NCBI GenBank assembly: GCA_040754075.1
Contig: JBFMDH010000017.1
Span: forward strand, 50,585 to 114,584
Direction of reading: 5' to 3'
DNA: 64,000 bases
DNA from: Acidobacteriota bacterium
GTDB lineage: Bacteria; Acidobacteriota; Blastocatellia; UBA7656
Shown here: positions 1 to 64,000 of the stretch, one piece after another
Position numbering within the stretch: position 1 is the first letter of the stretch
Layout: each line of letters opens with the position of its first letter
Notes under the pieces: generated by a model
What the model saw: the letters and a program-made list of their open reading frames with translations, nothing else
What the model was told of the DNA's origin: nothing
Databases searched by the model: none
Made by a program: the position numbers and the translations under genes

Positions 1-96
1 GGCGAAGAAAATATTGCCAAAGATATTTACGAAGCGTTGGAACGCGCCGAGTTGATTCTGGAAAATACCCAGATAGAAAGGACGCGACACGATTAA
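1..96 (+). CDS. partial CDS: last 31 codons of a gene that runs off the 5' edge; function not assignable
   Basis: The frame is open from base 1 to TAA at 94-96 (GEENIAKDIYEALERAELILENTQIERTRHD*). It is too short to classify. Confidence 0.3.
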   Translation, partial: GEENIAKDIYEALERAELILENTQIERTRHD

Positions 97-135
97 TTTC
101 CGTCTTTGTTTGAGCCATTATCAGTTTTTTTAGAG

Positions 136-627
136 TTAAGATTTGCTCGATTCGTAGATGAGAATTTTTTTATGCTTGGGCGTGAACCAACGCGCCAATC
201 CATAACCGATTCCCGCAAAAATGATTGCAGAGATGACAACGCCCAGTACAACCGGGTCGCCATCTTCGGAGCCTGTAGCTAAACCGAGAGCCACGCCCGT
301 ACCTGCACCTGCAAGTGTACCAATGGCTTCCTGAGTATCTTTTTTTCTTTTCACGAAGAGGTAAACTTTACGGATATTACTCTGCGAAAGATTTATTAGC
401 CTATCCCCTTTTGACAAGGTCAGGATTGTGTCATGGGCTTCAACATAATTGCCTTTGACGGTCTTTCCATCGGCAAGCTTGATAATGACATCCGCGCCTG
501 TGTCTAGTGACTGAACCGCTTGCCAGGTTTCCGAAATCTGTTGTTTTGTCTGCTGCGCCGCAACCATTTCGACATTCAACAAACAGACGACGAGCATTAA
601 AGCGATGGCAATATTATGCGCTTTCAT
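136..627 (-). CDS. hypothetical exported protein with Gly-rich (glycine-zipper-like) C-terminal membrane segments
   Basis: 163-aa ORF with a signal-like N-terminus (IAIALMLVVCLLNVEMVAAQQ) and the C-terminal stretches GTLAGAGTGVALGLATG and VISAIIFAGIGYG. No family recognised. Confidence 0.55.
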   Translation of the reverse strand: MKAHNIAIALMLVVCLLNVEMVAAQQTKQQISETWQAVQSLDTGADVIIKLADGKTVKGNYVEAHDTILTLSKGDRLINLSQSNIRKVYLFVKRKKDTQEAIGTLAGAGTGVALGLATGSEDGDPVVLGVVISAIIFAGIGYGLARWFTPKHKKILIYESSKS

Positions 628-782
628 TTTACTCCCCCTTATTCTTTAAGGTATTTGAGTCGATGAAGAGCAAGCAATATGCCAACTGAAAATATACGAA
701 AACCAAGCCGAATTCACACGATTGATAAAATTGCAGTGCAATAATATTCGGACAGATGGATTATTCAGGCAACAAGCGTTTG

Positions 783-1244
783 CTATTGCGGTTTGAAAAA
801 TAAAACCAGACCAGCGCCTGCCGCGACCAGCACAAAGCCTAACCAGAGCAGGGGATTGGGGGCTTTTGCAGGAGGGTGCAAAACCATCGAAAAAATCACG
901 TTCACCACCGGTGCGCCGCCAAACACCAGCGGCATTACATAAGTCGGAATGCCGCCCGCTTTGAAAGCATAAATAATGCAAAGCGCGCCCACCGCGCCCA
1001 ACACGCCGCCAATGGTCGCCCAGGTGACGCCGCTCGTATTGAAACCCTCTTTGATTGACCCTTGCGAGGCGAGTGAAATCACTGGCACCAAAACGCCAAT
1101 TAAAAAATAAGCGACGCCGACACAAAGCAGCGAACGCATGGGGCTTCCCAGTTTAACCTGTCCGGTGTGCAGCGACGGACCATAAAGTCCCCACGAAAGA
1201 GCAGCGCCAAGCGCGAACATAACCCAGAGCATATTTTTTTTCAT
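783..1244 (-). CDS. small polytopic membrane protein (about 5 TM; the DMT/EamA-like assignment is a guess)
   Basis: ORF 783..1310 trimmed to ATG 1244 (MKKNMLWVMFALGAALSWGLYG...); ATG 1232 is an alternative start. The 22 upstream codons are simply the translation of the GCATCAC repeat hairpin. The protein is hydrophobic throughout. Confidence 0.55.
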   Translation of the reverse strand: MKKNMLWVMFALGAALSWGLYGPSLHTGQVKLGSPMRSLLCVGVAYFLIGVLVPVISLASQGSIKEGFNTSGVTWATIGGVLGAVGALCIIYAFKAGGIPTYVMPLVFGGAPVVNVIFSMVLHPPAKAPNPLLWLGFVLVAAGAGLVLFFKPQ

Positions 1245-1273
1245 CTCCTGTTTTTTTCCTTGAAGGTTTAGAA

Positions 1274-1318
1274 AGTGATGCGTGACCGATGATGACGCAT
1301 CACGCATCACGCATCACT
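1274..1318. repeat. hairpin element with GTGATGC / GCATCAC heptamer-unit arms
   Basis: agtgatgcgtg (1274-1284) is the exact reverse complement of cacgcatcact (1308-1318). The right side is gcatcac x3 in tandem. The element lies between the stop of the propeller gene and the start of the membrane-protein gene. Confidence 0.8.
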
Positions 1319-1331
1319 CATTACTTTGTAT

Positions 1332-2855
1332 TTATTTACCGAAGCAATATAGCGCGCTTCGGGTGCGGACATAAATTTTCCCGTCGGCAAGCGCGGGTGT
1401 GGCAAAGCATTCGTCATCAAGCGCATTCACGGCTAAGACTTCCCAGTCACCTGTGGCTTGCACAACTGAAACGGTGCCATCCTGACTGATTAAATAAACC
1501 TTGTCATCCGCGCCCACAGGCGAGGCGAAATATTTATCAATTGCGCCTTTGAGTCGCCCCTGCTTGATGATTGCGCCGGTTTCCGGGTTGAACGAAATCA
1601 AAATGCCGCTGTCGTTGACCATATAGAGCACCCCTTGATAGAGCAAGGTTGAAGGCACTTGCGGAACCGGCTTGGTATATTTCCAGCGCACCGCCTTTTC
1701 CGTCATATCGCCGCGCCCGCCGAGTTTAATCGACATCAAGCCATTTTCCGAAGCCATCATGGCGCGATAGGTTTCCCATTCCGCTCTTTCAAGTTTGCCG
1801 TCACGATTGAGGTCGAATATCTGAAAATAGGCTTTATTTTTGGTGCGCTCGTCAACCCCTTCGGCAAGCGCGAGCGTTCCGTCTTTATCGGCATCGCCTT
1901 TCGCCAACGCTTCGTCAAAAGCCATGACCTTGACCTGCATGCCCTGCTGGTTTTCGGCAAAGCCCCAGCCGTTGACATACAAAATTTCGTTTTGCACGGA
2001 AGGCACGGATTTCATTTCACAGGCAAGACCGCGCACCCACCAGACCTTTTCGCCGGTCGCCACCGCATACGCCGTCAGTTGAAACGATTCGGCAATCACC
2101 AATTGCAATCCGCCGTCTTTGGGCTTGTAAAGAATCGGCGTCGAGTACCCGGAAATCACGCCGGGTCGTTTCACTCTCCATTTTTCACGCCCGGTGTTTT
2201 TATCGACTGCAATCATGAAAGAGTTGGTGTCCTGGTCGCAGGGCAAAATCACTTTGTCTTCGACGAGAATCGGTGATGCTGCCATGCCAAAGGCGCTGTT
2301 AAAAGGACCCAATGGAATGCGCCATTTCTCTTTGCCATCTTTGTTATAAGCGAGCAAGCCAAAATCCTGAAAGAAGACAAAGACATTTTGTCCATCGGTC
2401 ACAGGGCTGGGCGAAGCCGGGTTATTGGGTTTCTGTAAAAAATTTTCGCGCGGGCGCGGGGCTTCTTTTTTCCAGAGCAACTTTCCGGTTTTGCGGTCGA
2501 GCGCAATCGTGAACAGGTGGGTGCCTTCAAAACCGGTGACAAAGATTTTATCCGTGCCTAAAACCGGCGATGAATGTCCCTGCGGCAAAGGGGTTTTCCA
2601 GAGCACATTTTTTTGGGGATTGAATTCAACAGGCAAATTTTTTGTCGCCGAGATGCCGCTGCCATTGGGCCCGCGAAATTGCGACCACTCCTGCGCTGTT
2701 GCTTTGTTTGTATCAAAAAGGAAAATCGAAATAACGATAAGGAAAGAAGCGGTGACGTGGTGAAGCAGTGAAGCAGTGAAGGATTTTATTTCTCCCCTTC
2801 TCCCCTTCTCCTCTTCTCCTCTTCTCAGCATTTGTGACGCCAATTTTTTCTTCAT
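1332..2855 (-). CDS. PQQ-like (BamB/YVTN-type) beta-propeller repeat protein with an inserted EF-hand pair; exported
   Basis: 507-aa ORF with repeated propeller-blade motifs (LWKxxL, KWR, GKIYV-type). It has two DxDxDG calcium loops (DADKDGTL, DLNRDGKL) and a hydrophobic signal segment (ASFLIVISIFLF...ATAQE). The start is uncertain because codons 10-23 are encoded by a tandem-repeat block. Confidence 0.75.
   Translation of the reverse strand: MKKKLASQMLRRGEEEKGRRGEIKSFTASLLHHVTASFLIVISIFLFDTNKATAQEWSQFRGPNGSGISATKNLPVEFNPQKNVLWKTPLPQGHSSPVLGTDKIFVTGFEGTHLFTIALDRKTGKLLWKKEAPRPRENFLQKPNNPASPSPVTDGQNVFVFFQDFGLLAYNKDGKEKWRIPLGPFNSAFGMAASPILVEDKVILPCDQDTNSFMIAVDKNTGREKWRVKRPGVISGYSTPILYKPKDGGLQLVIAESFQLTAYAVATGEKVWWVRGLACEMKSVPSVQNEILYVNGWGFAENQQGMQVKVMAFDEALAKGDADKDGTLALAEGVDERTKNKAYFQIFDLNRDGKLERAEWETYRAMMASENGLMSIKLGGRGDMTEKAVRWKYTKPVPQVPSTLLYQGVLYMVNDSGILISFNPETGAIIKQGRLKGAIDKYFASPVGADDKVYLISQDGTVSVVQATGDWEVLAVNALDDECFATPALADGKIYVRTRSALYCFGK
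2757..2826. repeat. composite tandem 8-mer block (gtgaagca x3, then tctcccct/tctcctct x4) inside the 5' end of the propeller ORF
   Basis: Read directly: gtgaagcagtgaagcagtgaagg-attttatt-tctccccttctccccttctcctcttctcctcttctc. The purine-rich strand resembles the left arm of the element at 11409-11555. Confidence 0.8.
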
Positions 2856-2867
2856 AAGAAGCCTCGC

Positions 2868-5800
2868 TTAAAACACGATTCGCAGCCCCAGTTGAATCTG
2901 TCTTGCGGAAGTCACGGTCGAGCGAATGCGCCCGAAAGTTGCCAGCGGTTTTTCATTGTCTGCGGCTCCCGCAAAGGCAATCAAACTCGGTGCCCCGAAA
3001 TTCGTCCGATTGAACAGATTGAACGCTTCGACGCGCAATTGAATGTTGCCACTGTCGCCAAGCCATGACACCCGCGTGTTTTTTACGGCTGACAAATCGA
3101 AGGTTCGGAGGTTCGGTCCCGTGAACGTGTTGCGCCCTATATTGCCCAAAGTTCCTGCCGCTTGCAACACGAATGCTGCGGGATTGAAGTATTGATTGGG
3201 ATTGCCGGTCACTGCGGTTTGGTGTGTAAAACCGGGCGCAAGGCTTGGACGGTCAAAGCCGATGCCGGGCGCTTGCGAGGGCGACCATTGCGAACGCGAA
3301 CGATTGCGCGACACAAAAACGGTGAGCGGATTGCCGCTTCGCCTGTTGCTGATGCCGACCAGTTGCCAGCCATCTAAAAGTTTTCCGGTCAAACCTGCTT
3401 TGCCCTTAGCAAACGGCAAAGCCCAGATGAAATTGACTACCCAGTTATGTTTCGCATGAAAATCGGCGAGTCCTTTGTTGTACTGAAAACCGGGAAATTC
3501 CGGGAAAGCCGAAACCGAGCCGGTGGTTGAATCCGAGAAGAAGGTCGAAGCTTGCGTGGTGTCAAGCGTGCGCGAGAAGGTATAAGAAGATTGAAATTCG
3601 AGTCCCGCGCTCCAGCGTTTGCGCACTTCAAAAATCAAAGCGTTATACCACGAATTGCCATCGCTCTTTTTGAGTTCGATAGTTGAAAACGCCGTGTTCG
3701 GTCGCGCTTGTCCAACCGGAAAAAAGAGCGTACCGTCCGGCAGGCGTTGCGGCGTCGGAATATTAGCATCGGTGTTTCTCAGCAAATGAATGCCACGCGC
3801 CCCCGCATAACCAAGGGTCACCACCGTGTTGAACCAGAGTTCGCGTTGCAGATTCAAATTGTAGATGCTCGCATAGGGATTTTTTAAATTGTACTCGACC
3901 GGACGAATCGAATTGCCGATGCCGCGTTCAAACGGCGGATTGGGAAATGTCGGATTGGCAATGATGATGCGCGGCGTTGCCGGTGGATTGGTAACCGTGA
4001 CAATCAGGTTCTGTTGATTGTTGGTGTTGAAATAGATGCCATAGCCGCCGCGTAAACTCATCTTGCCATCGCCGAATAAATCCCAGGCGAATCCAAGTCG
4101 CGGCGAAATATTTTTCCTGGTCGGATTTTTATAAAGCTCGCCGACGGTGGGCGCGGGGTCGCTTAAATTGATGAGCGCGGAATCGCGTCCGTAAAGGTCA
4201 ACCGGCATAGTCGCGGCTTCGTATCGCAAACCGAGATTCAGGGTGAGGCGCGGGCTGATGCGAAAATCGTCCTGCGCAAAAAAACCAAAGAGCGTGAAGC
4301 GCCAGTAACGGTCGAGCGCGCCTTGCGGTGGAAGCCCTAAAAATCGCTGCGGGCGATTTTCCAGAAATGAACGCAAATCCGGGAAGGTATAAATGCCGAG
4401 CGAAAAAGTCGGATTGACCATGTTGTCTTGATAACGCTCGATGAGTTCGCCAAATTTCAAATTGTGTCGTCCGCGCGTGTAAGCAAAGTGGTGTTCAAAA
4501 CTGAAAACATTTTGTACGAGTGTGACATTCACGGATGATTGCGGCCCGAAACGCGGCATCCCGCCAATGTCTATGTCGCCGACGAGTCTGCCCGGAACAA
4601 AGGGTTGCAATGGCGTTGTCGTGTTTGCCTGTACATCTTGCCCGATGTGCGTGCGACTGAAGCCGCCGCGAAAGGTGTGAATCGTAAGCGGTGAAGTCAC
4701 CCAGTCATGTTGCAAGGTAGCGAATTGATTGCGCGACAGGAACGAACGCGGAAATTGCGGAAAGTCGGTCGGCAAAAACTGGTCTGCATCATCGAAGGTG
4801 TAACGAATGAACGAGCGATTGAAATCATTGAAAGCATGATCAACTCTGCTTTGCAAGAAATGCTGGTCAACCGTTTGATTGAAACCGAAATTGAAAGCCG
4901 CCAGCCCGCCGCCTAAATTCGCGCCATTGGCTCGCGGAATTTCGTTGAGGTAGGGCACAACCACCGGATTGATATTGACGGTGATAGTTTGAGCAGGGTT
5001 TGCGGGGTTAGGCAGAATGCCGCGTCGCGCATTGTCATCGGGAACGACGGACGAGATAGTTTTTCCGAGCCGTTCAATTAAAGCTTCATAGCCGAAAAAG
5101 AAGAAGGTTTTATCGCGTTTGATGGGACCACCGAAAATGCCGCCGAATTGATTACGTTTAAAGTCAGGTTTTCGTGTCGGGTCAAAAAAATTGCGCGCAT
5201 CGAAATTATCATTGCGCAGAAATTCAAAAAGCGTCCCGTGAAATTCATTCGTCCCGGCTTTGGAAACCGCATTGATTTGCCCGCCGAAATTGCGCCCGAA
5301 CTCGGCGCTGTAAGAATTCGACTCGACGCGAAATTCCTGAATGGTTTCGACTCCGAGTACGGTGTTGGCGGCGCTGCCGGCAGGACCATTCGTAAAATCA
5401 TTTTGCACGGTGCCATCGATCAAATAAACATTCGAGCGCAAATCCTGCCCGTTGACGCTTGTGCCAAGTCCGTGCGCCACAATCGAGCCGCCATCACGAT
5501 TGGGAAAAGCGATGACGCCGGGTTGCAACAAAGCAAGGTCAGTATAGTTTCTGCCATTCAAGGGCAATTCCCGGATAGCGCGTTCATTGACAAGGTAGCT
5601 GAGTTCCGGCGTTTGCGTATTGACCAAAGGCGTGTTGCTGGTGTCGTCGATAGTAACCTTCTCTTCAACCCCGGAGGGTTCCAACGCCACATTAACCACT
5701 GCCGTTTCACCCAGCGTTAAAACGATGTCTTTGCGCGACCAGGATTTGAATCCGCGCTGTTCGGCGCGAATCTCATAACGCCCGACGCGCATCTCCTGAA

Positions 5801-6029
5801 AGGTGAACCGACCCTCGTCGTCGCTTTGCGTGGCGCGCGTGAAATTGGTGTCAATACTGCGCGCCGTGATCTTTGCGCCTGCAACAACCGCGCCGGTTTG
5901 ATCCGCCACCACCCCTGTAATGGAACTGGTGGTTTGCGCAAAGCCATTCAGGGCGAAGAGATTGCCAACCAGAAAACCGATGATAAAAAAATGTGAAAAA
6001 AGGCGGGAACAAAATTTTGTGTACAACAT
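2868..6029 (-). CDS. TonB-dependent receptor with N-terminal carboxypeptidase-regulatory-like domain
   Basis: 1053 aa with a signal peptide (FALNGFAQT). It has a CarboxypepD_reg-like segment ([22 protein letters not shown]...[25 protein letters not shown]), a long beta-barrel-like body and an aromatic C-terminus (LRIVF). Confidence 0.85.
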
Positions 6030-6165
6030 GGCTATCGCTGACTTTCCTTCAGTAAGTTTTAAGGTTGGAGTCTAATGAGATTCCATTCTACCAACCGCTA
6101 CCACCCGTTGCAATTTGCCGCTGTGACGTGCAATAGTACGCAGGCAACCAGCCAACAGTTACGAA

Positions 6166-6423
6166 ATGCCTATGAAAAAAGCTTGGCTCACGCTTCTCGT
6201 TGTCGTGCTGTATGTGCTGCATCAGGACTTCTGGTTCTGGCGCGATGCCCGCCCATTGGCTTTCGGTTTTCTTCCCGTCGGCATTTTTTATCACGCCATT
6301 TATACGCTTGCGGTGTCAGCAGTGATGTGGGTGTTAATCCGCGAGGCTTGGCCTGCGCACCTCGAAGAAGAGGTTGAGCAGGAAATGTCTTTACATCAAC
6401 GCGAGGAGGAAGACGCGCGTTGA
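6166..6423 (+). CDS. DUF3311-like small membrane protein, the usual companion of SSS transporters
   Basis: 85 aa with two TM segments and an acidic tail. Its stop TGA (6421-6423) overlaps the TTG start of the downstream symporter (TTGA). Confidence 0.65.
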
Positions 6424-8051
6424 TTGCTGCAATATTTGTTTTCGCTTATCTTGCCGTCGTCCTCTACATCGGCATCTTCGCCTTTCGCAAATCGAAAGAC
6501 CGCGCCGAAGACTATTTCCTTGCCAATCGTTCGCTCGGTCAATATGTCTTCCTGCTGTCGCTTTTCGGCACTAACATGACGGCGTTTGCGATACTCGGTT
6601 CATCGGGTCATGCGTTCAACAATGGCATTGTGACTTATGGACTGATGGCGTCATCGTCGGCGCTCATCATTCCGCTTTCACTTTTTTTTATTGGCACACG
6701 CATATGGGCACTCGGCAAACGGCAAGGCTTCATTACCTCTGTGCAGATGTTTCGCGACCGCTGGGAATGTTCGCACATCGGCACGGTAATATTTGCCGTG
6801 CAGGCTGTATTTTTAGTGCCTTACATCATCATCGGGGTGATGGGCGGGGGCACGGCTCTAAGCGCGATTAGCGGCGGGCGCGTGCCCTTCTGGTTCGGCG
6901 GCGCATTGGTTGCGGCAGTGGTGATGTGCTACGTGTTTTTCGGCGGAATGCGCGGCACTGCATGGGTGAATACCTTTCAAACGACGCTCTTTTTATGCTT
7001 CGGAGCCATCGCCTTTATGGTGATTGGCGCAGGGATGGGCGGCTTTGGTGAATCCGTTGAAGCGATGCTCGCTTCGCCTGCAACCGCGCCGCTGATGACC
7101 CGCGAACGGGTCGCGCCCCTTTTCTTTTTGAGCTACACTTTCATTCCGCTCTCATCCATCAACTTTCCGCATATGACCATGTTTTGTCTGACCGCAAAGA
7201 AGATGAGTCAGTTCAAAAAGACCATTCTTTTTTATCCGATTTGCATGATTGTGTTGTGGGTTCCATGCGTGTTTTTAGGGGTGATGGCAAATCGTTTGAC
7301 CGATGCGCCGCAGATTCAACAGAAACTCGAAGCGCGCCGCCAGCTTGCAATCGAAGGCGCGCGAATGACCCCTGAAGAACGCAACCAGGTGCGCGCCAAA
7401 ACCAATGCCGATGATGTGTTGCTGGTGATGCTTGAACGCTTCGCGCCTTTGTGGCTTGCCGGACTTCTCGGCGCAGGCATTATGGCGGCGGTGATGGCGA
7501 GCGATTCACAAATTCTCGCGCTGTCGACCATGTTTACCGAAGACGTATTTGCGTTTTATGGCGGCAAGCGGCGATTCGGCGAACATGTGCAGATTCAAAC
7601 CGGGCGGGTGTTCATCATCCTCATTACCATTTTCGCTTACATCATCGCGCTACGCTCACCGCAGGCGATTTTTGATCTCGCGGTGCAGTATGCCTTTTCG
7701 GGTTATTCAGCGTTGATGCCGTTACTAATTGGCGCGCTGTTTTGGAAAGGCAGCACCAAATGGGGCGCGCTTGCGTCAACCTTGTGGGCGTTTTTTGCGG
7801 TCGCGGCAGTTGCCGTCTTTCAAGCCAGTATGCCGACGCCCGCGCCCGGCCCGCCTGTGGTTGTGTGGTCAGTGGGCGGCGTTGAAATTTTATCGCGCAC
7901 CGCTGGCGGCACCGCCGTTTTTGGACTCATGCCTGTGGTGCCGATGGTCATCATCTCTGCGCTGTTGATGTTTGTGGTTTCCAAACTCACAGCCAAACCG
8001 AGTGCAGCGACTCTTGCGCGTTACTTTTCACGACGCGAAGAAATGGTGTAG
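6420..8051 (+). CDS. sodium:solute symporter (SSS) family transporter
   Basis: 543 aa with about 13 TM segments. The N-terminus ([19 protein letters not shown]) is typical of the SSS family. TTG start overlaps the DUF3311 stop. Confidence 0.8.
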
Positions 8052-8108
8052 CATCACGGCGGCTTTCAGTGGAATGGCAGTAAAAATCCAATTTTCGCTT
8101 TCTATCAA

Positions 8109-9473
8109 TTGCTTATGACTTCAACGGACATGCCTGAAAATGCGCCACGCCTGACCAGTGTTCAATGGCTGATTTGCATCATCGCAGTTATCGGTTTTGC
8201 CTTTGACACTTATGAATTGTTGATGTTGCCGTTGATTATTCGTCCGGCGTTAGAAGGCTTGGGCGGATTGCAATTCGGCACCGCGAATTACAATTTCTGG
8301 CGCGATTTGTTTTTTTATGTACCGGCGGTGAGCGGCGGCATCTTTGGACTCTTGGGCGGTTATTTGACTGACCGCTTGGGGCGTCGCCGCGTGCTCACCT
8401 GGAGCATTCTGGTTTACGCCATCTCAGCATTCGCTGCCGGTTTTTCAACCTCACTGCCAATGCTGCTCTTTTTGCGCTGCACCACTTTTATCGGTGTGTG
8501 CGTCGAATTCGTCGCGGCGGTGGCGTGGCTTGCAGAGTTGTTTTCGCATCCCAAACAGCGTGAAGCGGTGCTCGGTTACACGCAGGCGTTCTCATCGTTT
8601 GGCGGCGTGATGGTGAGCGGCGTCGCTTACCTGATTGCCACTTCATTGAATTCGCTTCCGGCAATTTACGGCGAACATGCAAGCTGGCGTTACCTGTTAA
8701 TTTCGGGACTCATTCCGGCGATTCCCTTGATTTTCATTCGTCCGTTTTTGCCTGAATCCCCGGTGTGGAAAGAGAAACGCGCCGCCGGTACGCTCAAACG
8801 TCCAAGCATTGCGCAGCTTTTCAAACCCGAATACCGCCGCACTACGATTATCACGGCGATTATGTTTGCCTGTAGTCTGGGCGCGGCATTCGGCGCGATT
8901 CAACAGATTCCGCAAATTGTTCCGGCACTCGTGCCTGTGGATGCCAGTATGCCGCCGCCTGAACGGGGACGCATCATCGCCGCGACGGTTTCCGGTGTGC
9001 AGCTGTGGCAAGAGATGGGCGGACTTGTCGGGCGTTTCGCGCTCGCCTACCTTGCGGTTCATATTTTATCGCGCCGCAAATTGATTCGCGTCTTTTTACT
9101 GCCGGGAATAATTCTTGTGCCACTGGTGTTCATCTTTCCGGCGGTGAGCAATCTTGGTGTGCTTAAATGGGGCATGTTCGTTGCAGGTTTCTTAACCGTT
9201 GCCCAACTCAGTTTCTGGGGCAATTATCTGCCGCGTGTGTACCCGACGCATTTACGCGGCACCGGTGAAAGTTTTGCAGCCAATATTGGCGGACGCATGA
9301 TTGGCGCATCAGCGCCGCTACTGACCACACAAATCGCTGCGACAATGCCGGGCGATACACCTGCAAAACATCTGGCGTATGCCGCAGCGGCAGTGGCGTT
9401 TCTGGTTTATGGCATTAATCTGGCGCTCAGCTTCAAACTGCCTGAACCGGCGAAAGAAGAGTTACCTGAATAA
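8109..9473 (+). CDS. MFS transporter
   Basis: 454 aa, 12-TM pattern, MFS motif A (GGYLTDRLGRRRVL). Start is TTG 8109 or ATG 8115. Confidence 0.8.
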   Translation: MLMTSTDMPENAPRLTSVQWLICIIAVIGFAFDTYELLMLPLIIRPALEGLGGLQFGTANYNFWRDLFFYVPAVSGGIFGLLGGYLTDRLGRRRVLTWSILVYAISAFAAGFSTSLPMLLFLRCTTFIGVCVEFVAAVAWLAELFSHPKQREAVLGYTQAFSSFGGVMVSGVAYLIATSLNSLPAIYGEHASWRYLLISGLIPAIPLIFIRPFLPESPVWKEKRAAGTLKRPSIAQLFKPEYRRTTIITAIMFACSLGAAFGAIQQIPQIVPALVPVDASMPPPERGRIIAATVSGVQLWQEMGGLVGRFALAYLAVHILSRRKLIRVFLLPGIILVPLVFIFPAVSNLGVLKWGMFVAGFLTVAQLSFWGNYLPRVYPTHLRGTGESFAANIGGRMIGASAPLLTTQIAATMPGDTPAKHLAYAAAAVAFLVYGINLALSFKLPEPAKEELPE

Positions 9474-9492
9474 TATTTTGGCAGAAGATTTA

Positions 9493-9531
9493 GAGCGTAC
9501 GGAACAAACGGAAATAACCGAACAGACGGAA
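9493..9531. repeat. half or decayed copy of the CGGAACAAA/CGGAAATAA tandem-unit element
   Basis: gagcgtacggaacaaacggaaataaccgaacagacggaag closely matches the left arms at 23050 and 58493. The expected right arm (about 9545-9580) is T-rich but degenerate. Confidence 0.65.
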
Positions 9532-9956
9532 GTTGAAAAAAAGTTTTCGATTTACTGTGTTTTGTATTTGAACTGCATACATCAAGAATTGGTCTTCAAC
9601 AAATGGTGTGCAAATGATGCACATTGTGTTAAACTGCGGCGTCGTTAAAACTGTGTGAAAGTAATTTGAAACCGCACAGTAATAACTGACGTAAGCGAAT
9701 TTGCAGTCAACATTCAACAGGGTTTCCGATACATAAGGTTGCTGCAAAATTGATTCAACAAAAAAACTGGTGAATCTGATGAAGTCAATGGAAATGTTTT
9801 GATTCCAACCGAATAGTTCTCGCCCAAGAAATTTTTTTCCAATTATAAGTCTTCGTGTGTTCAGGCGACGAGCAGGCACAGCGTTTTTCTCTCTCGCGTG
9901 AGCCTTTCAACACGATTTTTCATACGCTCACAGGCGTTTATCAAAGCGAGGTTTAA

Positions 9957-11408
9957 ATGAATTACCCTGAAGAAACACAAGTCATGGAAGTGGCTGAGAC
10001 CACTACGCATACGGCGCATAAAAAGAGCGGCATACTGGCAACCTTGCGGGAAGCCATTCTCGGTTCACGTCAGGATTTCACCGAAGGCAGTATCAGGCGG
10101 GCAGTGGTTTTGCTTTCGATTCCCATGATTTTAGAAATGTTGATGGAATCGCTGTTCGGCGTGGTTGACGCTTTCTGGGTTGCCAAACTCGGAGCCGATG
10201 CGGTTGCCGCCGTCGGCATCACCGAATCCATGCTCTCACTGGTTTTTACCGTGGCGATGGGACTCAGCACCGCGGTGATTGCGACGGTTGCGCGACGCAT
10301 CGGTGAAAAAGACCCGGAAGGCGCATCCGCCACCGCTGCACAAGCCATCTTTATCGCCATCCTGGTTTCGATTCCGATCAGCCTTATCGGGATTTTCTTC
10401 ACCCCCAAACTGTTTCATTTGATGGGCGCAAGTGAAGGCATCATCACAACCGGCGCAGGATATGGTCGGGTCATACTGGGCGCAAATGTGATTATCATGC
10501 TGTTGTTTTTATTGAACGCAGTGTTTCGCGGTTCGGGTGATGCGGCAATCGCCATGCGGGTGTTGTGGGTCGCCAACATTATCAACATCATCCTGGTTCC
10601 GTTGTTTGTTTTCGGTTGGGGTCCGTTTCCTCAACTCGGCGTAATGGGTTCAGCCGTGGCAACCAGCATCGGTCGCGGCACTGGCGTATTGATTCAACTC
10701 TACTTTTTAATGAGTGGCAATGCGCGTGTGCATATCCGACCGAGTCAATTGCGAATCAAGCCTGATGTATTGATAAAACTTTTCCGCTTGTCGCTCGGCG
10801 GCATGTTTCAGATATTGGTTGCGACTTCAAGCTGGATTGGACTGGTGCGCATCATCGCGACCTTCGGCGCAGCAGCGGTTGCCGGATACACCATTGCCAT
10901 ACGCATCGTTATCTTTTCCATCTTGCCGTCGTTTGGCATGTGCATGGCGGCGGCAACGCTGGTTGGACAAAATCTCGGCGCGCATAAACCTGAACGCGCC
11001 GAAAAATCTGTCTGGATGACCGGACATTTGAATGCGGTTTATATGGTGAGCATCGCGCTGGTGTATGTTTTGTTCGCCGAAAGCTTGATTGGCATCTTCA
11101 TCAACGACCCGGAAGTGATTCCCTTTGGCGTGAATTGTTTGCGCTATCTGGCATTCGGTTATTTGTTTTATGCCTATGGCATGGTGGTTGTGCAATCGTT
11201 TAACGGAGCGGGCGACACCACAACGCCAACCTATATCAATCTGTTTTGTCACTGGTTGTTTCAGATACCGCTCGCCTATTTGTTGGCAACGAGAACGTCG
11301 CTTGGCACCAAAGGCGTGTTCATCGCCATTGCCTTAGCGGAATCTATGGTCGCCGTCGTCGGCATCCTGCTTTTCCGTCGCGGCAAGTGGAAGACGCGGA
11401 AGGTCTAG
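9957..11408 (+). CDS. MATE family efflux transporter
   Basis: 483 aa with 12 TM segments. The N-terminal region ([35 protein letters not shown]) is typical of the NorM/DinF-like MATE family. Confidence 0.85.
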
Positions 11409-11555
11409 CGGTGAAGAAGAAGAAGGGGAGAAAGGGAGATAGGGAGAAGGGGAGATTTTTATCAACCCCTGAGCCGCTTTTACTTAACACTATGCGGTTT
11501 TAGAAAACAAAAAAGCTGCGGAAGTTCTTCTATCTCCCTATCTCCCTTTCTTCTG
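11409..11555. repeat. inverted-repeat element with GGGAGA-type purine tandem-unit arms; it fills the gap between two convergent stop codons
   Basis: Left arm is gaagaaggggagaaagggagatagggagaaggggaga (about 11416-11455). Right arm is cttctatctccctatctccctttcttc (11527-11553), the imperfect reverse complement. The element spans exactly from the MATE stop (11408) to the isomerase stop (11556). Confidence 0.8.
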
Positions 11556-12428
11556 TTACACGTCGCACAGCGCGACGGCTTCGCGAAGTGAAGTGAGTGG
11601 GTCGCGTTTGGGGACGAATTCATGGGCGACGTAGCCTTTGAATCCTAAATCGGCGATGGCTTTGCAGACGGTCGCCCAGTTGAGTTCCTGGGTATTGTCC
11701 AGTTCGTTGCGTCCCGGCACACCGCCCGTATGAAAATGCGCGATGTAATCAATGTTCTGGCGAATCGTGCGGATGATGTCGCCTTCCATGATTTGCATAT
11801 GATAAATGTCATAGAGCAGTTTCACACGCGGCGAAGCGACCGCTTTAATCACTTCAACGCCGAATGGCGTATAGTCGCCCTGATAGCCTTTGTGGTCAAC
11901 TTTGCTGTTTAACAGTTCGACGCAAATCGTCACCCCTTCGTTTTCAGCAACTTTTTTGACGCGGTTCAATCCAATGATGCAGTTTTCTTTCGCCTGTTCA
12001 TCGCTTTGATTTTGACGATTGCCGAAAAAGGTGATGACGTTTGGCACTTTCATTTTGGCGGCGCGCGGAATCGTCGCTTCAAAATTTTTGACGATGGCAT
12101 CGTGATTGGCTTTGTCGTTCAAGGCTTTCGGAATCGTACCGCCACCGGCGTATCCCATCGAACAAATCAAGCCGTATTTGGCAATCGGTGCCCACTCTTT
12201 CTCTTCGAGTAAATCAATTGCCGTGAGTCCTATGTCGGCAACCGCGCGGGCAAAATCATCAAGCGGAATTTTGCCGTAACACCAACGCGAAACCGATTGT
12301 TTGAGTCTGCCGTTTTTCACGATGCGCTGCATCGCAAATGCCGACGAGGTGAAATCTTTTAGTATCATGGCTGAAAATGTTGTCGCGCCGATTCCTTTAA
12401 TTAAATTACGTCTGCTGATGATATTCAT
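11556..12428 (-). CDS. hydroxypyruvate-isomerase-like TIM-barrel protein (xylose isomerase-like fold) with Tat signal
   Basis: ORF trimmed to ATG 12428 (MNIISRRNLIKGIGATTFSA), which carries a twin-arginine-type signal. Motifs VELLNSKVDHKGYQGD and HFHTGGVPGRNELD. The upstream ORF extension is translation of the GTGATGA repeat. Confidence 0.75.
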   Translation of the reverse strand: MNIISRRNLIKGIGATTFSAMILKDFTSSAFAMQRIVKNGRLKQSVSRWCYGKIPLDDFARAVADIGLTAIDLLEEKEWAPIAKYGLICSMGYAGGGTIPKALNDKANHDAIVKNFEATIPRAAKMKVPNVITFFGNRQNQSDEQAKENCIIGLNRVKKVAENEGVTICVELLNSKVDHKGYQGDYTPFGVEVIKAVASPRVKLLYDIYHMQIMEGDIIRTIRQNIDYIAHFHTGGVPGRNELDNTQELNWATVCKAIADLGFKGYVAHEFVPKRDPLTSLREAVALCDV

Positions 12429-12440
12429 AATGCCTCTGAT

Positions 12441-12530
12441 AAAAAAGTGATGAGTGATGAGTAATGAGTAATGAGCGATAGCTGAAACTTTCCAACTCAT
12501 CACACATCACTCATTACTCATCACTTTTTA
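12441..12530. repeat. hairpin element with GTGATGA/GTAATGA heptamer arms
   Basis: aaaaagtgatgagtgatgagtaatgagtaatgag (12441-12475) pairs with ctcatcacacatcactcattactcatcacttttt (12496-12530). It lies 12 nt upstream of start codon 12428. Confidence 0.85.
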
Positions 12531-12610
12531 TTTCCAGTCGGAACGGCACTGATGATGCTACGCGACAAACGATATGTCAATCGCTGAGGGGTTGCGAAAT
12601 ATGAGTGTCA

Positions 12611-12634
12611 ATCCCTGAATCCTGAATCCTAATC
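12611..12634. repeat. short tandem heptamer array AATCCTG (reverse complement CAGGATT, i.e. GGATTCA phase-shifted)
   Basis: atccctgaatcctgaatcctaatc was read directly. The same heptamer is repeated four times inside priA (59893-59921). Confidence 0.7.
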
Positions 12635-12731
12635 GAAAACTTGACGCTATGGAATCACACAGGCTAAGGTTTAGCCGCACATCGCATCCGCTGCGATATT
12701 CCGACAAATCTCAATCAGTAGAGGTGATAAA

Positions 12732-13973
12732 TTGTCTGTCAAAGATTTCCAACCGCAATTCATGAAAATCAGTGTTTTAACCGCAGCCTTGCAGGAGTTG
12801 ACGCCGCGCGAAGTGCGCGACCCTGACCCGGATCGGGCGATTGAAGATTGGGTCGCGTTTGCCAGCGAACTCGGCGTTGACAATATTCAAATCTCCGCCG
12901 CGCTTCACCCCACCGAATCCGATGTTCCCGCCGAAGCCATGCTCGACCCCGTAGCCAACACGCTGGATTTACGCCAACCGTTTAATAAAGAGCGCGCCAA
13001 CCGGGTGCAGGCGGCGCTTGATGCCTACAAGATTGGCATATCGGATTTAGGTTATTTCGATAATATGCTGCACGATGACCCGGCGATTAGAAAGAAAAAA
13101 CATGATTTCATGTTGCGCATTTTCGATGCGGCGGCGCTTTTAGGCGTCGATGCGGTGTGCGGGTTTGTGGGGCGCAATCAGAAACTGAGCATGGATCAGA
13201 ATCTCATTGATTTTGCGGAAAATTTTGTACCGCTTCTCCAAGAAGCCAAAGCCCGCAATCTGACCTATCGCGTCGAACAATGTCCGATGCCCGGCTGGAC
13301 AACCGGCGACAATTTTCATAACAACATCGCCTATGCGCCGGGCACCTGGATTGCCCTGCATCGCATCTGTGAACGCGCCGGCGTCGGCGATCAATTCCGC
13401 ATCCATTACGACCCGTCGCACGCGATTTTGATGGGACAGGACACGCGCTCGATTTTTCAATACCTGAAAGACGAAGGCTACAACTTTTTAATCGGCGGGT
13501 TTCACGTCAAAGGTCAAGTCATTGATGCCCGTGGAGTCGCAGCCTGGGGTTATGGCGGGCAAACGGTTGAACGCGGCGATTGGATAAACGGCAAACCTTC
13601 GGATAACCCTGCCGACCAGTCGAATGCCTGGAAAAAGCAGACGGTTTTATGCGAACACGAATTGCCGGGAACGGCGCGACACGACCCGCTCGCCTATTTA
13701 CAGAATCGCACAGTCGATTGGCTGGATCATCAACTGGCGGCGCGTGAGCTATTGCAACTTGATGTCGCGAGTACGCAACTGGTTGTTGAACACGAATACC
13801 CCCCGGCGCGCATACAGGACAAAGAAAAATTGATGCCGGTGCTCAAAGGTTCCATCGCTTTCACGCGAAAGATAGATGAAGCGGCAGCATGTATGTTCGC
13901 TTTGCAAACCGAAGTGCTCGCTGCACAAGGCATACCCGTACAAGGTCGCGGGCGCGAAGCGTATCGTAGCTAA
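12732..13973 (+). CDS. sugar phosphate isomerase/epimerase-like TIM-barrel protein
   Basis: 413 aa. TTG start at 12732 is preceded by GAGGTGA; ATG 12762 is an alternative. Xylose-isomerase-like fold motifs are present (CGFVGRN, HYDPSH, FHVKG). Confidence 0.6.
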
Positions 13974-14060
13974 TCCGGGTTCAATGCTGCTTTACCCCGG
14001 CAAGGGCGCACGACACCCCAGGCAACAATCCCACAGGTGGAATATCTTGCCTCCCGTTTT

Positions 14061-14543
14061 TCAACCTACGGTTTTGTGCGTCAGCGAACTCGGCGCATTG
14101 ACATGTGCGCCATCATCCACACCAATGCCTAAACGGTCTACCAGTTCGCCGCCAAGCCACCCGCTTACCCCGGCAATGGCGAAAGCCGCGAACGAAAGCG
14201 CCAGTGCGATGACGCTTGGTTCGCTTGGAAAATCGCGCCTGAGAAACCAACTTGCCACAAACAAACCCAGCACCACGACATTGAGCGCGCCATGAAGCAG
14301 ACCTATCGTTTTAGCCCGCGTGTTTTGTGGAATCGCCAGAAAATCAATCCAACCGAAAGGTGCCGCTAACGCGCCGCCAATTACCCCGGCGGCAATCATC
14401 CAGAACGCGATTTCCGACCAGCGACGATTCTCTGTAATCAGATAAATGATGTCAAAAATCACCGATGTTGCCAGCAAACCGAGAGGAAACACAATCAGAA
14501 TCTGGTGAATCGGATGACCGAAAAGTTTTGCTCTGCTTTCCAT
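14061..14543 (-). CDS. DUF2231-like membrane protein
   Basis: Trimmed to ATG 14543 with GGAGA upstream. MESRAKLFGHPIHQILIVFPLGLL matches the DUF2231 N-terminus. Four TM segments. Confidence 0.65.
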   Translation of the reverse strand: MESRAKLFGHPIHQILIVFPLGLLATSVIFDIIYLITENRRWSEIAFWMIAAGVIGGALAAPFGWIDFLAIPQNTRAKTIGLLHGALNVVVLGLFVASWFLRRDFPSEPSVIALALSFAAFAIAGVSGWLGGELVDRLGIGVDDGAHVNAPSSLTHKTVG

Positions 14544-14600
14544 AACTTTTTCTCCAATGAACAGTGTATTCTTCCACAAAAATCGTTTCCGACTTCTGAG

Positions 14601-15608
14601 TTATTTTTTGGATGCCAGGTTGTATTCCGACCATTTTTTCATTTTTCCCATCGCCTGTTGTTTACATCCACTGTCAAGGGTCTCGCATTTGTCGAAATCT
14701 TTATCGGCTTCTGCCTGATTGCCCTGAGCATATCTGAGCATCCCTCGATTCAGATATGCAGAATGTAATTTGGCGTCCAGGTTAATGGCGCGATTGAAAT
14801 AGCTTGCAGCCGTCGTATAGTCCCGGCGGATGAAGTAAATAACCCCCAGGTTGCAATTGGCTCCGGCTGATTTGTTATTGAGTTTCAGAGCAGTTTGATA
14901 ATCATCAAAAGCTTTATCATTGTAACCTTTTTCCAGCCAGGCATTGCCGCGATTCAGGAAGGCGGTTTCTTTTTGCGGATACAGTTCAATTGATTTCGTC
15001 AAATTTTCTAACGCCAGGTCATACTCTTTTTGAAGATAGTAAGCGGTGCCTAAATTATAAAATGCCACGGCATTAACCGGTCGAATAAGAATCGCTTTTT
15101 TATAAGCTTCAATCGCCCCTTGCAAATCGCCTGCGGCTTGTCTGGCAACCCCTAAATTAACGAAGGCTTCATCAAAATTGGGAGCGATAGCTGTGGCGCT
15201 TTCAAAATCCCGTATGGCATCCTGCATACTGCCTTTGGCAAAACAGGCCAACCCTCTTGCCGAATAGATAGCTGCGGTACGCGGCACCAAAACCACCACA
15301 TTGTCATAGGAAATCGCGATAGTCTCATCCGCAGGTGAGGCTCCATTGAAACGATGTTGAGAACTCCTGGTCTGTAGATAAGTGGCAATGAGTTTATCAA
15401 AATCGGCAATCGCGCCATCGTAATTATTGTTGTGATACTTTTTTAATGCCTGATGATAGGTCTCATCAAATGAAAGATTTTTCTGTGCCCACCCGGAACC
15501 GATCAGAGTAAAAATCAGCAAGATTGGCAAAATTGATTTTAGATTGTTTGAATTTGTTGCTCTAAGCGCAAACCTCCGGGACATTTCAAAATATACTGCC
15601 TTACACAT
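14601..15608 (-). CDS. exported tetratricopeptide (TPR) repeat protein
   Basis: 335 aa with a hydrophobic N-terminus. It has multiple 34-residue TPR units (AxxxYxxAlxlxPxxxxAyxNlG pattern, e.g. AIEAYKKAILIRPVNAVAFYNLGTAY). Confidence 0.8.
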   Translation of the reverse strand: MCKAVYFEMSRRFALRATNSNNLKSILPILLIFTLIGSGWAQKNLSFDETYHQALKKYHNNNYDGAIADFDKLIATYLQTRSSQHRFNGASPADETIAISYDNVVVLVPRTAAIYSARGLACFAKGSMQDAIRDFESATAIAPNFDEAFVNLGVARQAAGDLQGAIEAYKKAILIRPVNAVAFYNLGTAYYLQKEYDLALENLTKSIELYPQKETAFLNRGNAWLEKGYNDKAFDDYQTALKLNNKSAGANCNLGVIYFIRRDYTTAASYFNRAINLDAKLHSAYLNRGMLRYAQGNQAEADKDFDKCETLDSGCKQQAMGKMKKWSEYNLASKK

Positions 15609-16336
15609 CCTTGCTCGTCCTTCTGTTTTTATTCTTCTTAGTCGTTGCGTCGATCTTTGGAGAGCCAGTCAAACGACAACCCAACCAGTCGCAACTTCTA
15701 TGCCCATAGCCGGTTTTATCCGGCGCAGGCGCAATTTTGCCGGGAAAAATTGAATAATTTGCTCGCTTTTATCGTGTGCCTCTGCCTTGTTGCGGACAAT
15801 AAATCGTTTTCCGAATCAATTCGCTTTTGCAAGAAGCGCAAAATGAAGACGCACAGCAAACGCCTAAAGGTAAAGCTAAAATGAATGAACCCCAGATTGA
15901 GTTCTAAACCACCTGATGATGGCAATTGCCGGATTTTCACTTGGGGTTTCCGTCCCCTTTATCAGCAAATCAACACCGGCATTGGGAATTGACCAGACAT
16001 CAGGTGAATTTTTTAATCAGGCTGCCCTCATTGAAAAAATATTTTATTGCCGACATTTGTTGTAAGTAAAAAAGACGTTGATTATCGGGGGTTCTGTATG
16101 CCTCCTGAACTTTTTGTGTGGATTGCATACGAGTCTGTACGCAATCCATCTAGAACTGAGGTTTCCTCATTACCGGTCTTAGAGTAAAATGTGCGCGATT
16201 GAAATCCGACAAATCTCAGCAGTATTACGACAACCCAAATTTTAAAATTCAAAAACCGCGAGGGTTCAATCATTAGACAGAAACCTGGTCTTCTGATTAA
16301 ATCGTCGCGCTGTGTTGTAGATTGCTTGAGGGTGCT

Positions 16337-17122
16337 ATGAAAAAAAGGTTTGTGTTTTTTCCAACCGTTGTTTGGTTTCTTTTGGTATTCACCGGTTCGG
16401 CTTTTGCTCAGGAACAGCAAGACCTCGATTATCTGAAATACAAAGCGTCGCTTTACGACACGATGACCAAGGACTGGGCGATGCTCAAGCGTTTTCAGGA
16501 GGCGAACGCCAAACTCGCGCCGCCCGCCAAAAACGAAAACCGCGTGGTGTTTATGGGCGATTCGATTACCGACCTCTGGGATAACGAAGGCTTTGGCGGT
16601 TTCTTTCCCGGCAAGCCTTATGTCAATCGCGGCATCGGTGGGCAAACGACGCCGCAAATGCTTTTGCGATTTCGTCAGGATGTCGTGGCGCTCAAAGCGA
16701 AAGTGGTGGTCATCCTTGCCGGCACGAATGACATTGCCGGTAATACCGGACCTTCAACATCAGAGATGATTCAGGACAATTTCACTTCGATGACCGAGAT
16801 TGCCCGCGCCAATGGCATTCGCGTGGTGCTCGCCTCGCTGTTGCCGGTTTGCGATTACAAAAAAAATAAAGAGGGAAAACCGCTTTTGCAGACCGCGCGT
16901 CGCCCGCCCGAAAAGATTCGCGCCCTCAATGAATGGCTCAAACAATTCTGCATAAAAAATGATGTCGTTTACCTCGATTACTATTCGGCGATGGTCGATG
17001 ATAAAGGCTTTTTAAAAGAAGACCTCACCTATGATGGACTCCATGCCGATGCCAGAGGTTATGCCGTGATGGCACCGCTTGCCGAAAAAGCCATCGCCGA
17101 GGCATTGAAGAAAAAACGATAA
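16337..17122 (+). CDS. SGNH/GDSL-type hydrolase (lipase/esterase-like), exported
   Basis: Start ATG 16337 (MKKRFVFFPTVVWFLLVFTGSAFAQ). Block I is FMGDSIT, block III is GTND, and a DGLH-type block V is present. Confidence 0.8.
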   Translation: MKKRFVFFPTVVWFLLVFTGSAFAQEQQDLDYLKYKASLYDTMTKDWAMLKRFQEANAKLAPPAKNENRVVFMGDSITDLWDNEGFGGFFPGKPYVNRGIGGQTTPQMLLRFRQDVVALKAKVVVILAGTNDIAGNTGPSTSEMIQDNFTSMTEIARANGIRVVLASLLPVCDYKKNKEGKPLLQTARRPPEKIRALNEWLKQFCIKNDVVYLDYYSAMVDDKGFLKEDLTYDGLHADARGYAVMAPLAEKAIAEALKKKR

Positions 17123-17214
17123 TGTGAAATGATTTGTGCGAAATTCTTAGCTCTAAATCGTTTTAGTAAAAATCAGTATCAATCTTCATTCGCGAGTTGA
17201 AGGGATTGTCATCT

Positions 17215-18252
17215 ATGAATGTGGCTCTCAAAACCAAATTGTTAATCATTGCGCTCATCGTCGTTTTTTTCACCGCTTGTGTTTGCGGACCGCAGGAACA
17301 AGGGATTATCAAAAAAGAAGGTCCCATCCGCATCGGGCTTTCATTTGATACGCTCAAAGAAGAACGCTGGCAACACGACCGCGATTTATTTGTCGCGCGC
17401 GCCAAAGAACTCGGCGCTGAAGTGATCTATCTTTCCGCCGACAGCAACGATGATGTGCAAAACAAACAGGTCGAAAATCTGCTCACTCAGGGCATCGATG
17501 TGTTGGTCATCGTGCCGCATAACGCAGAAGTTTCGGGCGCAGCGGTCAATTCGGCAAAAGCGCAAGGCGTTCCGGTTCTCAGCTATGACCGGTTGGTGAA
17601 AGAATCGCAGCCCGATTTATATGTGTCGTTTGACAACATCAAAGTCGGCGAGTTGCAGGCGAAATATCTTTTAGACCGCGCCCCCAGGGGAAATTATATT
17701 TTGATTGGCGGCGCGCCAACCGACAATAACGCGAAACTGTTTCGCGAAGGGCAAATGAATATTCTCAACCCGGCAATTGCGCGCGGCGACGTTAAAATCG
17801 TCACCGACCAGTGGGCAAGGGATTGGCAACCCAACGAAGCCCTGAAACACACGGAAAACGCCTTAACCCAAGCCAACAACAATGTCGTTGCGGTGGTCGC
17901 TTCAAATGACGGCACGGCGGGCGGCGCGATTCAGGCTTTGCAGGAACAACGCCTCACCGGAAAAGTTCTGGTATCAGGGCAGGACGCCGAACTTGCGGCA
18001 TTGCAACGCATCGTTGCCGGTACACAATCGATGACGGTTTATAAACCGATTGCCAAACTTGCAGTGCGCGCTGCCGAAGCCGCCGTCGCCCTTGCGCGTC
18101 GCGAAACTCTCGATACCAACGGCTTGGTCAATAACGGCAAAATCGATGTGCCGTCGATTTTGCTCGAACCTATCATTGTTGATAAATCGAACCTTGATAG
18201 CACGGTGATTGCCGATGGCTATCAAAAACGCGAAGAAATTTATAAGAAATAG
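17215..18252 (+). CDS. xylF: D-xylose ABC transporter substrate-binding lipoprotein
   Basis: Clear similarity from memory to E. coli XylF (IGLSFDTLKEERWQHDRDLFVARAKELGAEV...VPVLSYDRL). Lipobox FFTAC. ATG 17215 lies inside ORF 17197..18252. Confidence 0.85.
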   Translation: MNVALKTKLLIIALIVVFFTACVCGPQEQGIIKKEGPIRIGLSFDTLKEERWQHDRDLFVARAKELGAEVIYLSADSNDDVQNKQVENLLTQGIDVLVIVPHNAEVSGAAVNSAKAQGVPVLSYDRLVKESQPDLYVSFDNIKVGELQAKYLLDRAPRGNYILIGGAPTDNNAKLFREGQMNILNPAIARGDVKIVTDQWARDWQPNEALKHTENALTQANNNVVAVVASNDGTAGGAIQALQEQRLTGKVLVSGQDAELAALQRIVAGTQSMTVYKPIAKLAVRAAEAAVALARRETLDTNGLVNNGKIDVPSILLEPIIVDKSNLDSTVIADGYQKREEIYKK

Positions 18253-18366
18253 TGCTTTGTACTTTGTGCTTTGTACTTCGTTTTTAGGTTACTTGTTGAA
18301 TATTAAGACGAAGAGCAAAGCCCTACACAGGGAATACAAAGCACAAAGTACAAAGCACAAAGTACA
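18252..18366. repeat. hairpin element with CTTTGTR heptamer arms filling the xylF-xylG intercistronic gap
   Basis: gtgctttgtactttgtgctttgtacttcgt (18252-18281) pairs with tacaaagcacaaagtacaaagcac (18335-18358). It starts at the last base of the xylF stop codon and ends 6 nt before the xylG ATG. Confidence 0.85.
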
Positions 18367-18371
18367 AATCT

Positions 18372-19877
18372 ATGCTTTTAGAAATGCGCGAGATTACCAA
18401 GACCTTTCCGGGGGTTCGCGCCCTTGATGGGGTGACCTTTGATTTACAGGCAGGCGAGATTCATGCGCTCGTCGGTGAAAACGGCGCAGGCAAATCGACG
18501 CTGATGAAGGTGCTGAGCGGCGTCTATCCGGCGAGCGAACACGGCGGCGAAATTTTAATTGATGGCGAAGTGAAACGCTTCAGCGGCATACGCGATTCCG
18601 AAGCCGCAGGGGTTGCCATCATCTTTCAGGAATTATCGCTGGTGCCGGAAATGACCGTCGGTGAAAATATTTTTCTGGGGCGCGAACCGCGCAAATTCGG
18701 CGTCATTCAATGGCACGAGTTGTATCAAAAATCGGCGGAATTGCTTGATCGGCTGCATCTCAATATCAATCCGCAAACGCCCGTCGGACAGCTCGGCATC
18801 GGACAACAACAGTTGGTCGAAATTGCCAAAGCTTTAGGGCAGGATGCGCGCATTCTCGTGCTTGATGAACCGACCGCCGCGCTTACCGATACGGAAGTCG
18901 AAACCCTCATCAACATTTTGAACAAGCTGCGCGAACGCGGCGTCGGCATGATTTATATTTCGCACAAACTCGAAGAAGTCTTTCGCATCAGTGACCGCAT
19001 CACCGTGCTGCGCGATGGCAAAACCATTGATACGGTAAAAACTCCAGAGACTAACGAAGCGCAGGTGATTGCCAAAATGGTCGGGCGTGAAGTCAATCAA
19101 ATTTTTCCGCCCGATACCCGCACCCCAAGCGATGTGGTGTTTGAGGTGCGCAACTTGACGGTTGAAGATTTACAGACGCGCAAAAAAATTGTTGATGATG
19201 TGAGTTTCACGGTAAAACGCGGCGAAGTGTTAGGTATAGCGGGACTGATGGGCGCGGGGCGCAGCGAACTGTTGATGAGTATTTTCGGCGCGCACAGTGG
19301 TCGCGCCAGCGGCGAAGTTTTCGTCCAAGGCAAGCGCTTGAAAATCGCCACGCCTGCCGATGCGATAAAAAATGGCATCGGCTTTGTGACCGAAGACCGC
19401 AAGCGTTACGGGTTGGTGCTGGAACAGACGATTTTAAAAAACATGACGCTTGCCGGGCTTGAAACGCTTTCGGGTCGGTTTGTGACCAACCTGGATAGAG
19501 AGATTGCTGCGGGAAATCAGGCGATGAAAGATTTGCGGGTAAAAGCCAACTCGGTGTTTACCATTGTCGGAACGCTTTCGGGCGGCAATCAGCAAAAGGT
19601 CGTGCTGGCGAAATGGTTGCTGAACAATCCGCGAGTTCTATTTTTGGATGAACCGACGCGCGGCATTGATATTGGCGCAAAGCAGGAAATCTACACGCAG
19701 ATTGATGCGCTGGCGCGAACGGGGCTGGCGATTGTCATGGTGTCATCGGAGTTGCCGGAAGTTTTAGGACTTTCCGACCGCGTCATCGTTTTACGCGAAG
19801 GTCGCGTGGCAGGCGAATTCACCCGCGCCGAAGCGACTCCGGAAAACGTGATGGCGCGCGCGACCGGCGCATTTTAA
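18372..19877 (+). CDS. xylG: xylose ABC transporter ATP-binding protein (two ABC domains)
   Basis: 501 aa. N-terminus LLEMREITKTFPGVRAL, Walker A GENGAGKST, signature LSGGNQQK, second ABC domain present. Confidence 0.9.
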   Translation: MLLEMREITKTFPGVRALDGVTFDLQAGEIHALVGENGAGKSTLMKVLSGVYPASEHGGEILIDGEVKRFSGIRDSEAAGVAIIFQELSLVPEMTVGENIFLGREPRKFGVIQWHELYQKSAELLDRLHLNINPQTPVGQLGIGQQQLVEIAKALGQDARILVLDEPTAALTDTEVETLINILNKLRERGVGMIYISHKLEEVFRISDRITVLRDGKTIDTVKTPETNEAQVIAKMVGREVNQIFPPDTRTPSDVVFEVRNLTVEDLQTRKKIVDDVSFTVKRGEVLGIAGLMGAGRSELLMSIFGAHSGRASGEVFVQGKRLKIATPADAIKNGIGFVTEDRKRYGLVLEQTILKNMTLAGLETLSGRFVTNLDREIAAGNQAMKDLRVKANSVFTIVGTLSGGNQQKVVLAKWLLNNPRVLFLDEPTRGIDIGAKQEIYTQIDALARTGLAIVMVSSELPEVLGLSDRVIVLREGRVAGEFTRAEATPENVMARATGAF

Positions 19878-19891
19878 TTTAAAAATTTATA

Positions 19892-20056
19892 GCGGCTCTG
19901 CCGCTTTGATGTGCGGGAAGCCTGTGACTTCCCGAAATCGGCTCCTGTAGCTGGTTTTGAGGCGGTGCCTTAAATTGGCGGCGTAGCCGCGACAAGCATC
20001 AGACAATAGTTGACGGTGAGGCTGAGCCTCACCGCACATCAAAGCGGCAGAGCCGC
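19892..20056. mobile_element. MITE-like element with perfect 25-bp terminal inverted repeats, located between xylG and xylH
   Basis: gcggctctgccgctttgatgtgcgg (19892-19916) is the exact reverse complement of ccgcacatcaaagcggcagagccgc (20032-20056). Internal sub-hairpins are gggaag..cttccc (about 19915-19933) and ggtgaggc..gcctcacc (about 20015-20033). It has no coding capacity and no target-site duplication was seen. Confidence 0.6.
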
Positions 20057-20120
20057 AGAACAGACAAATACTCACTATCACTTGAAGCAGTCGTTAAATA
20101 AACAGCAAACAGAGCAAACT

Positions 20121-21287
20121 ATGAGCGAATCAACACAAGCACTCGAAAAGAAAAGCGGTTTAAGTGAAATCCTCGGCAATGTTGACTGGCGCACTTACAC
20201 GATGGTCTTTGCGCTTATCATCATCTGGATAATTTTTGCCTATACAACCAATGGCGTTTTTTTAGAAGCCCGCAATTTCTCTAATCTCATGCGACAGGCG
20301 ACTATCACCGGCGTCTTGGCGGTCGGCATGTTGATGGTGATTTTGCCGGGACATATTGATTTGTCCATCGGTTCGGTCGCAGGGCTTGCCGGAGGGCTTG
20401 CGGCGATTGCTCAGACCTGGGGCAATTACGGATTCGTTACCTCGCTGTTAATCGGCATCGGCACGGGGTTGGTGATTGGTTTCATTCATGGACTCTTGGT
20501 CGCTTACGGAAACATCCCGGCATTCATCGTCACCCTCGGAGGGTTGCTCGCCTGGCGCGGCGTGATTAAAGGCATCAGCAAAGGCAACACCATCCCTGTG
20601 AGTCTCGAACAGTTCAAACAAATCGGCCAATGCTACTTGATGAAACCCGTCGGACTCGCGCTTGCGGGCGCGGCGGTGCTGGCGATTATCTTCTTTGCTC
20701 TGCGGCGTCATCAATCACAAAAACGTTACGGGCTGGAACAGAGTGCGGCGAAACTCGCGGTGCAGATTCTTTTGCCTGCGGCGCTTGCGGTCGGTTTCGT
20801 TTACGCCTTAAACAAGTATGCGGGGGTGCCGGTGCCGGTGATGATTCTCGTGGTCGTCGCTTTGCTTGGCGCATTCATCACGCAAAACACCACGTTCGGG
20901 CGATACCTCTATGCGATAGGCGGCAACCCCGAAGCGGCGCGGCTTTCGGGCATCAATATCAAGCACCATTTGCTTGCGGTCTTTTCAATCATGGGGGCGC
21001 TGGCGGGACTCGGCGGCATCATCTACACCGCGCGGGTCGGCAGCGCCGCGCCCGATGCCGGACGCCTTCTTGAACTCGATGCCATCGCGGCTTGCGTTAT
21101 CGGCGGAACGAGTTTGATGGGCGGACGCGGCACCGTATTCGGCGCAATTTTAGGCGCAATTTTTATGGCGAGCCTCGATAACGGCATGTCGCTGAAAAAC
21201 TTTGAAGACTTCACACAGGACATCGTCAAAGGCGTGATTTTAGTTGCCGCTGTCGGTCTCGATATGATTGGTCGCAAGCGCAGTTAA
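20121..21287 (+). CDS. xylH: xylose ABC transporter permease
   Basis: ORF trimmed to ATG 20121, because the upstream part of the ORF is translation of the MITE-like element. About 10-12 TM segments and a typical sugar-ABC permease C-terminus (GGTSLMGGRGTVFGAILGAIFM). Confidence 0.85.
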   Translation: MSESTQALEKKSGLSEILGNVDWRTYTMVFALIIIWIIFAYTTNGVFLEARNFSNLMRQATITGVLAVGMLMVILPGHIDLSIGSVAGLAGGLAAIAQTWGNYGFVTSLLIGIGTGLVIGFIHGLLVAYGNIPAFIVTLGGLLAWRGVIKGISKGNTIPVSLEQFKQIGQCYLMKPVGLALAGAAVLAIIFFALRRHQSQKRYGLEQSAAKLAVQILLPAALAVGFVYALNKYAGVPVPVMILVVVALLGAFITQNTTFGRYLYAIGGNPEAARLSGINIKHHLLAVFSIMGALAGLGGIIYTARVGSAAPDAGRLLELDAIAACVIGGTSLMGGRGTVFGAILGAIFMASLDNGMSLKNFEDFTQDIVKGVILVAAVGLDMIGRKRS

Positions 21288-21307
21288 AAATCAATCAACC
21301 GCCAGGA

Positions 21308-21423
21308 CGCAAATCACGCCAAGCAAGCGGATGGGAAATATTAAATGTTGGCTGGCAGTAGAAAACTTTCAAGCTAACCTTTAATATCTCCCATCTGCCT
21401 TTTTATTTTGGCGTATTTTGCGG
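21308..21423. repeat. long imperfect palindrome (extended hairpin) downstream of xylH
   Basis: cgcaaatcacgccaa pairs with ttggcgtattttgcg (13/15). gcggatgggaaatattaaa pairs with tttaatatctcccatctgc (17/19). An inner gttggct/agctaac pair also exists. There is no tandem-unit structure. Confidence 0.65.
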
Positions 21424-21520
21424 TGCAAATTTTCATAAACTTGTTGAGCGGTGGTCTCTGACCGGCGGATGAATTCTCAACAATTGTGCCTTGAAAAAAT
21501 TTTCATAAACAAAGGTAAAG

Positions 21521-23032
21521 ATGAAGCTTCAAAGAGCAAGCGGCATTCTGCTGCACATTACTTCGCTTCCCGGCGAATTCGGCGTTGGCGACCTGGGACC
21601 ACAAGCCTATCGTTTCATTGATTTTCTGGCGGCAAGCAAACAAACCATCTGGCAAATTCTGCCGCTCACACCGACAGGCTACGGCGATTCGCCTTATCAA
21701 AGTTATTCAGCGTTCGCAGGCAATACCAATATGATTAGTCCTGAGCTTTTAGTTGAAGACGAGTTATTGTCGCCTGCGGATTTACAGGATGCGCCAACCG
21801 GCGACCCTGACCGTGTGGATTTTGGCGCGGTGGTTGAATTCAAAAATCGCATTCTCGCTCAGGCGTATCGCAATTATAAAAATTCACCCAGCGATAAACA
21901 TCACGGGGATTTTTCTTACTTCTGCGATTTTGCCGAAACCTGGCTTGATGACTACGCCTTGTTTCGCGCTTTGCTGAAAGCCCATGACGATGCCGCATGG
22001 AACACCTGGTCGCGCAAGTTGGCAACGCGGGAACCTGAAGCGATGGCTCAAGCCAGGCTGGAACTTGCCGAAGAAATCGAAGCACAAAAATTTTATCAAT
22101 ACCTGTTCTTCAAACAATGGTTTCAGCTTAAAGCTTATGCGAAACAACAACACGTCAAACTGTTTGGCGATATGCCGATTTTCGTAGCCCACAATTCATC
22201 CGATGTCTGGGCGCATCCTGAATTATTCAAATTGAATGAAGACGGCAGCCCGACCGTGGTCGCAGGCGTGCCGCCCGATTATTTCAGCGAAGACGGACAA
22301 TTGTGGGGCAATCCGATTTACCGTTGGGAGGGGATGCGCGCAAGCGAATTTGAGTGGTGGATTGAACGCATGGGCGCGACCTTGCAGATGGTTGATTTGG
22401 TGCGCATAGACCATTTCAGAGGCTTTATTTCGGCGTGGGAAGTGCCCGCCGGAGACCGCACCGCCAAGCATGGCAAATGGGTCGAGGTGCCCGGTCGTGA
22501 AGTGTTTCAAGCCTTCAAAGCGAATTTTCGCGAATTGCCCATCGTTGCCGAAGATTTGGGGGTGATTACCCCGGAAGTCGAAGCCCTGCGGGATGATTTC
22601 CAGTTTCCCGGCATGAAGATTTTGCAATTTGGACTGGGCGGCGATGCCCGCAATACCTATTTGCCGCATCATTATCCGCGCAATGCTGTGGTTTACACCG
22701 GCACCCATGACAACGACACGGTTGTCGGCTGGTATCAGGAAAAACTGCAAAGTGAAAACCCGCATTCGCGGCGCGAATTGAATTTCTGTTTGAAATATTT
22801 GAATTCCACTGGCGAAGCGATTCACTGGGATTTCATTCGCGCGGCGCTCGCGTCGGTTGCCGATATTGCCATCCTTCAAATGCAGGATGTCTTGGGACTC
22901 AATACCGGCGCGCGAATGAATTTACCGGCGACTGAAAAAGGCAACTGGAACTGGCGCGTGCGTGCCGAGATGATGACCAAGGAAGTGAGTGAGCGACTGC
23001 GCGAGATGACCGAAATTTACGGGCGCGGGTAA
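21521..23032 (+). CDS. malQ: 4-alpha-glucanotransferase (amylomaltase, GH77)
   Basis: 503 aa. N-terminus RASGILLHITSLPGEFGVGDLG, with WGNPIYRW and RIDHFRGF motifs typical of MalQ. Confidence 0.9.
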   Translation: MKLQRASGILLHITSLPGEFGVGDLGPQAYRFIDFLAASKQTIWQILPLTPTGYGDSPYQSYSAFAGNTNMISPELLVEDELLSPADLQDAPTGDPDRVDFGAVVEFKNRILAQAYRNYKNSPSDKHHGDFSYFCDFAETWLDDYALFRALLKAHDDAAWNTWSRKLATREPEAMAQARLELAEEIEAQKFYQYLFFKQWFQLKAYAKQQHVKLFGDMPIFVAHNSSDVWAHPELFKLNEDGSPTVVAGVPPDYFSEDGQLWGNPIYRWEGMRASEFEWWIERMGATLQMVDLVRIDHFRGFISAWEVPAGDRTAKHGKWVEVPGREVFQAFKANFRELPIVAEDLGVITPEVEALRDDFQFPGMKILQFGLGGDARNTYLPHHYPRNAVVYTGTHDNDTVVGWYQEKLQSENPHSRRELNFCLKYLNSTGEAIHWDFIRAALASVADIAILQMQDVLGLNTGARMNLPATEKGNWNWRVRAEMMTKEVSERLREMTEIYGRG

Positions 23033-23049
23033 TCTAAAGATAAAAACCA

Positions 23050-23204
23050 GAGTACGGAACAAACGGAAATAACGGAACAAACGGAAAATTCAAAACGCAT
23101 TTGCAAAGCTTTCGTCTGTTAGGTTGCATTTGCAATGTTTCCATTTGCTTCGTGGCATTTCAAAAGCTTCCATCTGTTTGGTTATTTCCGTTTGTTCCGT
23201 ACTC
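23050..23204. repeat. inverted-repeat element with CGGAACAAA/CGGAAATAA 9-mer arms, located between convergent genes
   Basis: Left arm is gagtacggaacaaacggaaataacggaacaaacggaa (23050-23086). Right arm is ttccatctgtttggttatttccgtttgttccgtactc (23168-23204), followed by tttttt. There is an internal ~25-nt direct duplication (catttgcaaagctttcgtctgtt / catttcaaaagcttccatctgtt). Confidence 0.85.
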
Positions 23205-23256
23205 TTTTTTCGCGCTTCATCCACGCGAGAATTAAACGATGGAATACAACTTCGCG

Positions 23257-23799
23257 TTAGTTTCGTCGCGCCGGTGTAAAGGTAGCAAGCGGGGGCGCAG
23301 GAATACGCGCCGCTTCTTCGGGAGTTTTTGCGTGAAGCCGGGCAAGTTCTAATTTCAAACTCTGTTCGCCGCGTTCCATTGCCCATTTGTGATTTGCCGC
23401 AAAGAACGGCTTGAGCAAAAACGATAAGCTCCGAAGCAAAGGTTTTTCGGCGCGAATTCGCCAATCATAAGTGACGACCGCAAACTCGCCGTCCTGTTTG
23501 AAAGTCCAAACGCCTAAGCCAATGAAATCGCCCCACGCTTCGAGAGCAAAGCCATGCGGATAATGGGATTCGGTGACGCGAAATTGCCAGCGCAAGGTGT
23601 AAGGCAACCAGCCTTTGGTATAAAGGTCGACGACTTTGCCGACGCCTTCCGCATCACCCGGCTCCAGAATTTTTACATCGAGATACACCGAGGGCCACCA
23701 GCGCGGCAAGTCTTCGGCTTTTCGCAAAATGTCTGCGACTTCGTTAATCGTCCCTCGCACACGCCAATGGGTGATGAATTGATAATCGTTTGATGCCAT
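23257..23799 (-). CDS. SRPBCC (START/polyketide-cyclase-like) family protein
   Basis: Trimmed to ATG 23799 (MASNDYQFITHWRVRGTINEVADIL...). WPSVYLDV is typical of the SRPBCC superfamily. Confidence 0.6.
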   Translation of the reverse strand: MASNDYQFITHWRVRGTINEVADILRKAEDLPRWWPSVYLDVKILEPGDAEGVGKVVDLYTKGWLPYTLRWQFRVTESHYPHGFALEAWGDFIGLGVWTFKQDGEFAVVTYDWRIRAEKPLLRSLSFLLKPFFAANHKWAMERGEQSLKLELARLHAKTPEEAARIPAPPLATFTPARRN

Positions 23800-23902
23800 C
23801 GCTTTTCCTTTCCTCGCGCGATTGTAAACAATTTGACAATCAACTACGAAGCAAACCAAGCTTTCAGATTGCAATTTACAAATTTGTTTTGGAGATTTTT
23901 CG

Positions 23903-24601
23903 ATGCTGAATTTTGAAGCCTTTGAAGTTTTAACCTTTGACTGTTACGGAACCTTGATTGACTGGGAAAACGGCTTGCTCGGCGCATTGAACCCGATATT
24001 CGCCGCGCATCAAATCCAAGCCGATGATGAGCAGTTGCTCGCGCTTTATGGCGAATTTGAAGCCGCAGAAGAAAGCGGCGAATACCAAAATTATAAAGCG
24101 GTTTTGAAAAATGTCTTGCGACGGCTTGGCAAGGAATTCGATTTTGCGCCGAGTGAAAGTGAACTCGACGAATTTTCAACTTCGATTAAACACTGGTTGC
24201 CGTTTGCCGATACGGTTAAGGCTTTGCAAAGCTTAAAGAAAAAATATCAACTCGCCATTATCTCGAATATTGATGATGATTTGTTCGCCTTTTCAAATGA
24301 ACGGCTCAACGTGAAATTCGACTGGGTGATTACTGCCGAGCAGGTTAAATCTTACAAACCTTCACACAACAATTTTCTGCAAGCGATTGAGCGCATCGCC
24401 AAACCCAAAGAGAAAATTCTGCATGTTGCACAGAGCATTTTTCATGACATCATTCCGGCAAAACAATTAGGCATTGCTAACGTCTGGGTCAATCGCAGAC
24501 ACGGAAAAGCGGGCGCGGGCGCAACCAAAGCCGCCGCCGCACAGCCCGATTGGGAAGTGACGGATTTGCAATCATTGGCTCGAATTTGTGGAATAAAATA
24601 G
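23903..24601 (+). CDS. HAD-superfamily hydrolase (haloacid dehalogenase type II-like)
   Basis: 232 aa. Motif I FDCYGTLID, later SNID and SYKP motifs. Confidence 0.7.
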   Translation: MLNFEAFEVLTFDCYGTLIDWENGLLGALNPIFAAHQIQADDEQLLALYGEFEAAEESGEYQNYKAVLKNVLRRLGKEFDFAPSESELDEFSTSIKHWLPFADTVKALQSLKKKYQLAIISNIDDDLFAFSNERLNVKFDWVITAEQVKSYKPSHNNFLQAIERIAKPKEKILHVAQSIFHDIIPAKQLGIANVWVNRRHGKAGAGATKAAAAQPDWEVTDLQSLARICGIK

Positions 24602-25270
24602 GAAAGCCATCAAGTCAAAATAGAAATGTGCGAGTATGATAGGTGTGATATTTCTGGTTTTTGAGTAATACAAAGAAAAAGCTAAAAAAAGAGAGAATAA
24701 AATAAGGGCTGAACTCACGCCTTGATAGAGATGATAGGAGGTTTGCAAAATCACGCTTGAAGCAATTGCCAGATAGGTTTTGCCGAAGAGTTCTTTTACC
24801 TCTGTCATTACAAAAGCTCGCGCGATAATTTCTTCGTAGAAAGGATTCACTAAAACATAAAGAAAATAAAAGAATGAAGAGCTGGTTTTAAAAACCTCCA
24901 GATTTTGAGCAGCCGTATTTAATGTTTTTCCGGTAACCAGATGGTAGGTCACAGAAATAGCAAACTGAAATAGAATTGATACGACGAAGGCTCCCAAAAA
25001 GAGCAAGACCGAAAATGGTAAATCTTTCCATGAGAAAGTTAGTCCTAAATCTTTTAACTTTCTGCCTTGCCTGAAAAGTACATACACCAGAATCGCTATC
25101 GCAGAAAGTTCCGATATGACCCCTAAAATAAATCGGACATTGATACGTTCCTCTGTATAGTTGTCTTCCCCGGCAAAGAAAAGAACTGCCGAGTAGAAAA
25201 TGGATTGTCCAAAAGCTACAAAAGAAACCAGCAGCAGTTCAATCAAGCGAATTCTTTTTAGGTTGTTCAT
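24572..25270 (-). CDS. CPBP family intramembrane metalloprotease (CAAX protease-like)
   Basis: 232 aa, polytopic. EExxxR motif (YEEIIARAF) and a His-containing motif (ILAHFYFD). The 3' end overlaps the convergent HAD gene by 30 nt. Confidence 0.7.
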   Translation of the reverse strand: MNNLKRIRLIELLLVSFVAFGQSIFYSAVLFFAGEDNYTEERINVRFILGVISELSAIAILVYVLFRQGRKLKDLGLTFSWKDLPFSVLLFLGAFVVSILFQFAISVTYHLVTGKTLNTAAQNLEVFKTSSSFFYFLYVLVNPFYEEIIARAFVMTEVKELFGKTYLAIASSVILQTSYHLYQGVSSALILFSLFLAFSLYYSKTRNITPIILAHFYFDLMAFLFYSTNSSQ

Positions 25271-25302
25271 CTGGTTTTAAATTTGAGGGCGTGAATTAAA
25301 AC

Positions 25303-26187
25303 TTAAGGTTGATGAAAATAATTGCGCACAAAATCTTTAAGCGCCGCTTGCCAGGAACGCAGCGGTTTTAAGCCTAAGGATTCGGAAAGCAGACAACGCA
25401 TGGCGGAATTGTGAGGGCGCAGCGCAAGTTGATTTAAATCGGCGCGCGTGCAGGGTTCAATCGCAAAATCGCGCATTCCCGCCAGTTCAAATGCCAGCCG
25501 CGCAAACTCAAGCCAACTCATCGCGCCGGTGTTGGTGACGTGATAAAGCCCGTGGTGACGGAGCGCCATCAACTCTTCGATGCGGGCGGCGAGATCAGGC
25601 GCATACGTGGCAATCGAGGTTTGATCTTGAACGCCTTTTAATTTCGCTCCTGCCCTGGCGTAATCGAAAAGCTTGCTGCCGAAATTCTTTCCGCCGACTC
25701 CAAACACCCACGAGGTGCGAATGATCAACGATTCCGGCAACTCCTGACTTACCGCCTGTTCGCCTGCGAGTTTCGATTTGCCGTAAACACTCAAGGGATT
25801 GGGCGAGTCTTCCTGCGTGTAAAAGCCGGGTTTTGTACCGTCGAAAACATAATCGGTGCTGATGTGAACGAATTCGGCATGAACATCGCGACAAGCGCGC
25901 GCTAAATATCGTGGTCCCTTTTGATTAACCGCAAATGCCCATTCGATGTCGCGTTCACAGCGGTCAACATCGGTTGTTGCAGCGCAATTAATGACCACAT
26001 CAGGTTTTTCCTGTTCGATAATTCGCCGCACGTTCGTTTCATCGGTAATGTCGAGGTCGGCGTGGGTCAATGCAATGACGCGCCAATTTGACTTCGCCAG
26101 TTGCTCGGTCATACAACCTCCAAGCAATCCTCCCGCGCCGGTCACGATGGCGGTTTTCTTTTCATCGAAATTTGTTTTGCTTGTCAT
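25303..26187 (-). CDS. rfbD: dTDP-4-dehydrorhamnose reductase
   Basis: Start ATG 26187. TGAGGLLG Rossmann motif, STDYVFDG and YGKSKLAGE motifs. Confidence 0.85.
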   Translation of the reverse strand: MTSKTNFDEKKTAIVTGAGGLLGGCMTEQLAKSNWRVIALTHADLDITDETNVRRIIEQEKPDVVINCAATTDVDRCERDIEWAFAVNQKGPRYLARACRDVHAEFVHISTDYVFDGTKPGFYTQEDSPNPLSVYGKSKLAGEQAVSQELPESLIIRTSWVFGVGGKNFGSKLFDYARAGAKLKGVQDQTSIATYAPDLAARIEELMALRHHGLYHVTNTGAMSWLEFARLAFELAGMRDFAIEPCTRADLNQLALRPHNSAMRCLLSESLGLKPLRSWQAALKDFVRNYFHQP

Positions 26188-26315
26188 GAATTCTTCAACA
26201 GCCATTGACGCATTCGGTCAAAAATTTAAATAGAGAGTGGCAGGGTAAACAGGATGTTTTGAGGGATAGAAAATTATCCTGCATATTCTGTCCATCCCTG
26301 TTAATTTCCGCTCTT

Positions 26316-27320
26316 CTATCTGCCACCGTACATGCGTTCGTAATACTCGGCGTATTCGCCTGACTGCGCCCGCTTAACCCAAGCTTGGTTTTCCTGATAC
26401 CAGCGCACGGTTTTTTCCATACCGCTTTCAAATGATTCTTGTGGATGCCAATCGCATTCGGTTTCCAATTTAGCCGGGTCGGTCGCGTAACGGCGGTCGT
26501 GACCGGGGCGGTCTTTGACATAGGTAATCAAGGAATGCGGTTTACCGAGTAAATCCAGCAAGGCGCGAACGACTTCGAGGTTGGTTTTTTCGGCGCGTGA
26601 ACCGATGTTATAGATTTCGCCGGTTCGCCCTTTGTGTAAAACCTGGTCAATGGCGCTGCAATGGTCATCAACATAAAGCCAGTCGCGCACATTGAGACCA
26701 TCGCCGTACACCGGCAAGGATTTGTCTTCGAGGGCATTGGCAATCATCAATGGAATGAGTTTTTCGGGAAACTGATAAGGTCCATAGTTGTTTGAAGCGC
26801 GGGTAATCACGGTGTCCAATCCGAACGTGACCGACGCGGCGCGAACCAGATGTTCGGCAGCGGCTTTCGATGCGGCATACGGACTGTTGGGTTGTAGCGG
26901 TGAAGTTTCCACAAAAAATTCATCTTCGTTGCAAGACCCCATCACTTCGTCTGTGGAGATTTGCACGAAGCGGGAAAGGTGATGCGCGCGAGCCGCATCA
27001 AGCAAAACCTGCGTGCCTAAGACGTTGGTATTGATGAATTCGGCTGCGCCTTCGATGGAACGGTCAACATGAGATTCAGCGGCAAAATTGATGATCACAT
27101 CCGCTCCGCTTATTGCTGCATCGACGGCTGCACGGTCGCAAATATCGCCGCGCACAAATGTGTAGCGTGAAGCCCCGGCAACATCGTTTAAGTTTTCGAG
27201 GTTGCCCGCGTAAGTCAGTTTGTCAAAGTTGACGATTTTATAGTCAGGGTATTTGTTTAAAATATTGCGAATAAAATTGGAGCCGATAAATCCCGCGCCA
27301 CCGGTAATGAATAATTTCAT
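26316..27320 (-). CDS. rfbB: dTDP-glucose 4,6-dehydratase
   Basis: 334 aa. MKLFITGGAGFIGSNF, YAASKAAAEHL, and PGHDRRYA near the C-terminus. Confidence 0.9.
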   Translation of the reverse strand: MKLFITGGAGFIGSNFIRNILNKYPDYKIVNFDKLTYAGNLENLNDVAGASRYTFVRGDICDRAAVDAAISGADVIINFAAESHVDRSIEGAAEFINTNVLGTQVLLDAARAHHLSRFVQISTDEVMGSCNEDEFFVETSPLQPNSPYAASKAAAEHLVRAASVTFGLDTVITRASNNYGPYQFPEKLIPLMIANALEDKSLPVYGDGLNVRDWLYVDDHCSAIDQVLHKGRTGEIYNIGSRAEKTNLEVVRALLDLLGKPHSLITYVKDRPGHDRRYATDPAKLETECDWHPQESFESGMEKTVRWYQENQAWVKRAQSGEYAEYYERMYGGR

Positions 27321-27544
27321 AACTGTCCTTTCTTATGGAAAGGTCGAATTGTAGCCATCGCCATTTGCTTTTATCAACCGATGAACGCAAAGCATACTCG
27401 CATTGAAGGGGCTTGGTGCTTATGTTATAGTCCACGTCCTCACAAAGTTCATAACGTCAAAGCGGCTCTAATCAAGTAGCGACAATAATCATTTCCATTC
27501 ACTCACTTTTCGCCTGAAAAGGTAATAACAACCGAGGAGGCAAA

Positions 27545-28357
27545 ATGAAAAAATCTTTCGCATCAATTATTCTGATGGCTTTGACGGTTTTTTCAGTCGC
27601 GTCATTGATGACCGAACCCGCCAGAGCCGACATTGTGGTTTTTACCGCGCAGTTGCTTGCCAGTAACGAAGTGCCGCCGGTAGGTAATGCCGAACGGAAT
27701 GCTTTCGGCAGTGTTACGGTTACTTTGGATACCACCGCAAATACTGCGCGATTCGATGCCAGTGTGGAAGGATTGACCACGGCTGTCATCCTTGCGCACA
27801 TTCACGAAGCCGCCGCCGGAGTGAATGGTCCCATACGAGTTGATTCAGGATTGAGTCCCTCAGCCCCACTCCCTCCGGTCAATGGCAGCGTCAGTTTCAC
27901 ACGCGCCAATTTGCCTGTGCCAACCGATGTGAGAGATCGCATTCTGGCAAATCCTGCGGGCTTTTATTTCAACGTTCATTCAGCCTTGAATCCGGGCGGC
28001 GTCGTGCGCGGGCAACTGGTTCGTTCGCAATCAACCACCCCTGCGCTCAATGCGCCGACCTTATCCGAGTGGGGCGCTATTTTAATGACCTTGCTCTTCA
28101 TTGCCGCTTCAACCTTTTTTCTGGTCGGACGCAACAACGCTTTCCTGGCAAATGAGAGTAGCGCGATGGCGGTTGCGCCGGTGAAGGCTATCAACTGGCA
28201 ATTGTTCATCAAAGTCGCGCTCAATGTTGAAGCCCTCATCGCATTGCTGCTCATTGCGATGCGCGCCAACCTTGTTGATGTATTCGGCGCGTTGGCTTCA
28301 GGCATCGTGCTCTCGTACATTGTTCATTTGTTCATCGCCCGCGCCCGGCGGAATTAA
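27545..28357 (+). CDS. exported CHRD-domain protein with an IPTLxxWG-type exosortase sorting motif followed by an unusual ~70-aa membrane extension
   Basis: GAGGAGG RBS and a signal peptide. CHRD pattern (LLASNEVPPV...AVILAHIHEAAAGVNGPI). PTLSEWG plus a TM helix occupies residues 171-198 (nt 28055-28138). About 72 further residues follow, with more hydrophobic helices, ending ARARRN. Confidence 0.75.
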   Translation: MKKSFASIILMALTVFSVASLMTEPARADIVVFTAQLLASNEVPPVGNAERNAFGSVTVTLDTTANTARFDASVEGLTTAVILAHIHEAAAGVNGPIRVDSGLSPSAPLPPVNGSVSFTRANLPVPTDVRDRILANPAGFYFNVHSALNPGGVVRGQLVRSQSTTPALNAPTLSEWGAILMTLLFIAASTFFLVGRNNAFLANESSAMAVAPVKAINWQLFIKVALNVEALIALLLIAMRANLVDVFGALASGIVLSYIVHLFIARARRN

Positions 28358-28398
28358 TCGAAGTTTTCACAAAGGAGAATCAGTAGCCCACCGCTAAG

Positions 28399-28989
28399 GT
28401 GAAGCGTTTCAGTCCTGCGTTACCTTATGGTCAGGCTACTGATTTTAACGTCATGCCAGTTGTTGAATCAGCCAAACATTTTTTTGCAGCCAATCAAAAA
28501 GCCTTGCGCTTTCTGTCACTGTTTGCAGCCATCTTTGCCATCAGCTATTTTGTTTTTGGCATCGCCGAAGGGGTACGTAGTTCGCTCATAAAACCCTACA
28601 CGGCGCTGCTTGCAAAAGCCGTAGCGGCGATGGTCAATCTGTTTGGCGCAGGCGCAACCACCGATGGCACGACGATTCAAGCGCAAAATTTTTCGCTTAA
28701 CATTGCGATGGGCTGCGATGGCATCGAAGCGGCTTGTCTGTTTTTAGCCGGGGTTCTCGCCTTTCCGACATCGTGGCAAGCGCGAATGATTGGGCTGGCA
28801 ATCGGCATTCCGTTGATTCAAGTCATCAATGTGTTGCGCCTGATTGCGCTCTATTATGCGGGCATGCATTTCCCATCCGTCGTTGAAGAGATTCACATCT
28901 ATGTCGCTCAAACCGTGGTTATCATCCTCTCAACCGCCATTCTCATCTTCTGGCTCGAACGCATTGCCAGTCGCTACCGGACAGCATAA
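28399..28989 (+). CDS. xrtH: small exosortase-family protein, most consistent with exosortase H (IPTLxxWG-CTERM-specific)
   Basis: 196 aa, polytopic. It has the conserved exosortase Cys motif (AMGCDGIEAA), an Arg motif (INVLRLIALYY) and a downstream His (EEIHIYVAQ). It is adjacent to a PTLSEWG-bearing substrate. Start is GTG 28399 or ATG 28453. Confidence 0.7.
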   Translation: MKRFSPALPYGQATDFNVMPVVESAKHFFAANQKALRFLSLFAAIFAISYFVFGIAEGVRSSLIKPYTALLAKAVAAMVNLFGAGATTDGTTIQAQNFSLNIAMGCDGIEAACLFLAGVLAFPTSWQARMIGLAIGIPLIQVINVLRLIALYYAGMHFPSVVEEIHIYVAQTVVIILSTAILIFWLERIASRYRTA

Positions 28990-29638
28990 ATGGCTGTGGC
29001 GTTTGTTGGCGGCACTCGGATTATATGTGCTGTTACTGCCTCTGTGGTGGTATAGCCTGGGCGCGACTGCAAACCTCAGCGGCACGCTGGCAAATGTCGC
29101 TTATCGGATATTCGATTCACGAACCACCATTCAACCGCAAGGCAGAGAAATCAAGATGACGGTAATGGCGACGCCTGAGAGCGGCTATGGCGGAGCCTCG
29201 CATTCATCAATGATGCGAGTCGATACCGTCAATTACGGCTTGCCGATGCTCATTGCACTCATACTGGTCACGAGCGCGGATTCCTGGCGCGTGAAATTGC
29301 CGGCGCTGGGGCTAGGCGTTTTCATCATGTTTTTACTCACCACCCTGGCAGTGATGTTATCAGCTAAAATAACCGGGCTAGAGTTGGAAGATAAAATCGC
29401 GCAGGCGAATTTCGTGCAAAGCCGTAATCCATCGGGCTTTTTCAATCTGGCGTTTCATGGCTATTCATTTTCGCAACCGGTGGTTGCGGTACTCATCTGG
29501 TTGGGACTTGTGATGCTCGGCTTTTTCAAAGAGAAAATCAAAGCTCAGGTTGAGGCGCATAAAATCACCGTGGCTCGCAATGCGCCTTGTCCCTGTGGCA
29601 GCGGCAGAAAATATAAACGCTGTTGTGGTCGGAGTTAA
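28964..29638 (+). CDS. polytopic membrane protein with a C-terminal SEC-C metal-binding motif; exosortase-associated by position
   Basis: The frame of ORF 28844..29638 overlaps xrtH. I prefer TTG 28964 as the start (PVATGQHKWLWRLLAALGLYVLLLPLWWY), but this is uncertain. The protein ends with CPCGSGRKYKRCCGRS, a SecA-type SEC-C motif. Confidence 0.55.
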   Translation: MPVATGQHKWLWRLLAALGLYVLLLPLWWYSLGATANLSGTLANVAYRIFDSRTTIQPQGREIKMTVMATPESGYGGASHSSMMRVDTVNYGLPMLIALILVTSADSWRVKLPALGLGVFIMFLLTTLAVMLSAKITGLELEDKIAQANFVQSRNPSGFFNLAFHGYSFSQPVVAVLIWLGLVMLGFFKEKIKAQVEAHKITVARNAPCPCGSGRKYKRCCGRS

Positions 29639-29665
29639 TTTATTCGCCCCGATTCACGCTCACCC

Positions 29666-30727
29666 TTAACGTCGGTTCAACTCTTCCGGCGAAGGCATCG
29701 GCATCATCTGCACAGACGAAGGCGAAGCAGGCAGTTGCCCTTTCGGTTTTTCTTTTGCCGTCGCTTTATTTTCGGCGCTGCCGGTTAAATCGCCGAATAC
29801 CTCTTTGAAAGCGCCAACCGATGAAAGCACCGAAGAGGTTTCCACCGGCATAAAGACTACTTTCGAGTTTTGACTTGAAGCCATCTGCGTCAGCGATTCA
29901 ATATAGCGTTGCATCAGCAGGTAGTAAGCCGGATTGCCCTGCGAAATCGATTCGGCGATTTGTTGAATAGCCTGCGCTTCGGCTTCCGCAGAACGCAAGC
30001 GGGCTTGCGCAGCACCTTCGGCGCGCAAAATCGCAGAGGTTTTTTCACCTTCGGCGCGGGTGATAGCCGATTGTTTATCACCTTCGGCGCGAGCAATCGC
30101 CGCCTGTTTTTCACCATCGGCTTGTAAAATCAATGCGCGGCGTGTGCGTTCGGCGGTCATCTGTTTTTCCATCGTCACCCGCACATCTTCAGGCGGATGA
30201 ATGTTGCGAATTTCGACGCGCGTAACCTTCACGCCCCATTTGTCTGTCGCTTCATCAAGCACGGCGCGCAGTTTACTGTTAATCAAATCACGCGAAGTGA
30301 AGGTATGGTCGAGGTCGAGTTCACCGATGATGGCGCGCATCGAGGTGATGGTGAGTTGCATGATTGAACCCGTGAGGTCGGCGACTTCATACACCGCTTT
30401 AATCGGGTCGGTGATTTGATAATAGAGCACCGAATCAATTGCCACCGTGACATTGTCGCGGGTGATGACCGGTTGCGGCGGAAAGTCGAGCAATTGTTCG
30501 CGTAAATCGAGGGTTGCAAAACCGGGCTTTTGTCCTGACCAATACACGGCACGGGGTTTGTCAATAAACGGCAGAATGATATTGAGTCCGCTGGTTGCCA
30601 GTTTATGAAATCGCCCGAGGCGTTCGATAATTAAAACTGAGGCTTGCCCGACCACACGAAAAGATTTCAACAGGGTGATAAAAACGGCGAATGCGATGGC
30701 TCCGAGAACAATTAATCCGGCTTCCAT
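29666..30727 (-). CDS. SPFH/band-7 (stomatin-like) protein
   Basis: 353 aa with an N-terminal TM segment and an SPFH core (RVVGQASVLIIERLGRFHK...). It has a coiled-coil AEGEK-type repeat region. Confidence 0.85.
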   Translation of the reverse strand: MEAGLIVLGAIAFAVFITLLKSFRVVGQASVLIIERLGRFHKLATSGLNIILPFIDKPRAVYWSGQKPGFATLDLREQLLDFPPQPVITRDNVTVAIDSVLYYQITDPIKAVYEVADLTGSIMQLTITSMRAIIGELDLDHTFTSRDLINSKLRAVLDEATDKWGVKVTRVEIRNIHPPEDVRVTMEKQMTAERTRRALILQADGEKQAAIARAEGDKQSAITRAEGEKTSAILRAEGAAQARLRSAEAEAQAIQQIAESISQGNPAYYLLMQRYIESLTQMASSQNSKVVFMPVETSSVLSSVGAFKEVFGDLTGSAENKATAKEKPKGQLPASPSSVQMMPMPSPEELNRR

Positions 30728-30731
30728 ATTT

Positions 30732-31223
30732 TCAATCTCCTTTTAAACTTTTTGGTGCGCGCCAGGACGGCACGGCATCATAGTGCCTGACGTAAACCGA
30801 GGCGCCTTCGACACGTTCAATAATCACCTTTTCGCCATTATTCAGCGGTTCTTCATCAAGCGAAAAAGCCCGCCACGTCGAACCCGAAACGCGCACCGCG
30901 CCTTCTCGCGTCGACCCGGCGGAATCTTCGACAACCACCCCGATCAAACCCGGCAACGCTTCAACGCCGGTTTTGAGTTCACGACCCGGCGAACTTTTAA
31001 GAATGAAACGCTCGAATATGGTGCGTGAAGCAATGGTTAATAAAATCGATACGATTAAGAAAACAACAATCTGTAGAGGAAGCCCGGCGATACCGGCGAG
31101 CGCAAGCAGTCCGGCAACCAACGCGCCAACGCCAAACCAGAGTAACACAAACCCCGATGTGAAAATTTCGGCGACGGCGAATAATGCCGCCAGGATGAAC
31201 CAGATGTACCAGAGCTTATCCAT
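30732..31223 (-). CDS. NfeD-family membrane protein (partner of the SPFH protein)
   Basis: 163 aa with three N-terminal TM segments plus a C-terminal OB-like domain (VRVSGSTWRAFS...VIIERVEGASVYV). There is a 4-nt gap to the SPFH gene. Confidence 0.8.
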   Translation of the reverse strand: MDKLWYIWFILAALFAVAEIFTSGFVLLWFGVGALVAGLLALAGIAGLPLQIVVFLIVSILLTIASRTIFERFILKSSPGRELKTGVEALPGLIGVVVEDSAGSTREGAVRVSGSTWRAFSLDEEPLNNGEKVIIERVEGASVYVRHYDAVPSWRAPKSLKGD

Positions 31224-31444
31224 ACTTGCTCCTGACGAAAGTTTACTGTGCTACTGACCACGCCTCAAGAACGACAATTTAATATGCGCCAATTGTATTG
31301 AAGGATGGCTTCAAGGAAAAGTGTCAAGACACAAAACCACGAAGAATTACCAGTGCGCCTTTTCGCAAACCCAAACTTGCTGCCCGTTTCGGTCTTGCCT
31401 GCCTTTAGCTGACTGCAAGCCAGGGCTTTCGTAGAAAACCAAAT

Positions 31445-33949
31445 TTAATTCGGCAAGCTGGGACTTGTTGCAGTCAGTGCCAGGCGCACCTTTTCCAAAA
31501 GCGCTTGCGTGGTGAAAGGTTTCTGCAAGAAAGCAATGTGGGGTTTCAAAATGCCATGATAGACAATCACATCATCGGTATAGCCTGACATATAGAGCAC
31601 CTTTAAGTTTGGTCGTTTGATTAAAAGCTGGTCAGCGAGTTCCCGTCCGTTCATTTTCGGCATCACCACATCGGTCACCAGCAATTGAATCTCATTTGCA
31701 TAAGATTCGCTCATCTCAAGGCACTGTTCACTGTTGGCTTCGAGTACGACATAGCCATACTTCCCCAATATTTCGCACATCACCTGACGGATGGCGCTTT
31801 CGTCTTCAACCACTAAAATGGTTTCAACTCCTTTCAGCGATTCGATGTGCCGGTGTTCCGGGATATATTCTTCGTCAACAGCATCAGCCTGTGGCAAGTA
31901 AATTTTTATGGTTGTTCCGCGCCACGGTTCACTATAAATAGTAATATGTCCGCCGCTTTGCTTGACGATGCCATGCACCATCGCCATTCCCAGCCCGGTT
32001 CCTTTGCCGCGCGGTTTGGTGGTGAAAAACGGCTCAAAGATGTGATTGAGGGTTTCGGCATCCATTCCTATTCCGGTATCACTAATGGCAAGCATGACAT
32101 ACCCGCCGGAGGTAACTTCGATGTGTTGTTTGGCATAAGTTTCATCAAGATAGATATTCGACGTTTCAATAATCAGGTTGCCGCCGCGCGGCATGGCATC
32201 ACGGGCGTTGGTGGCAAGGTTCAACATCACCTGTTCAAGTTGTCCGCGGTCGGCTTTTACGGCTTTTAACCCGGAATCTAAATTTGTTTGTAAATGAATA
32301 TCCTCGCCTATCAAGGGTTCGAGCAGAGCCAAGATGTCATCGACCACGACATTCAGGTTGAGCAACTCAACTTCCAGCACCTGTTGGCGACTGAACGCCA
32401 GAAGTTGCTGGGTTAATTTCGCCGCCCGCATCGCCGAATCCTTGATGATTTCCACTTTCTGACGAACGGGTTCAGCTGGCGAATAACTCGGGCGCAGCAG
32501 CAGTTCGCTGGTGCCGATGATAATCGTGAGAACATTATTAAAATCATGGGCAATGCCTCCTGCCAATTGCCCGACGGCTTGCAGTTTCTGCGACTGGCGC
32601 AGTTGGGCTTCTAATTCTTTGCGTTCTGTAATGTCAATCCCTGCTCCTAAAAGGCACAGTTGTTCACCGAACTTGATTACTTCGGCAGAGTACAGCAGGG
32701 CGCGAACCTCGCCATGTTTCGTTCGTATATTGACTTCCTGATTGCGTACAGGCTTCTGCTCTCGAAGCATCTTTTCTGCCAGGGCGAAATCTTCAATGTT
32801 GGCGAACATATTGATCTCTGAAATTTGGTGGTTGACGACCTCTTCACGCTTGTAATCCGTGAGATTCAGGAAGCTATTATTGACATCCAGTACCAGATGT
32901 TCCTGAGTGATTGCCATAGGCAAGGGGCTGGCATTAAAAGCCTGTGAAAACCGCTCTTCGGAGGCGCGCAGGGCTTCTTCAACTTGTTTGCGCTCGGTCA
33001 CATCGTTGGCTACCATCAACACGCCTTGCTGTCCATCTAACTCGATGATTTCCGCAGACAGCAGATGGGTGCGTAACTCGCCGCTTTTGACACGAAAATT
33101 AATCTCAAGGTTGTGAATCGCTCCCTCTTCCTTGAGCAACCGCATAATCTTGAATCGGTCTTCGGGCTTTTCGTAGATATTCAATTCTACCGTGGTGTGA
33201 CCGATGACCTCTTCGCGACTGTAGCCGCTATTCTTTAGAAAGGTATCATTGGCATCGATGATACGCCCTTCGATGCCTATCGTCATCGAGAGCGGGCTGG
33301 CATTGAACGCTTTTGCAAATTTGGCTTCTGAGGAGCGCAACGCTTCCTCGGCGCGTTTTCGTTCGGTCAACTCGGCGCGCGCGCGGTTGAGCGCGCGGTT
33401 GACGCTTGACATCGCCAGATGCAACAGGAGAGCCGCAAGAATAGACCAGATGGCTTGATCGAGAAGAATTTCCTTTGGCGTATAGGTAGAGGATTGGCTA
33501 GGCAAGACCCCGCGCGCGACGCCATAGCGGATGACAACGTTGGCTGCCAGGCTCAAAGCCGCGAAGAGAAACGCGGCACGACTGCCGAGCAACAAGCCGG
33601 CAATCAATACCAACACGACAACCCCAGCCACACTAGGGGGGTGAGGACCTGCGGTGTTCGCCCATACGAAGACTTGACTTGCCCACGCAGCCGTTACAAA
33701 AAAAGCGCAGGCGGCGCGCACATAACCTTTGCGCAACAACACCCAACTAATGAGAAAGGGCGGGTAGCGCACCAAAGTCCACAGCATTGACTCTCCGGGC
33801 AACAGCAGCGGCAGGGCAATTAAGTAGAAAGTGGCTATCGTGAAGCCCGCCAGCACAATGGTGTGCAACAAGGCTGCAAGGCGGGTCTTTTCCTCATTCG
33901 CTTCAAAAACAGGAGGGGCAAGAAACCGTTTGAGATAGGTAAACATCAT
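31445..33949 (-). CDS. hybrid sensor histidine kinase (multi-TM N-terminus, PAS repeats, HisKA, HATPase, receiver)
   Basis: 834 aa. It has two or three PAS-like repeats (EEALRSSE.../EEALRASEERF...), H-box GIAHDFNNVL, N and G boxes (NLATNARDAM, DTGIGM, GTGLGM) and a receiver (ILVVEDE...LLVTDVVMPKMNG...KPF). Confidence 0.9.
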   Translation of the reverse strand: MMFTYLKRFLAPPVFEANEEKTRLAALLHTIVLAGFTIATFYLIALPLLLPGESMLWTLVRYPPFLISWVLLRKGYVRAACAFFVTAAWASQVFVWANTAGPHPPSVAGVVVLVLIAGLLLGSRAAFLFAALSLAANVVIRYGVARGVLPSQSSTYTPKEILLDQAIWSILAALLLHLAMSSVNRALNRARAELTERKRAEEALRSSEAKFAKAFNASPLSMTIGIEGRIIDANDTFLKNSGYSREEVIGHTTVELNIYEKPEDRFKIMRLLKEEGAIHNLEINFRVKSGELRTHLLSAEIIELDGQQGVLMVANDVTERKQVEEALRASEERFSQAFNASPLPMAITQEHLVLDVNNSFLNLTDYKREEVVNHQISEINMFANIEDFALAEKMLREQKPVRNQEVNIRTKHGEVRALLYSAEVIKFGEQLCLLGAGIDITERKELEAQLRQSQKLQAVGQLAGGIAHDFNNVLTIIIGTSELLLRPSYSPAEPVRQKVEIIKDSAMRAAKLTQQLLAFSRQQVLEVELLNLNVVVDDILALLEPLIGEDIHLQTNLDSGLKAVKADRGQLEQVMLNLATNARDAMPRGGNLIIETSNIYLDETYAKQHIEVTSGGYVMLAISDTGIGMDAETLNHIFEPFFTTKPRGKGTGLGMAMVHGIVKQSGGHITIYSEPWRGTTIKIYLPQADAVDEEYIPEHRHIESLKGVETILVVEDESAIRQVMCEILGKYGYVVLEANSEQCLEMSESYANEIQLLVTDVVMPKMNGRELADQLLIKRPNLKVLYMSGYTDDVIVYHGILKPHIAFLQKPFTTQALLEKVRLALTATSPSLPN

Positions 33950-34118
33950 AGCTGCTCTTCCGGCAATCGCTTCCTGAATACAGCTTGAGAGAAGCGAAAT
34001 TTTGAGGGGATGATTGAACGTTTAAGTGCAAAAGAATCAATGTAAACATTTTCGCGCCACTGCATTCTACCGCTTTCGACCGCTTTGATGAAGGTTTTTC
34101 CCGCGTACTCGACAGCCT

Positions 34119-35213
34119 TCAGCCGTTTCGCAAACAGAATTCCTGCCACAGCCGATGAAAATGATGGACGCCATTTTCAAAGCGTTTGGAAAACCGTCCT
34201 TGCGTATAAGAGATAGACCGCAATCCGCGCTGCACAGCTTCACAGATTTCAATATCTTCCTGCTGAATTTCATCGCTGAAATGAACCGTGCCCAACATTC
34301 TCTGCTGACTTTCTAATGAATGACTGTCGTGTGCAAACCATTCAAAAATCGTCAGGGTTTTTTCCGGGCTGAGCGGAATAATCAAATTGGTCGAAAGGGT
34401 TTCGGGATTGAGATTGACCATGAGATTGGGAAAGACCCAGAAATAGAGGGCATCGGTTTTGCCGTCGCTCTCATAACGGCGAGTTCTATCATCGGCAGAG
34501 GTTTTACGAATCGGCGCATCCTGCAAAGAATGATAACGAAAGGTTCGCGTATGATAATTGGCAAAATCCAGTTCCTGCATTAATCCCGGATGCACCATCG
34601 GCAGATGATAGCCTTCGAGATAGTTATCAACATAGACTTTCCAGTTACAATCAATCAGGTAATCGCGGCGCTCGACAAATTGCATGTTTGCAATATTGAA
34701 AGGACGGATGCGCTCGGAAAGGTCAGCAAAAAATTCTCCAAACGGAGGACTCGTTTCATCGAGACTCACAAAAATGAATTGCTCCCAAACCTCGACACCA
34801 ACCGGCACCAGCCCATATTCCGTTTTGTTGAAATGTTCAACGCCTTCAAAATAAGGCGTGCTGAGCAAGCTGCCATCAAGGGCATAAGCCCAGCCGTGAT
34901 AGGCGCACTGAAAGGCTTTTCGGCAACCCGTGCCGTTTGCCACAGGTCCCGCGCGATGGCGACAGACATTGAAAAAGCCGCGTATTTTTTCATCCTTGCC
35001 GCGCACTAAAACGAGCGGCTCACCCGCAATCTCGGTTGTGAAAAAACTCCCGGCGTCGGGTAATTGCTCCAGGCGTCCGACCAGTTGCCAGGTGCGATTA
35101 AAAATTCGCTGTTTTTCGAGGGCTAAAATTTCTTCGCCGAAATAGACGCTTGCGGGAAGCGTTTTGGCTGTCGCCAAATTTTCATCAATCGTAAAATCCA
35201 ATGGGTTCATCAT
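34119..35213 (-). CDS. Rieske non-heme iron oxygenase, alpha-subunit-like
   Basis: 364 aa. Rieske ligands CRHRAGPV...CAYHGWAY and an iron motif region NYLEGYHLPMVHPG. Confidence 0.8.
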   Translation of the reverse strand: MMNPLDFTIDENLATAKTLPASVYFGEEILALEKQRIFNRTWQLVGRLEQLPDAGSFFTTEIAGEPLVLVRGKDEKIRGFFNVCRHRAGPVANGTGCRKAFQCAYHGWAYALDGSLLSTPYFEGVEHFNKTEYGLVPVGVEVWEQFIFVSLDETSPPFGEFFADLSERIRPFNIANMQFVERRDYLIDCNWKVYVDNYLEGYHLPMVHPGLMQELDFANYHTRTFRYHSLQDAPIRKTSADDRTRRYESDGKTDALYFWVFPNLMVNLNPETLSTNLIIPLSPEKTLTIFEWFAHDSHSLESQQRMLGTVHFSDEIQQEDIEICEAVQRGLRSISYTQGRFSKRFENGVHHFHRLWQEFCLRNG

Positions 35214-35244
35214 TCAGTTGATTATACGCGGTCAGGCAGCTTGT

Positions 35245-35277
35245 AAAAAAGAAGGGGCGAGAGTGTCTCGCCCCTTC
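35245..35277 (-). terminator. rho-independent terminator of the small secreted protein gene
   Basis: Stem gaaggggcgaga/tctcgccccttc (35251-35277), followed on the minus strand by TTTTTT (35245-35250). Confidence 0.75.
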
Positions 35278-35304
35278 CAATTAAACTTTGCGTGATGCGT
35301 TAGG

Positions 35305-35682
35305 CTATTTGGTTTCCACTTTTTTAATCGAAGTTACAGCAATAGATTTCTTGCCATCCTTTTCCGTAACTACGCCTTTGACCTCGACCATTTCAGCGAC
35401 AAACGGAATGAGCTTTTCATTCTTGTTGGCGCTGTAATCGCCGGTTATCGAATAGACAATATTCTTTTCATCAACGATTGCCAGTTGATTGCCACGTTTG
35501 GCGCATGACAGTGCACAGGCTTTGTGTCCTTCACCGCGCGCGCCGTTTTTGCCATCGTAACAAGGTTGATCAACAACTTCACCTTTAATGGTGACCTCGT
35601 TGTCGCTCGTTCTCGCTGCGACGGCGATGGATGTGCCGATCATTAGCATTACTATCGCTAGATAGATTAGTGTTTTTCTCAT
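35305..35682 (-). CDS. small exported Cys-containing hypothetical protein
   Basis: 125 aa with a signal peptide (LAIVMLMIGTSIAVAA) and four Cys residues in CYDGKNGARGEGHKACALSCAKRG. No family recognised. Confidence 0.6.
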   Translation of the reverse strand: MRKTLIYLAIVMLMIGTSIAVAARTSDNEVTIKGEVVDQPCYDGKNGARGEGHKACALSCAKRGNQLAIVDEKNIVYSITGDYSANKNEKLIPFVAEMVEVKGVVTEKDGKKSIAVTSIKKVETK

Positions 35683-35777
35683 TGCCTGCTCCTTTCAATT
35701 TTTGATTCCACTAGAGTGAGGGTCGAAAATATTTAATTGGGTTCCGTCCGTGATTATACAAACTTCATCGCAAAAGT

Positions 35778-37676
35778 CTAAGTCGCGCGCGCCGTTTTCG
35801 TTTTTTTGGAAATCGGCTTTTCCGCAGGTTCGGATTTTTTCTTTAAATTCTCTTGTTGCTTTTTGCTTTTTTCTACTTCCTCAAGACATACGGCGGCAAG
35901 CGCGAGAATGCCTAGCGCGCGTTGCGAACGGTCATCAAGACTGCGCGCCCGGTAAAGCCCGCCGTCAAAATCGAGCGGCGCAAGCAGGCGAAAGACTTTT
36001 TCCAAATCGAAACCTTCAACGCCATAACCGTAATAGGAACTGAATTGTTTGCCTTCGATTTTTTGTTGCACATAAGCGGTTGAGAAATTCGGATTGTCGA
36101 GACTGTTGATGGTCTTAACCGCTTCGGTCATCACTTCAAAGGCGCGCAAGGGTTCAATCTTGACGTAAAGAAACACCACGCCGAGCAGGGTTCGCGCTTT
36201 TTCGTTGGTGTTCGGCGCTTTGTAGGCAAGCGTTAAAACCTCATCAAGCGCATCTCTGGCGCGGGGCTTCTCCTCGGCTTTTTTCAGCGCGGCGGCAGCG
36301 ATTTCATACGAGAGATAAGCCCGCAAATCCAACTGCTCGACGTTTTTTGCCAGTTGCGAAGCTAGAAAAAAATCGCCGTCTTTTACGGCTTTTTGGCTGC
36401 GTTTGAAATAGGTGAAGGCGAACAATTGCTGACGCAATTTTTCATCATCAATTTTGCGAATCAGACTGATGATTGTATCGAGGCTGATGTCATTGGAGGC
36501 GTTCAACACAGCAAATGCCATTGCCATTTCACGTTTGTCGGGGTCGGCTTCGCGCTCTGCCTTTTCAGAATATTTCGTAAAAGCATCGCTGTTTGGTTGC
36601 ATCCGCAAAGCGATGTCTTTGTGTTGATTTTGCACCTGCCCTAACGCTTGCCGCATTTCGGGTGTGAGCGCGCCGTTGAGAAAACTTTTCAGTTCAATGA
36701 TGCGATTGACATAAGCGGGTTGATACTCGGCGGCAATGCCTTCGAGATGGTCTAAAGCAAAAATCAATTGCGAAACTTCAGGCAATTTATACGCCCCGCT
36801 TATCGGTTGTTCAGGCAATCTGAGGGTTGCTTCGGCGCGCGCGAGCAAGCTTTCAATAAAGAGTTGCTGCATTGCCGGATTCGCCGTTTCGCTTTTAGGT
36901 TTGCCAAAACCATTCATATAGATTTCTGTGCCGATGTTGCGGTCGCGTAAGAATGGATAGGCAGTTAAAAACAGAAATTCATTGATCGGCGCGTTGGCAT
37001 AATTTCTAACGGCGTCTTGATAAAGCTGGTCTGCCAGCGGTTGATTGACCTCAAGGATGGCATAAAGCGCCGGCCCGATGGATGATGTCAGCGGATAGCT
37101 GAAGGTATTGCGAACAAACGTGGCAGCGGTTTGCGGGTCACTTTTTGCCGTGTCGATTGCCATTTGCAAAAGCTTGTCTTCAAATTTTTGTTGATAACTG
37201 TTGCGGGATTTGGCTTCGCTGGCTGCGGCTTCAGCCTGCTTGCGGGTCTCTTCGGCGACGCGCACGGCAAGTTGTTTCGCCCACGCGCCATCACGTCGGG
37301 CAATCGCCTGCATGACGACGAATCGTTGGTCTGGAAGCAGGGTTAAACTTCTGCCATCACGAATCGACTCGTCGCCTTTGTCTTTGAAATGTTGTTCGGC
37401 AAGGTCAAAAGCTTCGGCGAAAACTTTTCGCGCCTGCGCTTCTCTGGCTTTCCAGAGCAAATCGGCAGCGCGAATCATCACAGCGATTTTTTTATTCACT
37501 GCTTCAATTTTTTTCGCTTCATCGAGTTGCTGGTCAATCAACCAAAAGGCGCGCGATTCATCGCATTTGGCAGGCTGCTCGTCATTTTGCGCTGAGATTT
37601 TGAAAGCCGTGGTTTGAATGAGCAAAACCGAAGCAAAAGCAAAATGCAATAACCGTTTGCTGAAGGAAGGTCGCAT
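35778..37676 (-). CDS. exported alpha-helical hypothetical protein
   Basis: Trimmed to ATG 37676 with GGAGG upstream. Signal peptide MRPSFSKRLLHFAFASVLLIQTTAFKISAQ, then 633 aa of helical, Ala/Lys/Glu-rich sequence. No family recognised. Confidence 0.6.
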   Translation of the reverse strand: MRPSFSKRLLHFAFASVLLIQTTAFKISAQNDEQPAKCDESRAFWLIDQQLDEAKKIEAVNKKIAVMIRAADLLWKAREAQARKVFAEAFDLAEQHFKDKGDESIRDGRSLTLLPDQRFVVMQAIARRDGAWAKQLAVRVAEETRKQAEAAASEAKSRNSYQQKFEDKLLQMAIDTAKSDPQTAATFVRNTFSYPLTSSIGPALYAILEVNQPLADQLYQDAVRNYANAPINEFLFLTAYPFLRDRNIGTEIYMNGFGKPKSETANPAMQQLFIESLLARAEATLRLPEQPISGAYKLPEVSQLIFALDHLEGIAAEYQPAYVNRIIELKSFLNGALTPEMRQALGQVQNQHKDIALRMQPNSDAFTKYSEKAEREADPDKREMAMAFAVLNASNDISLDTIISLIRKIDDEKLRQQLFAFTYFKRSQKAVKDGDFFLASQLAKNVEQLDLRAYLSYEIAAAALKKAEEKPRARDALDEVLTLAYKAPNTNEKARTLLGVVFLYVKIEPLRAFEVMTEAVKTINSLDNPNFSTAYVQQKIEGKQFSSYYGYGVEGFDLEKVFRLLAPLDFDGGLYRARSLDDRSQRALGILALAAVCLEEVEKSKKQQENLKKKSEPAEKPISKKTKTARAT

Positions 37677-37808
37677 AACAAACCTCCGACGATGGTTTGA
37701 TTTGATGATGCAGCGCGAGCCTTTGAGCAAGCTAAACCCAATGCCGTTTCACCAGGTCGCGCCAGCCGTTTGAACGTAGGGCGCTCAAAGTTTACCCGAA
37801 GCTCGCTC

Positions 37809-37840
37809 AAAAACAAAAGAGGCGTTCATCAGAACGCCTC
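37809..37840 (-). terminator. rho-independent terminator after the GMC oxidoreductase gene
   Basis: Stem gaggcgtt/aacgcctc (37819-37840), followed on the minus strand by a T-rich run (ttttgttttt, 37809-37818). Confidence 0.65.
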
Positions 37841-37870
37841 ACAAAATGAAAGCATCTTCTCAATCGCAAT

Positions 37871-39571
37871 TTACAAATTGCCGCGTTTTGATTCGCTGAC
37901 GATGTAATCGCAAGCGCGGGCGGTGAGCGCCATCATCGTGAGCGTCGGATTTTGACAACCCGATGAGACAAAGCACGCGCCATCGGTGACAAATAAATTT
38001 TTCACGTCCCAACACTGGTTGAATTTATTTAACACGGAAGTTTTCGGGTCATTGCCCATGCGCGCGGTGCCGAGTTCGTGAATCGCCAAGCCCGGAGGAG
38101 CCAGCCGCCCGTTGGTATAGAGAATTTCAAACTTGGCTTCGGTTGCCATCTCTTTCAAGGTTTCGAGCGCCTCTTTTGCCATCTCGCGTTCATTATCGGA
38201 ATGCTGGCATTCGATGTGCGCCACCGGAATTCCCCAGGCGTCTTTTTTATCGTTGTTGATGGTGATGCGATTTTCTTTGCGCGCCAACATCTCACCAAAT
38301 GCTGCCATACCGAATGGCGCGGGGTCTTCGGCTTCGCGCACCATCTTCTTAAAGGTCGAACCGAAACCGGCAATCCTTGCCATGTTGGTCGGCAACATGC
38401 CGCGTTGCGAACTGCCTTGAATGCCGTAACCGCGAAGGTATTTTTGTTGTTTGTCACTGCCGACGTTGCGGAATTTCGGAATGTAGATGCCGTTGTTGCG
38501 CCCGTCATCGAAGTTGTAGCGCGATTTGGTCAATTGCGGAATCACCCCGCCCACCCAAATCGAATAGGTGTGGTCAAAGAGATATTGACCGAGCACGCCG
38601 GATGAATTGCCGACGCCATTTGAATGTTGGCGGGTGGCGCTGTTTAACATCAGGCGGGTTGATTCCAATGTCGAGGCGCATAGTACAACGACTTTGCCGT
38701 AAACCTCTTGAGCTTTTTTGGTGAGACGGTCAACGAAGGCGACGCCTTTTGCCTTGCCGGTGTTGGCGTCCATGATGAGGTGGCTGGCGACTGCATTTGG
38801 TCTCATGGTCAGGCGTCCGGTTTTGGCGGCAGCGGGCAAGGTCGAACCCGGACTGCTGAAATAAGAATAGGTGGTGCAGCCGCGTTCGCAATGTCCGCAC
38901 CAGTGACAGACGGCGCGACCATTGTGATTTTGCGTGAGGATTGCCGAACGTCCGATGGTGACGCGACGGTCTTTCCAACGCCGTTCAACGGCGTTTTTCA
39001 ACAACCATTCGCCGCAGGTAAATTTCATCGGCGGCAGAAATTTTCCATCGGGGAGTTGTTCGAGTCCTTCAGAGTTGCCGCTGATGCCAACGAAGAGGTC
39101 AACTTTATCGTAATAAGGCGCGAGGTCTGCATAAGCGATCGGCCAATCTTCGCCGTACCCGTCGCGGCTCGCCGCTTTAAATTCATAATCGCTCAAGCGG
39201 TAAGATTGTCGTCCCCACATCAAGGTACGCCCGCCGATTTGGCGACCGCGAATCCAATCAAAGGGTTTGCCTTCGGCTGTCGTGTAAGGGTTATCAACAT
39301 CATCAACGAAGAACTGATGACCATATTCATTACAAGCGTAACATTTCGATTGCACCGGCTGACGTTTGTAGAGTTGTTGTTGATTGATGGTTCCCCGATA
39401 CTTCACTTCGTAAGGCCATTTGTGTTCGGTATATTCTTTCATCGGGTCAACCTTGCGCCCGGCTTCCAAAACAATGACGCGCATTCCCGCTTCGCAAAGT
39501 TCTTTGGCAGCCCACCCGCCGGTCGCGCCCGAACCGACAACAATCGCGTCATAGACAACTTGCTTCGCCAT
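37871..39571 (-). CDS. GMC-family FAD-dependent oxidoreductase
   Basis: Trimmed to ATG 39571 with GGGAGAGG upstream. FAD fingerprint [19 protein letters not shown]. The C-terminus has the conserved GMC region (HELGTARMG...[14 protein letters not shown]). Confidence 0.85.
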
Positions 39572-39836
39572 TACATACCTCTCCCTAATGATTTTTAAAT
39601 TTTGCGCGCGGAACCGTGGATAACCTTTTGTGCCTACAAATGGTGTGTTTGCCATCATAGTTGATGCCTCAGCAAAAAGCAAAAGCTTGCGATTAAAAAG
39701 CGGCTATCAATAATTGCCAACCACTTGAAGGTTTCGGGGCTTTGCTCAATCGCCTGACAACTCAACATAGACAATCCGCTGACCTGCACTTTTTTGATTG
39801 ACTTGGCAATAAAAAAGGACTAAAAGGTAGACTAAT

Positions 39837-40262
39837 ATGATCTTCTCTCGTTCAGCCGAATATGCGATTCGCGCGATGACCTTTCTGGCAAGCCTGCCGC
39901 CGGGAAGGCTAGCCGGCGCGAGAGAGATTTCCGAAGTCGAAAAGATTCCTACGCCGTTCCTTTCAAAAATATTACAAAACCTGGTGCGCCATCGTCTGAT
40001 TCGTTCTTTCAAAGGTCTGTATGGCGGTTATGAACTTGCAAAACCGCCCGATAGTATTGCCCTGGGAGCAATCATCGGCGCTATTGATAACATCGACCGG
40101 GTGAGCGATTGTGTTTTGGGAATGCCACATTGCAGCGAAGAAAATGCCTGTCCTCTGCATCACACCTGGAAAGCCATGCGCGAGAACATGGTGCAGATGC
40201 TGGAACAGAAAACCCTGGCAGATCTGGCTGAAACCGCAAAAGCGAGAAAACTTCAAAGATAA
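39837..40262 (+). CDS. Rrf2-family transcriptional regulator with a three-Cys (Fe-S type) cluster motif
   Basis: 141 aa. N-terminus SRSAEYAIRAMTFLA, wHTH region, and Cys triad in SDCVLGMPHCSEENACPLH. Confidence 0.85.
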   Translation: MIFSRSAEYAIRAMTFLASLPPGRLAGAREISEVEKIPTPFLSKILQNLVRHRLIRSFKGLYGGYELAKPPDSIALGAIIGAIDNIDRVSDCVLGMPHCSEENACPLHHTWKAMRENMVQMLEQKTLADLAETAKARKLQR

Positions 40263-40394
40263 AAATTTTTATCTTCTAAGTGGATAAGCACATCCGAATA
40301 TCTTTTGCGCGCGTTTATATCACGAGAAGCCGCTTCAACCGGGTTGAGGCTCAATCGCTAAATTTTAGCTGCGAGCTATTGAAGGGATGCTTCT

Positions 40395-42311
40395 ATGGGC
40401 GTAAAAGACGGACAATCCAATTCGTGGTGGAATGGCAGAAACGCGCAGAACCTCACTTATCTGCAAAGCAATTTTCCCTGTCGCGCAGCCTGTCCTGTGA
40501 GTACCAATGCCGGAGGCTATGTCAGCCTCATCGCTCAAGGGCATTACAAAGAAGCTTACCTGTTGGCGCGCGCCCCCAACCCGCTGGCGTCGGTGTGCGG
40601 ACGAGTCTGCGCGCATCCTTGCGAAGCCGCTTGTCGGCGCGGACACCTAGACCAACCCATCGCCATTCGCGCCATGAAACGTTTCATCAACGAACGTTTC
40701 GGCATTGAAAGCAGTTGTAGTTTTGAAGAGATTTTGCGCGTCGTTGAACGCCCGCGCCCGCCCGTCACCAACCCCGGACGCATCGCCATTATCGGTAGCG
40801 GTCCCGCAGGACTTGCCTGCGCCCACGACCTCGCTTTGATGGGGCATCATGTCACCATCTACGACGCAGCGCCGATTGCTGGCGGCATGATGCGATTGGG
40901 GATTCCCGAATATCGCTTACCGCGCCAACTCTTAGACCGCGAAATTGCCTTCATTCAATCCCTGGGCGTTGAATTTCGTTTGGGCATAGAAATCGGTCGT
41001 GATGTCACCTTCGCGCAACTCAGAGCCGAACATCAGGCAATTTTTTTAGCGACGGGGTGTCGCAAGGGCAAGATGCTTAACTTGCCCGGCGCGGATAAAC
41101 CCGGCGTACTGACTGCCGTTGATTTTCTGGGGAATTTAAATCTCGGTGTGCCATTAGACCTTGGCAAAGATGTGGTCGTGGTTGGCAGCGGCAATGTCGC
41201 ATTCGATGTGGCGCGCAGTGCCCGGCGTTTTGGCGGGACATCCGAGCCGGATGAAGAGCATCACCACCTGGCGGCTGATGCTGCGGTTGCCGCGTCGCGC
41301 CTGCTGCATAGACAAGTCACTTTGGTGTCGCTCGAATCCCGCGATGAAATGCCCGCCGACACTGAAGAGATCGAAGAAGGCTCACGTGAAGGCATACGCA
41401 TCATTCATCGGCGTGGCCCGAAAGCGATTCTCGGTAATGGTAGAGTCGCCGCTTTAGAAACCATTGATGTGGCGCGCGTGTTTGACGAACACGACAGGTT
41501 TTCGCCTGAATTCATTGCCGATTCGCAAAAACAGATTCCCTGCGACACCGTGATTTTAGCGGTTGGGCAAATCGCCGATTTGAGTTTCCTGGGCGATGGG
41601 CATGGACTTAAAACTACGCCGCAGCAAACTGTCATGGTTGACCCGAAAACTCTGGCGACCTCGGTTGCAGGAATTTACGCGGGCGGCGATGTCGCCTTTG
41701 GACCGCGCATCGTCATCTCTGCGGTCGCCGATGGCAAACGCGCCGCGAAATCCATTGACACCTATTTAACCGGGCGCATGGATGAAATGGAATCGTATAC
41801 CGTGCGCGTCTTTCCGACCTCTGGTTACAACCATCCTTTTGCGCGTGGCGATTATGAAATTATTCCCAGACGCCAGGTTCCGGTGCTTCCCATCGAACGC
41901 CGTCAGGCGCGTGAAGAAGTGGAGTTGTGTTTGACTGAACAGGAAGCGCAAGCCGAAGGCAGCCGTTGTTTGCATTGCTGGGTGAATACGATTTTTGATT
42001 CGTCGCGCGTGCAGGGCAGCGAATGCATTCAATGTGGCGGTTGCGTGGATGTCTGCCCCGAAGAATGCATCGATTTGGTTGCCCTCACGCGCCTCGCGAC
42101 AACTTCCAAAGAAGCGCTGGCAATGCTTCCGAATGGCGAGGTTGCGGAAGTGTTTCAAAGCGCCAATGGCGCGGCGCTGATTAAAGATGAAACTGCCTGC
42201 ATCCGTTGCGGACTTTGCGCGCGACGTTGTCCGACAGGGGTGATTTCGATGCAGGCGTTTTATCGCAAACCCGAAGCGCCGCTCCTGTCCCTCGTAGAAA
42301 AAATTTTGTAA
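40395..42311 (+). CDS. GltD-like NAD(P)H-dependent Fe-S flavoprotein oxidoreductase with a C-terminal 2x[4Fe-4S] ferredoxin domain
   Basis: 638 aa. The N-terminal Cys cluster region resembles the glutamate synthase small subunit (CRAACPVSTN...NPLASVCGRVCAHPCEAACRRG). Dinucleotide motifs are IAIIGSGPAGLACA and VVVVGSGNVAFD. Ferredoxin motifs are CIQCGGCVDVCP and CIRCGLCARRCP. No signal peptide. Confidence 0.8.
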   Translation: MGVKDGQSNSWWNGRNAQNLTYLQSNFPCRAACPVSTNAGGYVSLIAQGHYKEAYLLARAPNPLASVCGRVCAHPCEAACRRGHLDQPIAIRAMKRFINERFGIESSCSFEEILRVVERPRPPVTNPGRIAIIGSGPAGLACAHDLALMGHHVTIYDAAPIAGGMMRLGIPEYRLPRQLLDREIAFIQSLGVEFRLGIEIGRDVTFAQLRAEHQAIFLATGCRKGKMLNLPGADKPGVLTAVDFLGNLNLGVPLDLGKDVVVVGSGNVAFDVARSARRFGGTSEPDEEHHHLAADAAVAASRLLHRQVTLVSLESRDEMPADTEEIEEGSREGIRIIHRRGPKAILGNGRVAALETIDVARVFDEHDRFSPEFIADSQKQIPCDTVILAVGQIADLSFLGDGHGLKTTPQQTVMVDPKTLATSVAGIYAGGDVAFGPRIVISAVADGKRAAKSIDTYLTGRMDEMESYTVRVFPTSGYNHPFARGDYEIIPRRQVPVLPIERRQAREEVELCLTEQEAQAEGSRCLHCWVNTIFDSSRVQGSECIQCGGCVDVCPEECIDLVALTRLATTSKEALAMLPNGEVAEVFQSANGAALIKDETACIRCGLCARRCPTGVISMQAFYRKPEAPLLSLVEKIL

Positions 42312-42326
42312 ACCGAGAAAATAGAG

Positions 42327-42737
42327 ATGCCACTGGTTGATGATTTAAAGATGCCGATTGATGTCCCGGAATACCGTCGCAGAGCTTTTTTGAATGCTAC
42401 AGGGTTGAGCGCAATGGGGTTGGCTGGATTTGGAACCGCGATCACGACAGTTCGTTACCTGTGGGCTGAAGTGCTGTTTGAAGACGAGACGCGATTTAAA
42501 TTCGGCAACCCCGAAGAGATTCCCGTCGGCACGTTGGTATCGCTTCGCGAACAAAAAATTTATCTCTTTCACGACGCGCAAGGCTTCGTGGCGATGACCG
42601 CGACCTGCACGCATCCAGGCTGTTTGACGCGCTATGAAAAAGAGCAGAATCGCATTTTCTGCCCGTGTCACGGCAACCGGTTTACAACTCAAGGCGATGG
42701 ATTCACCAGCACACGTCGCGCCCCTTCGTGCAATTGA
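42327..42737 (+). CDS. Tat-signal Rieske [2Fe-2S] protein (bc-type ligand boxes); the C-terminus may be truncated or frameshifted
   Basis: Twin-arginine motif YRRRAFLNATGLSAMGLAG. Ligand boxes CTHPGC and CPCHGNRF. The ORF stops only 17 codons after the second box. Confidence 0.7.
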   Translation: MPLVDDLKMPIDVPEYRRRAFLNATGLSAMGLAGFGTAITTVRYLWAEVLFEDETRFKFGNPEEIPVGTLVSLREQKIYLFHDAQGFVAMTATCTHPGCLTRYEKEQNRIFCPCHGNRFTTQGDGFTSTRRAPSCN

Positions 42738-42817
42738 CAAAATGATTTTTCGTAACCGACAGGCGAGGTTAAAATGAATCAACTCCTCCATTGCTAATCT
42801 TTCTTGGAGTAAGTCAT

Positions 42818-44392
42818 ATGGCAACTAAATCAATCAACGAATTCCTATCGCGTGAAAGTTTTTTTATCGCAATTTTATTCGGATTTTTAAGTTTTTCGGC
42901 AATCAGCGCATTTGCGCAACAAGATGATTCCGGCAAAAGTACAGCGCAACAAAATCCTCAAACGCCAGCAACCGCGACCGCAAAGCCTGCAACACCCATC
43001 GCGCCCAAGCCGATAAAAATCGGCGACGTGACCTTTTCAGGAAGCGTGCGCCTGAGGCTTGAAAACTGGGATTGGTTTGAAACCTCGGCTGCCGATAACG
43101 ATTACACTTTTGGCGCACTGTTGTTGCGACTATCGCTTGGACAGCAGAAAGAAAAATTCGACTGGCAGGTAGAAGGCGCGTTTCCGGTGTTGATGAACCT
43201 GCCCGAAAGCGCCATCGCGCCCGCGCCGCAGGGGCAACTCGGACTTGGCGCGTCGTACTTTGCCGCAAGCGGTCGGCAGGACGCGAGCGCCATTTTGAAA
43301 CAGGCATTCGTGCGCTTCAAAGGTTTAGGCGGCGACAAACCAAGCAGTTTGCGCATCGGGCGCTTTGAATTTGTCGATGGCGCAGAGACCACGCCTGCCG
43401 ATGCGACGCTTGCGACCTTGAAGCGCGACCATATCGCTCACCGGTTGATCGGCACATTCGCTTTTTCGCACATTCAACGAAGTTTTGACGGCGCGCATTA
43501 TGTTCGCAATACCAGGTTATCGAATTTCACCTTTGTTGCAGCGCGACCAACCGAGGGCGTCTTTCAACTGAATGGCAATAAAGAACTGAACATTGATTTT
43601 TACTACGGCGCGTTTACCCGATTGTTTAGCGGTAAACAATCCCATCAGGAGGCGCGATTTTTTGCTGTGCATTATCATGATGGTCGCGCCGTGTTAAAAA
43701 CCGATAACCGCACACTGGCGGCGCGTCAGGTCGATAGCGAAGATATACGCCTCACCACTTTGGGCGGTCATTATTTGAATGCCAGCAAACTGGGTAGCGG
43801 CACCTGTGATTTACTCTTATGGGGTGTCGGACAATTTGGTGATTGGGGAAATCTCAGTCATCGTGCGGGAGCCATCGCCGCCGAAGGCGGTTATCAATTT
43901 GCGGCAGCGTGGAAACCCTGGGTGCGCGTCGGATATTTCAGAAGCACAGGTGATGGCAATCCTACAGACAATCGCCACACGACATTTTTCCAGATGCTGC
44001 CGACGCCGCGCATCTATGCGCGAATTCCGTTTTACAATCTGATGAATAACCAGGATGTGTTTGCGCAACTCCGCCTCAAACCGCATGCGCGCGTTGCGCT
44101 GCGCACAGATGTTCGCTATTTGCGCCTGAGCAACCGCAGAGATTTATGGTATGTCGGCGGCGGCGCTTTTCAAAAATCGACCTTCGGTTATGTCGGACGA
44201 CCAAGCGGCGGCACAAAAGGCATGGGAACGCTTTTTGATTTCAGTATGGATGTCGCGCTCACCGCGAGAAGCGCCTTGACGTTTTATGTCGGCGGCGTGC
44301 GCGGCGGCGGAGTCGAAAGCGCCATCTATCCGCAAGGCGGCAATCATCCCCAGGCACGATTCCTTTATCTGGAATTTCTGCAACGTTGGTAA
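42818..44392 (+). CDS. outer-membrane beta-barrel (porin-like) protein
   Basis: Start ATG 42818 with a signal peptide (...FSAISAFAQQ). It shows an alternating beta-strand pattern and a C-terminal aromatic residue (YLEFLQRW). Confidence 0.6.
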   Translation: MATKSINEFLSRESFFIAILFGFLSFSAISAFAQQDDSGKSTAQQNPQTPATATAKPATPIAPKPIKIGDVTFSGSVRLRLENWDWFETSAADNDYTFGALLLRLSLGQQKEKFDWQVEGAFPVLMNLPESAIAPAPQGQLGLGASYFAASGRQDASAILKQAFVRFKGLGGDKPSSLRIGRFEFVDGAETTPADATLATLKRDHIAHRLIGTFAFSHIQRSFDGAHYVRNTRLSNFTFVAARPTEGVFQLNGNKELNIDFYYGAFTRLFSGKQSHQEARFFAVHYHDGRAVLKTDNRTLAARQVDSEDIRLTTLGGHYLNASKLGSGTCDLLLWGVGQFGDWGNLSHRAGAIAAEGGYQFAAAWKPWVRVGYFRSTGDGNPTDNRHTTFFQMLPTPRIYARIPFYNLMNNQDVFAQLRLKPHARVALRTDVRYLRLSNRRDLWYVGGGAFQKSTFGYVGRPSGGTKGMGTLFDFSMDVALTARSALTFYVGGVRGGGVESAIYPQGGNHPQARFLYLEFLQRW

Positions 44393-44404
44393 AACAATCA
44401 GCAG

Positions 44405-44434
44405 TTGAAGCCGCCGTGTTGCTTGATGTACAAT
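44405..44434 (+). promoter_or_regulatory. candidate sigma-70-type promoter for tRNA-Met
   Basis: TTGAAG (44405-44410), an 18-nt spacer, then TACAAT (44429-44434), about 70 nt upstream of the tRNA. This is a pattern match only. Confidence 0.3.
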
Positions 44435-44507
44435 CAAGCGTTCTTGCGGAGGTCTAATCGACAGCCTTTCACAAGGAACTATTTGAAGCAGCAGTGCAAA
44501 TTTAAAA

Positions 44508-44581
44508 GGCGGCGTAGCTCAGGTGGTTAGAGCGTGGGATTCATAACCCCAAGGTCAGTGGTTCAAGTCCACTCGCCGCTA
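44508..44581 (+). tRNA. tRNA with CAT anticodon (elongator Met, or Ile2 if lysidine-modified); no encoded CCA
   Basis: Cloverleaf read by eye: acceptor ggcggcg/cgccgct, D-arm tagctcaggtggttagagc, anticodon loop ttCATaa, T-arm ggttcaagtccac. It lacks the C1-A72 mismatch of initiator tRNA. Confidence 0.9.
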
Positions 44582-44595
44582 TCAATCAAATCATT

Positions 44596-44630
44596 AAAAA
44601 GGCAAGTCCGGTAACTTGCCTTTTTTGTTT
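44596..44630. terminator. bidirectional rho-independent terminator between the tRNA and the convergent peptidase gene
   Basis: Stem ggcaagt/acttgcc (44601-44620), flanked by aaaaa on the left and ttttttgttttt on the right. Confidence 0.8.
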
Positions 44631-44659
44631 TTGCATTATGCACACGCTCAGGAAGCCTT

Positions 44660-45709
44660 TTAAAACCGTCCGGCATCGACATCGACAATGAATTGAATGA
44701 CACCTTCGACATAAATTTTCTGGTCATCATAAAGCGCCATATGGCTGCCATTCGGGCAAAACAGATAACGCCCCTTCTGCACCTTCTTTGCCATCATCTC
44801 CATATGCGCGGGGTCCATCGTGTCATATTTCGCGCCAATCACCAGCGTCGGCACCGCGATATTCGGCAAATCATTGGTGCGTTCCCAGGTGAGCAATTTG
44901 CCACTCAGCCCCAGTTCGCTTGGTCCCTGCATGGGAATGTAGACCGCCGGATTCAAGTGTTTGAAAGCCCGATTAACCGGGTCAGGCCACTGGTCAGCGG
45001 GCAGACGCAGTATGTGCTGCACATAGTGGTTCGGAATTAAAAGCTCCATATAACGCGGATTCTCATAATCTTTCTTGGCTTCAATCTGTTTAATCTCCGC
45101 GAGCACTTTTTGATCCATCGCCGGCATCAAGACCTTTTCGGCATACTCATTATAAGCTGTGCCGCTTGCCATCATATTTGAAATAACCAATCCTTTGAGA
45201 TGCTGTTGATACTTCAAGGCATATTCCATAGCCAGGACGCCGCCCCACGAATGCCCCAACAAATAGAAATTGCTTTTATCGAGTTTAAGCGCCTGACGCA
45301 CTTGCTCGACCTCTTCGACAAAACGCGGCAAATCCCAGAGTTCCGGCTCTTTCGGCTGGTCGCTGTAGTAAGAACCAAGCTGGTCATAGTAGTAATACTC
45401 AATGCCTGCCGCCGGAAAGAAACTATCGAAAGCTTCCAGATATTCGTGCGTCGCGCCCGGTCCGCCGTGCAAGAGCAGCACTTTGATTTTCGGGTTATTG
45501 CCAATGCGTTTCGTCCATACCCGGAAAGTGCCTTTGGGGGTGGTGATGGGAATGAGTTTAACGCCGCCGCTTAGCACATCATCACGACCCGTATAATTCA
45601 GATAAGCATTAGTTGCCGGTTGGGTTGCTGCCGGTTGATTGCTGTTGGGCGGATTATTGCAGGCTTGCAGAGCAAGCGCGACAAATGCGAGCAAGAGAAA
45701 TCGCTTCAT
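44660..45709 (-). CDS. proline iminopeptidase-family alpha/beta hydrolase, lipoprotein
   Basis: Trimmed to ATG 45709 (MKRFLLLAFVALALQAC lipobox). LLLHGGPGATHEYL motif and nucleophile elbow GHSWGG. Confidence 0.8.
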   Translation of the reverse strand: MKRFLLLAFVALALQACNNPPNSNQPAATQPATNAYLNYTGRDDVLSGGVKLIPITTPKGTFRVWTKRIGNNPKIKVLLLHGGPGATHEYLEAFDSFFPAAGIEYYYYDQLGSYYSDQPKEPELWDLPRFVEEVEQVRQALKLDKSNFYLLGHSWGGVLAMEYALKYQQHLKGLVISNMMASGTAYNEYAEKVLMPAMDQKVLAEIKQIEAKKDYENPRYMELLIPNHYVQHILRLPADQWPDPVNRAFKHLNPAVYIPMQGPSELGLSGKLLTWERTNDLPNIAVPTLVIGAKYDTMDPAHMEMMAKKVQKGRYLFCPNGSHMALYDDQKIYVEGVIQFIVDVDAGRF

Positions 45710-45945
45710 AGGAAATTTCGCTGCCTCCGTTTTGAGAAGATTGGCTGATTCACCGCGTACTATCCTGAACTTTAGAAAAAATTTCAAGGAGGTTATGAAC
45801 TGAGTCATGCCCAGTGGAAAATGATACGATGACGAAAAAGGCGCAAATCAATGGGATGACCGGAACCGGCGGACTCGAAATTTGCATTGCCATTGAAAGC
45901 TAACACGGCAGAGAAGGCTTGCGCGCGGATAAGCTGCCTATCTTC

Positions 45946-46320
45946 TCAATCGTGTAAATGGAAAACCTTGCTGATGATTTTCCATTCGCCATCAACTTTA
46001 AGCAGCGTGAACATGTCCGTGAAGCGATGACCGGTCCAGTTATCGAGTTCCAGCCGCGCCGTCGCCACTGTGCCGAACAGGTCGATGCTCACAATCCGTC
46101 CTTGAAGTTCGGTTGCCGGACCGTTCTGGTCATTCCAATCAAATAGCCCTTGAATGGCTCCTGCGAATAAATCAGTGCCGATATAACCGAAGATGGTCGC
46201 GTCACTATGGAAAGCCGGTTTCATCTCATCGCCCCTGCCTGATTTGCCGCCGTTGATGTATTGCTGAATGGTGTTGGCAATCGCTTCATATTCGTTAAAA
46301 GTATTTGCAGTGTTAGTCAT
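45946..46320 (-). CDS. NTF2-like (SnoaL / putative lumazine-binding type) protein
   Basis: Trimmed to ATG 46320 with AAGGAAA upstream. 124 aa; the ...FTLLKVDGEWKIISKVFH C-terminus is typical of the NTF2-like fold. Confidence 0.6.
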   Translation of the reverse strand: MTNTANTFNEYEAIANTIQQYINGGKSGRGDEMKPAFHSDATIFGYIGTDLFAGAIQGLFDWNDQNGPATELQGRIVSIDLFGTVATARLELDNWTGHRFTDMFTLLKVDGEWKIISKVFHLHD

Positions 46321-46602
46321 CGCGGGTTTCCTTTCGAGTGTTGATGCATTGGCAGCGCTGTTGCAACCGGTCACAGCAGACCCACTAAGAGGAAATTCCA
46401 GCCTGAAGGTGTTCGGGCATTAGAAAAAATTTTCCCGGTTCTCCTTTGACCAGGTTGTTACTTCAGACAGTTCTCACAGCGTCTTTATATTGGGATAAAC
46501 GGAAAAGCGCGGCAAAAAGGGGAATGAGAGAAAATCTTTTTTTAAAATTTCGGAATCTGCCTTATAATCAGCGCGCAATTCATCCATTTCAAAACAACAG
46601 TA

Positions 46603-47172
46603 ATGACGAACATATCGGCAAATCAGATCACCGAGTGGCTGGTTGAGTGGGGACAGGGGAATCAACTGGCGCTCGAACAATTGATGCCGCTGGTCTATGA
46701 CGAACTGCGGCGTATGGCGCGTCGTTATATGCGCAATCAACCGTCCGGTCATACCCTGCAAACTACGGACTTGATTCACGAAGCTTATTTGAAGCTCGCA
46801 AGCGGCGCAGATAAAGACTGGCAAAACCGCGCCCATTTTTACGGCGTCGCGGCACAAGCCATGCGCCACATTCTGGTTGATTACGCGCGCTCGCGTCAGA
46901 GCCAAAAACGTGGCGGCGCGGTTGAAAAAGTCACCCTCGACGAAACCGCGCTCGCTTCATTTGACAGAGCCGATGAAGTCGTGGCGCTCAATGATGCGCT
47001 GGAAAAGCTGGCGGTTCTCGATGAACGCAAAGGCAGAGTCGTCGAACTCAAATATTTCGGCGGGTTGACCCACGAAGAAATTGCCACCATCTTGAAAATA
47101 TCTTCCGACACCGTAAAACACGACTGGCGATTTGCCCGCACCTGGCTTTTGCGCGAATTATCCAAGCAGTAA
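46603..47172 (+). CDS. ECF-type sigma-70 family factor of the kinase-associated class (Sigma70_ECF / TIGR02999-like)
   Basis: 189 aa with characteristic motifs: ITEWLVEWGQGNQLALEQLMPLVYDELRRMARRYM, HTLQTTDLIHEAYLKL, KRGG, ELKYFGGLTHEEIA, TVKHDWRFARTWL. Confidence 0.85.
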   Translation: MTNISANQITEWLVEWGQGNQLALEQLMPLVYDELRRMARRYMRNQPSGHTLQTTDLIHEAYLKLASGADKDWQNRAHFYGVAAQAMRHILVDYARSRQSQKRGGAVEKVTLDETALASFDRADEVVALNDALEKLAVLDERKGRVVELKYFGGLTHEEIATILKISSDTVKHDWRFARTWLLRELSKQ

Positions 47173-47202
47173 AAGCATCACCGCCGTACCAAAACATGCT
47201 CA

Positions 47203-50199
47203 ATGAATCTCGAACGATTTAAACAAGTCGAAGCAATCTTTAATGCCGTGATTGCGCTCCCTCCAGCAGAACGCGAGAGCTTTCTTCGGGAAAGTTGCGG
47301 CGGTGATGAAGGGTTGCGCCGCGAAGTTGAATCGCTTTTATCGTTTGACGAGAGCTTCGCAAGCGTGATTGATACGCCGCCGGAATCCCTGGCTGCGGAA
47401 CTGCTTGCCACGCCGCAAAGCGCGCAAATCATCGGCAACACCATCGGGCGTTATCACATCCTCTCGCTTCTCGGCAAAGGTGGAATGGGCGAAGTCTACC
47501 TCGCGGAAGACGGTGAACTGCAACGCAAAGCCGCGCTCAAATTTTTACCCACAGAATTTCTCAACAGCGAAGAACGCTTGCGCCGTTTTGTTCGTGAAGC
47601 GCGCGCCGCGTCGGCACTCAATCACCCGAACATTTTGACGATTTACGAAATCGGCAACGACAAAGGCTTGCGCTTTATCGCCTCGGAACTCGTAAACGGC
47701 ATCACCTTGCGCGAAAAATTGCGAAGCGCAACGATGGTATTTACTGAAGCTTTGGAAATTGCTGCACAAATCGCTTCGGCGCTCGACGCGGCGCATGCAG
47801 GCGGCATCGTTCATCGCGACATCAAACCTGAAAACCTCATGCTCCGCCGCGACGGACTGGTTAAAGTGCTCGACTTCGGTTTAGCGAAACTGACAGAAGC
47901 AAGCCAGGATATAAGCCCGACACACTTAGACCAACACGAGCCGCTCAACTCGAAAATCAATCCGAGCGCGATGATGGGAACACCCAACTATATGTCGCCC
48001 GAACAGGCGCAGGGCTTGGCAGTTGATGCGCGCACTGACATTTTTAGTCTCGGCATCGTGCTTTACGAAATGCTCGCGGGCAAAACACCGTTTGCGGGCG
48101 AAACGGCAAGCGAAGTGATTGCGGCAATTTTGCAAAACCAACCGACACCGCTCGCTTCATTGCTTCCCGAGGTGCCGCGTGAATTGGAACGCATTGTTGA
48201 AAAGATGCTTTGCAAAAATCGCCAAGACCGCTATCAAACGATTAACGAATTACTCATTGATTTGCGCGACCTCAAAAGCGAACTCGATTTCCAGATTAAA
48301 CTCGAACGTTCATCACCGGCTCAGCGAATGGAAGACCCCTTACTCAAAGGGACAAATGCTCACAGCCCTATGCGCGCAAAAGAAAACTTTAATCAGGAAG
48401 CGGCGGTCACCACCATTCGCCGGGCATCGAGAGCGGCATATTTTCTTGAACAGACAAAGCGGCATAAAACGCTTATGGTCATTTGCCTGCTGGTGAGCGC
48501 GATGCTCATCGGTTTTGGAAGTTCGTTCATCAAGCGTTCTTTCAGCAACGGTGAACCGACCCCTGTGCGCGCCTATTCAATGCCGGTGAAACAGACGCAG
48601 GTTACCACGGTGGGCGCGGTTATCGAGGCAAAAATTTCGCCCGACGGTCAATCGGTTGCTTATATTTCTCAAGAAGGCGCGCAATACGCGATTTACTTGT
48701 GGCAAGTAGCCGAAAACCGCACACTGACCATTCTCGCACCGTCAAAGGATGAACTCACCCGTTTGGATTTTGCTCCCGACAGCCAGCACATTTTCTACCG
48801 GCAGATGGATGCAATCGAACGCGGTTTTTTTCACCTTTACAGAGTGCCAACCGCTGGCGGAGCTTCCGAAAAAATCATTGCTCTCGCTGATTCGTTTATC
48901 TCGTTCAGCCCTGATTGGCGGGAAATCGCCTTCAGGAAAGAAGATTTCGACAATCAGAAATCGCAAATCCTCATCGCCAATGCCGATGGCACAGGCGAGC
49001 GGGTGATTGTCGAGCGGAATCGCGCAGAAGGGTTCACTTATGACCCGGCATGGTCGCCCGACGGGAAGACGATTGTCTGTTGGGTGAACGATGCAATCCC
49101 CGATATACAGGAGTTCTCGCTCGTCTCCATCAATGTCGCCGACGGTGCGATGTCTCCTCTCGGTTCAACGAAGTGGCGATGGCCAAATCCCCTCAGATGG
49201 ATGCCGGATGGCAAAGAGTTGCTGGTCAATGCCATAGCCCATGCCGGTGAATGGTTTCAGATATTTCGGGTCGCTTTTCCGAGTGGCGACATCGAGAGAG
49301 TGACCAACGATTTCTATAAGTATGAAGGCGTCAGCCTCACGGCTGATGGGGCTTCGCTGCTTACCGTGCAAGGCAGACAGGAGACCAATATCTATGTTGC
49401 CCCGGCACAGGAGCCGATGAATTTACAGCGACTCACTGAAATGAGTGGGCTATTGTATTACGGCATTGCCTGGACGCCCGACGGCAAAATCGTCTACGGC
49501 TCAAATGCCGGAGGCAGGCGTAATATTTGGATGATGGAAGCCGACGGCAGCCATTTGCAGCAGATCACCAAGGACAGTTTCGCGAACTATGACCCCATCG
49601 TCACGCCCGACGGACGCTACATTGTTTATCAATGCGAGCGCACCGGGAGGTTCAATATCTGGCGAGTCAACATTGACGGCAGTAACCCGATTCAACTCAC
49701 CAACGGCGACATCGAACTGCGTCCCTGCGTCACACCTGACAGCCGGTGGGTGGTTTTTGAAGGTAAAAAAAATGAAGTTGCCTATCTCGGAAAAGTGTCG
49801 ATTGACGGCGGCGAGGTACAGGAGGTTATTCCCCAAACCTGTAATTATGCGAAAGTCTCGCCGGACGGAAAAACCGTCGCTTGCGAGTATTGGCTTGAGA
49901 GTTGGAAACCCAGCCTCTCCATCTTTCCGATAGACGGCGGCAAACCGATCAAAAGCTTTGTGCCAAGGCCCAGTGACTGGCAGTGGTCAACCGATTCGCG
50001 CTCATTAATTTTGGTCGATCACACTCAAGGGTTTTCAAACCTGTTTCGCGCCTCGCTGATAAACAACTCGCGAACACAACTCACCAATTTCAAGAACGAC
50101 CGTATCTTCGCCTATGCGCTTTCGCGCGACGGCAAAAAACTCGCCATGCTTCGCGGGTCGGTATCGAGCGAAGTGATAATCATCAGCAACTTTCACTGA
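47203..50199 (+). CDS. Ser/Thr protein kinase fused to one TM segment and periplasmic TolB-like (PD40/WD40-like) beta-propellers
   Basis: 998 aa. A conserved N-terminal helix region precedes the kinase (FKQVEAIFNAVIALPPAERESFL). Kinase motifs are GKGGMGEVY, HRDIKPEN, DFGLAK and SPEQ. TM segment LMVICLLVSAMLIGFGSSFI, then repeated SPDG/TPDG PD40 motifs. Confidence 0.9.
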   Translation: MNLERFKQVEAIFNAVIALPPAERESFLRESCGGDEGLRREVESLLSFDESFASVIDTPPESLAAELLATPQSAQIIGNTIGRYHILSLLGKGGMGEVYLAEDGELQRKAALKFLPTEFLNSEERLRRFVREARAASALNHPNILTIYEIGNDKGLRFIASELVNGITLREKLRSATMVFTEALEIAAQIASALDAAHAGGIVHRDIKPENLMLRRDGLVKVLDFGLAKLTEASQDISPTHLDQHEPLNSKINPSAMMGTPNYMSPEQAQGLAVDARTDIFSLGIVLYEMLAGKTPFAGETASEVIAAILQNQPTPLASLLPEVPRELERIVEKMLCKNRQDRYQTINELLIDLRDLKSELDFQIKLERSSPAQRMEDPLLKGTNAHSPMRAKENFNQEAAVTTIRRASRAAYFLEQTKRHKTLMVICLLVSAMLIGFGSSFIKRSFSNGEPTPVRAYSMPVKQTQVTTVGAVIEAKISPDGQSVAYISQEGAQYAIYLWQVAENRTLTILAPSKDELTRLDFAPDSQHIFYRQMDAIERGFFHLYRVPTAGGASEKIIALADSFISFSPDWREIAFRKEDFDNQKSQILIANADGTGERVIVERNRAEGFTYDPAWSPDGKTIVCWVNDAIPDIQEFSLVSINVADGAMSPLGSTKWRWPNPLRWMPDGKELLVNAIAHAGEWFQIFRVAFPSGDIERVTNDFYKYEGVSLTADGASLLTVQGRQETNIYVAPAQEPMNLQRLTEMSGLLYYGIAWTPDGKIVYGSNAGGRRNIWMMEADGSHLQQITKDSFANYDPIVTPDGRYIVYQCERTGRFNIWRVNIDGSNPIQLTNGDIELRPCVTPDSRWVVFEGKKNEVAYLGKVSIDGGEVQEVIPQTCNYAKVSPDGKTVACEYWLESWKPSLSIFPIDGGKPIKSFVPRPSDWQWSTDSRSLILVDHTQGFSNLFRASLINNSRTQLTNFKNDRIFAYALSRDGKKLAMLRGSVSSEVIIISNFH

Positions 50200-50235
50200 G
50201 CGACCGAGCGCAGATCGTGATATAAATTGAACTTT

Positions 50236-51726
50236 ATGAAAATCAATCGTCGTAATTTTTTACTCGCCTCTGCCTCGACCGCCGGTTTACTGGCATCTGA
50301 AAGTCCTTCTGTTAAAGCACAAAAATCATCCCCGGTTAAACGGACGCAACCTTTCTCCATCGCCGGAAAAAAGGTCACTGTCTATTCAACTGCTGAAAAG
50401 ACCGCTGAGCGAATCAAAGCCATCGACACCCTGACTTTCACGTCGCTTGCGCAACCGCTGGAAACTCAGGTTTGTGTCTTTATTGACCCGGCGAAAACCT
50501 TTCAAACTTTTTTAGGAATCGGCGCGGCGATGACCGATGCTTCGGCGGAAACCTTTGCCAAAATGCCCGCAACTAAACAACAGGAAATTGTCAACGCTTA
50601 CTTCGATACCAAAGATGGCATCGGCTATACGCTGGCGCGAACCACCATTCATAGCTGCGATTTTTCGAGCGCCAGTTACACCTACGTCAGCGAAGGCGAT
50701 AAAGCCTTGCAATCTTTTAGCGTCAATCACGACCAACAATTTCGCATTCCGTTTATTAAAAAAGCGATTGCCGCTGCGGGCGGGAAACTGACGACTTACG
50801 CTTCGCCCTGGAGTCCACCGGCATTTATGAAATCGAACAATTCCATGCTGCAAGGCGGAAAATTAAAACCGGAATTTTATCAAGCGTGGGCGAATTATTA
50901 CGTGAAGTTCATCAAGGCTTATGAAAAAGCGGGCATTCCCATCTGGGGACTCACCATTCAAAACGAGCCGATGGCGACACAACGCTGGGAATCCTGTATC
51001 TACACGGCGGAAGAGGAACGCGACTTCTTAAAAAATCACCTCGCGCCAACTTTAATCAAAGCCGGTCTCGGCGCAAAAAAAATCATCGTCTGGGATCATA
51101 ACCGCGATTTGATTTATCAAAGAGCTAGTACGCTGCTTGCAGACGCTGAGGCTGCAAAATATGTCTGGGGCATAGGCTTTCACTGGTACGAACCTTGGAG
51201 CGGCGGCGATGCAATGTTCGACAATGTGAAACTGGTGAATGAAAGTTTTCCCGATAAACATCTGATTTTTACCGAAGGCTGTAAAGAAGCATTCGATTTG
51301 CAGAAAGTGGACGATTGGAAATTGGGCGAACTGTACGGACGTTCAATGATTAATGATTTCAATAACGGCACAGTCGCCTGGACGGATTGGAATATTTTGC
51401 TTGATGAAACCGGCGGACCCAATCACGTTAAAAATTTCTGCTTTGCGCCGGTTCATGGCAATACCAAAACCGGCGAAGTGATTTACACCAATTCATATTA
51501 TTACATCGGTCATTTTTCCAAATTCATCCGACCGGGCGCAAAACGCATCGCCTGTTCGCCGAGTCGCAGCGCCTTGCTTGCCACGGCGTTTCGCAACACA
51601 AACGGCAGCATCGCGGTTGTGGTGATGAATCGCAGCGACCAGAAAACGCCGTATTTTCTCTGGGTCGAAGGCAAAGCTGTAGAAGTCTCCAGTCCCGCGC
51701 ATTCGATTCAAACGCTGGTGTTTTAA
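50236..51726 (+). CDS. glycoside hydrolase family 30 (glucosylceramidase-like) with a Tat-type signal
   Basis: MKINRRNFLLASASTAGLLA signal. GH30 motifs LTIQNEP (acid/base Glu) and IFTEGC (nucleophile Glu). Confidence 0.8.
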   Translation: MKINRRNFLLASASTAGLLASESPSVKAQKSSPVKRTQPFSIAGKKVTVYSTAEKTAERIKAIDTLTFTSLAQPLETQVCVFIDPAKTFQTFLGIGAAMTDASAETFAKMPATKQQEIVNAYFDTKDGIGYTLARTTIHSCDFSSASYTYVSEGDKALQSFSVNHDQQFRIPFIKKAIAAAGGKLTTYASPWSPPAFMKSNNSMLQGGKLKPEFYQAWANYYVKFIKAYEKAGIPIWGLTIQNEPMATQRWESCIYTAEEERDFLKNHLAPTLIKAGLGAKKIIVWDHNRDLIYQRASTLLADAEAAKYVWGIGFHWYEPWSGGDAMFDNVKLVNESFPDKHLIFTEGCKEAFDLQKVDDWKLGELYGRSMINDFNNGTVAWTDWNILLDETGGPNHVKNFCFAPVHGNTKTGEVIYTNSYYYIGHFSKFIRPGAKRIACSPSRSALLATAFRNTNGSIAVVVMNRSDQKTPYFLWVEGKAVEVSSPAHSIQTLVF

Positions 51727-51771
51727 ATTTCTGCCGGTTTATGCGATTGCTGAAATGATTTTGCAGGGTTA

Positions 51772-52341
51772 TCAATCACGACCAACGCCCAAGGCATCAG
51801 CAACCCGGTTGATGTAATTAAACCATGAGGCAATCAAGGTGATTTGCAAAATTGCCGTGTCGTCGAACCCGACTTCACGCAATTGCCGGTGATGCTGTTT
51901 ACCGATTTTAGTGGCGTCTTTCGTGAGTTGCACCACATATTCAACCATCACCCGTTCGGCATCAGTAATCGGCGCTGTCCGGTAATCCTTGCGTAACGCT
52001 TCAACCAAATCTTCATCCAACGTCACGCGACGCAGAAACTCTGCGTGGGACTCGATTCAGTAAAAACAACGATTGGTCACCGAAACCATAGTGGCAATCA
52101 TTTCATGCTGGCGGCGCACAAGCGGCAGGTTTGGCGACATCAACGCGCCAAAAGTTGAAAAGGCATGAAAGAGGGCTTCGGGTATCAAGGTGTGCGAAGC
52201 GACGATGCCTGCGGTCTCGCCGTCAAGCGTCGGATGCACCGGTGTTTCATACTCAACCGGATAGAGATGGCGTTGCCCTGTCATTGCCTGACGCAACGTT
52301 TCATCGGCTTCGGAAAGCGGAATAGTCTTAATCCAGGTCAT
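51772..52341 (-). CDS. AhpD/carboxymuconolactone-decarboxylase-family peroxidase-related protein with an in-frame TGA at the CxxC position (probable selenoprotein; otherwise a nonsense pseudogene)
   Basis: ORFs 52057..52341 and 51772..52026 are in the same frame, separated only by TGA (52057-52059). The joined sequence reads [18 protein letters not shown], where this family has CxxC followed by xxxH. A hairpin lies 11 nt downstream. The start overlaps the stop of the upstream permease (TAATG). Confidence 0.65.
52030..52046 (-). promoter_or_regulatory. candidate bacterial SECIS hairpin
   Basis: On the mRNA, ACGCAGA-GUU-UCUGCGU forms a 6-7 bp perfect stem with a G/U-containing apical loop. It begins 11 nt after the in-frame UGA. 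Confidence 0.45.
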
Positions 52342-53705
52342 TAATTTTCCTCCTCTTTTAGACTCACCATCGTAGATACATTTTTGCGAAAGAACAGGAA
52401 ATAGACGGGCGCGCCAAGCGCCACCACCGCTACGCCTGCAAGCGCCTGCACCGGATTATTGGCAGCAAGTAAAACCAGCAGGATAGCGCCGAGCGCGAGA
52501 AAAACAATCGGCGTCAACGGGTAGAGCGGCGTTTGAAAGGTCTTTTCTTTTTGAGGCGTCTTTCGCAATTTAAACACCGCTGCGACGGTCAACAAAATAA
52601 ACCCGACGGTCACAAAAACAAAATAGGCGACGATTTGATTGAACGAGCCGAGTGCTACAAGTAGCGATGCAAGCGCCGCCTGCAAAATGATGGCGCGAAC
52701 CGGCGTATGAAATCGCGGATGCAGTTGCGCCGCCGTTGATAAAAACAGCCCGTCACGCGCCATCGCATAATAGACGCGCGGCGCAGTCATCATCACCGCA
52801 AGCAGACTGCCTGAAACCGAAACAATGACGATGATTGAAAAAATTTGTCCACCGGCACTGCCGAATAAAACCTCTCCCGCCTGCGCCGCAAAGGTTTCGC
52901 CGGAAGTCGCCCGCTCAATCGGCACCAGATAAATGAACACGGCACTCGTCAATAGGTAAACCAGCGTGACGATGCTGACACCATAAGCGAAAGCTCGCGG
53001 CAACACGCGGGCAGGTTCGCGCACTTCGCCCGCAAGTTTGCTGACATCCCACCAACCACCGAATGAAAAGAACGCCGCGACCAAGCCGCCTGCAAGCGCG
53101 CCAATGAGCGGCGTCGAGCCTTCGCGTTGCGCGATGAATGGATTGAAGTTTGACCAGTCGCCCAGACGTTTGCCGAAGCCCCATAAAATGATGAAAGTGA
53201 GTAAACCCAGTTTGAGAAAGGTAAGCCAGCGCATGAGCAAGCCGCTCACTTTTAATCCGAAAATATTGGCAATCGAAAAAGCCACGATGAGGGCAATCGC
53301 TACAAGTTTTGCAGAAAAAGGAGAGAGGTTACTGACATAACCGATATAACCTGCCATGCCGCTGGCGAGCGCAGCGCTCAGCCCCGGGTCCATCACCAGA
53401 AAACATTTCCAACCGTAAACAAACGCAAGTCCCGTCCCGTAAGCTTCGCGCAGGTAAACATAGCCGCCACCTGCCGCAGGAAAACGCGCCGCGAGTTCGC
53501 CGTAACAGAGCGCGCCGCTTAATGCCATGCCGCCCATCACTAACCAGACCACCAGAATCCACATCGGCGACCCCAAAGATTTCGCCATGTCCGCAGGCGT
53601 AAGAAAGATGCCAACTGCAATGACTTCGCCGACAACCAGAGCCATTGCCGATACGAGGCTGAGTTGTCTCTTCAATCCCGCTTGTGTTGATTTGGTTTCA
53701 ATCAC
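52341..53705 (-). CDS. APC-superfamily amino acid/polyamine permease
   Basis: 454 aa with 12 TM segments. N-terminus LKRQLSLVSAMALVVGEVIAVGIFLTPA is typical of the APC family. Confidence 0.8.
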   Translation of the reverse strand: MIETKSTQAGLKRQLSLVSAMALVVGEVIAVGIFLTPADMAKSLGSPMWILVVWLVMGGMALSGALCYGELAARFPAAGGGYVYLREAYGTGLAFVYGWKCFLVMDPGLSAALASGMAGYIGYVSNLSPFSAKLVAIALIVAFSIANIFGLKVSGLLMRWLTFLKLGLLTFIILWGFGKRLGDWSNFNPFIAQREGSTPLIGALAGGLVAAFFSFGGWWDVSKLAGEVREPARVLPRAFAYGVSIVTLVYLLTSAVFIYLVPIERATSGETFAAQAGEVLFGSAGGQIFSIIVIVSVSGSLLAVMMTAPRVYYAMARDGLFLSTAAQLHPRFHTPVRAIILQAALASLLVALGSFNQIVAYFVFVTVGFILLTVAAVFKLRKTPQKEKTFQTPLYPLTPIVFLALGAILLVLLAANNPVQALAGVAVVALGAPVYFLFFRKNVSTMVSLKEEEN

Positions 53706-53742
53706 GATGCTTTGAAAACCCAGTGCAGTAATCGTTATCTTA

Positions 53743-53806
53743 GGATTGTAGGGATGAAACGAATCCGGCGAATGAAATTAATCCGCCCAATCCGTCCAAT
53801 CCGAAG
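53743..53806. repeat. tandem-unit element of the CGGATnnA / AATCCGCC family
   Basis: ggattgtagggatgaaacgaatccggcgaatgaaattaatccgcccaatccgtccaatccgaag. The 3' half is about 24/29 identical to 59075-59103. Confidence 0.65.
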
Positions 53807-53871
53807 ATTAACTTTGCTATTTCAAAAAAGCATTTTCGTTTCAGGAAAACTTTTTGACTTTGAAATCAGCT

Positions 53872-56844
53872 TCAAAACGAAAATCGCGCTGCCAATTGAA
53901 AAGCCCGCGCGCCACCCGAACCGAATACGCCGCCCGCCGTGGTCACAGCGCGCCCGAAATTCGACGACCGCAAAAATCCGGGACTTGCGGGATTATCGCT
54001 GTCGCGCGTCAAGGTATTCGCAAATCCCGAATAATTGACATTCGATACGCCCAAAATATTCGTGACGTTGAACAGATTGAAAACTTCAATCATCGGTTCA
54101 AAGCGAACACGCTCACCCAAGCGAAAGGCTTTTGTCAGTCGCACGTCAAACGAATTGAAACTATCGTTGAATCGCGCATCGTCACTTACGAACGGCAACG
54201 GCTGTCCGTTGACGCCCCCGCCTGCATTCACTTGGGCGATGAAATCATTCAACTCTCTGCCCGTGTGAAACAGACGACCTCCGGCATTGCGTTGCAGAAG
54301 CGGAAGGCGCGAGCTGCCATCGGGCAACAGAATATCCATCGGCACGCCCGAAGCCACCGTCCAAATCGGTGAAAGCTGCAATCCTAAAGGCAATCCGAAC
54401 ACGCCCGAAAAGGTGAAGCGATGGCGCTGGTCATTGGGCGTCGGCGCATATTCCAATCCTAAATTCTGCGGATAGAGCGGGCCATTGGCGAAGGGAATCT
54501 GATCGTCATTGGCGTAATTGAAGGCTTTCGACAAAGTGTAAGAAGCGCGGAATTGATAATGATGCGAAAAGCCTTTTTCAAAACTGAGCAGCAAGCCGTC
54601 GTATTTTGTTTTAACGCTTGATTCGAGATTGACCACTCTATCGGGACCGCCAACCACGGGATTGAAAACCGTACCGATGGCGCGACCGATGATGAAGTGT
54701 GTGCCAAAGTTATGCAGGTAATCGGCGCGCACCGCGAAATCGCTGCCCAACTGGCGCTCAATGCCGATGTTGCTCTGTTGCACCATCGGGTTTTGCAAGC
54801 GGTTATCGATAATGTTAATGCCGCCTGCGCCTGCGCCCGGCAGAATAAATCCGGTAAACGGGTTTTGAATATTGGGCGCGATGGGCGGAAAACGCCCGGT
54901 GTTGGGGTCGATGAAAAAGACATTGCCGGCGCGAACTTCAATGGCGAGCGCGCGCCCGTCAAGCCCGCGTTCAAGCGATTGAATCTCAATGGTCACGCGG
55001 TCGTAATAGATGCCATAGCCGCCGTGAATGCTGGTGCGTCCATCCCTGGTTGACCAATTAAAACCAACACGCGGCGCAAAATTATTTTTGTCGCGTTCAC
55101 GCTTGCCGCTTAAAAACGGAAGTATGAGGGGATTGAGTTCATCCACGCGGCTGACGTTTTTCACATCGGTGTCGAGTTCATAACGCAAGCCGAGATTCAA
55201 GGTGAATTGCGGATGGATGTGCCAGTTGTCCTGCACGAATGCCGCGAAATAGTTGTTATCGCTTTCGGGAAGCACCAACGCGCGCTCGGGCGTTGCGCTG
55301 CGCAGCGTCACCGCAAAGAGCAAATCGTTATCATCCACACGCCCATCGCCGTTGTGGTCGAAATCGGGGAAATCCTGAACAAATTCGATGCGCCCCTGTT
55401 GAAAAACGCCGAGGTCGAAATCCGCATCAATGCGTTGAAATTCGCCGCCGATATGCAAGGTGTGCGCGCCTTTGACAATGGAAAAAGTATCGGCAAATTG
55501 CAAACGATTCATGCGGGTTTGTTGGGGCACACGAAACGATGAACCGTCCTGCAAACTCGGAAAAGTAAATTGCGGGCTGACGGCGACCGGCAGAGTCTTG
55601 TTGATGAAATTGGTATTGCTGAACCGGAAATTATTTAAAAGCGGCGGCGAAATAATTTTCTCCCAACTGGTCACGAACGATTGATAATGATTGCTGCTTG
55701 CCTGTCTTTGCGAGGCGCTGCCGATGGCGCGAATCAAGGTGCTCGCGGTGGTGTCTTCGGCGCGTTCGAGTGAATAACGAAAGCCCAATCGGTCACTGTT
55801 GGAAACTGCCCAGTCGCCGCGCGCGGTTGCCAGCAAATCATTGAGCGGCGCGTCTGCAAAATTGCGCCTGATGGTGCGGGTTGCGGTGTCGCGTTCGCCG
55901 ACCAGTACCGCGCCGTCCTGATTGCGATATTCATAAGCGCCGAACCAGAAAAGTTTATCTTTAATGATTGCGCCGCCCGCTGCCGCTGCGAATTGTTCGC
56001 GGTCAAACGGCGGGTCGGGGTTGCTGCGGTCAAAAGTCGCGGGCAAACCTTGCAGATTGCGGTCACGAAAGAAGAATGATGCCGAGCCATGAAAATCGTT
56101 CTCCCCGCCTTTGGTCACGATGTTGATGATGGATGAACCCGAACGACCGAGTTCCGCTGAAAAGCGATTGGTGGCGATTTGAAATTCCTGCACGGCTTCC
56201 TGCGAGATGTTGATGAGCGTGCCGCCGACCACATCATCATTGTTGTCCGCGCCATCAACCGTGACGTTGCCGCCGCGACCGAGTTGCCCTGCCGATGAAA
56301 TCGACACCGTGTTGGTTTTCGTCGGGTCGAAATTGGGCGCGGGCGAATTGCCGGGAATCAGCAATGCCAGTTCGAGAAAGTTACGACCATTGAGCGGCAG
56401 ATTTTCAATCACCCGTTTACCGATGACGCCATCAACGACAGATGTAGTTCTATCAATTTCAATGACTGGGGAAGCAATCAAGGTTAAAGGGTCAGCAACA
56501 ACTTCTCCGACCGCAAGTGTGGTATCCAGCGAAACACTTTGTCCGACTTGAACCATCACCGCCTCATACGTTTTTGTCCGAAAATTTGGCGATTGAATGG
56601 TTACTTCGTAATCGCCCGGCGGCACATTGCTGATGGTGAAAAGTCCTTCGTCATTGGTTTTCGTTTCGCGCTTCAAGCCTGTGGCTTTTTGGGTAGCGGT
56701 AATTTGCGCGTCAACGATGACCGCGCCTTGCGGGTCAAGGACGCGACCGCTGAGCGTAGCGGTTGCGGCTTGTTGTGCGAAGGTGGTGGCGGCAAGCAAA
56801 CAGATAAACAGCAAACGGACAATCGCCGCTTGTACTTTTTTCAT
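53872..56844 (-). CDS. TonB-dependent receptor with N-terminal carboxypeptidase-regulatory-like domain
   Basis: Trimmed to ATG 56844 with GGAGAA upstream. Signal peptide ...AATTFAQQ, CarboxypepD_reg-like segment (LSGRVLDPQGAVIVDAQITATQ...NDEGLFTISNVPPGDYEV), and C-terminus AARFSF. Confidence 0.85.
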   Translation of the reverse strand: MKKVQAAIVRLLFICLLAATTFAQQAATATLSGRVLDPQGAVIVDAQITATQKATGLKRETKTNDEGLFTISNVPPGDYEVTIQSPNFRTKTYEAVMVQVGQSVSLDTTLAVGEVVADPLTLIASPVIEIDRTTSVVDGVIGKRVIENLPLNGRNFLELALLIPGNSPAPNFDPTKTNTVSISSAGQLGRGGNVTVDGADNNDDVVGGTLINISQEAVQEFQIATNRFSAELGRSGSSIINIVTKGGENDFHGSASFFFRDRNLQGLPATFDRSNPDPPFDREQFAAAAGGAIIKDKLFWFGAYEYRNQDGAVLVGERDTATRTIRRNFADAPLNDLLATARGDWAVSNSDRLGFRYSLERAEDTTASTLIRAIGSASQRQASSNHYQSFVTSWEKIISPPLLNNFRFSNTNFINKTLPVAVSPQFTFPSLQDGSSFRVPQQTRMNRLQFADTFSIVKGAHTLHIGGEFQRIDADFDLGVFQQGRIEFVQDFPDFDHNGDGRVDDNDLLFAVTLRSATPERALVLPESDNNYFAAFVQDNWHIHPQFTLNLGLRYELDTDVKNVSRVDELNPLILPFLSGKRERDKNNFAPRVGFNWSTRDGRTSIHGGYGIYYDRVTIEIQSLERGLDGRALAIEVRAGNVFFIDPNTGRFPPIAPNIQNPFTGFILPGAGAGGINIIDNRLQNPMVQQSNIGIERQLGSDFAVRADYLHNFGTHFIIGRAIGTVFNPVVGGPDRVVNLESSVKTKYDGLLLSFEKGFSHHYQFRASYTLSKAFNYANDDQIPFANGPLYPQNLGLEYAPTPNDQRHRFTFSGVFGLPLGLQLSPIWTVASGVPMDILLPDGSSRLPLLQRNAGGRLFHTGRELNDFIAQVNAGGGVNGQPLPFVSDDARFNDSFNSFDVRLTKAFRLGERVRFEPMIEVFNLFNVTNILGVSNVNYSGFANTLTRDSDNPASPGFLRSSNFGRAVTTAGGVFGSGGARAFQLAARFSF

Positions 56845-57257
56845 GTGAACTTTCTCCTGTTTAGAAATTCCGGCGTCTGGGTCACAAATTCGGCTCTTTA
56901 CCAATAGACCTTATGCTTATTCAATTTCAGCAATTCGTCCTGAATGAAACAACTCAACTCAGGGGTTACAGCGTGAAGGATTTCTATAATAAAAATGCCC
57001 GCGCAAATCTCATTCGAGAGGTTTACAGCGGGCGAATATAAAATCGGTTTTATAAAACGATTTCGCTTGTAATTATGGAGATAAAAGTTTGAAGCTGGAA
57101 ATTCGCCCACTCAACTCGCGTGGCAGCATATCTGAATCGCTACAGTCTGTCATTAAACCAAAGTTCAAGCGCGCATTATATCGAATGTTATAGTTCGTCT
57201 TGCCTTGCGCATTTTGCTATGATGCAAGCCCGAAAAAACTGCCACGAAGGAGCAACT

Positions 57258-57632
57258 ATGCAAGAGAAAAAAGCCACCTGGTACAGATGGGAAGACCTGC
57301 CAAAAGAGCCATTAACCGAAACCCTGTCGCGCCGTTTGATTTGCAGCGAGCGCATGATGCTCGCCCACGTTTACCTCGATAAAGGCAGCATCGTTCCCAA
57401 ACATTCACATGAAAACGAACAGATTACTTATATCCTCAAAGGCGCACTCAGATTCTGGTTCGGCGAAAATGGCGAAGAGGTGATTGATGTGCGCGCCGGT
57501 GAAGTGCTTACTATTCCTTCGCATCTGCCGCATCGAGCCGAAGCATTGGAAGATACCCTCGATGTAGATATTTTCTGTCCGCCGCGTCAGGATTGGCTCG
57601 ATAAAACCGATGATTATCTGAGGCAGAAATAA
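57258..57632 (+). CDS. cupin-domain protein
   Basis: Start ATG 57258 is preceded by GAAGGAG. Cupin motifs PKHSHENEQITYILKG and IPSHLPHRAEA. Confidence 0.7.
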   Translation: MQEKKATWYRWEDLPKEPLTETLSRRLICSERMMLAHVYLDKGSIVPKHSHENEQITYILKGALRFWFGENGEEVIDVRAGEVLTIPSHLPHRAEALEDTLDVDIFCPPRQDWLDKTDDYLRQK

Positions 57633-57635
57633 ACG

Positions 57636-58427
57636 ATGGATTTGGGACTCACAAACAAAGTCGCGTTAGTTGCCGCCGCCAGTCGCGGACTCGGACGCGC
57701 GGTTGCCGAAGAACTCGCGCAGGAAGGCGCATCGCTCATTTTATGCGCGCGCGGCGAAAAATTGCTTGAGGAAACCTGCGAAGCGATTGAGCGAAAAACT
57801 AATGTGCAAGTTATTGGTATCGCCGCAGACCTCTCCATAACGACAGAAGTTGAGCGCGTTGTCAGTCTTGGGCTTGAACGCTTCAACCGGATTGATATTT
57901 TGGTCACCAATGTTGGCGGTCCGCCTGCGGGTCAGTTTGAAACACTTTCGCCGCAGATGTGGGAAGACGCGACGCGATTATTACTCACCAGCGTGTTGGA
58001 TTTAACCCGGCTCACCTTGCCACAAATGAAAGCCCGTGGCTGGGGGCGCATCCTGAACATCACGTCGATTGCCGTCAAACAACCGGTGGCAAATTTGATG
58101 TTGTCGAACAGTTTGCGCGCCGCCGTTACAGGCTTTGCGCGAACCCTGGCGAATGAAGTCGCGACCTTCGGCATCACCGTGAATAACATCCTGCCCGGCT
58201 ATACGCGAACCGAGCGCGTCGAACAACTCGCTCAGGCGGTTGCTGCAAAAGATGGGGTCACGCCCGAAGAAGTTTATGCCCGTTGGGAAGCCGAAATCCC
58301 GATGAAGCGGATTGGCGAACCACGCGAGTTCGCCGCGCTTGCTGCCTTCTTGGTATCCGAACGCGCCAGTTATATCACCGGCTCGTCGATTGCCGTCGAT
58401 GGCGGCTGGATTCGTTCGTTGTTGTGA
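57636..58427 (+). CDS. short-chain dehydrogenase/reductase (FabG-like)
   Basis: 263 aa. The cofactor motif is the variant VAAASRGLGRAV; also an NVGG motif and a C-terminal YITGSSIAVDGG. It lies 3 nt after the cupin gene. Confidence 0.8.
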   Translation: MDLGLTNKVALVAAASRGLGRAVAEELAQEGASLILCARGEKLLEETCEAIERKTNVQVIGIAADLSITTEVERVVSLGLERFNRIDILVTNVGGPPAGQFETLSPQMWEDATRLLLTSVLDLTRLTLPQMKARGWGRILNITSIAVKQPVANLMLSNSLRAAVTGFARTLANEVATFGITVNNILPGYTRTERVEQLAQAVAAKDGVTPEEVYARWEAEIPMKRIGEPREFAALAAFLVSERASYITGSSIAVDGGWIRSLL

Positions 58428-58492
58428 CGGCAGATTTTGACATCACGATTATCACGACGCCCCGAATTGCCTTTCATCAAAGCAAAAAGAGA

Positions 58493-58590
58493 ATTCGGAA
58501 CAAACGGAAATAACTAAACAAACGGCAGCAGCTAAAGATTTTTTTTCCGTCTGTTCGGTATTTCCTTGTTGTGTACGCTTCCTGTTTGGA
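58493..58590. repeat. inverted-repeat element of the CGGAACAAA/CGGAAATAA family, located between convergent genes
   Basis: Left arm is attcggaacaaacggaaataactaaacaaacgg (58493-58525). Right arm is ccgtctgttcggtatttccttgttgtgtacgcttcctgtttgg (58547-58590), an imperfect complement. Confidence 0.75.
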
Positions 58591-58598
58591 TTTCTCTT

Positions 58599-58877
58599 TT
58601 ATTCGACAACTACGCCGCGCCAGAATGCCACGTGGTCTTTGATTTCAGCGGCGGCGTCTTTCGGTTGCGGGTAATACCACGCGGCATCTTTGTTGACTTC
58701 GCCGTTCACCACGACATTGTAATAACTCGCTTCGCCTTTCCAGGGACAGGTGCTGTGCGTGTTGCTCGGTTGGAAATATTCTTTATTGATGGATTCAGCA
58801 GGAAAATAATGATTGCCTTCGACCACCACCGTGTCATCGCTTTCGGCTAACGTTACACCATTCCATTTCGCTTTCAT
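58599..58877 (-). CDS. DUF427-domain protein
   Basis: 92 aa. AESDDTVVVEGNHYFP and CPWKGEASYY motifs are characteristic of DUF427. Confidence 0.7.
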   Translation of the reverse strand: MKAKWNGVTLAESDDTVVVEGNHYFPAESINKEYFQPSNTHSTCPWKGEASYYNVVVNGEVNKDAAWYYPQPKDAAAEIKDHVAFWRGVVVE

Positions 58878-59036
58878 TGCCCTACCTCTTTAAATAATTC
58901 TTTCAATCAATAAATAGGTTTACCGATTTGGCGGTAAAATGCAAAACGGTTTTCTGCCCGCAACCCTTTGCCTTTCCGCCTTGAAGATTTCTCCGTAAAA
59001 GTTAAATGTCCGTCATTGGATGGTAAAAATTATTCT

Positions 59037-59100
59037 CGGATGAGGCGGATGAAACGGATAAAACGGATTCAAGAAAATCCGCCCAATCTGCCGAATCCCA
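59037..59100. repeat. tandem-unit element of the CGGATnnA / AATCCGCC family
   Basis: cggatgaggcggatgaaacggataaaacggattcaagaaaatccgcccaatctgccgaatccca. ggcggat pairs with atccgcc, and cggatt pairs with aatccg. Confidence 0.65.
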
Positions 59101-59222
59101 AGTTAAAATTTCGCCTTTAATCGTCGCGGATTTTACTTAACGAGAAACAACTCACTTGATGAAATGAATCGTCAATGTGTGTCACTCGTCACCTTGCAAG
59201 GCATCGTGTACAATGCACGGCG

Positions 59223-61904
59223 ATGTTTGCAGAAGTCGCTGTCCCGGTTTTCATTCGTCAAACCTTTACCTATCGCCTGCCCGGTGATATGGCGCGGCGC
59301 GCCCAAATCGGCTGTCGCGTCGTGGTTCCCTTCAATAAAAAATTACTCACCGGATTCATCGTCGCTTTGCCCGAAAATCTCGAAGGCGAATATCCCACAA
59401 TGGAAATTCGCGATGTCGAAGAGTTGATTGACGAAACCCCGGTTATCGAACGCGAGATGCTCGCGCTCACCCGTTGGATGAGCGATTATTACTATGCCGC
59501 GTGGGGCGAATGCATTCGCGCTGCACTGCCCGCTGGCGCAGCGGTTGCTACCGAACAGATGCTCACCATCACCGATGCCGGACGCAGCGAACTCGCCAAT
59601 TTTTCCGGCGGCTTCGCGTGGTCTTCAACCAAACATCAAGCCCTTGAACTCCTATTCAATCTCGGCACCTTGAATGTCAAAGAACTCGAACGTCAACTGC
59701 CGAAAACCCAGGTCGCCTCCCTGGTTCGCACGCTGCGTCACGCGGGACTCGTAAGCATTACGCAACGCGCCGGCGAGTCCAGACTGAAACCGAAAATGCA
59801 GAATGCGGTACGATTAAAAAGTCTGGAGTCTGGAGTCCGGTGTCCGGTGTCGGAAGAGAGCAGGCAGCAGGCAGCAGGCAGTCGGCAGTTTGAGGATTCA
59901 GGATTCAGGATTCAGGATTCAGCACCTACTGATTTAATCAATGGCAATGGTCATCAGACGAATGATGCACCGGTTTCAAGTGAACCGACGACGCCAAAAT
60001 CAAACGACGACTCAGCGAAAAAAGGTCGCAAGCGGACTCCAGACTCCAGACTCCAGACTCCAGACTCGACGGCGAAGCCGATAACCGAACAACAACAACG
60101 GGTCATCGCTTTGCTTGAAGAGACCGACGAAGCGATTGCCCTCAGTGAACTCTTGGAACAGGCACAGGTTTCTTCATCAGTTGTTCGCACATTGGAAAAA
60201 CGCGGCATCGTCGAGGTCTTTGCCCGCGAAGTGCGCCGCGACCCGCTCGCCCATATTAAAAGTCAACAACTCTCGCTCGTCACGCTTAACGATGAACAGC
60301 AAGAGGCGCTTGATAAGATTCTCAAACAGATTCACGCGCGCCAGTATGGAACTTTTCTTTTGCACGGCGTCACCGGCAGCGGCAAAACCGAAATCTACAT
60401 TCGCGCTATGCTTGAAGCCACTCGTCAAGGACTCGGGGCATTGATGCTGATTCCTGAGATTGCATTGACGCCGATGTTTTCACGAAGACTGCGCGCGCAT
60501 TTTGGCGATGCGGTTGCCATTTTGCATTCGAGTTTGTCTGATGGCGAACGCATGGATGAATGGCGGCGCATTAAAGAAGGCGAAGCCCGCGTCGTCATCG
60601 GCACGCGCTCGGCGGTCTTTGCGCCGATTGAAAACCTGGGCGTCATCATCATCGACGAAGAACACGAAACCACTTACAAACAGGACGAATCGCCGCGCTA
60701 TCACGGGCGCGACACCGCGATAATGCGCGCTGTGCATAACCAGGCTGTCGTGGTCATTGGTTCGGCAACCCCTTCGCTTGAATCGTTTCATAACGCGCAC
60801 ATCGGCAAATACACCTACATTCGCTTGCAGACGCGCTATGGCAATCGTCCGCTTGCCGATGTGCAGACCGTCGATATGCGCGAGGTATTTAAAAAATACG
60901 GCAAGCAGCAGACCTTTTCCGATGAACTCAAACAGGCGATTAGTGAAACCTTTGAACGCAAAGAGCAGGCGATTATTTTGCTCAATCGTCGCGGCTATTC
61001 ATCGTTTGCGTTGTGCCGCACTTGTGGCGAAGCCTTGAAATGTATCAACTGTGATGTGACGCTCACCTATCATCGCTACAACACCAGTTTGATTTGTCAT
61101 TATTGCAATTATATGCGACCGGCGCCGAAAACCTGTCCGCATTGCGACGGGCAATACATTCAATATGTCGGCGAAGGCACAGAGCAAATCGAAGCCAAAT
61201 TGAAAGAGATGTTTCCTGAAATGAGCATCGCGCGCGTAGACCGCGACACCACGCGCAAACGCGGCAGCCTCGAACATCTGCTCATGGAATTTTCTTCGGG
61301 GGCGATTGATCTGCTGGTCGGCACGCAGATACTCGCCAAAGGTCATGACTTTCATAATGTGACTTTGGTTGGGGTGATTTCGGTTGATGTCGGTTTGTCC
61401 TTGCCGGATTTTCGTTCGGCGGAACGGACGTTTCAATTGCTCACCCAGGTGGCAGGTCGCGCCGGTCGCGGAAGCCTTCCGGGTCGCGTGATTATTCAAA
61501 CTTACCATCCCGAAAATTACGCCCTGCAATGCGCCAAGGCGCAGGATTACGAAGAGTTTTATTTGCGCGAAATCAGTTTTCGCCGGTCGATGCACTACCC
61601 GCCGTTTATGGCGCTCATAAATATCAACGTGCGCGATAAGGATTTTGAGCGCGCCAACGCGGCGGCGATGGATTTATCGCGGGAGTTGCGCGAAGTCGCA
61701 AAAGACGGAAGCCTGAGAATTTTAGGTCCCGCGCCCGCGCCGATTGCCCGCATCAAAGGCGACCACCGCTTTCAGATTTTAATCAAAGCCCGCAGCCGCA
61801 AACGCGCCCGCGAAGCTTTGGATTTCGCCATGCATCGGGTGATAAATGCCGGTCACAACCCGCGCTGCTTTTCCGTCGAAGTCGACCCCATCAGTTTGAT
61901 GTGA
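59223..61904 (+). CDS. priA: primosomal protein N' (PriA helicase) carrying an ~83-codon low-complexity insertion
   Basis: Start ATG 59223 ([20 protein letters not shown], typical PriA N-terminus). Walker [14 protein letters not shown] box IIIDEEHE, and a Cys-rich zinc region [20 protein letters not shown]...CHYCNY...CPHCDG. Confidence 0.9.
59820..60068. repeat. composite tandem-heptamer inverted-repeat element inserted in frame within priA
   Basis: Left arm is agtctggagtctggagtccggtgtccggtgtcgg (59820-59853). Then come gcaggca x3 + gtcggca (about 59860-59887) and ggattca x4 (59893-59921). Right arm is cggactccagactccagactccagactccagactcg (60033-60068), the reverse complement of the left arm. 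The span is 249 nt, or 83 codons, by my boundaries. Confidence 0.85.
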
Positions 61905-62053
61905 CGATTGATAAGCAAATAAACGGCTCAATTAGAAGTAAAGTCTATGAGAGAGCAAGTACAAAACTAACATCAAAGAGAATCCCTGAACTCTCCAGAC
62001 GATTATATTGTGAGGAACAGCGACAATTAACAAAGAGGCGTTCTCAAATTACT

Positions 62054-62326
62054 ATGCTTTATATGGTTGTTGAAAAATTTAAGCCGGGTGCGGCGGTTGA
62101 ACTGTATCGTCGCGCAACTACGCAGGGGCGAATGTTACCGGATGGCTTGGCGTATGTTGCGAGTTGGGTTGATCTAAAGTTCAATACCTGTTTTCAACTC
62201 ATGGAAACCGATAACGAGAATTTGTTTGATGAATGGATTCGCCATTGGCAAGACCTCGCCGAGTTTGAAATCGTTGCGGTGCGCACTTCTGCCGAAGCCT
62301 TTGAAGTCATCGCCCCGCGTCTGTGA
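62054..62326 (+). CDS. DUF3303-like small protein
   Basis: ORF trimmed to ATG 62054. MLYMVVEKFKPGAAVELYRR...YVASWVD...CFQLMETD matches the DUF3303 pattern from memory. Confidence 0.55.
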   Translation: MLYMVVEKFKPGAAVELYRRATTQGRMLPDGLAYVASWVDLKFNTCFQLMETDNENLFDEWIRHWQDLAEFEIVAVRTSAEAFEVIAPRL

Positions 62327-62528
62327 TTGGTGTGGACAAGGTTCAGAGGTTGATACGCAAAACCACCGCCCGGTATATCAACTTGAATGGTGAGCGGGTA
62401 ATTTTCCGTCAGTAAATCTGGTAAACATAATTTTTCATCGCGTAAAAAAATGGCGTAACTTTCATCGCATTTACAGGGGTTTTTGATATGATTGGCTTGC
62501 ACTTTCTACTTCACAAAGGAGACCGATT

Positions 62529-63674
62529 ATGAATTGTCCGAAATGCAGCGCAATGGTTCCCGATGGTTATAAATTCTGCGTCAATTGCGGCAACCCGATG
62601 GCGACAACGACTGCGCCGGTTGGTTCGCAACCGCCGGCAACGCCACCCGCAGAGCAACCTCCGCAAGCGAGCTATCCGCAACCGCCTTATGACCCGGCGG
62701 CTTATCAACAACAGCAAGGTCAATACGGCTATCCACCGCAAGGCGGACAACAGGGCTACGACCCGAACCAGTATGGCTACGGGCAACAGGGCTATGGACA
62801 ACAGGGCGGACAGCAGGGTTACGGGCAACAAGGATATGACCCGGCGGCTTATCAACAGCAGCAACAACAGTATCAGCAACAGGGTTACGGACAACAAGGC
62901 AGTCAGCAAGGAAGCGCTCACGGCATTCACATTGACGCCGATGGTCGCGGCAGCGGACGCGGTTACAGTTACGAGATATTGCATCAACCGGCGTTTTCGC
63001 TTGCGGTCGTACAACTCCAAGCCGAACAATCCATCCTCGCCGAAGCGGGCGCGATGGTTTCCATGTCCGCCAATGTCGAATTGCAATCGCAGATGAAAGG
63101 CGGAATGATGGGCGCATTAAAACGCATGGTCGGCGGTGAATCGGCATTCGTTTCAACCTTCACCGCAAGAGGCGGCCCCGGCGAAGTGGCGTTTGCACCG
63201 GGCGCACCCGGCGACATCGCGGCGCTGGAACTCAACAATCAGGCGTTTTATGTGCAGTCGAGTTCTTACATGGCTGGCGATGCCAGTTTGACCGTCGACA
63301 CCAAATGGGGCGGCGCAAAATCGTTTTTCGGCGGCGAAGGGTTGTTTGTTTTGCAGGTCTATGGAACGGGACTTTTGCTGGTCTCTTCATACGGCGCGAT
63401 TCATCGCAAACGGCTTGCGCCCGGCGAACGTTACGTCGTTGACACCGGACATCTGGTCGCCTGGGAAGGCACAACGCAATATCAACTGAGAAAAGCGGCG
63501 GCGGGATTTTTCCGAAGCCTGGTGAGCGGCGAAGGCATCGTCGCGGAATTTATGGGACCCGGCGAAATCTTGATTCAAACGCGGAACCTGGCGGCGCTCG
63601 CAGGCATTTTGAAACCCTTCTTCCCGTCACAAGGCGGCGGTGGCGGCGGCTTCAATATGAGTTTCGGTTCATAG
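62529..63674 (+). CDS. zinc-ribbon + Gln/Gly/Tyr-rich low-complexity region + AIM24 (DUF124/TIGR00266) domain protein
   Basis: AAGGAGA RBS. The N-terminal zinc ribbon is CPKCSAMVPDGYKFCVNCG. About 110 aa of QQGYGQQG-type repeats follow, then an AIM24-like core (YEILHQPAFSLAVVQL...AEAGAMVSM...GEGLFVLQVYGTG...). Confidence 0.75.
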   Translation: MNCPKCSAMVPDGYKFCVNCGNPMATTTAPVGSQPPATPPAEQPPQASYPQPPYDPAAYQQQQGQYGYPPQGGQQGYDPNQYGYGQQGYGQQGGQQGYGQQGYDPAAYQQQQQQYQQQGYGQQGSQQGSAHGIHIDADGRGSGRGYSYEILHQPAFSLAVVQLQAEQSILAEAGAMVSMSANVELQSQMKGGMMGALKRMVGGESAFVSTFTARGGPGEVAFAPGAPGDIAALELNNQAFYVQSSSYMAGDASLTVDTKWGGAKSFFGGEGLFVLQVYGTGLLLVSSYGAIHRKRLAPGERYVVDTGHLVAWEGTTQYQLRKAAAGFFRSLVSGEGIVAEFMGPGEILIQTRNLAALAGILKPFFPSQGGGGGGFNMSFGS

Positions 63675-63682
63675 AGAAAGAT

Positions 63683-63727
63683 AAAAAATAATCGCCGAAC
63701 AGACACTTGATTCGGCGATTATTTTTA
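63683..63727. terminator. bidirectional rho-independent terminator between convergent genes
   Basis: Stem aataatcgccgaa/ttcggcgattatt, flanked by aaaaa on the left and ttttt on the right. Confidence 0.75.
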
Positions 63728-63769
63728 TAAAGATTGCATCGCCTTTTATTCATTTAGTGAAACGTTGAT

Positions 63770-64000
63770 TCACTGAATGCCGATTTCGGTTTTGATAAAT
63801 TCTTTCACCCCTTTATTGCCCGTGAGCCGCAACCACAGCGGCTTATCTTCGCCTGCCGCTTCAATCTCAAAAGTGAAAAACGGACAACAACGCCGCTCGC
63901 GGGAAATAAATTCGGCAACCGCCATCAAGGTTTTACTGTCGCCGGGAAAACCTATCGCGTACCCGTTGTCGAGTTCGCGCACCGCTTGTTTTGCTGCCTG
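63770..64000 (-). CDS. partial CDS: hypothetical protein with an RERRCCPFFTF motif; the N-terminus lies beyond the window
   Basis: Stop TGA at 63770-63772. The frame stays open to base 64000, so the GTG at 63982 reported in the ORF track need not be the start. No family assigned. Confidence 0.5.
   Translation of the reverse strand, partial: QAAKQAVRELDNGYAIGFPGDSKTLMAVAEFISRERRCCPFFTFEIEAAGEDKPLWLRLTGNKGVKEFIKTEIGIQ

Follow-up and report, generated by a model that had tools for sequence, protein, structure and literature searches.

A conserved exosortase H cassette in Acidobacteriota whose cargo protein carries an IPTL-type motif ahead of a three-helix membrane module

Can an exosortase sorting signal operate in the middle of a protein? 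The question is raised by a CHRD-domain protein encoded in a 64,000-nucleotide stretch of contig JBFMDH010000017.1 from an Acidobacteriota bacterium (the whole stretch is referred to below as the window), in which a motif of the kind recognized by exosortase H (XrtH) is followed by a long hydrophobic extension. The preliminary description of this DNA offered three explanations for the extension: a sorting signal expanded to several helices, a cleavage that leaves a separate small membrane peptide, or a lost stop codon. Exosortases are widespread and, to our knowledge, next to nothing is known of their biochemistry; a literature search found no biochemical data on any XrtH and no paper mentioning midcut, XrtH or IPTLxxWG. 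The three consecutive same-strand reading frames reported earlier are present at their coordinates (Table 1), and the locus is a real three-gene surface-protein sorting unit, widely conserved, from a soil acidobacterium. A scan of 27200-29900 for promoters and terminators returned no more sites than shuffled controls.

Table 1. Positions in the window of the genes of the cassette and the features of their products
Feature	Coordinates	Strand	Basis and remarks
ORF1, cargo protein, 270 aa	27545..28357	+	signal peptide, CHRD ectodomain, PTLSEWG motif, three membrane helices
Predicted Sec signal peptide, residues 1-28, ending ARA before D	27545..27628	+	read from the sequence
CHRD domain, residues 33-158	27641..28018	+	Pfam PF07452
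PTLSEWG, residues 171-177, IPTLxxWG-type XrtH recognition motif, presumed cleavage region	28055..28075	+	
TM1, residues 178-194, then weak basic patch G-R196-N-N	28076..28126	+	hydrophobicity, AlphaFold2
TM2, residues 218-239	28196..28261	+	hydrophobicity, AlphaFold2; E229 invariant within Blastocatellia set
TM3, residues 246-265, then basic tail RARRN	28280..28339	+	conserved D245 immediately N-terminal; AlphaFold2
Exosortase H (XrtH), 178 aa	28453..28989	+	TIGR04177; homologue lengths
Probable XrtH-associated membrane protein (ORF3)	29003..29638	+	NF041730 alignment, conserved place after XrtH
SEC-C zinc-binding motif (CPCGSGRKYKRCC), XrtH_assoc C-terminus	29576..29632	+	PF02810, 37.6 bits vs cut-off 20.4

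The second gene encodes an exosortase, as had been proposed. The product of 28399-28989 passes the XrtH model TIGR04177 (score 110.9 bits, cut-off 86; E = 5.5e-32 over model positions 2-153 of 158) as well as the exosortase/archaeosortase signature model TIGR04178 (46.5 bits, cut-off 23). The catalytic-type Cys sits in MGCDG at 28714-28716, and C88, D89, N126 and R129 are invariant in alignment A3. Similarly, the Cys and Arg are invariant in all five XrtH sequences of alignment A5, while the His is invariant among the three divergent XrtHs of alignment A6 and visibly conserved in A3 and A5 where the sequence reaches it. All three residues are kept even in XrtHs 28-39% identical to the XrtH-like protein of locus L041, the first sequence of A5. 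While the family and the Cys and Arg motifs of the preliminary description hold, its length of 196 aa probably does not: a start at ATG 28453 is preferred over GTG 28399 of the longest ORF because it gives 178 aa, the length of most listed homologues, several of which carry the name exosortase H at NCBI or JGI, and it is the most likely start. A tblastn search of plasmids with XrtH returned XrtM only.

The third gene was described as an overlapping membrane protein. It is probably an XrtH-associated membrane protein, and the 146-nt overlap is an artefact of the longest ORF, which begins at 28844; since the XrtH_assoc model alignment begins at TTG 29003, 14 nt past the XrtH stop, this codon is the likely start. 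The window copy scores 27.2 bits with NF041730 (cut-off 35, model positions 5-180 of 184) and its orthologue in L001 scores 37.1 bits; orthologues carry Pfam PF28117 (XrtH_assoc), and the place directly after XrtH is conserved across loci. A comparison of this protein with exosortases as a possible degenerate member gave a weak local match only (hhalign, 58% over 37 columns), and the XrtH_assoc copies of L040 and L041 show weak TIGR04177 matches. The SEC-C tail is kept in Blastocatellia cassettes and missing from other lineages, and may point to a connection with the Sec machinery or the ribosome.

ORF1 is, as first described, a signal-peptide CHRD protein with an IPTLxxWG-type motif and a following helix. 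Its N-terminus contains a hydrophobic window at residues 3-26 (Kyte-Doolittle) that is modelled as a helix at 3-23 by AlphaFold2. The CHRD domain matches PF07452 over its full length (77.1 bits against a cut-off of 24.1, positions 1-117 of 117) and is modelled as a Cu,Zn-SOD-like beta-sandwich with pLDDT >90, for which Foldseek returns 3km1_A (E = 3.8e-5); H85, H87, E88 and H145 are invariant in the orthologue alignment. The best-conserved segment of the protein is PTLSEWG, with a majority-residue frequency of 0.95. All 26 orthologues share the P, T, L, S, W and G of the octapeptide A-P-T-L-S-E-W-G at residues 170-177, and 28 of 28 divergent long-form proteins keep the P, T, W and G. The motif matches the beginning of both curated IPTL-CTERM models, but the scores fall below their cut-offs (TIGR04174, 15.9 against 20.5; PF18203, 15.8 against 20.8), with the alignments confined to profile positions 2-19, within the first 18-19 of the 27-28 in these models.

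The motif is indeed internal: about 100 residues lie downstream of it in ORF1, with two helices beyond TM1. Kyte-Doolittle analysis and AlphaFold2 both place three helices after the motif, the 72 residues beyond the GRNN patch forming two of them. AlphaFold2 positions the helices of ORF1 at 173-201, 218-238 and 243-269, and on the isolated module it yields a mean pLDDT of 83.9 and a pTM of 0.68, with the TM2-TM3 hairpin above 90. The basic cluster after TM1 is reduced to the single nearly invariant Arg of the patch, where the long forms of other lineages have RRR. The extension includes invariant residues in the orthologue alignment, and the majority-residue frequencies of TM2 (0.71) and TM3 (0.74) compare with 0.79 for the CHRD domain and ~0.5 for the linkers. 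TM3 follows the conserved pattern D-[IV]-x-G-x-L-x-S-x-x-[IV]-x-A-[YF]-x-x-H-L. The conserved TM3 surface in ORF1 comprises D245, G248, S252, Y257 and H261.

A stop near 28139 was looked for in orthologues and none was found after the basic patch, so that a lost stop or a separate ORF is rejected: the motif-to-stop distance is 100-118 residues in 42 of 42 fetched XrtH-linked loci, and ORF1 is covered over at least 96% of its length in 119 of 120 homologue clusters among the matches listed. Classical short signals end 34-39 residues past the motif start. Tail lengths are thus bimodal, 34-39 or 100-118 aa, with none in between. The other two explanations, an expanded signal and a cleavage that leaves a small membrane peptide, are both compatible with the data and are not mutually exclusive. 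The conserved three-helix module is captured by none of the Pfam and NCBIfam models; hhalign finds no homology of the module to XrtH or to XrtH_assoc (probability <1%), and a fold search against the PDB gave no match below E = 2.3.

The compact arrangement noted in the window is a conserved cassette. The sole IPTL-bearing ORF sits directly upstream of XrtH in 32 of 32 genome loci and in L001-L004, and a downstream SEC-C ORF accompanies them in most loci, being missed in L009, L014, L016, L018 and L022. The contigs of L018 and L022 end soon after XrtH. In related genomes with two cassettes each XrtH is paired with its own cargo, either CHRD or ice-binding-like, and the XrtHs adjoining ice-binding-like cargo form a separate clade. 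Within the XrtH-flanking sequence sampled, the enzyme-target pairs are therefore dedicated and one-to-one in Haft's definition, with consecutive genes; this one-enzyme/one-substrate count spans the ~0.44 Mb of Blastocatellia sequence covered near XrtH. No short-form substrate was found in the 64-kb window or in any Blastocatellia flank. An HMM of the motif and TM1, run against the six-frame ORFs of the window, matched ORF1 only (E = 8e-17, next best E = 1.9); it was built from 28 long-form proteins including the ORF1 module, which makes the ORF1 score partly circular, and the scan tests that no other window ORF matches.

The module is also portable. A search with residues 166-270 of ORF1 alone recovers it as the C-terminal end of proteins as long as 714 aa, whose N-terminal parts are unrelated (CHRD, ice-binding-like, an HExxH protein and others), and the unit of motif and three helices, ~105 residues long, occurs in organisms of 39-66% GC. 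Five of seven long-form proteins looked up independently of XrtH adjoin an XrtH-type gene, and one further locus, L042, was reached via XrtH itself in a metagenome scan with three divergent XrtHs that yielded this single locus. Adjacency is not obligatory, since no exosortase was found near the long-form gene L049 or, within its available sequence, near L048. Locus L039 combines a long form beside XrtH with classical short IPTL-CTERM proteins. A word-filtered profile search, run with the module alignment A2 on a set of 5.8 billion proteins, yielded mainly classical short IPTL-CTERM proteins, which were used as a contrast set.

By analogy with known exosortase systems, we favor a reading, to which we assign a probability of roughly 60%, in which XrtH cuts ORF1 at the motif, so that the CHRD ectodomain is freed or transferred and a remnant of three helices is left behind, all within a dedicated cassette. 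ORF1 would be exported via its signal peptide, placing the SOD-like CHRD domain outside the inner membrane, where the conserved module of ~100 residues would hold it. In the topology suggested by hydrophobicity, the positive-inside rule and the AlphaFold2 models, PTLSEWG would lie at the outer face of TM1, followed by a short cytoplasmic loop, a tightly packed TM2-TM3 hairpin and the basic tail. XrtH, with its Cys, Arg and His signature intact, would recognize the motif together with TM1 and cut mid-protein. The CHRD domain would then be released or passed to an envelope acceptor, while the leaving group, a three-helix remnant of ~95 residues, would stay in the membrane. The module may be viewed as a long-form IPTL-CTERM sorting domain and as a portable docking element for the XrtH/XrtH_assoc pair.

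The same observations can be read without any cleavage of ORF1. An intact three-pass ORF1 might dock permanently on XrtH/XrtH_assoc, either as a pseudo-substrate or as an accessory subunit, and display its CHRD domain in the periplasm, with XrtH acting on classical substrates elsewhere. The sub-threshold IPTL-CTERM scores and the weak basic patch would fit such an anchor, as would L039, where the long form holds the conserved XrtH-adjacent place despite the presence of short forms, and the conserved small and polar residues of TM3, which suggest a stable helix-helix interface. However, the most conserved part of the protein is the motif itself, whose P, T, W and G persist across divergent lineages as expected for a recognition or cleavage site; the unrelated N-terminal parts fit variable cargo better than a fixed subunit, and no short-form substrate was found in the window or the Blastocatellia flanks. 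We consider a permanent anchor unlikely.

Cleavage may also occur with the remnant as its important product, matured by XrtH into a permanent component of XrtH/XrtH_assoc, and with the N-terminal domain secondary. The constancy of the module against a variable cargo is consistent with this, and so are the location of the gene next to XrtH, which holds for most of the lineages sampled and among them for one that has classical short substrates too, and the confidently predicted TM2-TM3 hairpin with its conserved D, G, S and H. Against it stand the long form L049, which has no nearby XrtH, and the lack of homology between the module and either XrtH or XrtH_assoc. Cargo-less long forms were also sought among short database entries of 117-185 aa, and none was found: the entries examined start mid-domain, have no signal peptide and look like fragments. 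Maturation of a subunit as the main purpose of the cut is a doubtful explanation, rather less probable than the anchor. That the extension reflects a lost stop, an error of sequencing or assembly, or a once separate gene for a small membrane protein that was recently fused to the cargo gene is scarcely credible. It draws only on an analogy to HVO_0405 of Haloferax volcanii, which PMC7157517 presents as a strain-specific fusion of two once-independent genes, and it is contradicted by the same frame and length, which recur across more than 120 homologue clusters and at 42 independent loci, by the gap between the two tail-length groups, and by the finding of no locus in which the two parts are separate genes. 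Cleavage of ORF1 at the motif with release or transfer of the CHRD domain remains the preferred reading.

The two groups of signal lengths, the usual adjacency of the long form to XrtH and the conserved intramembrane residues of TM3 together raise the question of whether the fragment left by cleavage has a role of its own. More speculatively, and improbably on present evidence, XrtH systems in general might use a two-part sorting domain, an IPTL motif plus the conserved three-helix module in a protein encoded beside XrtH, such that cleavage frees the cargo and deposits the remnant as a lasting XrtH/XrtH_assoc subunit or specificity factor. If so, a sortase-like reaction would have a functional membrane protein for its leaving group, and none of the sortase, exosortase and archaeosortase systems found in our search is described in this way.

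One enzyme, one partner and one substrate make a cassette that is easy to work with, and a presumed cut ~100 residues from the end means that cleavage would yield two readily distinguished fragments. The same property made HVO_0405 the standard reporter for archaeosortase A. Because no Pfam or NCBIfam model captures the module, ORF1-type proteins carry no label beyond "CHRD domain-containing" or "hypothetical", and the annotation gives no sign of their link to XrtH. The SOD-like CHRD and ice-binding-like cargo point to envelope functions in soil Acidobacteriota.

The closest known relative of the cassette is the exosortase H/IPTL-CTERM system (TIGR04177, TIGR04174, PF18203, NF041730/PF28117), to which the S-layer protein of Methylomirabilis lanthanidiphila, an IPTL-CTERM protein, belongs (PMC8671808). 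The enzyme family is matched above cut-off, the substrate has a signal peptide and a membrane helix that opens with I/V/A-P-T-L-S-E/Q-W-G, and a probable XrtH_assoc gene follows XrtH. In contrast to the classical signal, which lies at the extreme C-terminus (attribute 1 of Haft, bioRxiv 10.1101/2023.06.07.544157), ORF1 continues for 72 residues past the basic patch and for 100 after the motif, with two further conserved helices, and the curated models TIGR04174 and PF18203 score it under threshold. Whereas the classical substrates P0183 and P0171 have no exosortase gene within ~5-10 kb, the ORF1-type gene is fixed beside XrtH. The JDVT-CTERM proteins and their myxosortase-type enzyme, a dedicated one-enzyme/one-target system (Haft, bioRxiv 10.1101/2023.06.07.544157), resemble the cassette in the one-to-one pairing, the consecutive co-oriented genes and the conserved residues inside a membrane helix, but differ in enzyme class and in that their signals stay at the extreme C-terminus.

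Two systems share the mid-protein position of the signal. NF033207, the "midcut-by-XrtH protein", resembles ORF1 in two features taken from the family name, an XrtH-type mid-protein signal and a gene associated with XrtH. Matches to NF033207 at E <= 0.01 occur in 28 of 45 long-form proteins and cover only about positions 10-85 of the 175 in the model, taking in the IPTL region plus a short stretch ahead of it; the best score among related long forms is 40.2 bits, under the cut-off of 45. ORF1 itself reaches 8.5 bits (E = 2, over positions 34-81 of the model) and was rejected as a member. In this comparison, made with the model, the region after TM1 does not match, and the three-helix module would therefore represent a different or much diverged family. 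HVO_0405 carries a central PGF tripartite signal, is a substrate of archaeosortase A (ArtA) and is cut in vivo into N- and C-terminal parts in an ArtA-dependent manner (PMC7157517, citing Abdul Halim et al. 2017, J Bacteriol 199:e00802-16). It thus shares with ORF1 a sorting signal of the superfamily placed mid-protein, but its enzyme is ArtA in place of XrtH and, as far as that text describes it, its post-signal part is a soluble-type domain, whereas that of ORF1 is a small, conserved, membrane-only module found in many lineages. The mid-protein XrtH signal is already known, being curated as NF033207, and cleavage at a central signal has a precedent in HVO_0405, which makes the ORF1 finding less novel: the cassette is a variant of a known system and not a new kind.

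Three co-oriented ORFs are present at 27545-29638, and the reading that the preliminary description gave them, with an internal sorting signal, an enzyme like exosortase H (XrtH) and a membrane protein, is essentially correct. The N-terminus of the cargo protein ORF1 is, judged by eye, a typical signal peptide (MKKSFASIILMALTVFSVASLMTEPARA, followed by D), in agreement with the hydrophobicity of residues 3-26 and with the helix modelled at 3-23. Its CHRD domain has pLDDT above 90 in the structure model and finds its best PDB fold matches among Cu,Zn superoxide dismutases (3km1_A, E = 3.8e-5; target TM-score 0.5-0.7), and the invariant H85, H87, E88 and H145 suggest a candidate metal site. Of the IPTLxxWG-type signal claimed for ORF1, the motif itself stands, but the curated IPTL-CTERM models align with the first 18-19 signal positions only and score just below threshold (15.9 vs 20.5 and 15.8 vs 20.8). 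A second IPTL signal is absent from the 64-kb window. Opposite-strand genes flank the cassette at 25303-27320 (-) upstream, where the ORFs look by eye like RmlD-type and RfbB-type dTDP-sugar enzymes, and at 29666-31223 (-) downstream, where they resemble an SPFH/band-7-like and NfeD-like pair; two other loci (L001 and L002) likewise have an RmlD/epimerase gene on the upstream side of the cassette. Elsewhere in the window, Rfam matched one tRNA-Met (44508-44581) and nothing else.

ORF2 lies above the curated exosortase H cut-off (TIGR04177, 110.9 bits vs 86) and also passes the exosortase signature model, which bears out the enzyme first proposed. The length of 196 aa probably does not hold: most homologues have 178 aa, so that the true start is most likely ATG 28453. 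The third gene does encode a membrane protein, ORF3, which aligns over near-full length with the XrtH-associated membrane protein (XrtH_assoc) model at a score under the cut-off (NF041730, 27.2 vs 35); because this alignment starts at TTG 29003, 14 nt past the XrtH stop, the overlap described between the two genes is probably not real. The SEC-C tail of XrtH_assoc is kept in aligned Blastocatellia copies and missing in three other lineages (L039, L040, L041); through it the sorting complex might be tied to SecB, SecA or the ribosome. TIGR04177 is weakly matched by the XrtH_assoc of L041 (7953-8603; E = 1.6e-4) and of L040 (814-1476; E = 1.5e-3), and hhalign pairs XrtH_assoc with XrtH at 58% probability over 37 columns that lie past the catalytic Cys. 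Either XrtH_assoc may be a degenerate exosortase relative, or the likeness may have arisen by chance among membrane helices.

Positions of the cassette features, sister cassettes and long-form homologues outside the Blastocatellia set (looked up independently of XrtH)
Feature	Position or locus	Details
ORF1	27545-28357 (+)	270 aa; signal peptide, CHRD domain, PTLSEWG, three hydrophobic helices, C-terminal end RARRN
CHRD domain	residues 33-158; 27641-28018	PF07452, 77.1 bits, full-length match
PTLSEWG	residues 171-177; nt 28055-28075	start of TM1
Helices after motif (TM1, TM2, TM3)	residues 173-201, 218-238, 243-269	AlphaFold2
SEC-C zinc-binding motif, C-terminus of XrtH_assoc (~29003-29638)	29576-29632	CPCGSGRKYKRCC; PF02810, 37.6 bits
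Sister cassette (ice-binding-like cargo, own XrtH, own XrtH_assoc with SEC-C)	L024, L025, L027, L028, L031, L033, L035; about 3900-7100 in each	
P0136 (HExxH protein)	L005, L006	XrtH homologue directly downstream
P0163	L039	XrtH downstream (87.4 bits)
P0160	L040	XrtH two genes away (91.3 bits)
P0143	L041	XrtH-like gene downstream (78.4 bits, XrtH best match)
P0158	L047	XrtH-like gene downstream
P0155	L049	exosortase absent within -9.7 / +3.5 kb
P0137	L048	exosortase absent within +10 kb; contig start 95 bp upstream

A search of a 5.8-billion-protein collection with ORF1 returned at least 120 clusters at 55-84% identity. Among the clusters listed, 119 of 120 span 96-100% of ORF1 with lengths of 261-315 aa, the remaining one (84% coverage) comes from a 1-kb contig, and every source-given name is Blastocatellia or Acidobacteriota. 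An alignment of 26 homologues leaves E229, D245, G248, A249, S252 and G253 invariant in the extension; majority-residue frequency is 0.95 in the motif, 0.79 in both CHRD and TM1, 0.71 in TM2, 0.74 in TM3 and ~0.5 in the two linkers. Across 42 fetched loci (462 kb in total), there is one IPTL-bearing ORF per locus whose stop comes 100-118 residues after the motif; short forms, with a 34-residue tail, are limited to two extra genes in one single locus, and no intermediate lengths occur. This uniform coverage, together with the invariant residues and the tail lengths, refutes both the lost stop codon that had been offered as one option and an extension that is a separate ORF, and leaves an artefactual extension with a negligible chance.

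Gene calls around the homologues give the order CHRD protein, exosortase, XrtH_assoc with SEC-C. In an XrtH-alignment scan of one genome per species (32 loci, each Blastocatellia-type by title or similarity), every locus has just one IPTL ORF, immediately upstream of XrtH, and most have a SEC-C ORF downstream; five of these were missed, two of them on contigs that end soon past XrtH. Seven of the 32 encode another cargo, a protein of ~625 aa that combines an ice-binding-like domain (NF045625, 89 bits, under the model's cut-off) with three Ig-like repeats, recognised by reading its sequence, and with the C-terminal three-helix module. The XrtHs beside this cargo form a separate clade in a neighbour-joining tree and both cassettes occur in three genomes (L016+L035, L029+L033, L031+L032); going by the separate clade, each paralogous enzyme keeps to its own substrate. 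XrtH cassettes of Blastocatellia type, with CHRD or ice-binding-like cargo, also occur in two MAGs titled 'uncultured Clostridia bacterium' (L031 and L032, CAZJQQ01...; L034, CAZPQE01...); their XrtH shares 61-63% identity with that of the window, and the taxonomic label of these MAGs is probably wrong.

The module is also portable. With residues 166-270 alone as query, phmmer run exhaustively against 1.84 billion representative proteins gave 43 matches. In many of them the module closes proteins as long as 714 aa whose N-terminal parts are unrelated, always with 101-116 residues from motif to end. This long form reads [IVA]-P-T-[LV]-S-[EQ]-W-G, TM1, basic patch, variable loop, TM2 and then TM3, the last with the pattern D-[IV]-x-G-x-L-x-S-x-x-[IV]-x-A-[YF]-x-x-H-L. 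Within TM3 the conserved residues are spaced three to four positions apart and hence share one face of the helix, which suggests that this face is a surface for helix packing. Modelled alone by AlphaFold2 with a diverse alignment, the module reaches a mean pLDDT of 83.9, exceeding 90 in the TM2-TM3 hairpin, and a pTM of 0.68; a PDB fold search with this model gave no significant match.

The long-form loci outside the Blastocatellia set range from 39% to 66% GC, and in L042, found via XrtH, the long form sits directly upstream of the enzyme gene. In L039 (3142-8554), the sole locus seen with both signal sizes, a long form adjoins XrtH, and 1.1-3.8 kb downstream of the enzyme gene lie two classical short IPTL-CTERM genes, encoding NIDO and Choice_anch_L proteins with 34-residue tails; both sizes therefore coexist in one organism. 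The gene calls split the long-form gene of L039 into two overlapping genes (167 and 171 aa), and a frameshift or a wrongly called start may be the cause. Two classical short-form proteins served as a comparison, and no exosortase gene was found within 5-10 kb of them. Mobile-element genes flank the long forms without a nearby XrtH, namely a DDE transposase (1402-2373) in L048 and integrase fragments (3786-3950, 11742-12167) in L049; these long forms may have been parted from their cassette by rearrangement.

Exosortases and archaeosortases are held to cut their signals at the motif. We propose cleavage of ORF1 on this analogy and on two others: ArtA cuts the centrally located PGF signal of HVO_0405 in vivo, a cut lost in artA, pssA and pssD mutants (PMC7157517), and the Methylomirabilis lanthanidiphila S-layer protein is an IPTL-CTERM protein (PMC8671808). 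ORF1 would be exported by Sec with its CHRD domain N-out, TM1 running out-to-in, TM2 in-to-out and TM3 out-to-in, an orientation that would place both basic patches in the cytoplasm, consistent with the positive-inside rule. XrtH would then cut at or near the motif, the CHRD domain would be released or transferred, and a three-helix remnant of ~95 residues would stay in the membrane; we put this reading at a probability of about 0.6. ORF2 is an exosortase H family member with its signature residues intact, the motif is invariant at the start of TM1, and cargo-XrtH synteny is fixed with paralogous enzyme-substrate pairs; the conserved module is predicted to fold. ORF1 as an uncleaved anchor or adaptor is unlikely. 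A 'pro-subunit' whose three-helix remnant is the product of importance is quite improbable. The cassette would hold little surprise for specialists, but it offers a clean way to study by experiment how exosortases cleave and what becomes of the leaving group.

A literature search found no publications on XrtH, IPTLxxWG or 'midcut'. Among known systems, ORF2 is a member of exosortase H, and ORF1 is proposed to work like an IPTL-CTERM substrate but fails two defining features, the C-terminal location and the HMM threshold. Curators have already recognised a mid-protein XrtH signal in NF033207 (NCBIfam, 'midcut-by-XrtH protein'), whose layout ORF1 shares. ORF1 scores 8.5 bits against that model's cut-off of 45, and related long forms align only at model positions ~10-85 of 175 (best 40.2 bits), the part past TM1 being unmatched; judged by these alignments, ORF1 therefore falls outside the family as the model defines it. 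The cassette counts as a 'dedicated' system under Haft's criteria (bioRxiv 10.1101/2023.06.07.544157). What is new is the long form of the IPTL signal as a discrete and portable three-helix unit, outside current models, its usual place beside XrtH in diverse organisms, the coexistence of long and short forms, and the duplicated enzyme-substrate cassettes of Blastocatellia.

Follow-up and report, generated by a model that had tools for sequence, protein, structure and literature searches.

AhpD-like proteins with a CxxU redox motif (COG2128) were introduced as a new selenoprotein family from 27 sequences in the Sargasso Sea data (PMC1088965), and under the name 'AhpD-like 1' (CxxU) they contributed 299 genes to the GOS data, which placed them among the most abundant families (PMC2398784). 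An AhpD-like selenoprotein family also appears in a 2022 review (PMC9312934), and the entry 'AhpD-like protein, TIGR01926, CxxU' is found in a review of 2026 (PMC13188914). The proton relay of AhpD itself consists in M. tuberculosis of Glu118/Cys130/His132/Cys133/His137, and that of the related PA0269 of Glu36/Cys48/Tyr50/Cys51/His55 (PMC3141380). The gene that we describe here, from an Acidobacteriota bacterium, is almost certainly a further member of this selenoprotein family, known since 2005. As far as can be judged from sequence, it carries every feature by which AhpD-like CxxU proteins and bacterial SECIS elements are recognized, and in kind it adds nothing new to the biology, since family, motif and SECIS mechanism had all been established before. 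An earlier note on this DNA had proposed a probable selenocysteine in an AhpD-family gene and had referred to AhpD-like proteins as a known selenoprotein family, a statement that the literature documents well (PMC1088965, PMC2398784, PMC13188914). Nothing essential separates the present gene from that family: it scores above the family HMM cut-off, has Sec at the second Cys position, is followed by a hairpin with a loop G and has abundant Cys homologues. The members treated here stem from soil Acidobacteriota and Gemmatimonadota instead of marine samples; the 17-nt hairpin of this subfamily hardly changes from one phylum to the next, and roughly one locus in three has the gene coupled to an APC permease.

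The gene lies on the minus strand of the window, by which we mean the whole 64,000-nt stretch of DNA that was analysed, and runs complete from 52341 to 51772, with 189 codons including the predicted Sec95. It begins with ATG (52341-52339), preceded at a distance of 7 nt by the Shine-Dalgarno sequence AGGAGG (52349..52354, minus strand) within the 3' end of the permease gene, and it ends with TGA (51774-51772) followed by TAA. Translation of this frame meets a single break, the TGA at 52059-52057, and the local peptide reads VSVTNRC92-F-Y-[TGA95]-I-E-S-H99-AEFLRR. The ORF list gives two halves on the minus strand, 52057..52341 (94 aa) and 51772..52026 (84 aa, starting at a GTG inside the gene). 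The earlier note had joined them as one gene split by TGA, and that reading holds: both halves are in the same frame and only the TGA separates them. Since TGA is the terminator of 7 of the 35 Pfam-supported ORFs in the window, the selenoprotein gene's own end among them, the genetic code is standard, and genome-wide reassignment of TGA (code 4 or 25) is out. When the window was scanned for other ORFs split by TGA, no second credible selenoprotein candidate was found.

With the TGA read as Cys, profile searches matched the Pfam CMD domain PF02627 (E = 6.5e-10, 39.3 bits against a cut-off of 23) and the NCBIfam model TIGR01926, 'peroxidase-related enzyme' (110.7 bits over residues 54-186; cut-off, 81.8). 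The attribution to the AhpD family made in the earlier note therefore stands in part: TIGR01926 and CMD are passed, and the protein is not an orthologue of AhpD proper, whose subfamily model (TIGR00777 'ahpD') it misses with 22.8 bits against 191.95. Two further AhpD/CMD-domain selenoprotein families, NF041238 (AhpD_rel_CFYUT) and NF053654 (YciW-related (seleno)protein), are sister families to which the window gene does not belong, its scores being far under their cut-offs (60.6 vs. 175 and 35.8 vs. 310, respectively). The NF041238 proteins are about 357 aa long with an additional N-terminal region, and their motif is C-F-Y-U-T where the present one is C-F-Y-U-I. Solved relatives are 2pfx (E = 1.7e-20), 3c1l, 2oyo, 6k40 and 2prr. 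Homology to the first four predicts an all-helical protein with the CMD fold, a fold that, in terms of sequence matches to the PDB, is already fixed.

The residues around the TGA, E80-x11-C92-F-Y94-[TGA]95-I-E-S-H99, follow the proton-relay motif E-x11-C-x-(H/Y)-C-x3-H. Glu80 (codon 52102..52104, minus strand), the Glu of the AhpD relay, is invariant in both alignments inspected. Cys92 (52066..52068, minus strand) is the first, resolving Cys of CxxU, and the in-frame UGA of codon 95 (52057..52059, minus strand), the predicted selenocysteine, stands second in the redox motif C92-x-x-U95. The relay His, His99 (52045..52047, minus strand), follows four residues past Sec, and the last two bases of its codon begin the downstream hairpin. 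In the PDB relatives 2pfx, 3c1l and 2oyo the second CxxC Cys faces the TGA column. The spacing E-x11-C-x-Y-[C/U]-x3-H is identical to that of PA0269, and Glu80 and Cys92 are spaced as Glu118 and Cys130 are in M. tuberculosis AhpD, which by alignment makes the predicted Sec95 the equivalent of Cys133 in that protein and of Cys51 in PA0269. The present gene differs from AhpD and PA0269 in having no adjacent ahpC and Sec in place of the second Cys, besides its distance from the TIGR00777 model.

A search of a 5.8-billion-protein catalogue returned 1207 matches, and the best 120 of these, all full length, were inspected. At the column of the TGA, 41 of these 120 carry Cys, 76 are given as 'W' and one as 'L'. 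Together with the three structures, the 41 Cys homologues bear out the earlier note's placement of the TGA at the second catalytic Cys of CxxC, followed by a conserved His; that note had taken a misaligned redox Cys to be a sign against its proposal, and the homologue alignment puts the Cys/Sec column and the TGA column in one place. Among the Cys-type proteins there are some with altered sites: in P0091, P0093, P0098 and P0103 (N-C-T-F-Y-C) the first Cys has moved by one position, giving CxxxC, and P0108 (N-K-T-F-Y-C) is without the first Cys. P0060 (C-R-Y-S-I-A-S-N) has Ser for Sec/Cys as well as a His to Asn change, and its site appears degenerate.

Turning to the DNA, we scanned one genome for each GTDB species and obtained 80 loci with 72-83% protein identity to the window gene, the best of them in a Blastocatellia MAG (83%); all 80 have TGA at codon 95. 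Judged by its best matches and its gene content, the window most likely stems from an acidobacterium in the class Blastocatellia. Their sources are Blastocatellia, Pyrinomonadaceae, Terriglobia/Acidobacteriaceae, Vicinamibacterales, Gemmatimonadota, Candidatus Cybelea and a few others. A metagenome scan (L089-L168) was seeded with a Cys-type profile and intended to gather Cys-form controls; despite this seed, 77 of its 80 loci, mostly on soil metagenome contigs, proved to have TGA at codon 95. Over both scans the TGA is kept in about 157-159 of 160 homologous genes outside the Cys forms, and, going by the loci retrieved, the Sec form of this subfamily seems to be far commoner in soils than the Cys form. 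In a codon alignment of the window gene with 83 comparison genes (the 80 genome loci and L001-L003), to which it is 67-78% identical in nucleotides, codons 1-94 have a dN/dS of 0.085 and codons 96-189 one of 0.090 against the relatives, dS being saturated. This equality, at about 0.09 on either side of the TGA, indicates that the C-terminal half is translated and constrained like the N-terminal half.

The predicted SECIS (52030..52046, minus strand) is the hairpin ACGCAGA-GUU-UCUGCGU, with a perfectly paired 7-bp stem and a GUU triloop, embedded in codons H99-A-E-F-L-R104. A spacer of 10 nt, AUCGAGUCCC, separates it from the UGA, and 17 nt lie between the UGA and the apical loop; the 'eleven nt after the UGA' of the earlier note is thus true in the sense that the hairpin begins at the 11th nucleotide. 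In E. coli fdhF the minimal SECIS comprises an upper stem-loop of 17 nt located 11 nt past the UGA, and its loop G23/U24 contacts SelB. The two elements have in common their length of 17 nt, a spacing of 10 vs. 11 nt, a G-U that opens the loop and a position inside the coding sequence, and they differ in that the present one has a GUU triloop where fdhF has GGUC, no bulged U, and no lower stem that is conserved in the alignment. Bacterial SECIS elements are expected to have 16-37 nt between the UGA and the apical loop (PMC10778597) and a small apical loop with a conserved G (PMC1088965). The geometry found here, with 17 nt to a triloop that starts with G, falls within this rule, in agreement with the earlier note, which had considered the spacing and the G/U-containing loop to fit. 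In isolation the 17-nt hairpin folds with -8.2 kcal/mol (z = -4.5), and one in 200 shuffles is equally stable; folding of longer segments around it revealed no unusual stability. RNAfold proposed an extended lower stem (pairs 11-16 with 38-43), which we rejected because two of the five pairs are unpaired in >60% of sequences. Searches against Rfam, of the window at gathering thresholds and of 51950-52110 at permissive ones, returned only a tRNA-Met and noise, and Rfam appears to be without a model for SECIS elements of this type.

The evidence that this hairpin acts at the RNA level comes from synonymous sites. Over the 84 aligned genes, mean synonymous entropy is 1.37 bits across 159 degenerate codon columns, and values below 0.35 bits are confined to six codons in a row, the hairpin codons H99-R104, whose entropy is about 0. 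These codons are CAC in 84/84 genes, GCA in 84/84, GAG in 84/84, TTT in 83/84, CTG in 84/84 and CGT in 79/84. They are mostly non-preferred elsewhere in the gene: outside the hairpin, the same genes use GCA for 11.7% of Ala, CGT for 10.7% of Arg and TTT for 32.9% of Phe codons, and the joint probability of the hairpin set is about 5e-4 per sequence. Pairing in the 7-bp stem reaches 99.2% over 140 distinct 72-nt segments. The few substitutions either convert A-U to G-U (GCA to GCG, in two sequences) or abolish the outermost or the loop-closing pair, and the loop G is invariant in all 140 distinct sequences, GAG never being replaced by GAA. Since the stem is practically invariant, no compensatory covariation was found in it across the 140 sequences, and the case for a SECIS therefore rests on the synonymous-site constraint. 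This constraint follows the TGA. The exact 18-nt block CAC GCA GAG TTT CTG CGT occurs in 73 of the 77 metagenome TGA loci vs. none of six Cys-form genes, which use GCC/GCG, TTC/TTT and CGC/CGG/AGG and in which 3-6 of the 7 stem positions are pairable; in Cys-form proteins the hairpin Ala is replaced by V, L, T or K. These comparisons support the view that the hairpin behaves as a SECIS, under an RNA-level constraint that goes beyond coding and is specific to the TGA forms. Chance is excluded, by the comparative data rather than by any single sequence, given that the TGA and the hairpin are kept together in about 160 diverged homologues.

We consider it very likely that UGA95 is recoded by way of this hairpin and that selenocysteine is the residue inserted, a reading that brings together the family match, the position of the TGA at the second-Cys column, its conservation, and a hairpin that is invariant in the TGA forms only, all of which favor the selenocysteine suggested in the earlier note. 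Under this proposal, when a ribosome arrives at the UGA, the hairpin of 17 nt that follows after 10 nt would act as a bacterial SECIS and recruit SelB-GTP-Sec-tRNA(Sec), so that Sec would be inserted and termination avoided, as expected from the anatomy of the gene and from established bacterial Sec decoding. The product would be a functional AhpD-like thiol/selenol oxidoreductase of ~21 kDa in the TIGR01926 / COG2128 'peroxidase-related enzyme' family, and its active site, Glu80...Cys92-Phe-Tyr94-Sec95...His99, would reproduce the AhpD proton-relay constellation with Sec95 standing for the second Cys. Because it replaces the second Cys of CxxC in an AhpD-type relay, Sec95 would be expected to be the attacking nucleophile, with Cys92 resolving and a selenenyl-sulfide as the intermediate. 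The machinery for such decoding was looked for in the vicinity. With E. coli SelA, SelB and SelD as tblastn queries, neither the window nor 845 kb of related loci gave a hit to selA, selB or selD, and ARAGORN found no tRNA-Sec in either, the one tRNA of the window being tRNA-Met; the sel genes, selC included, are usually unlinked to selenoprotein genes. Sec-machinery genes are normally located elsewhere in the genome. Sec users are known among the Acidobacteriota (PMC1794560, PMC12013277).

The comparative data also bear on whether the gene is read through at all. A single mutation separates TGA from TGC or TGT, and one might regard the gene as a Cys-type gene recently inactivated by a nonsense mutation. 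Yet the same codon is TGA in about 157-159 independent homologues at ~70% nucleotide identity, purifying selection acts equally on the two intact halves (dN/dS ~0.09), and the hairpin, specific to the TGA forms, does not vary at synonymous sites, so that for the window gene a pseudogene is very improbable and for the family this reading is, on these comparisons, effectively refuted. Even less probable is that the locus consists of two small genes, or of one deliberately ending in a 94-aa product, with the hairpin serving as a DNA or RNA regulatory palindrome or attenuator rather than as a SECIS. It is true that a GTG start 30 nt past the TGA would give the 84-aa ORF at 51772..52026, and that termination at the UGA probably competes with Sec insertion, making some truncated product likely. 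Against this, however, the TGA falls within the CMD/AhpD domain as well as within the TIGR01926 match (residues 54-186) and the stretch aligned to PDB entries, relay residues lie on both sides of it, and the codons between TGA and GTG are conserved as protein; the substitution that remains compatible with G-U pairing agrees with pairing in the sense-strand RNA. TGA conservation among homologues and the dN/dS values together exclude both the pseudogene and the two-gene readings.

The sequence data show recoding rather than the identity of the residue, and this leaves room for a SECIS-dependent insertion of something other than Sec, for example Cys, carried by a tRNA(Cys) that resembles tRNA(Sec), has the anticodon UCA and is served by a second SelB. 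A system of this kind (selC*/selB*/cysS*) has been proposed in some Deltaproteobacteria, and unusual 'allo-tRNAs' that resemble tRNA(Sec) are reported in Acidobacteria (PMC5389517). In the same work, however, selC*/selB* are reported from Firmicutes, Thermodesulfobacteria, Nitrospirae and Proteobacteria and not from Acidobacteria (PMC5389517). Moreover, insertion of Cys through UGA and a SECIS would have no obvious advantage over TGC or TGT, the genuine Cys forms of this family encode Cys with TGC, and CxxU AhpD-like proteins are already accepted as selenoproteins. We therefore regard insertion of another residue as quite unlikely, if somewhat less so than a pseudogene or a pair of small genes, and we retain Sec insertion at UGA95 as the reading of choice.

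The 'W' found at the TGA column in catalogue proteins deserves comment. It is seen in P0001, P0034, P0080 and about 70 other entries, drawn from the JGI, ENA and Logan catalogues. In all four 'W' loci that were checked (L003:253-819, L004:270-836, L171:82-648 and L172:272-856) the codon in the DNA is TGA, and the deposited proteins disagree with the code-11 translation. Gene callers evidently applied a code in which TGA is Trp to short contigs and so wrote Trp at the active site, and, as judged from these four loci read at the DNA level, the 'W' is mostly an artefact. The consequence for annotation is that standard gene callers split the gene in two or, on short metagenomic contigs, insert Trp, and public protein catalogues thus systematically misrepresent what seems to be a very common soil selenoprotein.

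True sense codons at the Sec position do occur: TGG in L001:676-1245, an ENA contig, and TTA in L002:2319-2885 and L088:1103-1669. Each is one mutation from TGA, and the SECIS hairpin is intact in all three genes. The two TTA genes are 81% identical in nucleotides, and neither resembles the other more than it resembles TGA forms. Going by these sequences, the codons could be independent inactivating mutations, or they could be candidates for the natural recoding of sense codons to Sec, a phenomenon that has been described (PMC10778597, citing Mukai 2016). We note that UUA and UGG in these genes might indeed be decoded as Sec, a reading that we hold to be less likely than that of a permease-selenoprotein module, discussed below. 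In our view the Trp annotation artefact, the near-universal 17-nt SECIS of the soil clade and these rare UUA/UGG variants with their hairpin are the most useful by-products of the analysis, and the nearly invariant SECIS might offer a simple means of probing soil metagenomes for the use of Sec.

Directly upstream of the selenoprotein gene, on the same strand, lies a gene for an APC-superfamily amino-acid permease of 454 aa (52341..53705, minus strand), closest to the L-type amino acid transporter subfamily and, in the profile search, under every equivalog cut-off. Its TAA (52343-52341) shares one base with the ATG of the selenoprotein gene (52341-52339), as the earlier note had described (TAATG), and this overlap makes co-transcription and translational coupling of the two genes probable. 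The same note had called the pairing unusual, an assessment that we cannot sustain: of 83 related loci, 24 (about a third) likewise have a permease gene immediately 5' and in the same orientation, often overlapping or within about 20 nt, and the Cys-form locus L085 has the same arrangement with a 4-nt overlap. The permease-paired loci belong mostly to Pyrinomonadaceae and Blastocatellia, with some in Gemmatimonadota and Vicinamibacterales, and in Terriglobia-type loci the upstream neighbor is a divergent citrate synthase, not a permease (Pfam annotation for L001). From gene order, then, the pairing is best described as a recurrent operon of one clade. Downstream the neighbor is a convergent GH30 glycosidase; with the permease on one side and this hydrolase on the other, the gene does not show the association with ahpC, and no AhpC-TSA domain was found among the window's 38 ORFs of at least 180 aa, the size to which that scan was confined.

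The coupling to a permease hints, speculatively, at the reduction of an imported or transport-related oxidised compound. One could go further and posit that the permease and the CxxU selenoprotein form a dedicated two-gene module in which the enzyme reduces the cargo of the permease or a by-product of its transport; we think this unlikely, if worth stating. The substrate of such a module may be an oxidised sulfur or selenium amino acid, e.g., cystine, selenocystine or a sulfoxide. E. coli YciW (COG2128) has been tied to cysteine tolerance, with its biochemistry unknown (PMC10821248), and a two-gene module, if it were true, would echo this unexplained link between YciW and cysteine metabolism, as a lead only.

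Several other features of the window may be recorded. On the same strand and 166 nt upstream of the permease-selenoprotein pair, 53872-56904 (minus strand) encodes a CarboxypepD_reg domain with an OMP beta-barrel, TonB-dependent-like, and a second large outer-membrane protein of this CarboxypepD_reg and OMP beta-barrel type, also TonB-dependent-like, is encoded at 2868-6029 (minus strand). A 650-aa ORF at 35778-37730 and a 205-aa ORF at 23257-23874, both on the minus strand, have no Pfam match at E <= 1e-5. The ORF at 28399-28989 (plus strand) matches only the C-terminal part of exosortase EpsH and overlaps by 146 nt, in another frame, the ORF at 28844-29638 (plus strand), which ends in a SEC-C motif; the overlap could be a frameshift, an artefact of start-codon choice in the ORF list, or real. 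Finally, at 46603-50199 (plus strand) an ECF sigma factor (PF07638) is followed after 30 nt by a 998-aa Ser/Thr kinase with PD40/WD40-like beta-propeller repeats, a pairing of sigma factor and kinase-propeller protein that is typical of the Acidobacteriota.

Follow-up and report, generated by a model that had tools for sequence, protein, structure and literature searches.

An in-frame palindromic cassette with tandem heptamer arms in priA of Blastocatellia (Acidobacteriota)

Several described systems of bacterial repeat DNA bear a partial likeness to the element reported here. Rickettsia palindromic elements (RPEs) are palindromic sequences of ca. 100–150 bp found in frame in unrelated housekeeping genes, and the extra peptide that they encode is translated and tolerated by the fold of the host protein (PMC10969869). 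Among the long simple sequence repeats of bacteria, the heptamer is the most frequent unit size, which has been attributed to polymerase slippage (PMC4679880, PMC4692102). Heptanucleotide repeats such as the cyanobacterial STRRs and the GGGAATC repeats of Xanthomonas and Nostoc are mostly intergenic, consist of few units and sometimes occur as inverted pairs (PMC4692102, PMC4679880); STRR heptamers within a functional RNase P RNA gene are credited to Vioque 1997 by a reference in PMC2858038. REP/REPIN sequences, which are mobilised by RAYTs, are inverted short repeats that form a hairpin, occur as dispersed, long-lived families and leave no target-site duplications (PMC3116915, PMC3337134), and most REPINs carry a GTAG or CGTC tag (PMC3733652). 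Mutation by template switching at quasipalindromes is an established process, which perfects imperfect inverted repeats by copying one arm from the other (PMC7202029). In phase-variable contingency loci, repeats of non-triplet units lie within a gene, whose frame shifts as units are gained or lost (PMC8262952, PMC12721329).

The DNA analysed here is a stretch of 64,000 nucleotides, hereafter the window, whose host is a soil acidobacterium (Blastocatellia). Its priA gene (primosomal protein N') lies on the forward strand, as do all features of this gene described below, and forms a 909-aa ORF at 59175–61904. Translation probably begins at the ATG at 59223 (MFAEVAV...), for a protein of 893 aa; homologues begin with MFAEVAV. 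The product has the 3'BD, winged helix, Walker A and DEXH helicase lobes, Cys-rich Zn ribbon and C-terminal domain of the PriA family. The corresponding Pfam models, 3'BD (PF17764), DEAD/ResIII (PF00270/PF04851), Helicase_C (PF00271), Zn_ribbon_PriA (PF18319) and PriA_C (PF18074), were all detected above their cut-offs, and the protein matched the PriA of K. pneumoniae (4NL4; E = 4e-141) as well as 6DGD. The initial annotation had placed the repeat insert just before the helicase core. AlphaFold2, Pfam and the alignment with 4NL4 instead place it between two winged-helix-like modules. Module 1 (59628–59816; residues ca. 152–214 of the 909-aa ORF) lies directly 5' of the insert and is defined by AlphaFold2 helices and strands from H152 to E214 and by a weak TrmB match at residues 141–191 of the 893-aa protein. 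Module 2 (60087–60227; residues ca. 305–351) is defined by AlphaFold2 elements from H305 to E351 and by weak MarR and IclR HTH matches at residues 287–332, and is the part that aligns with the winged-helix region in solved structures of PriA; with phmmer, the match to 4NL4 begins at residue 317 of the 893-aa protein.

The whole cassette occupies 59820–60068 (249 nt, 83 codons, residues 216–298 of the 909-aa ORF), and its sequence, coordinates and translation agree with those first annotated. It begins with a left heptamer tract (59820–59924) of 15 units (105 nt) in a single 7-nt register: AGTCTGG (twice), AGTCCGG, TGTCCGG, TGTCGGA, AGAGAGC, AGGCAGC (twice), AGGCAGT, CGGCAGT, TTGAGGA, TTCAGGA (three times) and TTCAGCA. 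The lag-7 identity of this tract was 0.80 over the 105 nt, a value reached by 0 of 10,000 shuffles. Its AGTCTGG, AGTCCGG and TGTCCGG units make up the left inverted-repeat arm (59820–59851), which forms a long stem in both RNA and DNA folds. A non-repetitive spacer of 108 nt (59925–60032) follows, without 7-nt periodicity (lag-7 identity 0.29) and open solely in the priA frame, and the peptide that it encodes ends in a basic patch. The right arm (60033–60067; lag-7 identity 0.93) comprises five units, CGGACTC and then CAGACTC four times, the reverse complement of AGTCTGG units. TRF reported AGTCTGG x2.6 (59820–59837), GTCCGGT x2.4 (59835–59851), AGCAGGC x3.3 (59859–59881), AGGATTC x4.3 (59893–59922) and GACTCCA x4.7 (60035–60067), so that, with a period of 7, the tracts resemble STRRs in being tandem head-to-tail 7-nt units. 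The four separate arrays noted initially resolve into one 15-unit tract plus one inverted arm. Heptamer dimers were far above shuffled counts; for example, AGTCTGGAGTCTGG gave 6 matches with up to two mismatches against 0.13 expected. The outer arms pair over 27–32 nt: 59820–59851 and 60035–60066 are 88% complementary over 32 nt, and 59820–59839 and 60033–60052 are 100% complementary over 20 nt. Among inverted repeats with arms at most 300 nt apart, the cassette ranks within the five longest of the window.

Comparison of orthologues indicated how the segment arose and how long it has persisted. The distance from QNAVRL to RTLEKR is 57–62 aa in the short-linker PriA proteins of Blastocatellia and 135 aa in the window. 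Since the short-linker proteins lack the segment, it is an insertion of about 75 codons; the in-frame, repeat-derived insertion first proposed is thus borne out, and of the 'about 83 codons added', 83 holds for the span and ca. 73–78 for the net gain. Aligning PriA orthologues, the check suggested initially, found the segment absent from these more distant relatives, but the close orthologues (78–86% identity) all carry a repeat-armed insert of 36–89 aa at the same site. Nor did the close orthologues show what, according to the initial annotation, would have refuted an insertion, namely a homologous segment of equal length without repeats. On a neighbour-joining PriA tree, a same-site insert was present in 15 of the 15 members of the window's clade, in which the site lies between the two winged-helix modules. 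The distribution among these sequences shows an insert that arose in the ancestor of this clade or earlier and then stayed, and the insertion, judged by this comparison, is neither recent nor private to the window genome. Most Blastocatellia PriA proteins have 36–89 extra residues at the site, including six without recognisable repeats (L002, L005, L014, L029, P0017 and P0018). A linker of 8–16 residues suffices in several lineages. The repeat element is missing in L008–L010, L013 and L031, whose priA is otherwise intact.

The cassette is almost certainly transcribed and translated with priA, because the priA frame is free of stops across the orthologous inserts: 12 of them contained 0 stops in 757 codons in this frame, as compared to 20 and 40 in the other two. 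Within the 249 nt of the window's own cassette, the numbers of stops were 0 in the priA frame, 1 in the +1 frame and 4 in the +2 frame. Insert length was a multiple of 3 in 12 of 13 inserts. The initial annotation had considered it notable that the frame stays open across heptamer arrays; since 69% of all heptamers are stop-free in all three frames when tandemly repeated, this in itself is unremarkable. For residues 218–299, AlphaFold2 gave pLDDT values of 25–29 and no secondary structure, and the product of the cassette is predicted to be a disordered linker of roughly 75–83 residues. These values, together with the absence of in-frame stops, fit the suggestion made at the outset that the element is tolerated as a disordered linker. 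Acting as a spacer is the sole role in PriA for which evidence is visible; there is no evidence of anything beyond. As a palindromic, in-frame and translated insert in a host ORF, the cassette resembles an RPE.

The other option raised initially, removal of the segment at the nucleic-acid level, left no sign, and is disfavoured because removal would not need an open frame. More broadly, the segment might be an artefact of assembly, or it might be spliced out, as an intron or intein, before PriA becomes functional. Repeats and palindromes are prone to misassembly; however, more than 13 independent assemblies, produced by different projects, share this architecture and its codon position, and the frame is conserved. 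A search of 59600–60300 against Rfam at E ≤ 1 gave no match to an intron or any other family, residues 200–282 of PriA contain no intein or other Pfam domain, and the segment is of low complexity and predicted to be disordered, so introns and inteins were rejected as candidates. We give this group of explanations almost no credence.

Since the unit is 7 nt, gain or loss of a single heptamer would shift the frame, and priA might be a phase-variable (contingency) gene switched in this way. The cassette does share with contingency loci the presence of non-triplet units inside an ORF, and in one MAG, L006, the right arm contains a frameshift. However, contingency tracts are longer and uninterrupted, differ from isolate to isolate and belong to surface or restriction-modification genes, whereas the tracts here are short (2.6–4.7 identical units), lie in a housekeeping helicase and are in frame in 12 of 13 sequences. 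The lone frameshift comes from a short-read MAG and may be an assembly error, and there is no obvious benefit in reversibly silencing a replication-restart helicase. Phase variation thus appears highly improbable. It is also very unlikely, if somewhat less so, that PriA benefits from having its winged-helix modules joined by a long flexible linker that bears a basic patch, and that the repeat origin of the linker is incidental. The extra residues found even in repeat-less lineages and the Lys/Arg-rich patch 5' of the right arm in most sequences are in keeping with such a benefit, but the short linkers of several lineages are enough, neither length nor sequence is constrained, the arm-encoded peptides differ completely between arm types, and the maintained complementarity of the arms is left unexplained.

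This complementarity was examined across lineages, in which at least six different heptamers occupy the arms: AGTCTGG in the window, L026 and L027; a TGTCCGG-like unit in L001; GGTCGGT or GGTCAGT in L025, L006 and L084; AGCCGGN in L012; TCCCTTG in L083; and TCCGAAG in L024. The left arm in each lineage is complementary to the right arm of the same element but not to arms of another type; the mean left-versus-right complementarity was 17 within a sequence, 14.8 within a type and 6.1 between types. Read from these alignments, the arm heptamers are shown to have been replaced repeatedly, with both arms changing together each time. Single substitutions separate AGTCTGG, AGTCCGG and TGTCCGG, and likewise GGTCGGT and GGTCAGT; TGTCCGG and GGTCGGT are about two changes or a one-base register slip apart, and the window and L025 both have tracts that combine different units. 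The PriA tree shows the arm types interleaved. The AGTCTGG arms of the window are 86% identical to those of L026, L027 and L001, whereas third codon positions of the flanking priA are ca. 50% identical in the same comparison and the spacers are barely alignable. Drift slowed by conversion can explain the 86% identity, and so, equally, can selection on the arm sequence. When periodic sequence was masked, clearly homologous spacers were found only in L026 and L027, and spacer conservation among same-type elements did not exceed neutral divergence. Some changes are more abrupt: without the insert, L083 and P0007 share 96% identity although the former has TCCCTTG and the latter AGTCTGG-type arms, and L084 and L026 share 95% identity, yet the spacers of this second pair show no similarity. 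These contrasts resemble whole-cassette replacement rather than drift.

The fold z-scores of the cassette were −4.9 as RNA and −4.7 as DNA, and sense and antisense strands folded equally well. Of 11 repeat-bearing orthologues, 8 folded strongly (z from −3 to −10). Sequences lacking arrays gave a z of about 0, on which grounds the idea of a conserved short stem in array-less orthologues was rejected. The long-range stems are nearly all Watson-Crick, with 0–3 G-U pairs. Pairing specific to the mRNA was rejected, since neither G-U content nor the comparison of sense and antisense folds showed asymmetry. Equal pairing on both strands that is almost purely Watson-Crick points to a DNA-level process.

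These results bear on the possibility that the hairpin is a functional cis-element in the coding sequence, with the pairing kept by selection. It might determine the amount of PriA as a double-stranded RNA target of RNase III, make transcription or replication pause, or serve as a binding site for a protein such as PriA. The hairpin has been kept through at least six heptamer types with covarying arms, folds strongly in most repeat-bearing orthologues, and has AGTCTGG arms that are conserved where synonymous sites are saturated; perfect stems of 27–36 bp occur among the elements, a length sufficient for RNase III. In addition, priA is the only gene with such arrays in ca. 290 kb of Blastocatellia DNA. 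However, mRNA-level selection would accept G-U pairs and favour the sense strand, L001, L028 and L085 have degraded arms (z-scores, where measured, of −1.1 to −1.5), the lineages noted above lack the element altogether, and the loop varies from 3 to 186 nt among orthologous elements. Rfam at the gathering threshold found one tRNA only in the whole window, and a scan of 59000–60400 found no terminator-like site and a single promoter-like site, which is at chance level. A cis-acting function is considered rather unlikely.

The window contains at least seven other hairpins with tandem-repeat arms, which form families of two to three copies. The ACGGAACAA/ACGGAAATA unit recurs at 9497, 23044 and 58485, and the CGGATGAAA/AATCCGCCC unit at 53750 and 59037. 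The GGATTCA unit occurs at 12614 and 59893; its intergenic array, noted initially near 12611–12634 (minus strand; ca. three units, without an inverted partner; TRF), was confirmed at 12616–12629. L024 and L002, too, have intergenic arrays of a GGTCAGT-like unit. In contrast, AGTCTGG arrays were confined to priA in the 64-kb window and in 86 loci. Nearly all other heptamer arrays in the ca. 290 kb of Blastocatellia DNA were intergenic, and no other clearly real coding region carried such arrays. A protein search with the synthetic peptide (SLESGVW)5(TPDSRLQ)5 retrieved only short, domain-less hypothetical ORFs from many phyla, which are spurious calls over similar arrays and are uninformative as to the invasion of coding regions.

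A non-autonomous mobile element of MITE or REPIN type, with heptamer arrays as terminal inverted repeats and families that repeatedly insert or replace one another at a priA hotspot, would account for the recurrence of repeat units at separate loci, the interleaved arm types and the whole-cassette differences between proteins that are otherwise 95–96% identical. No target-site duplication was found at the cassette flanks (TTAAAA...CGACGG in the window) or in the orthologues inspected. The cassette thus has the inverted arms of a MITE without the flanking direct duplication; the missing duplication counts against mobility in general, but it fits hairpin-dependent Y1/HUH transposition (PMC3116915, PMC6006769), and in this and in its two inverted repeats and hairpin architecture the cassette resembles a REPIN. 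REPINs, however, are extragenic and their arms are not tandem repeats, whereas the priA copy is intragenic and single. No conserved terminal motif was found at the cassette ends in the window and orthologue loci, and a GTAG or CGTC tag is not consistently present: by eye, CGTC adjoins the right arm in the window (minus strand) and L026 and is absent in L027. The restriction of AGTCTGG arrays to priA, the lack of spacer conservation within types and the stepwise mutational path that joins the main arm types also speak against mobility, which we regard as unlikely.

The explanation that we favour, at somewhat better than even probability, is a resident, self-perpetuating palindrome with repeat arms that is driven by slippage and template switching and tolerated as a PriA linker. 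On this view, two inverted tandem-heptamer arrays flank a non-repetitive spacer, and the whole sits in a permissive linker of PriA, with an extra winged-helix module on one side and the canonical module on the other. Units would be added, removed and homogenised by slipped-strand mispairing inside the arrays, and intramolecular template switching or arm-to-arm conversion (quasipalindrome correction) would copy changes from one arm to the other, so that the arms stay Watson-Crick complementary. Strand-symmetric Watson-Crick covariation of the arms, as in this cassette, is what template switching would yield; however, the mechanism is known for point-mutation hotspots in E. coli and yeast, and its part in the upkeep of a long-lived element is our inference. 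Selection on priA would remove only the variants that shift the frame or create a stop. The element belongs to a class of hairpins whose arms are tandem repeats of 7, 8 or 9 nt and whose other members lie between genes in the window genome. If any permissive linker will do, the choice of priA remains unexplained, because no other real coding region is affected in the ca. 290 kb. It is conceivable, though about as unlikely as a MITE- or REPIN-like element, that Blastocatellia harbour an undescribed class of dispersed hairpin elements with tandem 7–9-nt arms, renewed by a hairpin-directed mechanism (a Y1/HUH-type enzyme or dedicated template switching), and that one lineage of them has resided in priA through the radiation of the clade, swapping arm families in frame, possibly as a cis-signal that, for example, couples fork-stalling structures to expression of the restart helicase.

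The resident palindrome that we favour differs from the systems closest to it. RPEs form multi-copy families in which both the sequence and the peptide that it encodes are conserved, whereas the priA cassette has tandem-heptamer arms, a non-conserved spacer and a single AGTCTGG-type copy in the 64 kb searched, and its arm sequence changes between species at one fixed site. Repeats of the STRR type are described as non-coding and as depleted in coding sequence, whereas the priA element is an inverted pair in a protein-coding gene, kept in frame across a clade of Acidobacteriota and built of other unit sequences. Literature searches found nothing specific on heptamer repeats or REPIN/RAYT elements in Acidobacteria and no description of a class of tandem-repeat-armed hairpins in Acidobacteriota. 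Unusual as the element is, it is an extension of known kinds of repeat DNA and not a new kind.

The cassette shows that a slippage-prone, structure-forming repeat can reside long-term inside an important DNA-replication gene, where the only visible constraint from the host is that it remain in frame and stop-free while both arms change together. It also flags a class of tandem-repeat-armed hairpins in Acidobacteriota. The locus thereby offers a natural experiment on the upkeep of palindromes in bacterial DNA, by arm-to-arm correction or by selection, on the birth of disordered linkers from non-coding repeat DNA, and on the tolerance of the PriA architecture between its winged-helix modules.

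The ORF at 59175..61904 (+) encodes a complete PriA, with every Pfam PriA domain above cut-off and E values of ~1e-141 against the PriA structures of K. pneumoniae and E. coli; the true start is probably 59223, since homologues begin at MFAEVAV. The best PriA matches were exclusively from Blastocatellia or Acidobacteriota MAGs, and the source genome, of Blastocatellia (Acidobacteriota), has a G+C content of ca. 50%. Re-reading of the 249-nt insert in this gene (59820-60068) bore out the initial annotation's description of inverted AGTCTGG arms with further heptamer arrays. TRF reported period-7 arrays at 59820-59837, 59835-59851, 59859-59881, 59893-59922, and 60035-60067. The left arrays, previously read as separate, form one tract of 15 units (59820-59924) in a single continuous 7-nt register, whose lag-7 identity of 0.80 was reached by none of 10,000 shuffles and whose neighbouring units differ in one or two bases (AGTCTGG, AGTCCGG, TGTCCGG, TGTCGGA ... 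AGGCAGC ... TTCAGGA). This tract is followed by 108 nt without periodicity (59925-60032) and then by a five-unit inverted arm (60033-60067). The arms (59820-59851 and 60035-60066) are 88% complementary over 32 nt with a perfect 20-nt core, and the inverted repeat is among the five longest in the 64-kb window when arms up to 300 nt apart are considered. Each heptamer dimer was far over the shuffle expectation. The GGATTCA array noted elsewhere in the window is real and lies at 12616-12629.

The 249 nt were confirmed to translate without a stop, in the priA frame only. That the frame stays open across the heptamers had been considered notable, but a tandem heptamer is read in all three frames, and repetition yields no stop for 69% of all possible heptamers; what is to be explained instead is the total insert length and the stop-free spacer. 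Among 12 in-frame orthologous inserts (757 codons), no stop was found in the priA frame as compared to 20 and 40 in the others, with ca. 35 expected by chance, and all 12 lengths were multiples of three. The stop-free frame and triplet lengths are evidence that the segment is translated. Between the two readings offered initially, a tolerated disordered linker or an element removed or regulated at the nucleic-acid level, the former was supported. Removal from RNA or protein was rejected because a segment so removed would need neither an open frame nor a triplet length, and no intron family, intein, or other domain match was found in the segment. In an AlphaFold2 model (24-sequence alignment, mean pLDDT 66.8), residues 218-299 had pLDDT values of 25-29 without secondary structure, the insert being residues 216-298. 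Predicted winged-helix-like modules flank it (residues 152-214 and 305-351), with weak Pfam helix-turn-helix matches (TrmB and MarR/IclR). Because alignment with solved PriA structures picks up again inside the second module, the insert lies between an extra and the canonical winged-helix module rather than directly ahead of the helicase core. Even with the insert left out, Blastocatellia PriA exceeds its E. coli counterpart by ca. 86 residues, and a second winged-helix-like module apparently precedes the canonical one (window 59550-59816, residues ~120-214).

In the priA locus L006 (3616-3914; MAG SOY_29_metabat_494, JANMSG010000021.1), the reading frame shifts within the right heptamer arm of the insert, from frame 0 at QNAVRL to frame 2 at RTLEKR; misassembly of the repeat, a genuine slippage mutation, or loss of the gene to a pseudogene might each account for this. 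An ordinary contrast with the heptamer case is provided by a gene for a Zn-ribbon and AIM24-domain protein (62529-63674), which follows priA at several related loci as well. Its long Q/G/Y-rich linker consists of coding repeats with units of 12 and 15 nt, both multiples of three.

In the ~818-aa Blastocatellia PriA proteins, 8-16 residues separate QNAVRL from KPL(T/N)EQQQRV, versus 89 in the window (24-sequence alignment), and the distance from QNAV to RTLEKR is 135 residues in the window, whereas species with short linkers have 57-62, so that ca. 75 codons have been gained on balance. In a neighbour-joining tree (midpoint-rooted, insert columns left out), the window PriA belongs to a 15-member clade in which every sequence has an insert, 36-89 residues long and always at precisely the same position. 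These comparisons indicate that the segment is an insertion, but an old one. The same architecture was present in more than 13 independent assemblies, and together with the clade-wide position this means that the segment is not private to this genome; an assembly artefact was therefore rejected. The majority of the compared sequences are metagenome assemblies.

The insert-site DNA of 23 Blastocatellia loci (L numbers) was compared with the window, and the hairpin was found in most insert-bearing lineages with differing heptamers. AGTCTGG arms (27-36 nt, loops of 121-186 nt) occur in the window, L026, and L027, and in decayed form in L028, while both arms are TGTCCGG-like in L001. GGTCGGT/GGTCAGT arms occur in L025, L006, and L084 (decayed in L085), AGCCGGN arms in L012, and TCCCTTG/CAAGGGA arms (28 nt) in L083. 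L024, from a different PriA clade, has TCCGAAG/GACTTCG arms (30 nt), and L003 and L011, from a third, have a GAAATCT-type short palindrome. When every left arm was scored against every right arm, mean complementarity was 17 for own pairs, 14.8 for pairs of the same type from other species, and 6.1, approximately the chance level, for different types. Both arms therefore change together, which points to covariation with joint turnover through at least six heptamer types. In L083, the region immediately upstream of priA (1020-1230) has inverted arrays of an AGTCTNG-like type, unlike the arms of its insert, and the gene call of its PriA, P0009, runs too far upstream across these arrays, giving an N-terminal KILDSPDSQDSLESPDS.

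The window insert folds far better than shuffled controls (RNA, z = -4.9; DNA, z = -4.7), orthologue inserts fold equally well in sense and antisense, and the long-range stems, of 20-36 pairs, are near-exclusively Watson-Crick (0-3 G-U pairs). Where mRNA structure is under selection, G-U intermediates and a sense-strand bias are usual. Strand-symmetric perfect pairing is what arm-to-arm copying would produce. Template switching at quasipalindromes is established as a way in which imperfect inverted repeats become more nearly perfect (PMC7202029), and slippage of heptamer tracts is the accepted cause of the bacterial 7-nt repeat excess (PMC4679880, PMC4692102, citing Mrazek 2007). We infer a mechanism in which slippage within the tracts would be combined with template switching between the arms.

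The priA flanks of the window share ca. 74% identity (third codon positions, ca. 50%) with those of L026, L027, or L001, and the spacers are barely alignable (z ≤2.9; exception, L026 versus L027, z 3.8-5.6); the left arm is nevertheless 86% identical among the four. As in palindrome arms, conversion between units and arms can slow divergence, and by this analogy it can account for the slow divergence seen here; selection on the arm sequence may be an alternative cause of this conservation. Yet abrupt change occurs too: PriA proteins P0007 (AGTCTGG type) and P0009 of L083 (TCCCTTG type) are 96.3% identical without the insert, and L026 and P0006 of L084 are 95.4% identical, although the arms of this second pair differ and its spacers are unrelated. 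Arm types are interleaved on the PriA tree. An array that was mixed in the ancestor and later homogenised separately in each lineage could explain this, because a short mutational path joins the main types (AGTCTGG, AGTCCGG, TGTCCGG, GGTCGGT, and GGTCAGT) and mixed units stand side by side in single tracts of the window and L025. The TCCCTTG arms look like a true replacement.

At least seven other hairpins with tandem-repeat arms occur in the window: those at 1274-1318, 12442-12529 (A5 and T5 flanks), and 18252-18368 have 7-mer arms, that at 11411-11561 has 8-mer arms, and those at 23044-23210 (43-nt arms, then a T-run), 58485-58600, and 59037-59100 (just upstream of priA) have 9-mer arms. These seven are intergenic, mostly at gene ends, and some have A-run and T-run flanks resembling bidirectional terminators. 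The ACGGAACAA/ACGGAAATA unit recurs at 9497, 23044, and 58485, as an 18-nt unit forming arms at 9497-9533, 23044-23096 with 23168-23210, and 58485-58530; CGGATGAAA/AATCCGCCC arms occur at 53750-53806 and 59037-59100, and the GGATTCA unit at 12614 and 59893. Such recurrence shows that there are small dispersed families, which suggests mobility or sequence-specific generation. Two unrelated adjoining octamer arrays without mutual complementarity, GTGAAGCA x2.8 and TTCTCCCC x4.6, lie between two minus-strand ORFs (2760-2826). At 19892-20056, extending across the beginning of ORF 20010..21287, is an inverted repeat of 43 nt that is 81% complementary but has no tandem structure. P0142 and P0192, spurious ORFs over AGTCTGG-type hairpins on long metagenome contigs, have a conserved N-terminal stretch in common (VTASLVIIPAV.STRQTGRSLESGV), which suggests the same conserved non-coding feature ahead of such hairpins in other genomes.

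In ca. 290 kb of Blastocatellia DNA, 89% of which is inside ORFs of at least 150 aa, all strong heptamer arrays outside priA were intergenic or in a doubtful ORF; priA is therefore a clear exception. That any permissive linker will do is insufficient as an explanation. We prefer historical contingency, namely one old insertion that was afterwards self-perpetuating.

The Rickettsia palindromic element, an in-frame insertion that is translated as part of housekeeping genes (PMC10969869), is the closest functional analogue of the priA cassette; unlike that element, the cassette is not multi-copy with a conserved sequence within the available data (64 kb of the source genome). The cassette shares heptanucleotide units with the STRR and GGGAATC repeats, which have been characterised as non-coding DNA that is under-represented in coding sequence (PMC4692102). 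Its architecture is REPIN-like (PMC3116915), but unlike a REPIN it is intragenic, has tandem-repeat arms, and lacks a consistent GTAG or CGTC tag, and unlike a MITE it lacks a target-site duplication. No description of tandem-repeat-armed hairpins in Acidobacteria was found in an incomplete coverage of the literature, which is thus not proof. We rate the cassette as joining two known kinds, the in-frame palindromic repeat and the heptamer simple sequence repeat; its main interest lies in its having persisted at a single site throughout a clade, in the joint turnover of its arms, and in the symmetry of pairing at the DNA level.
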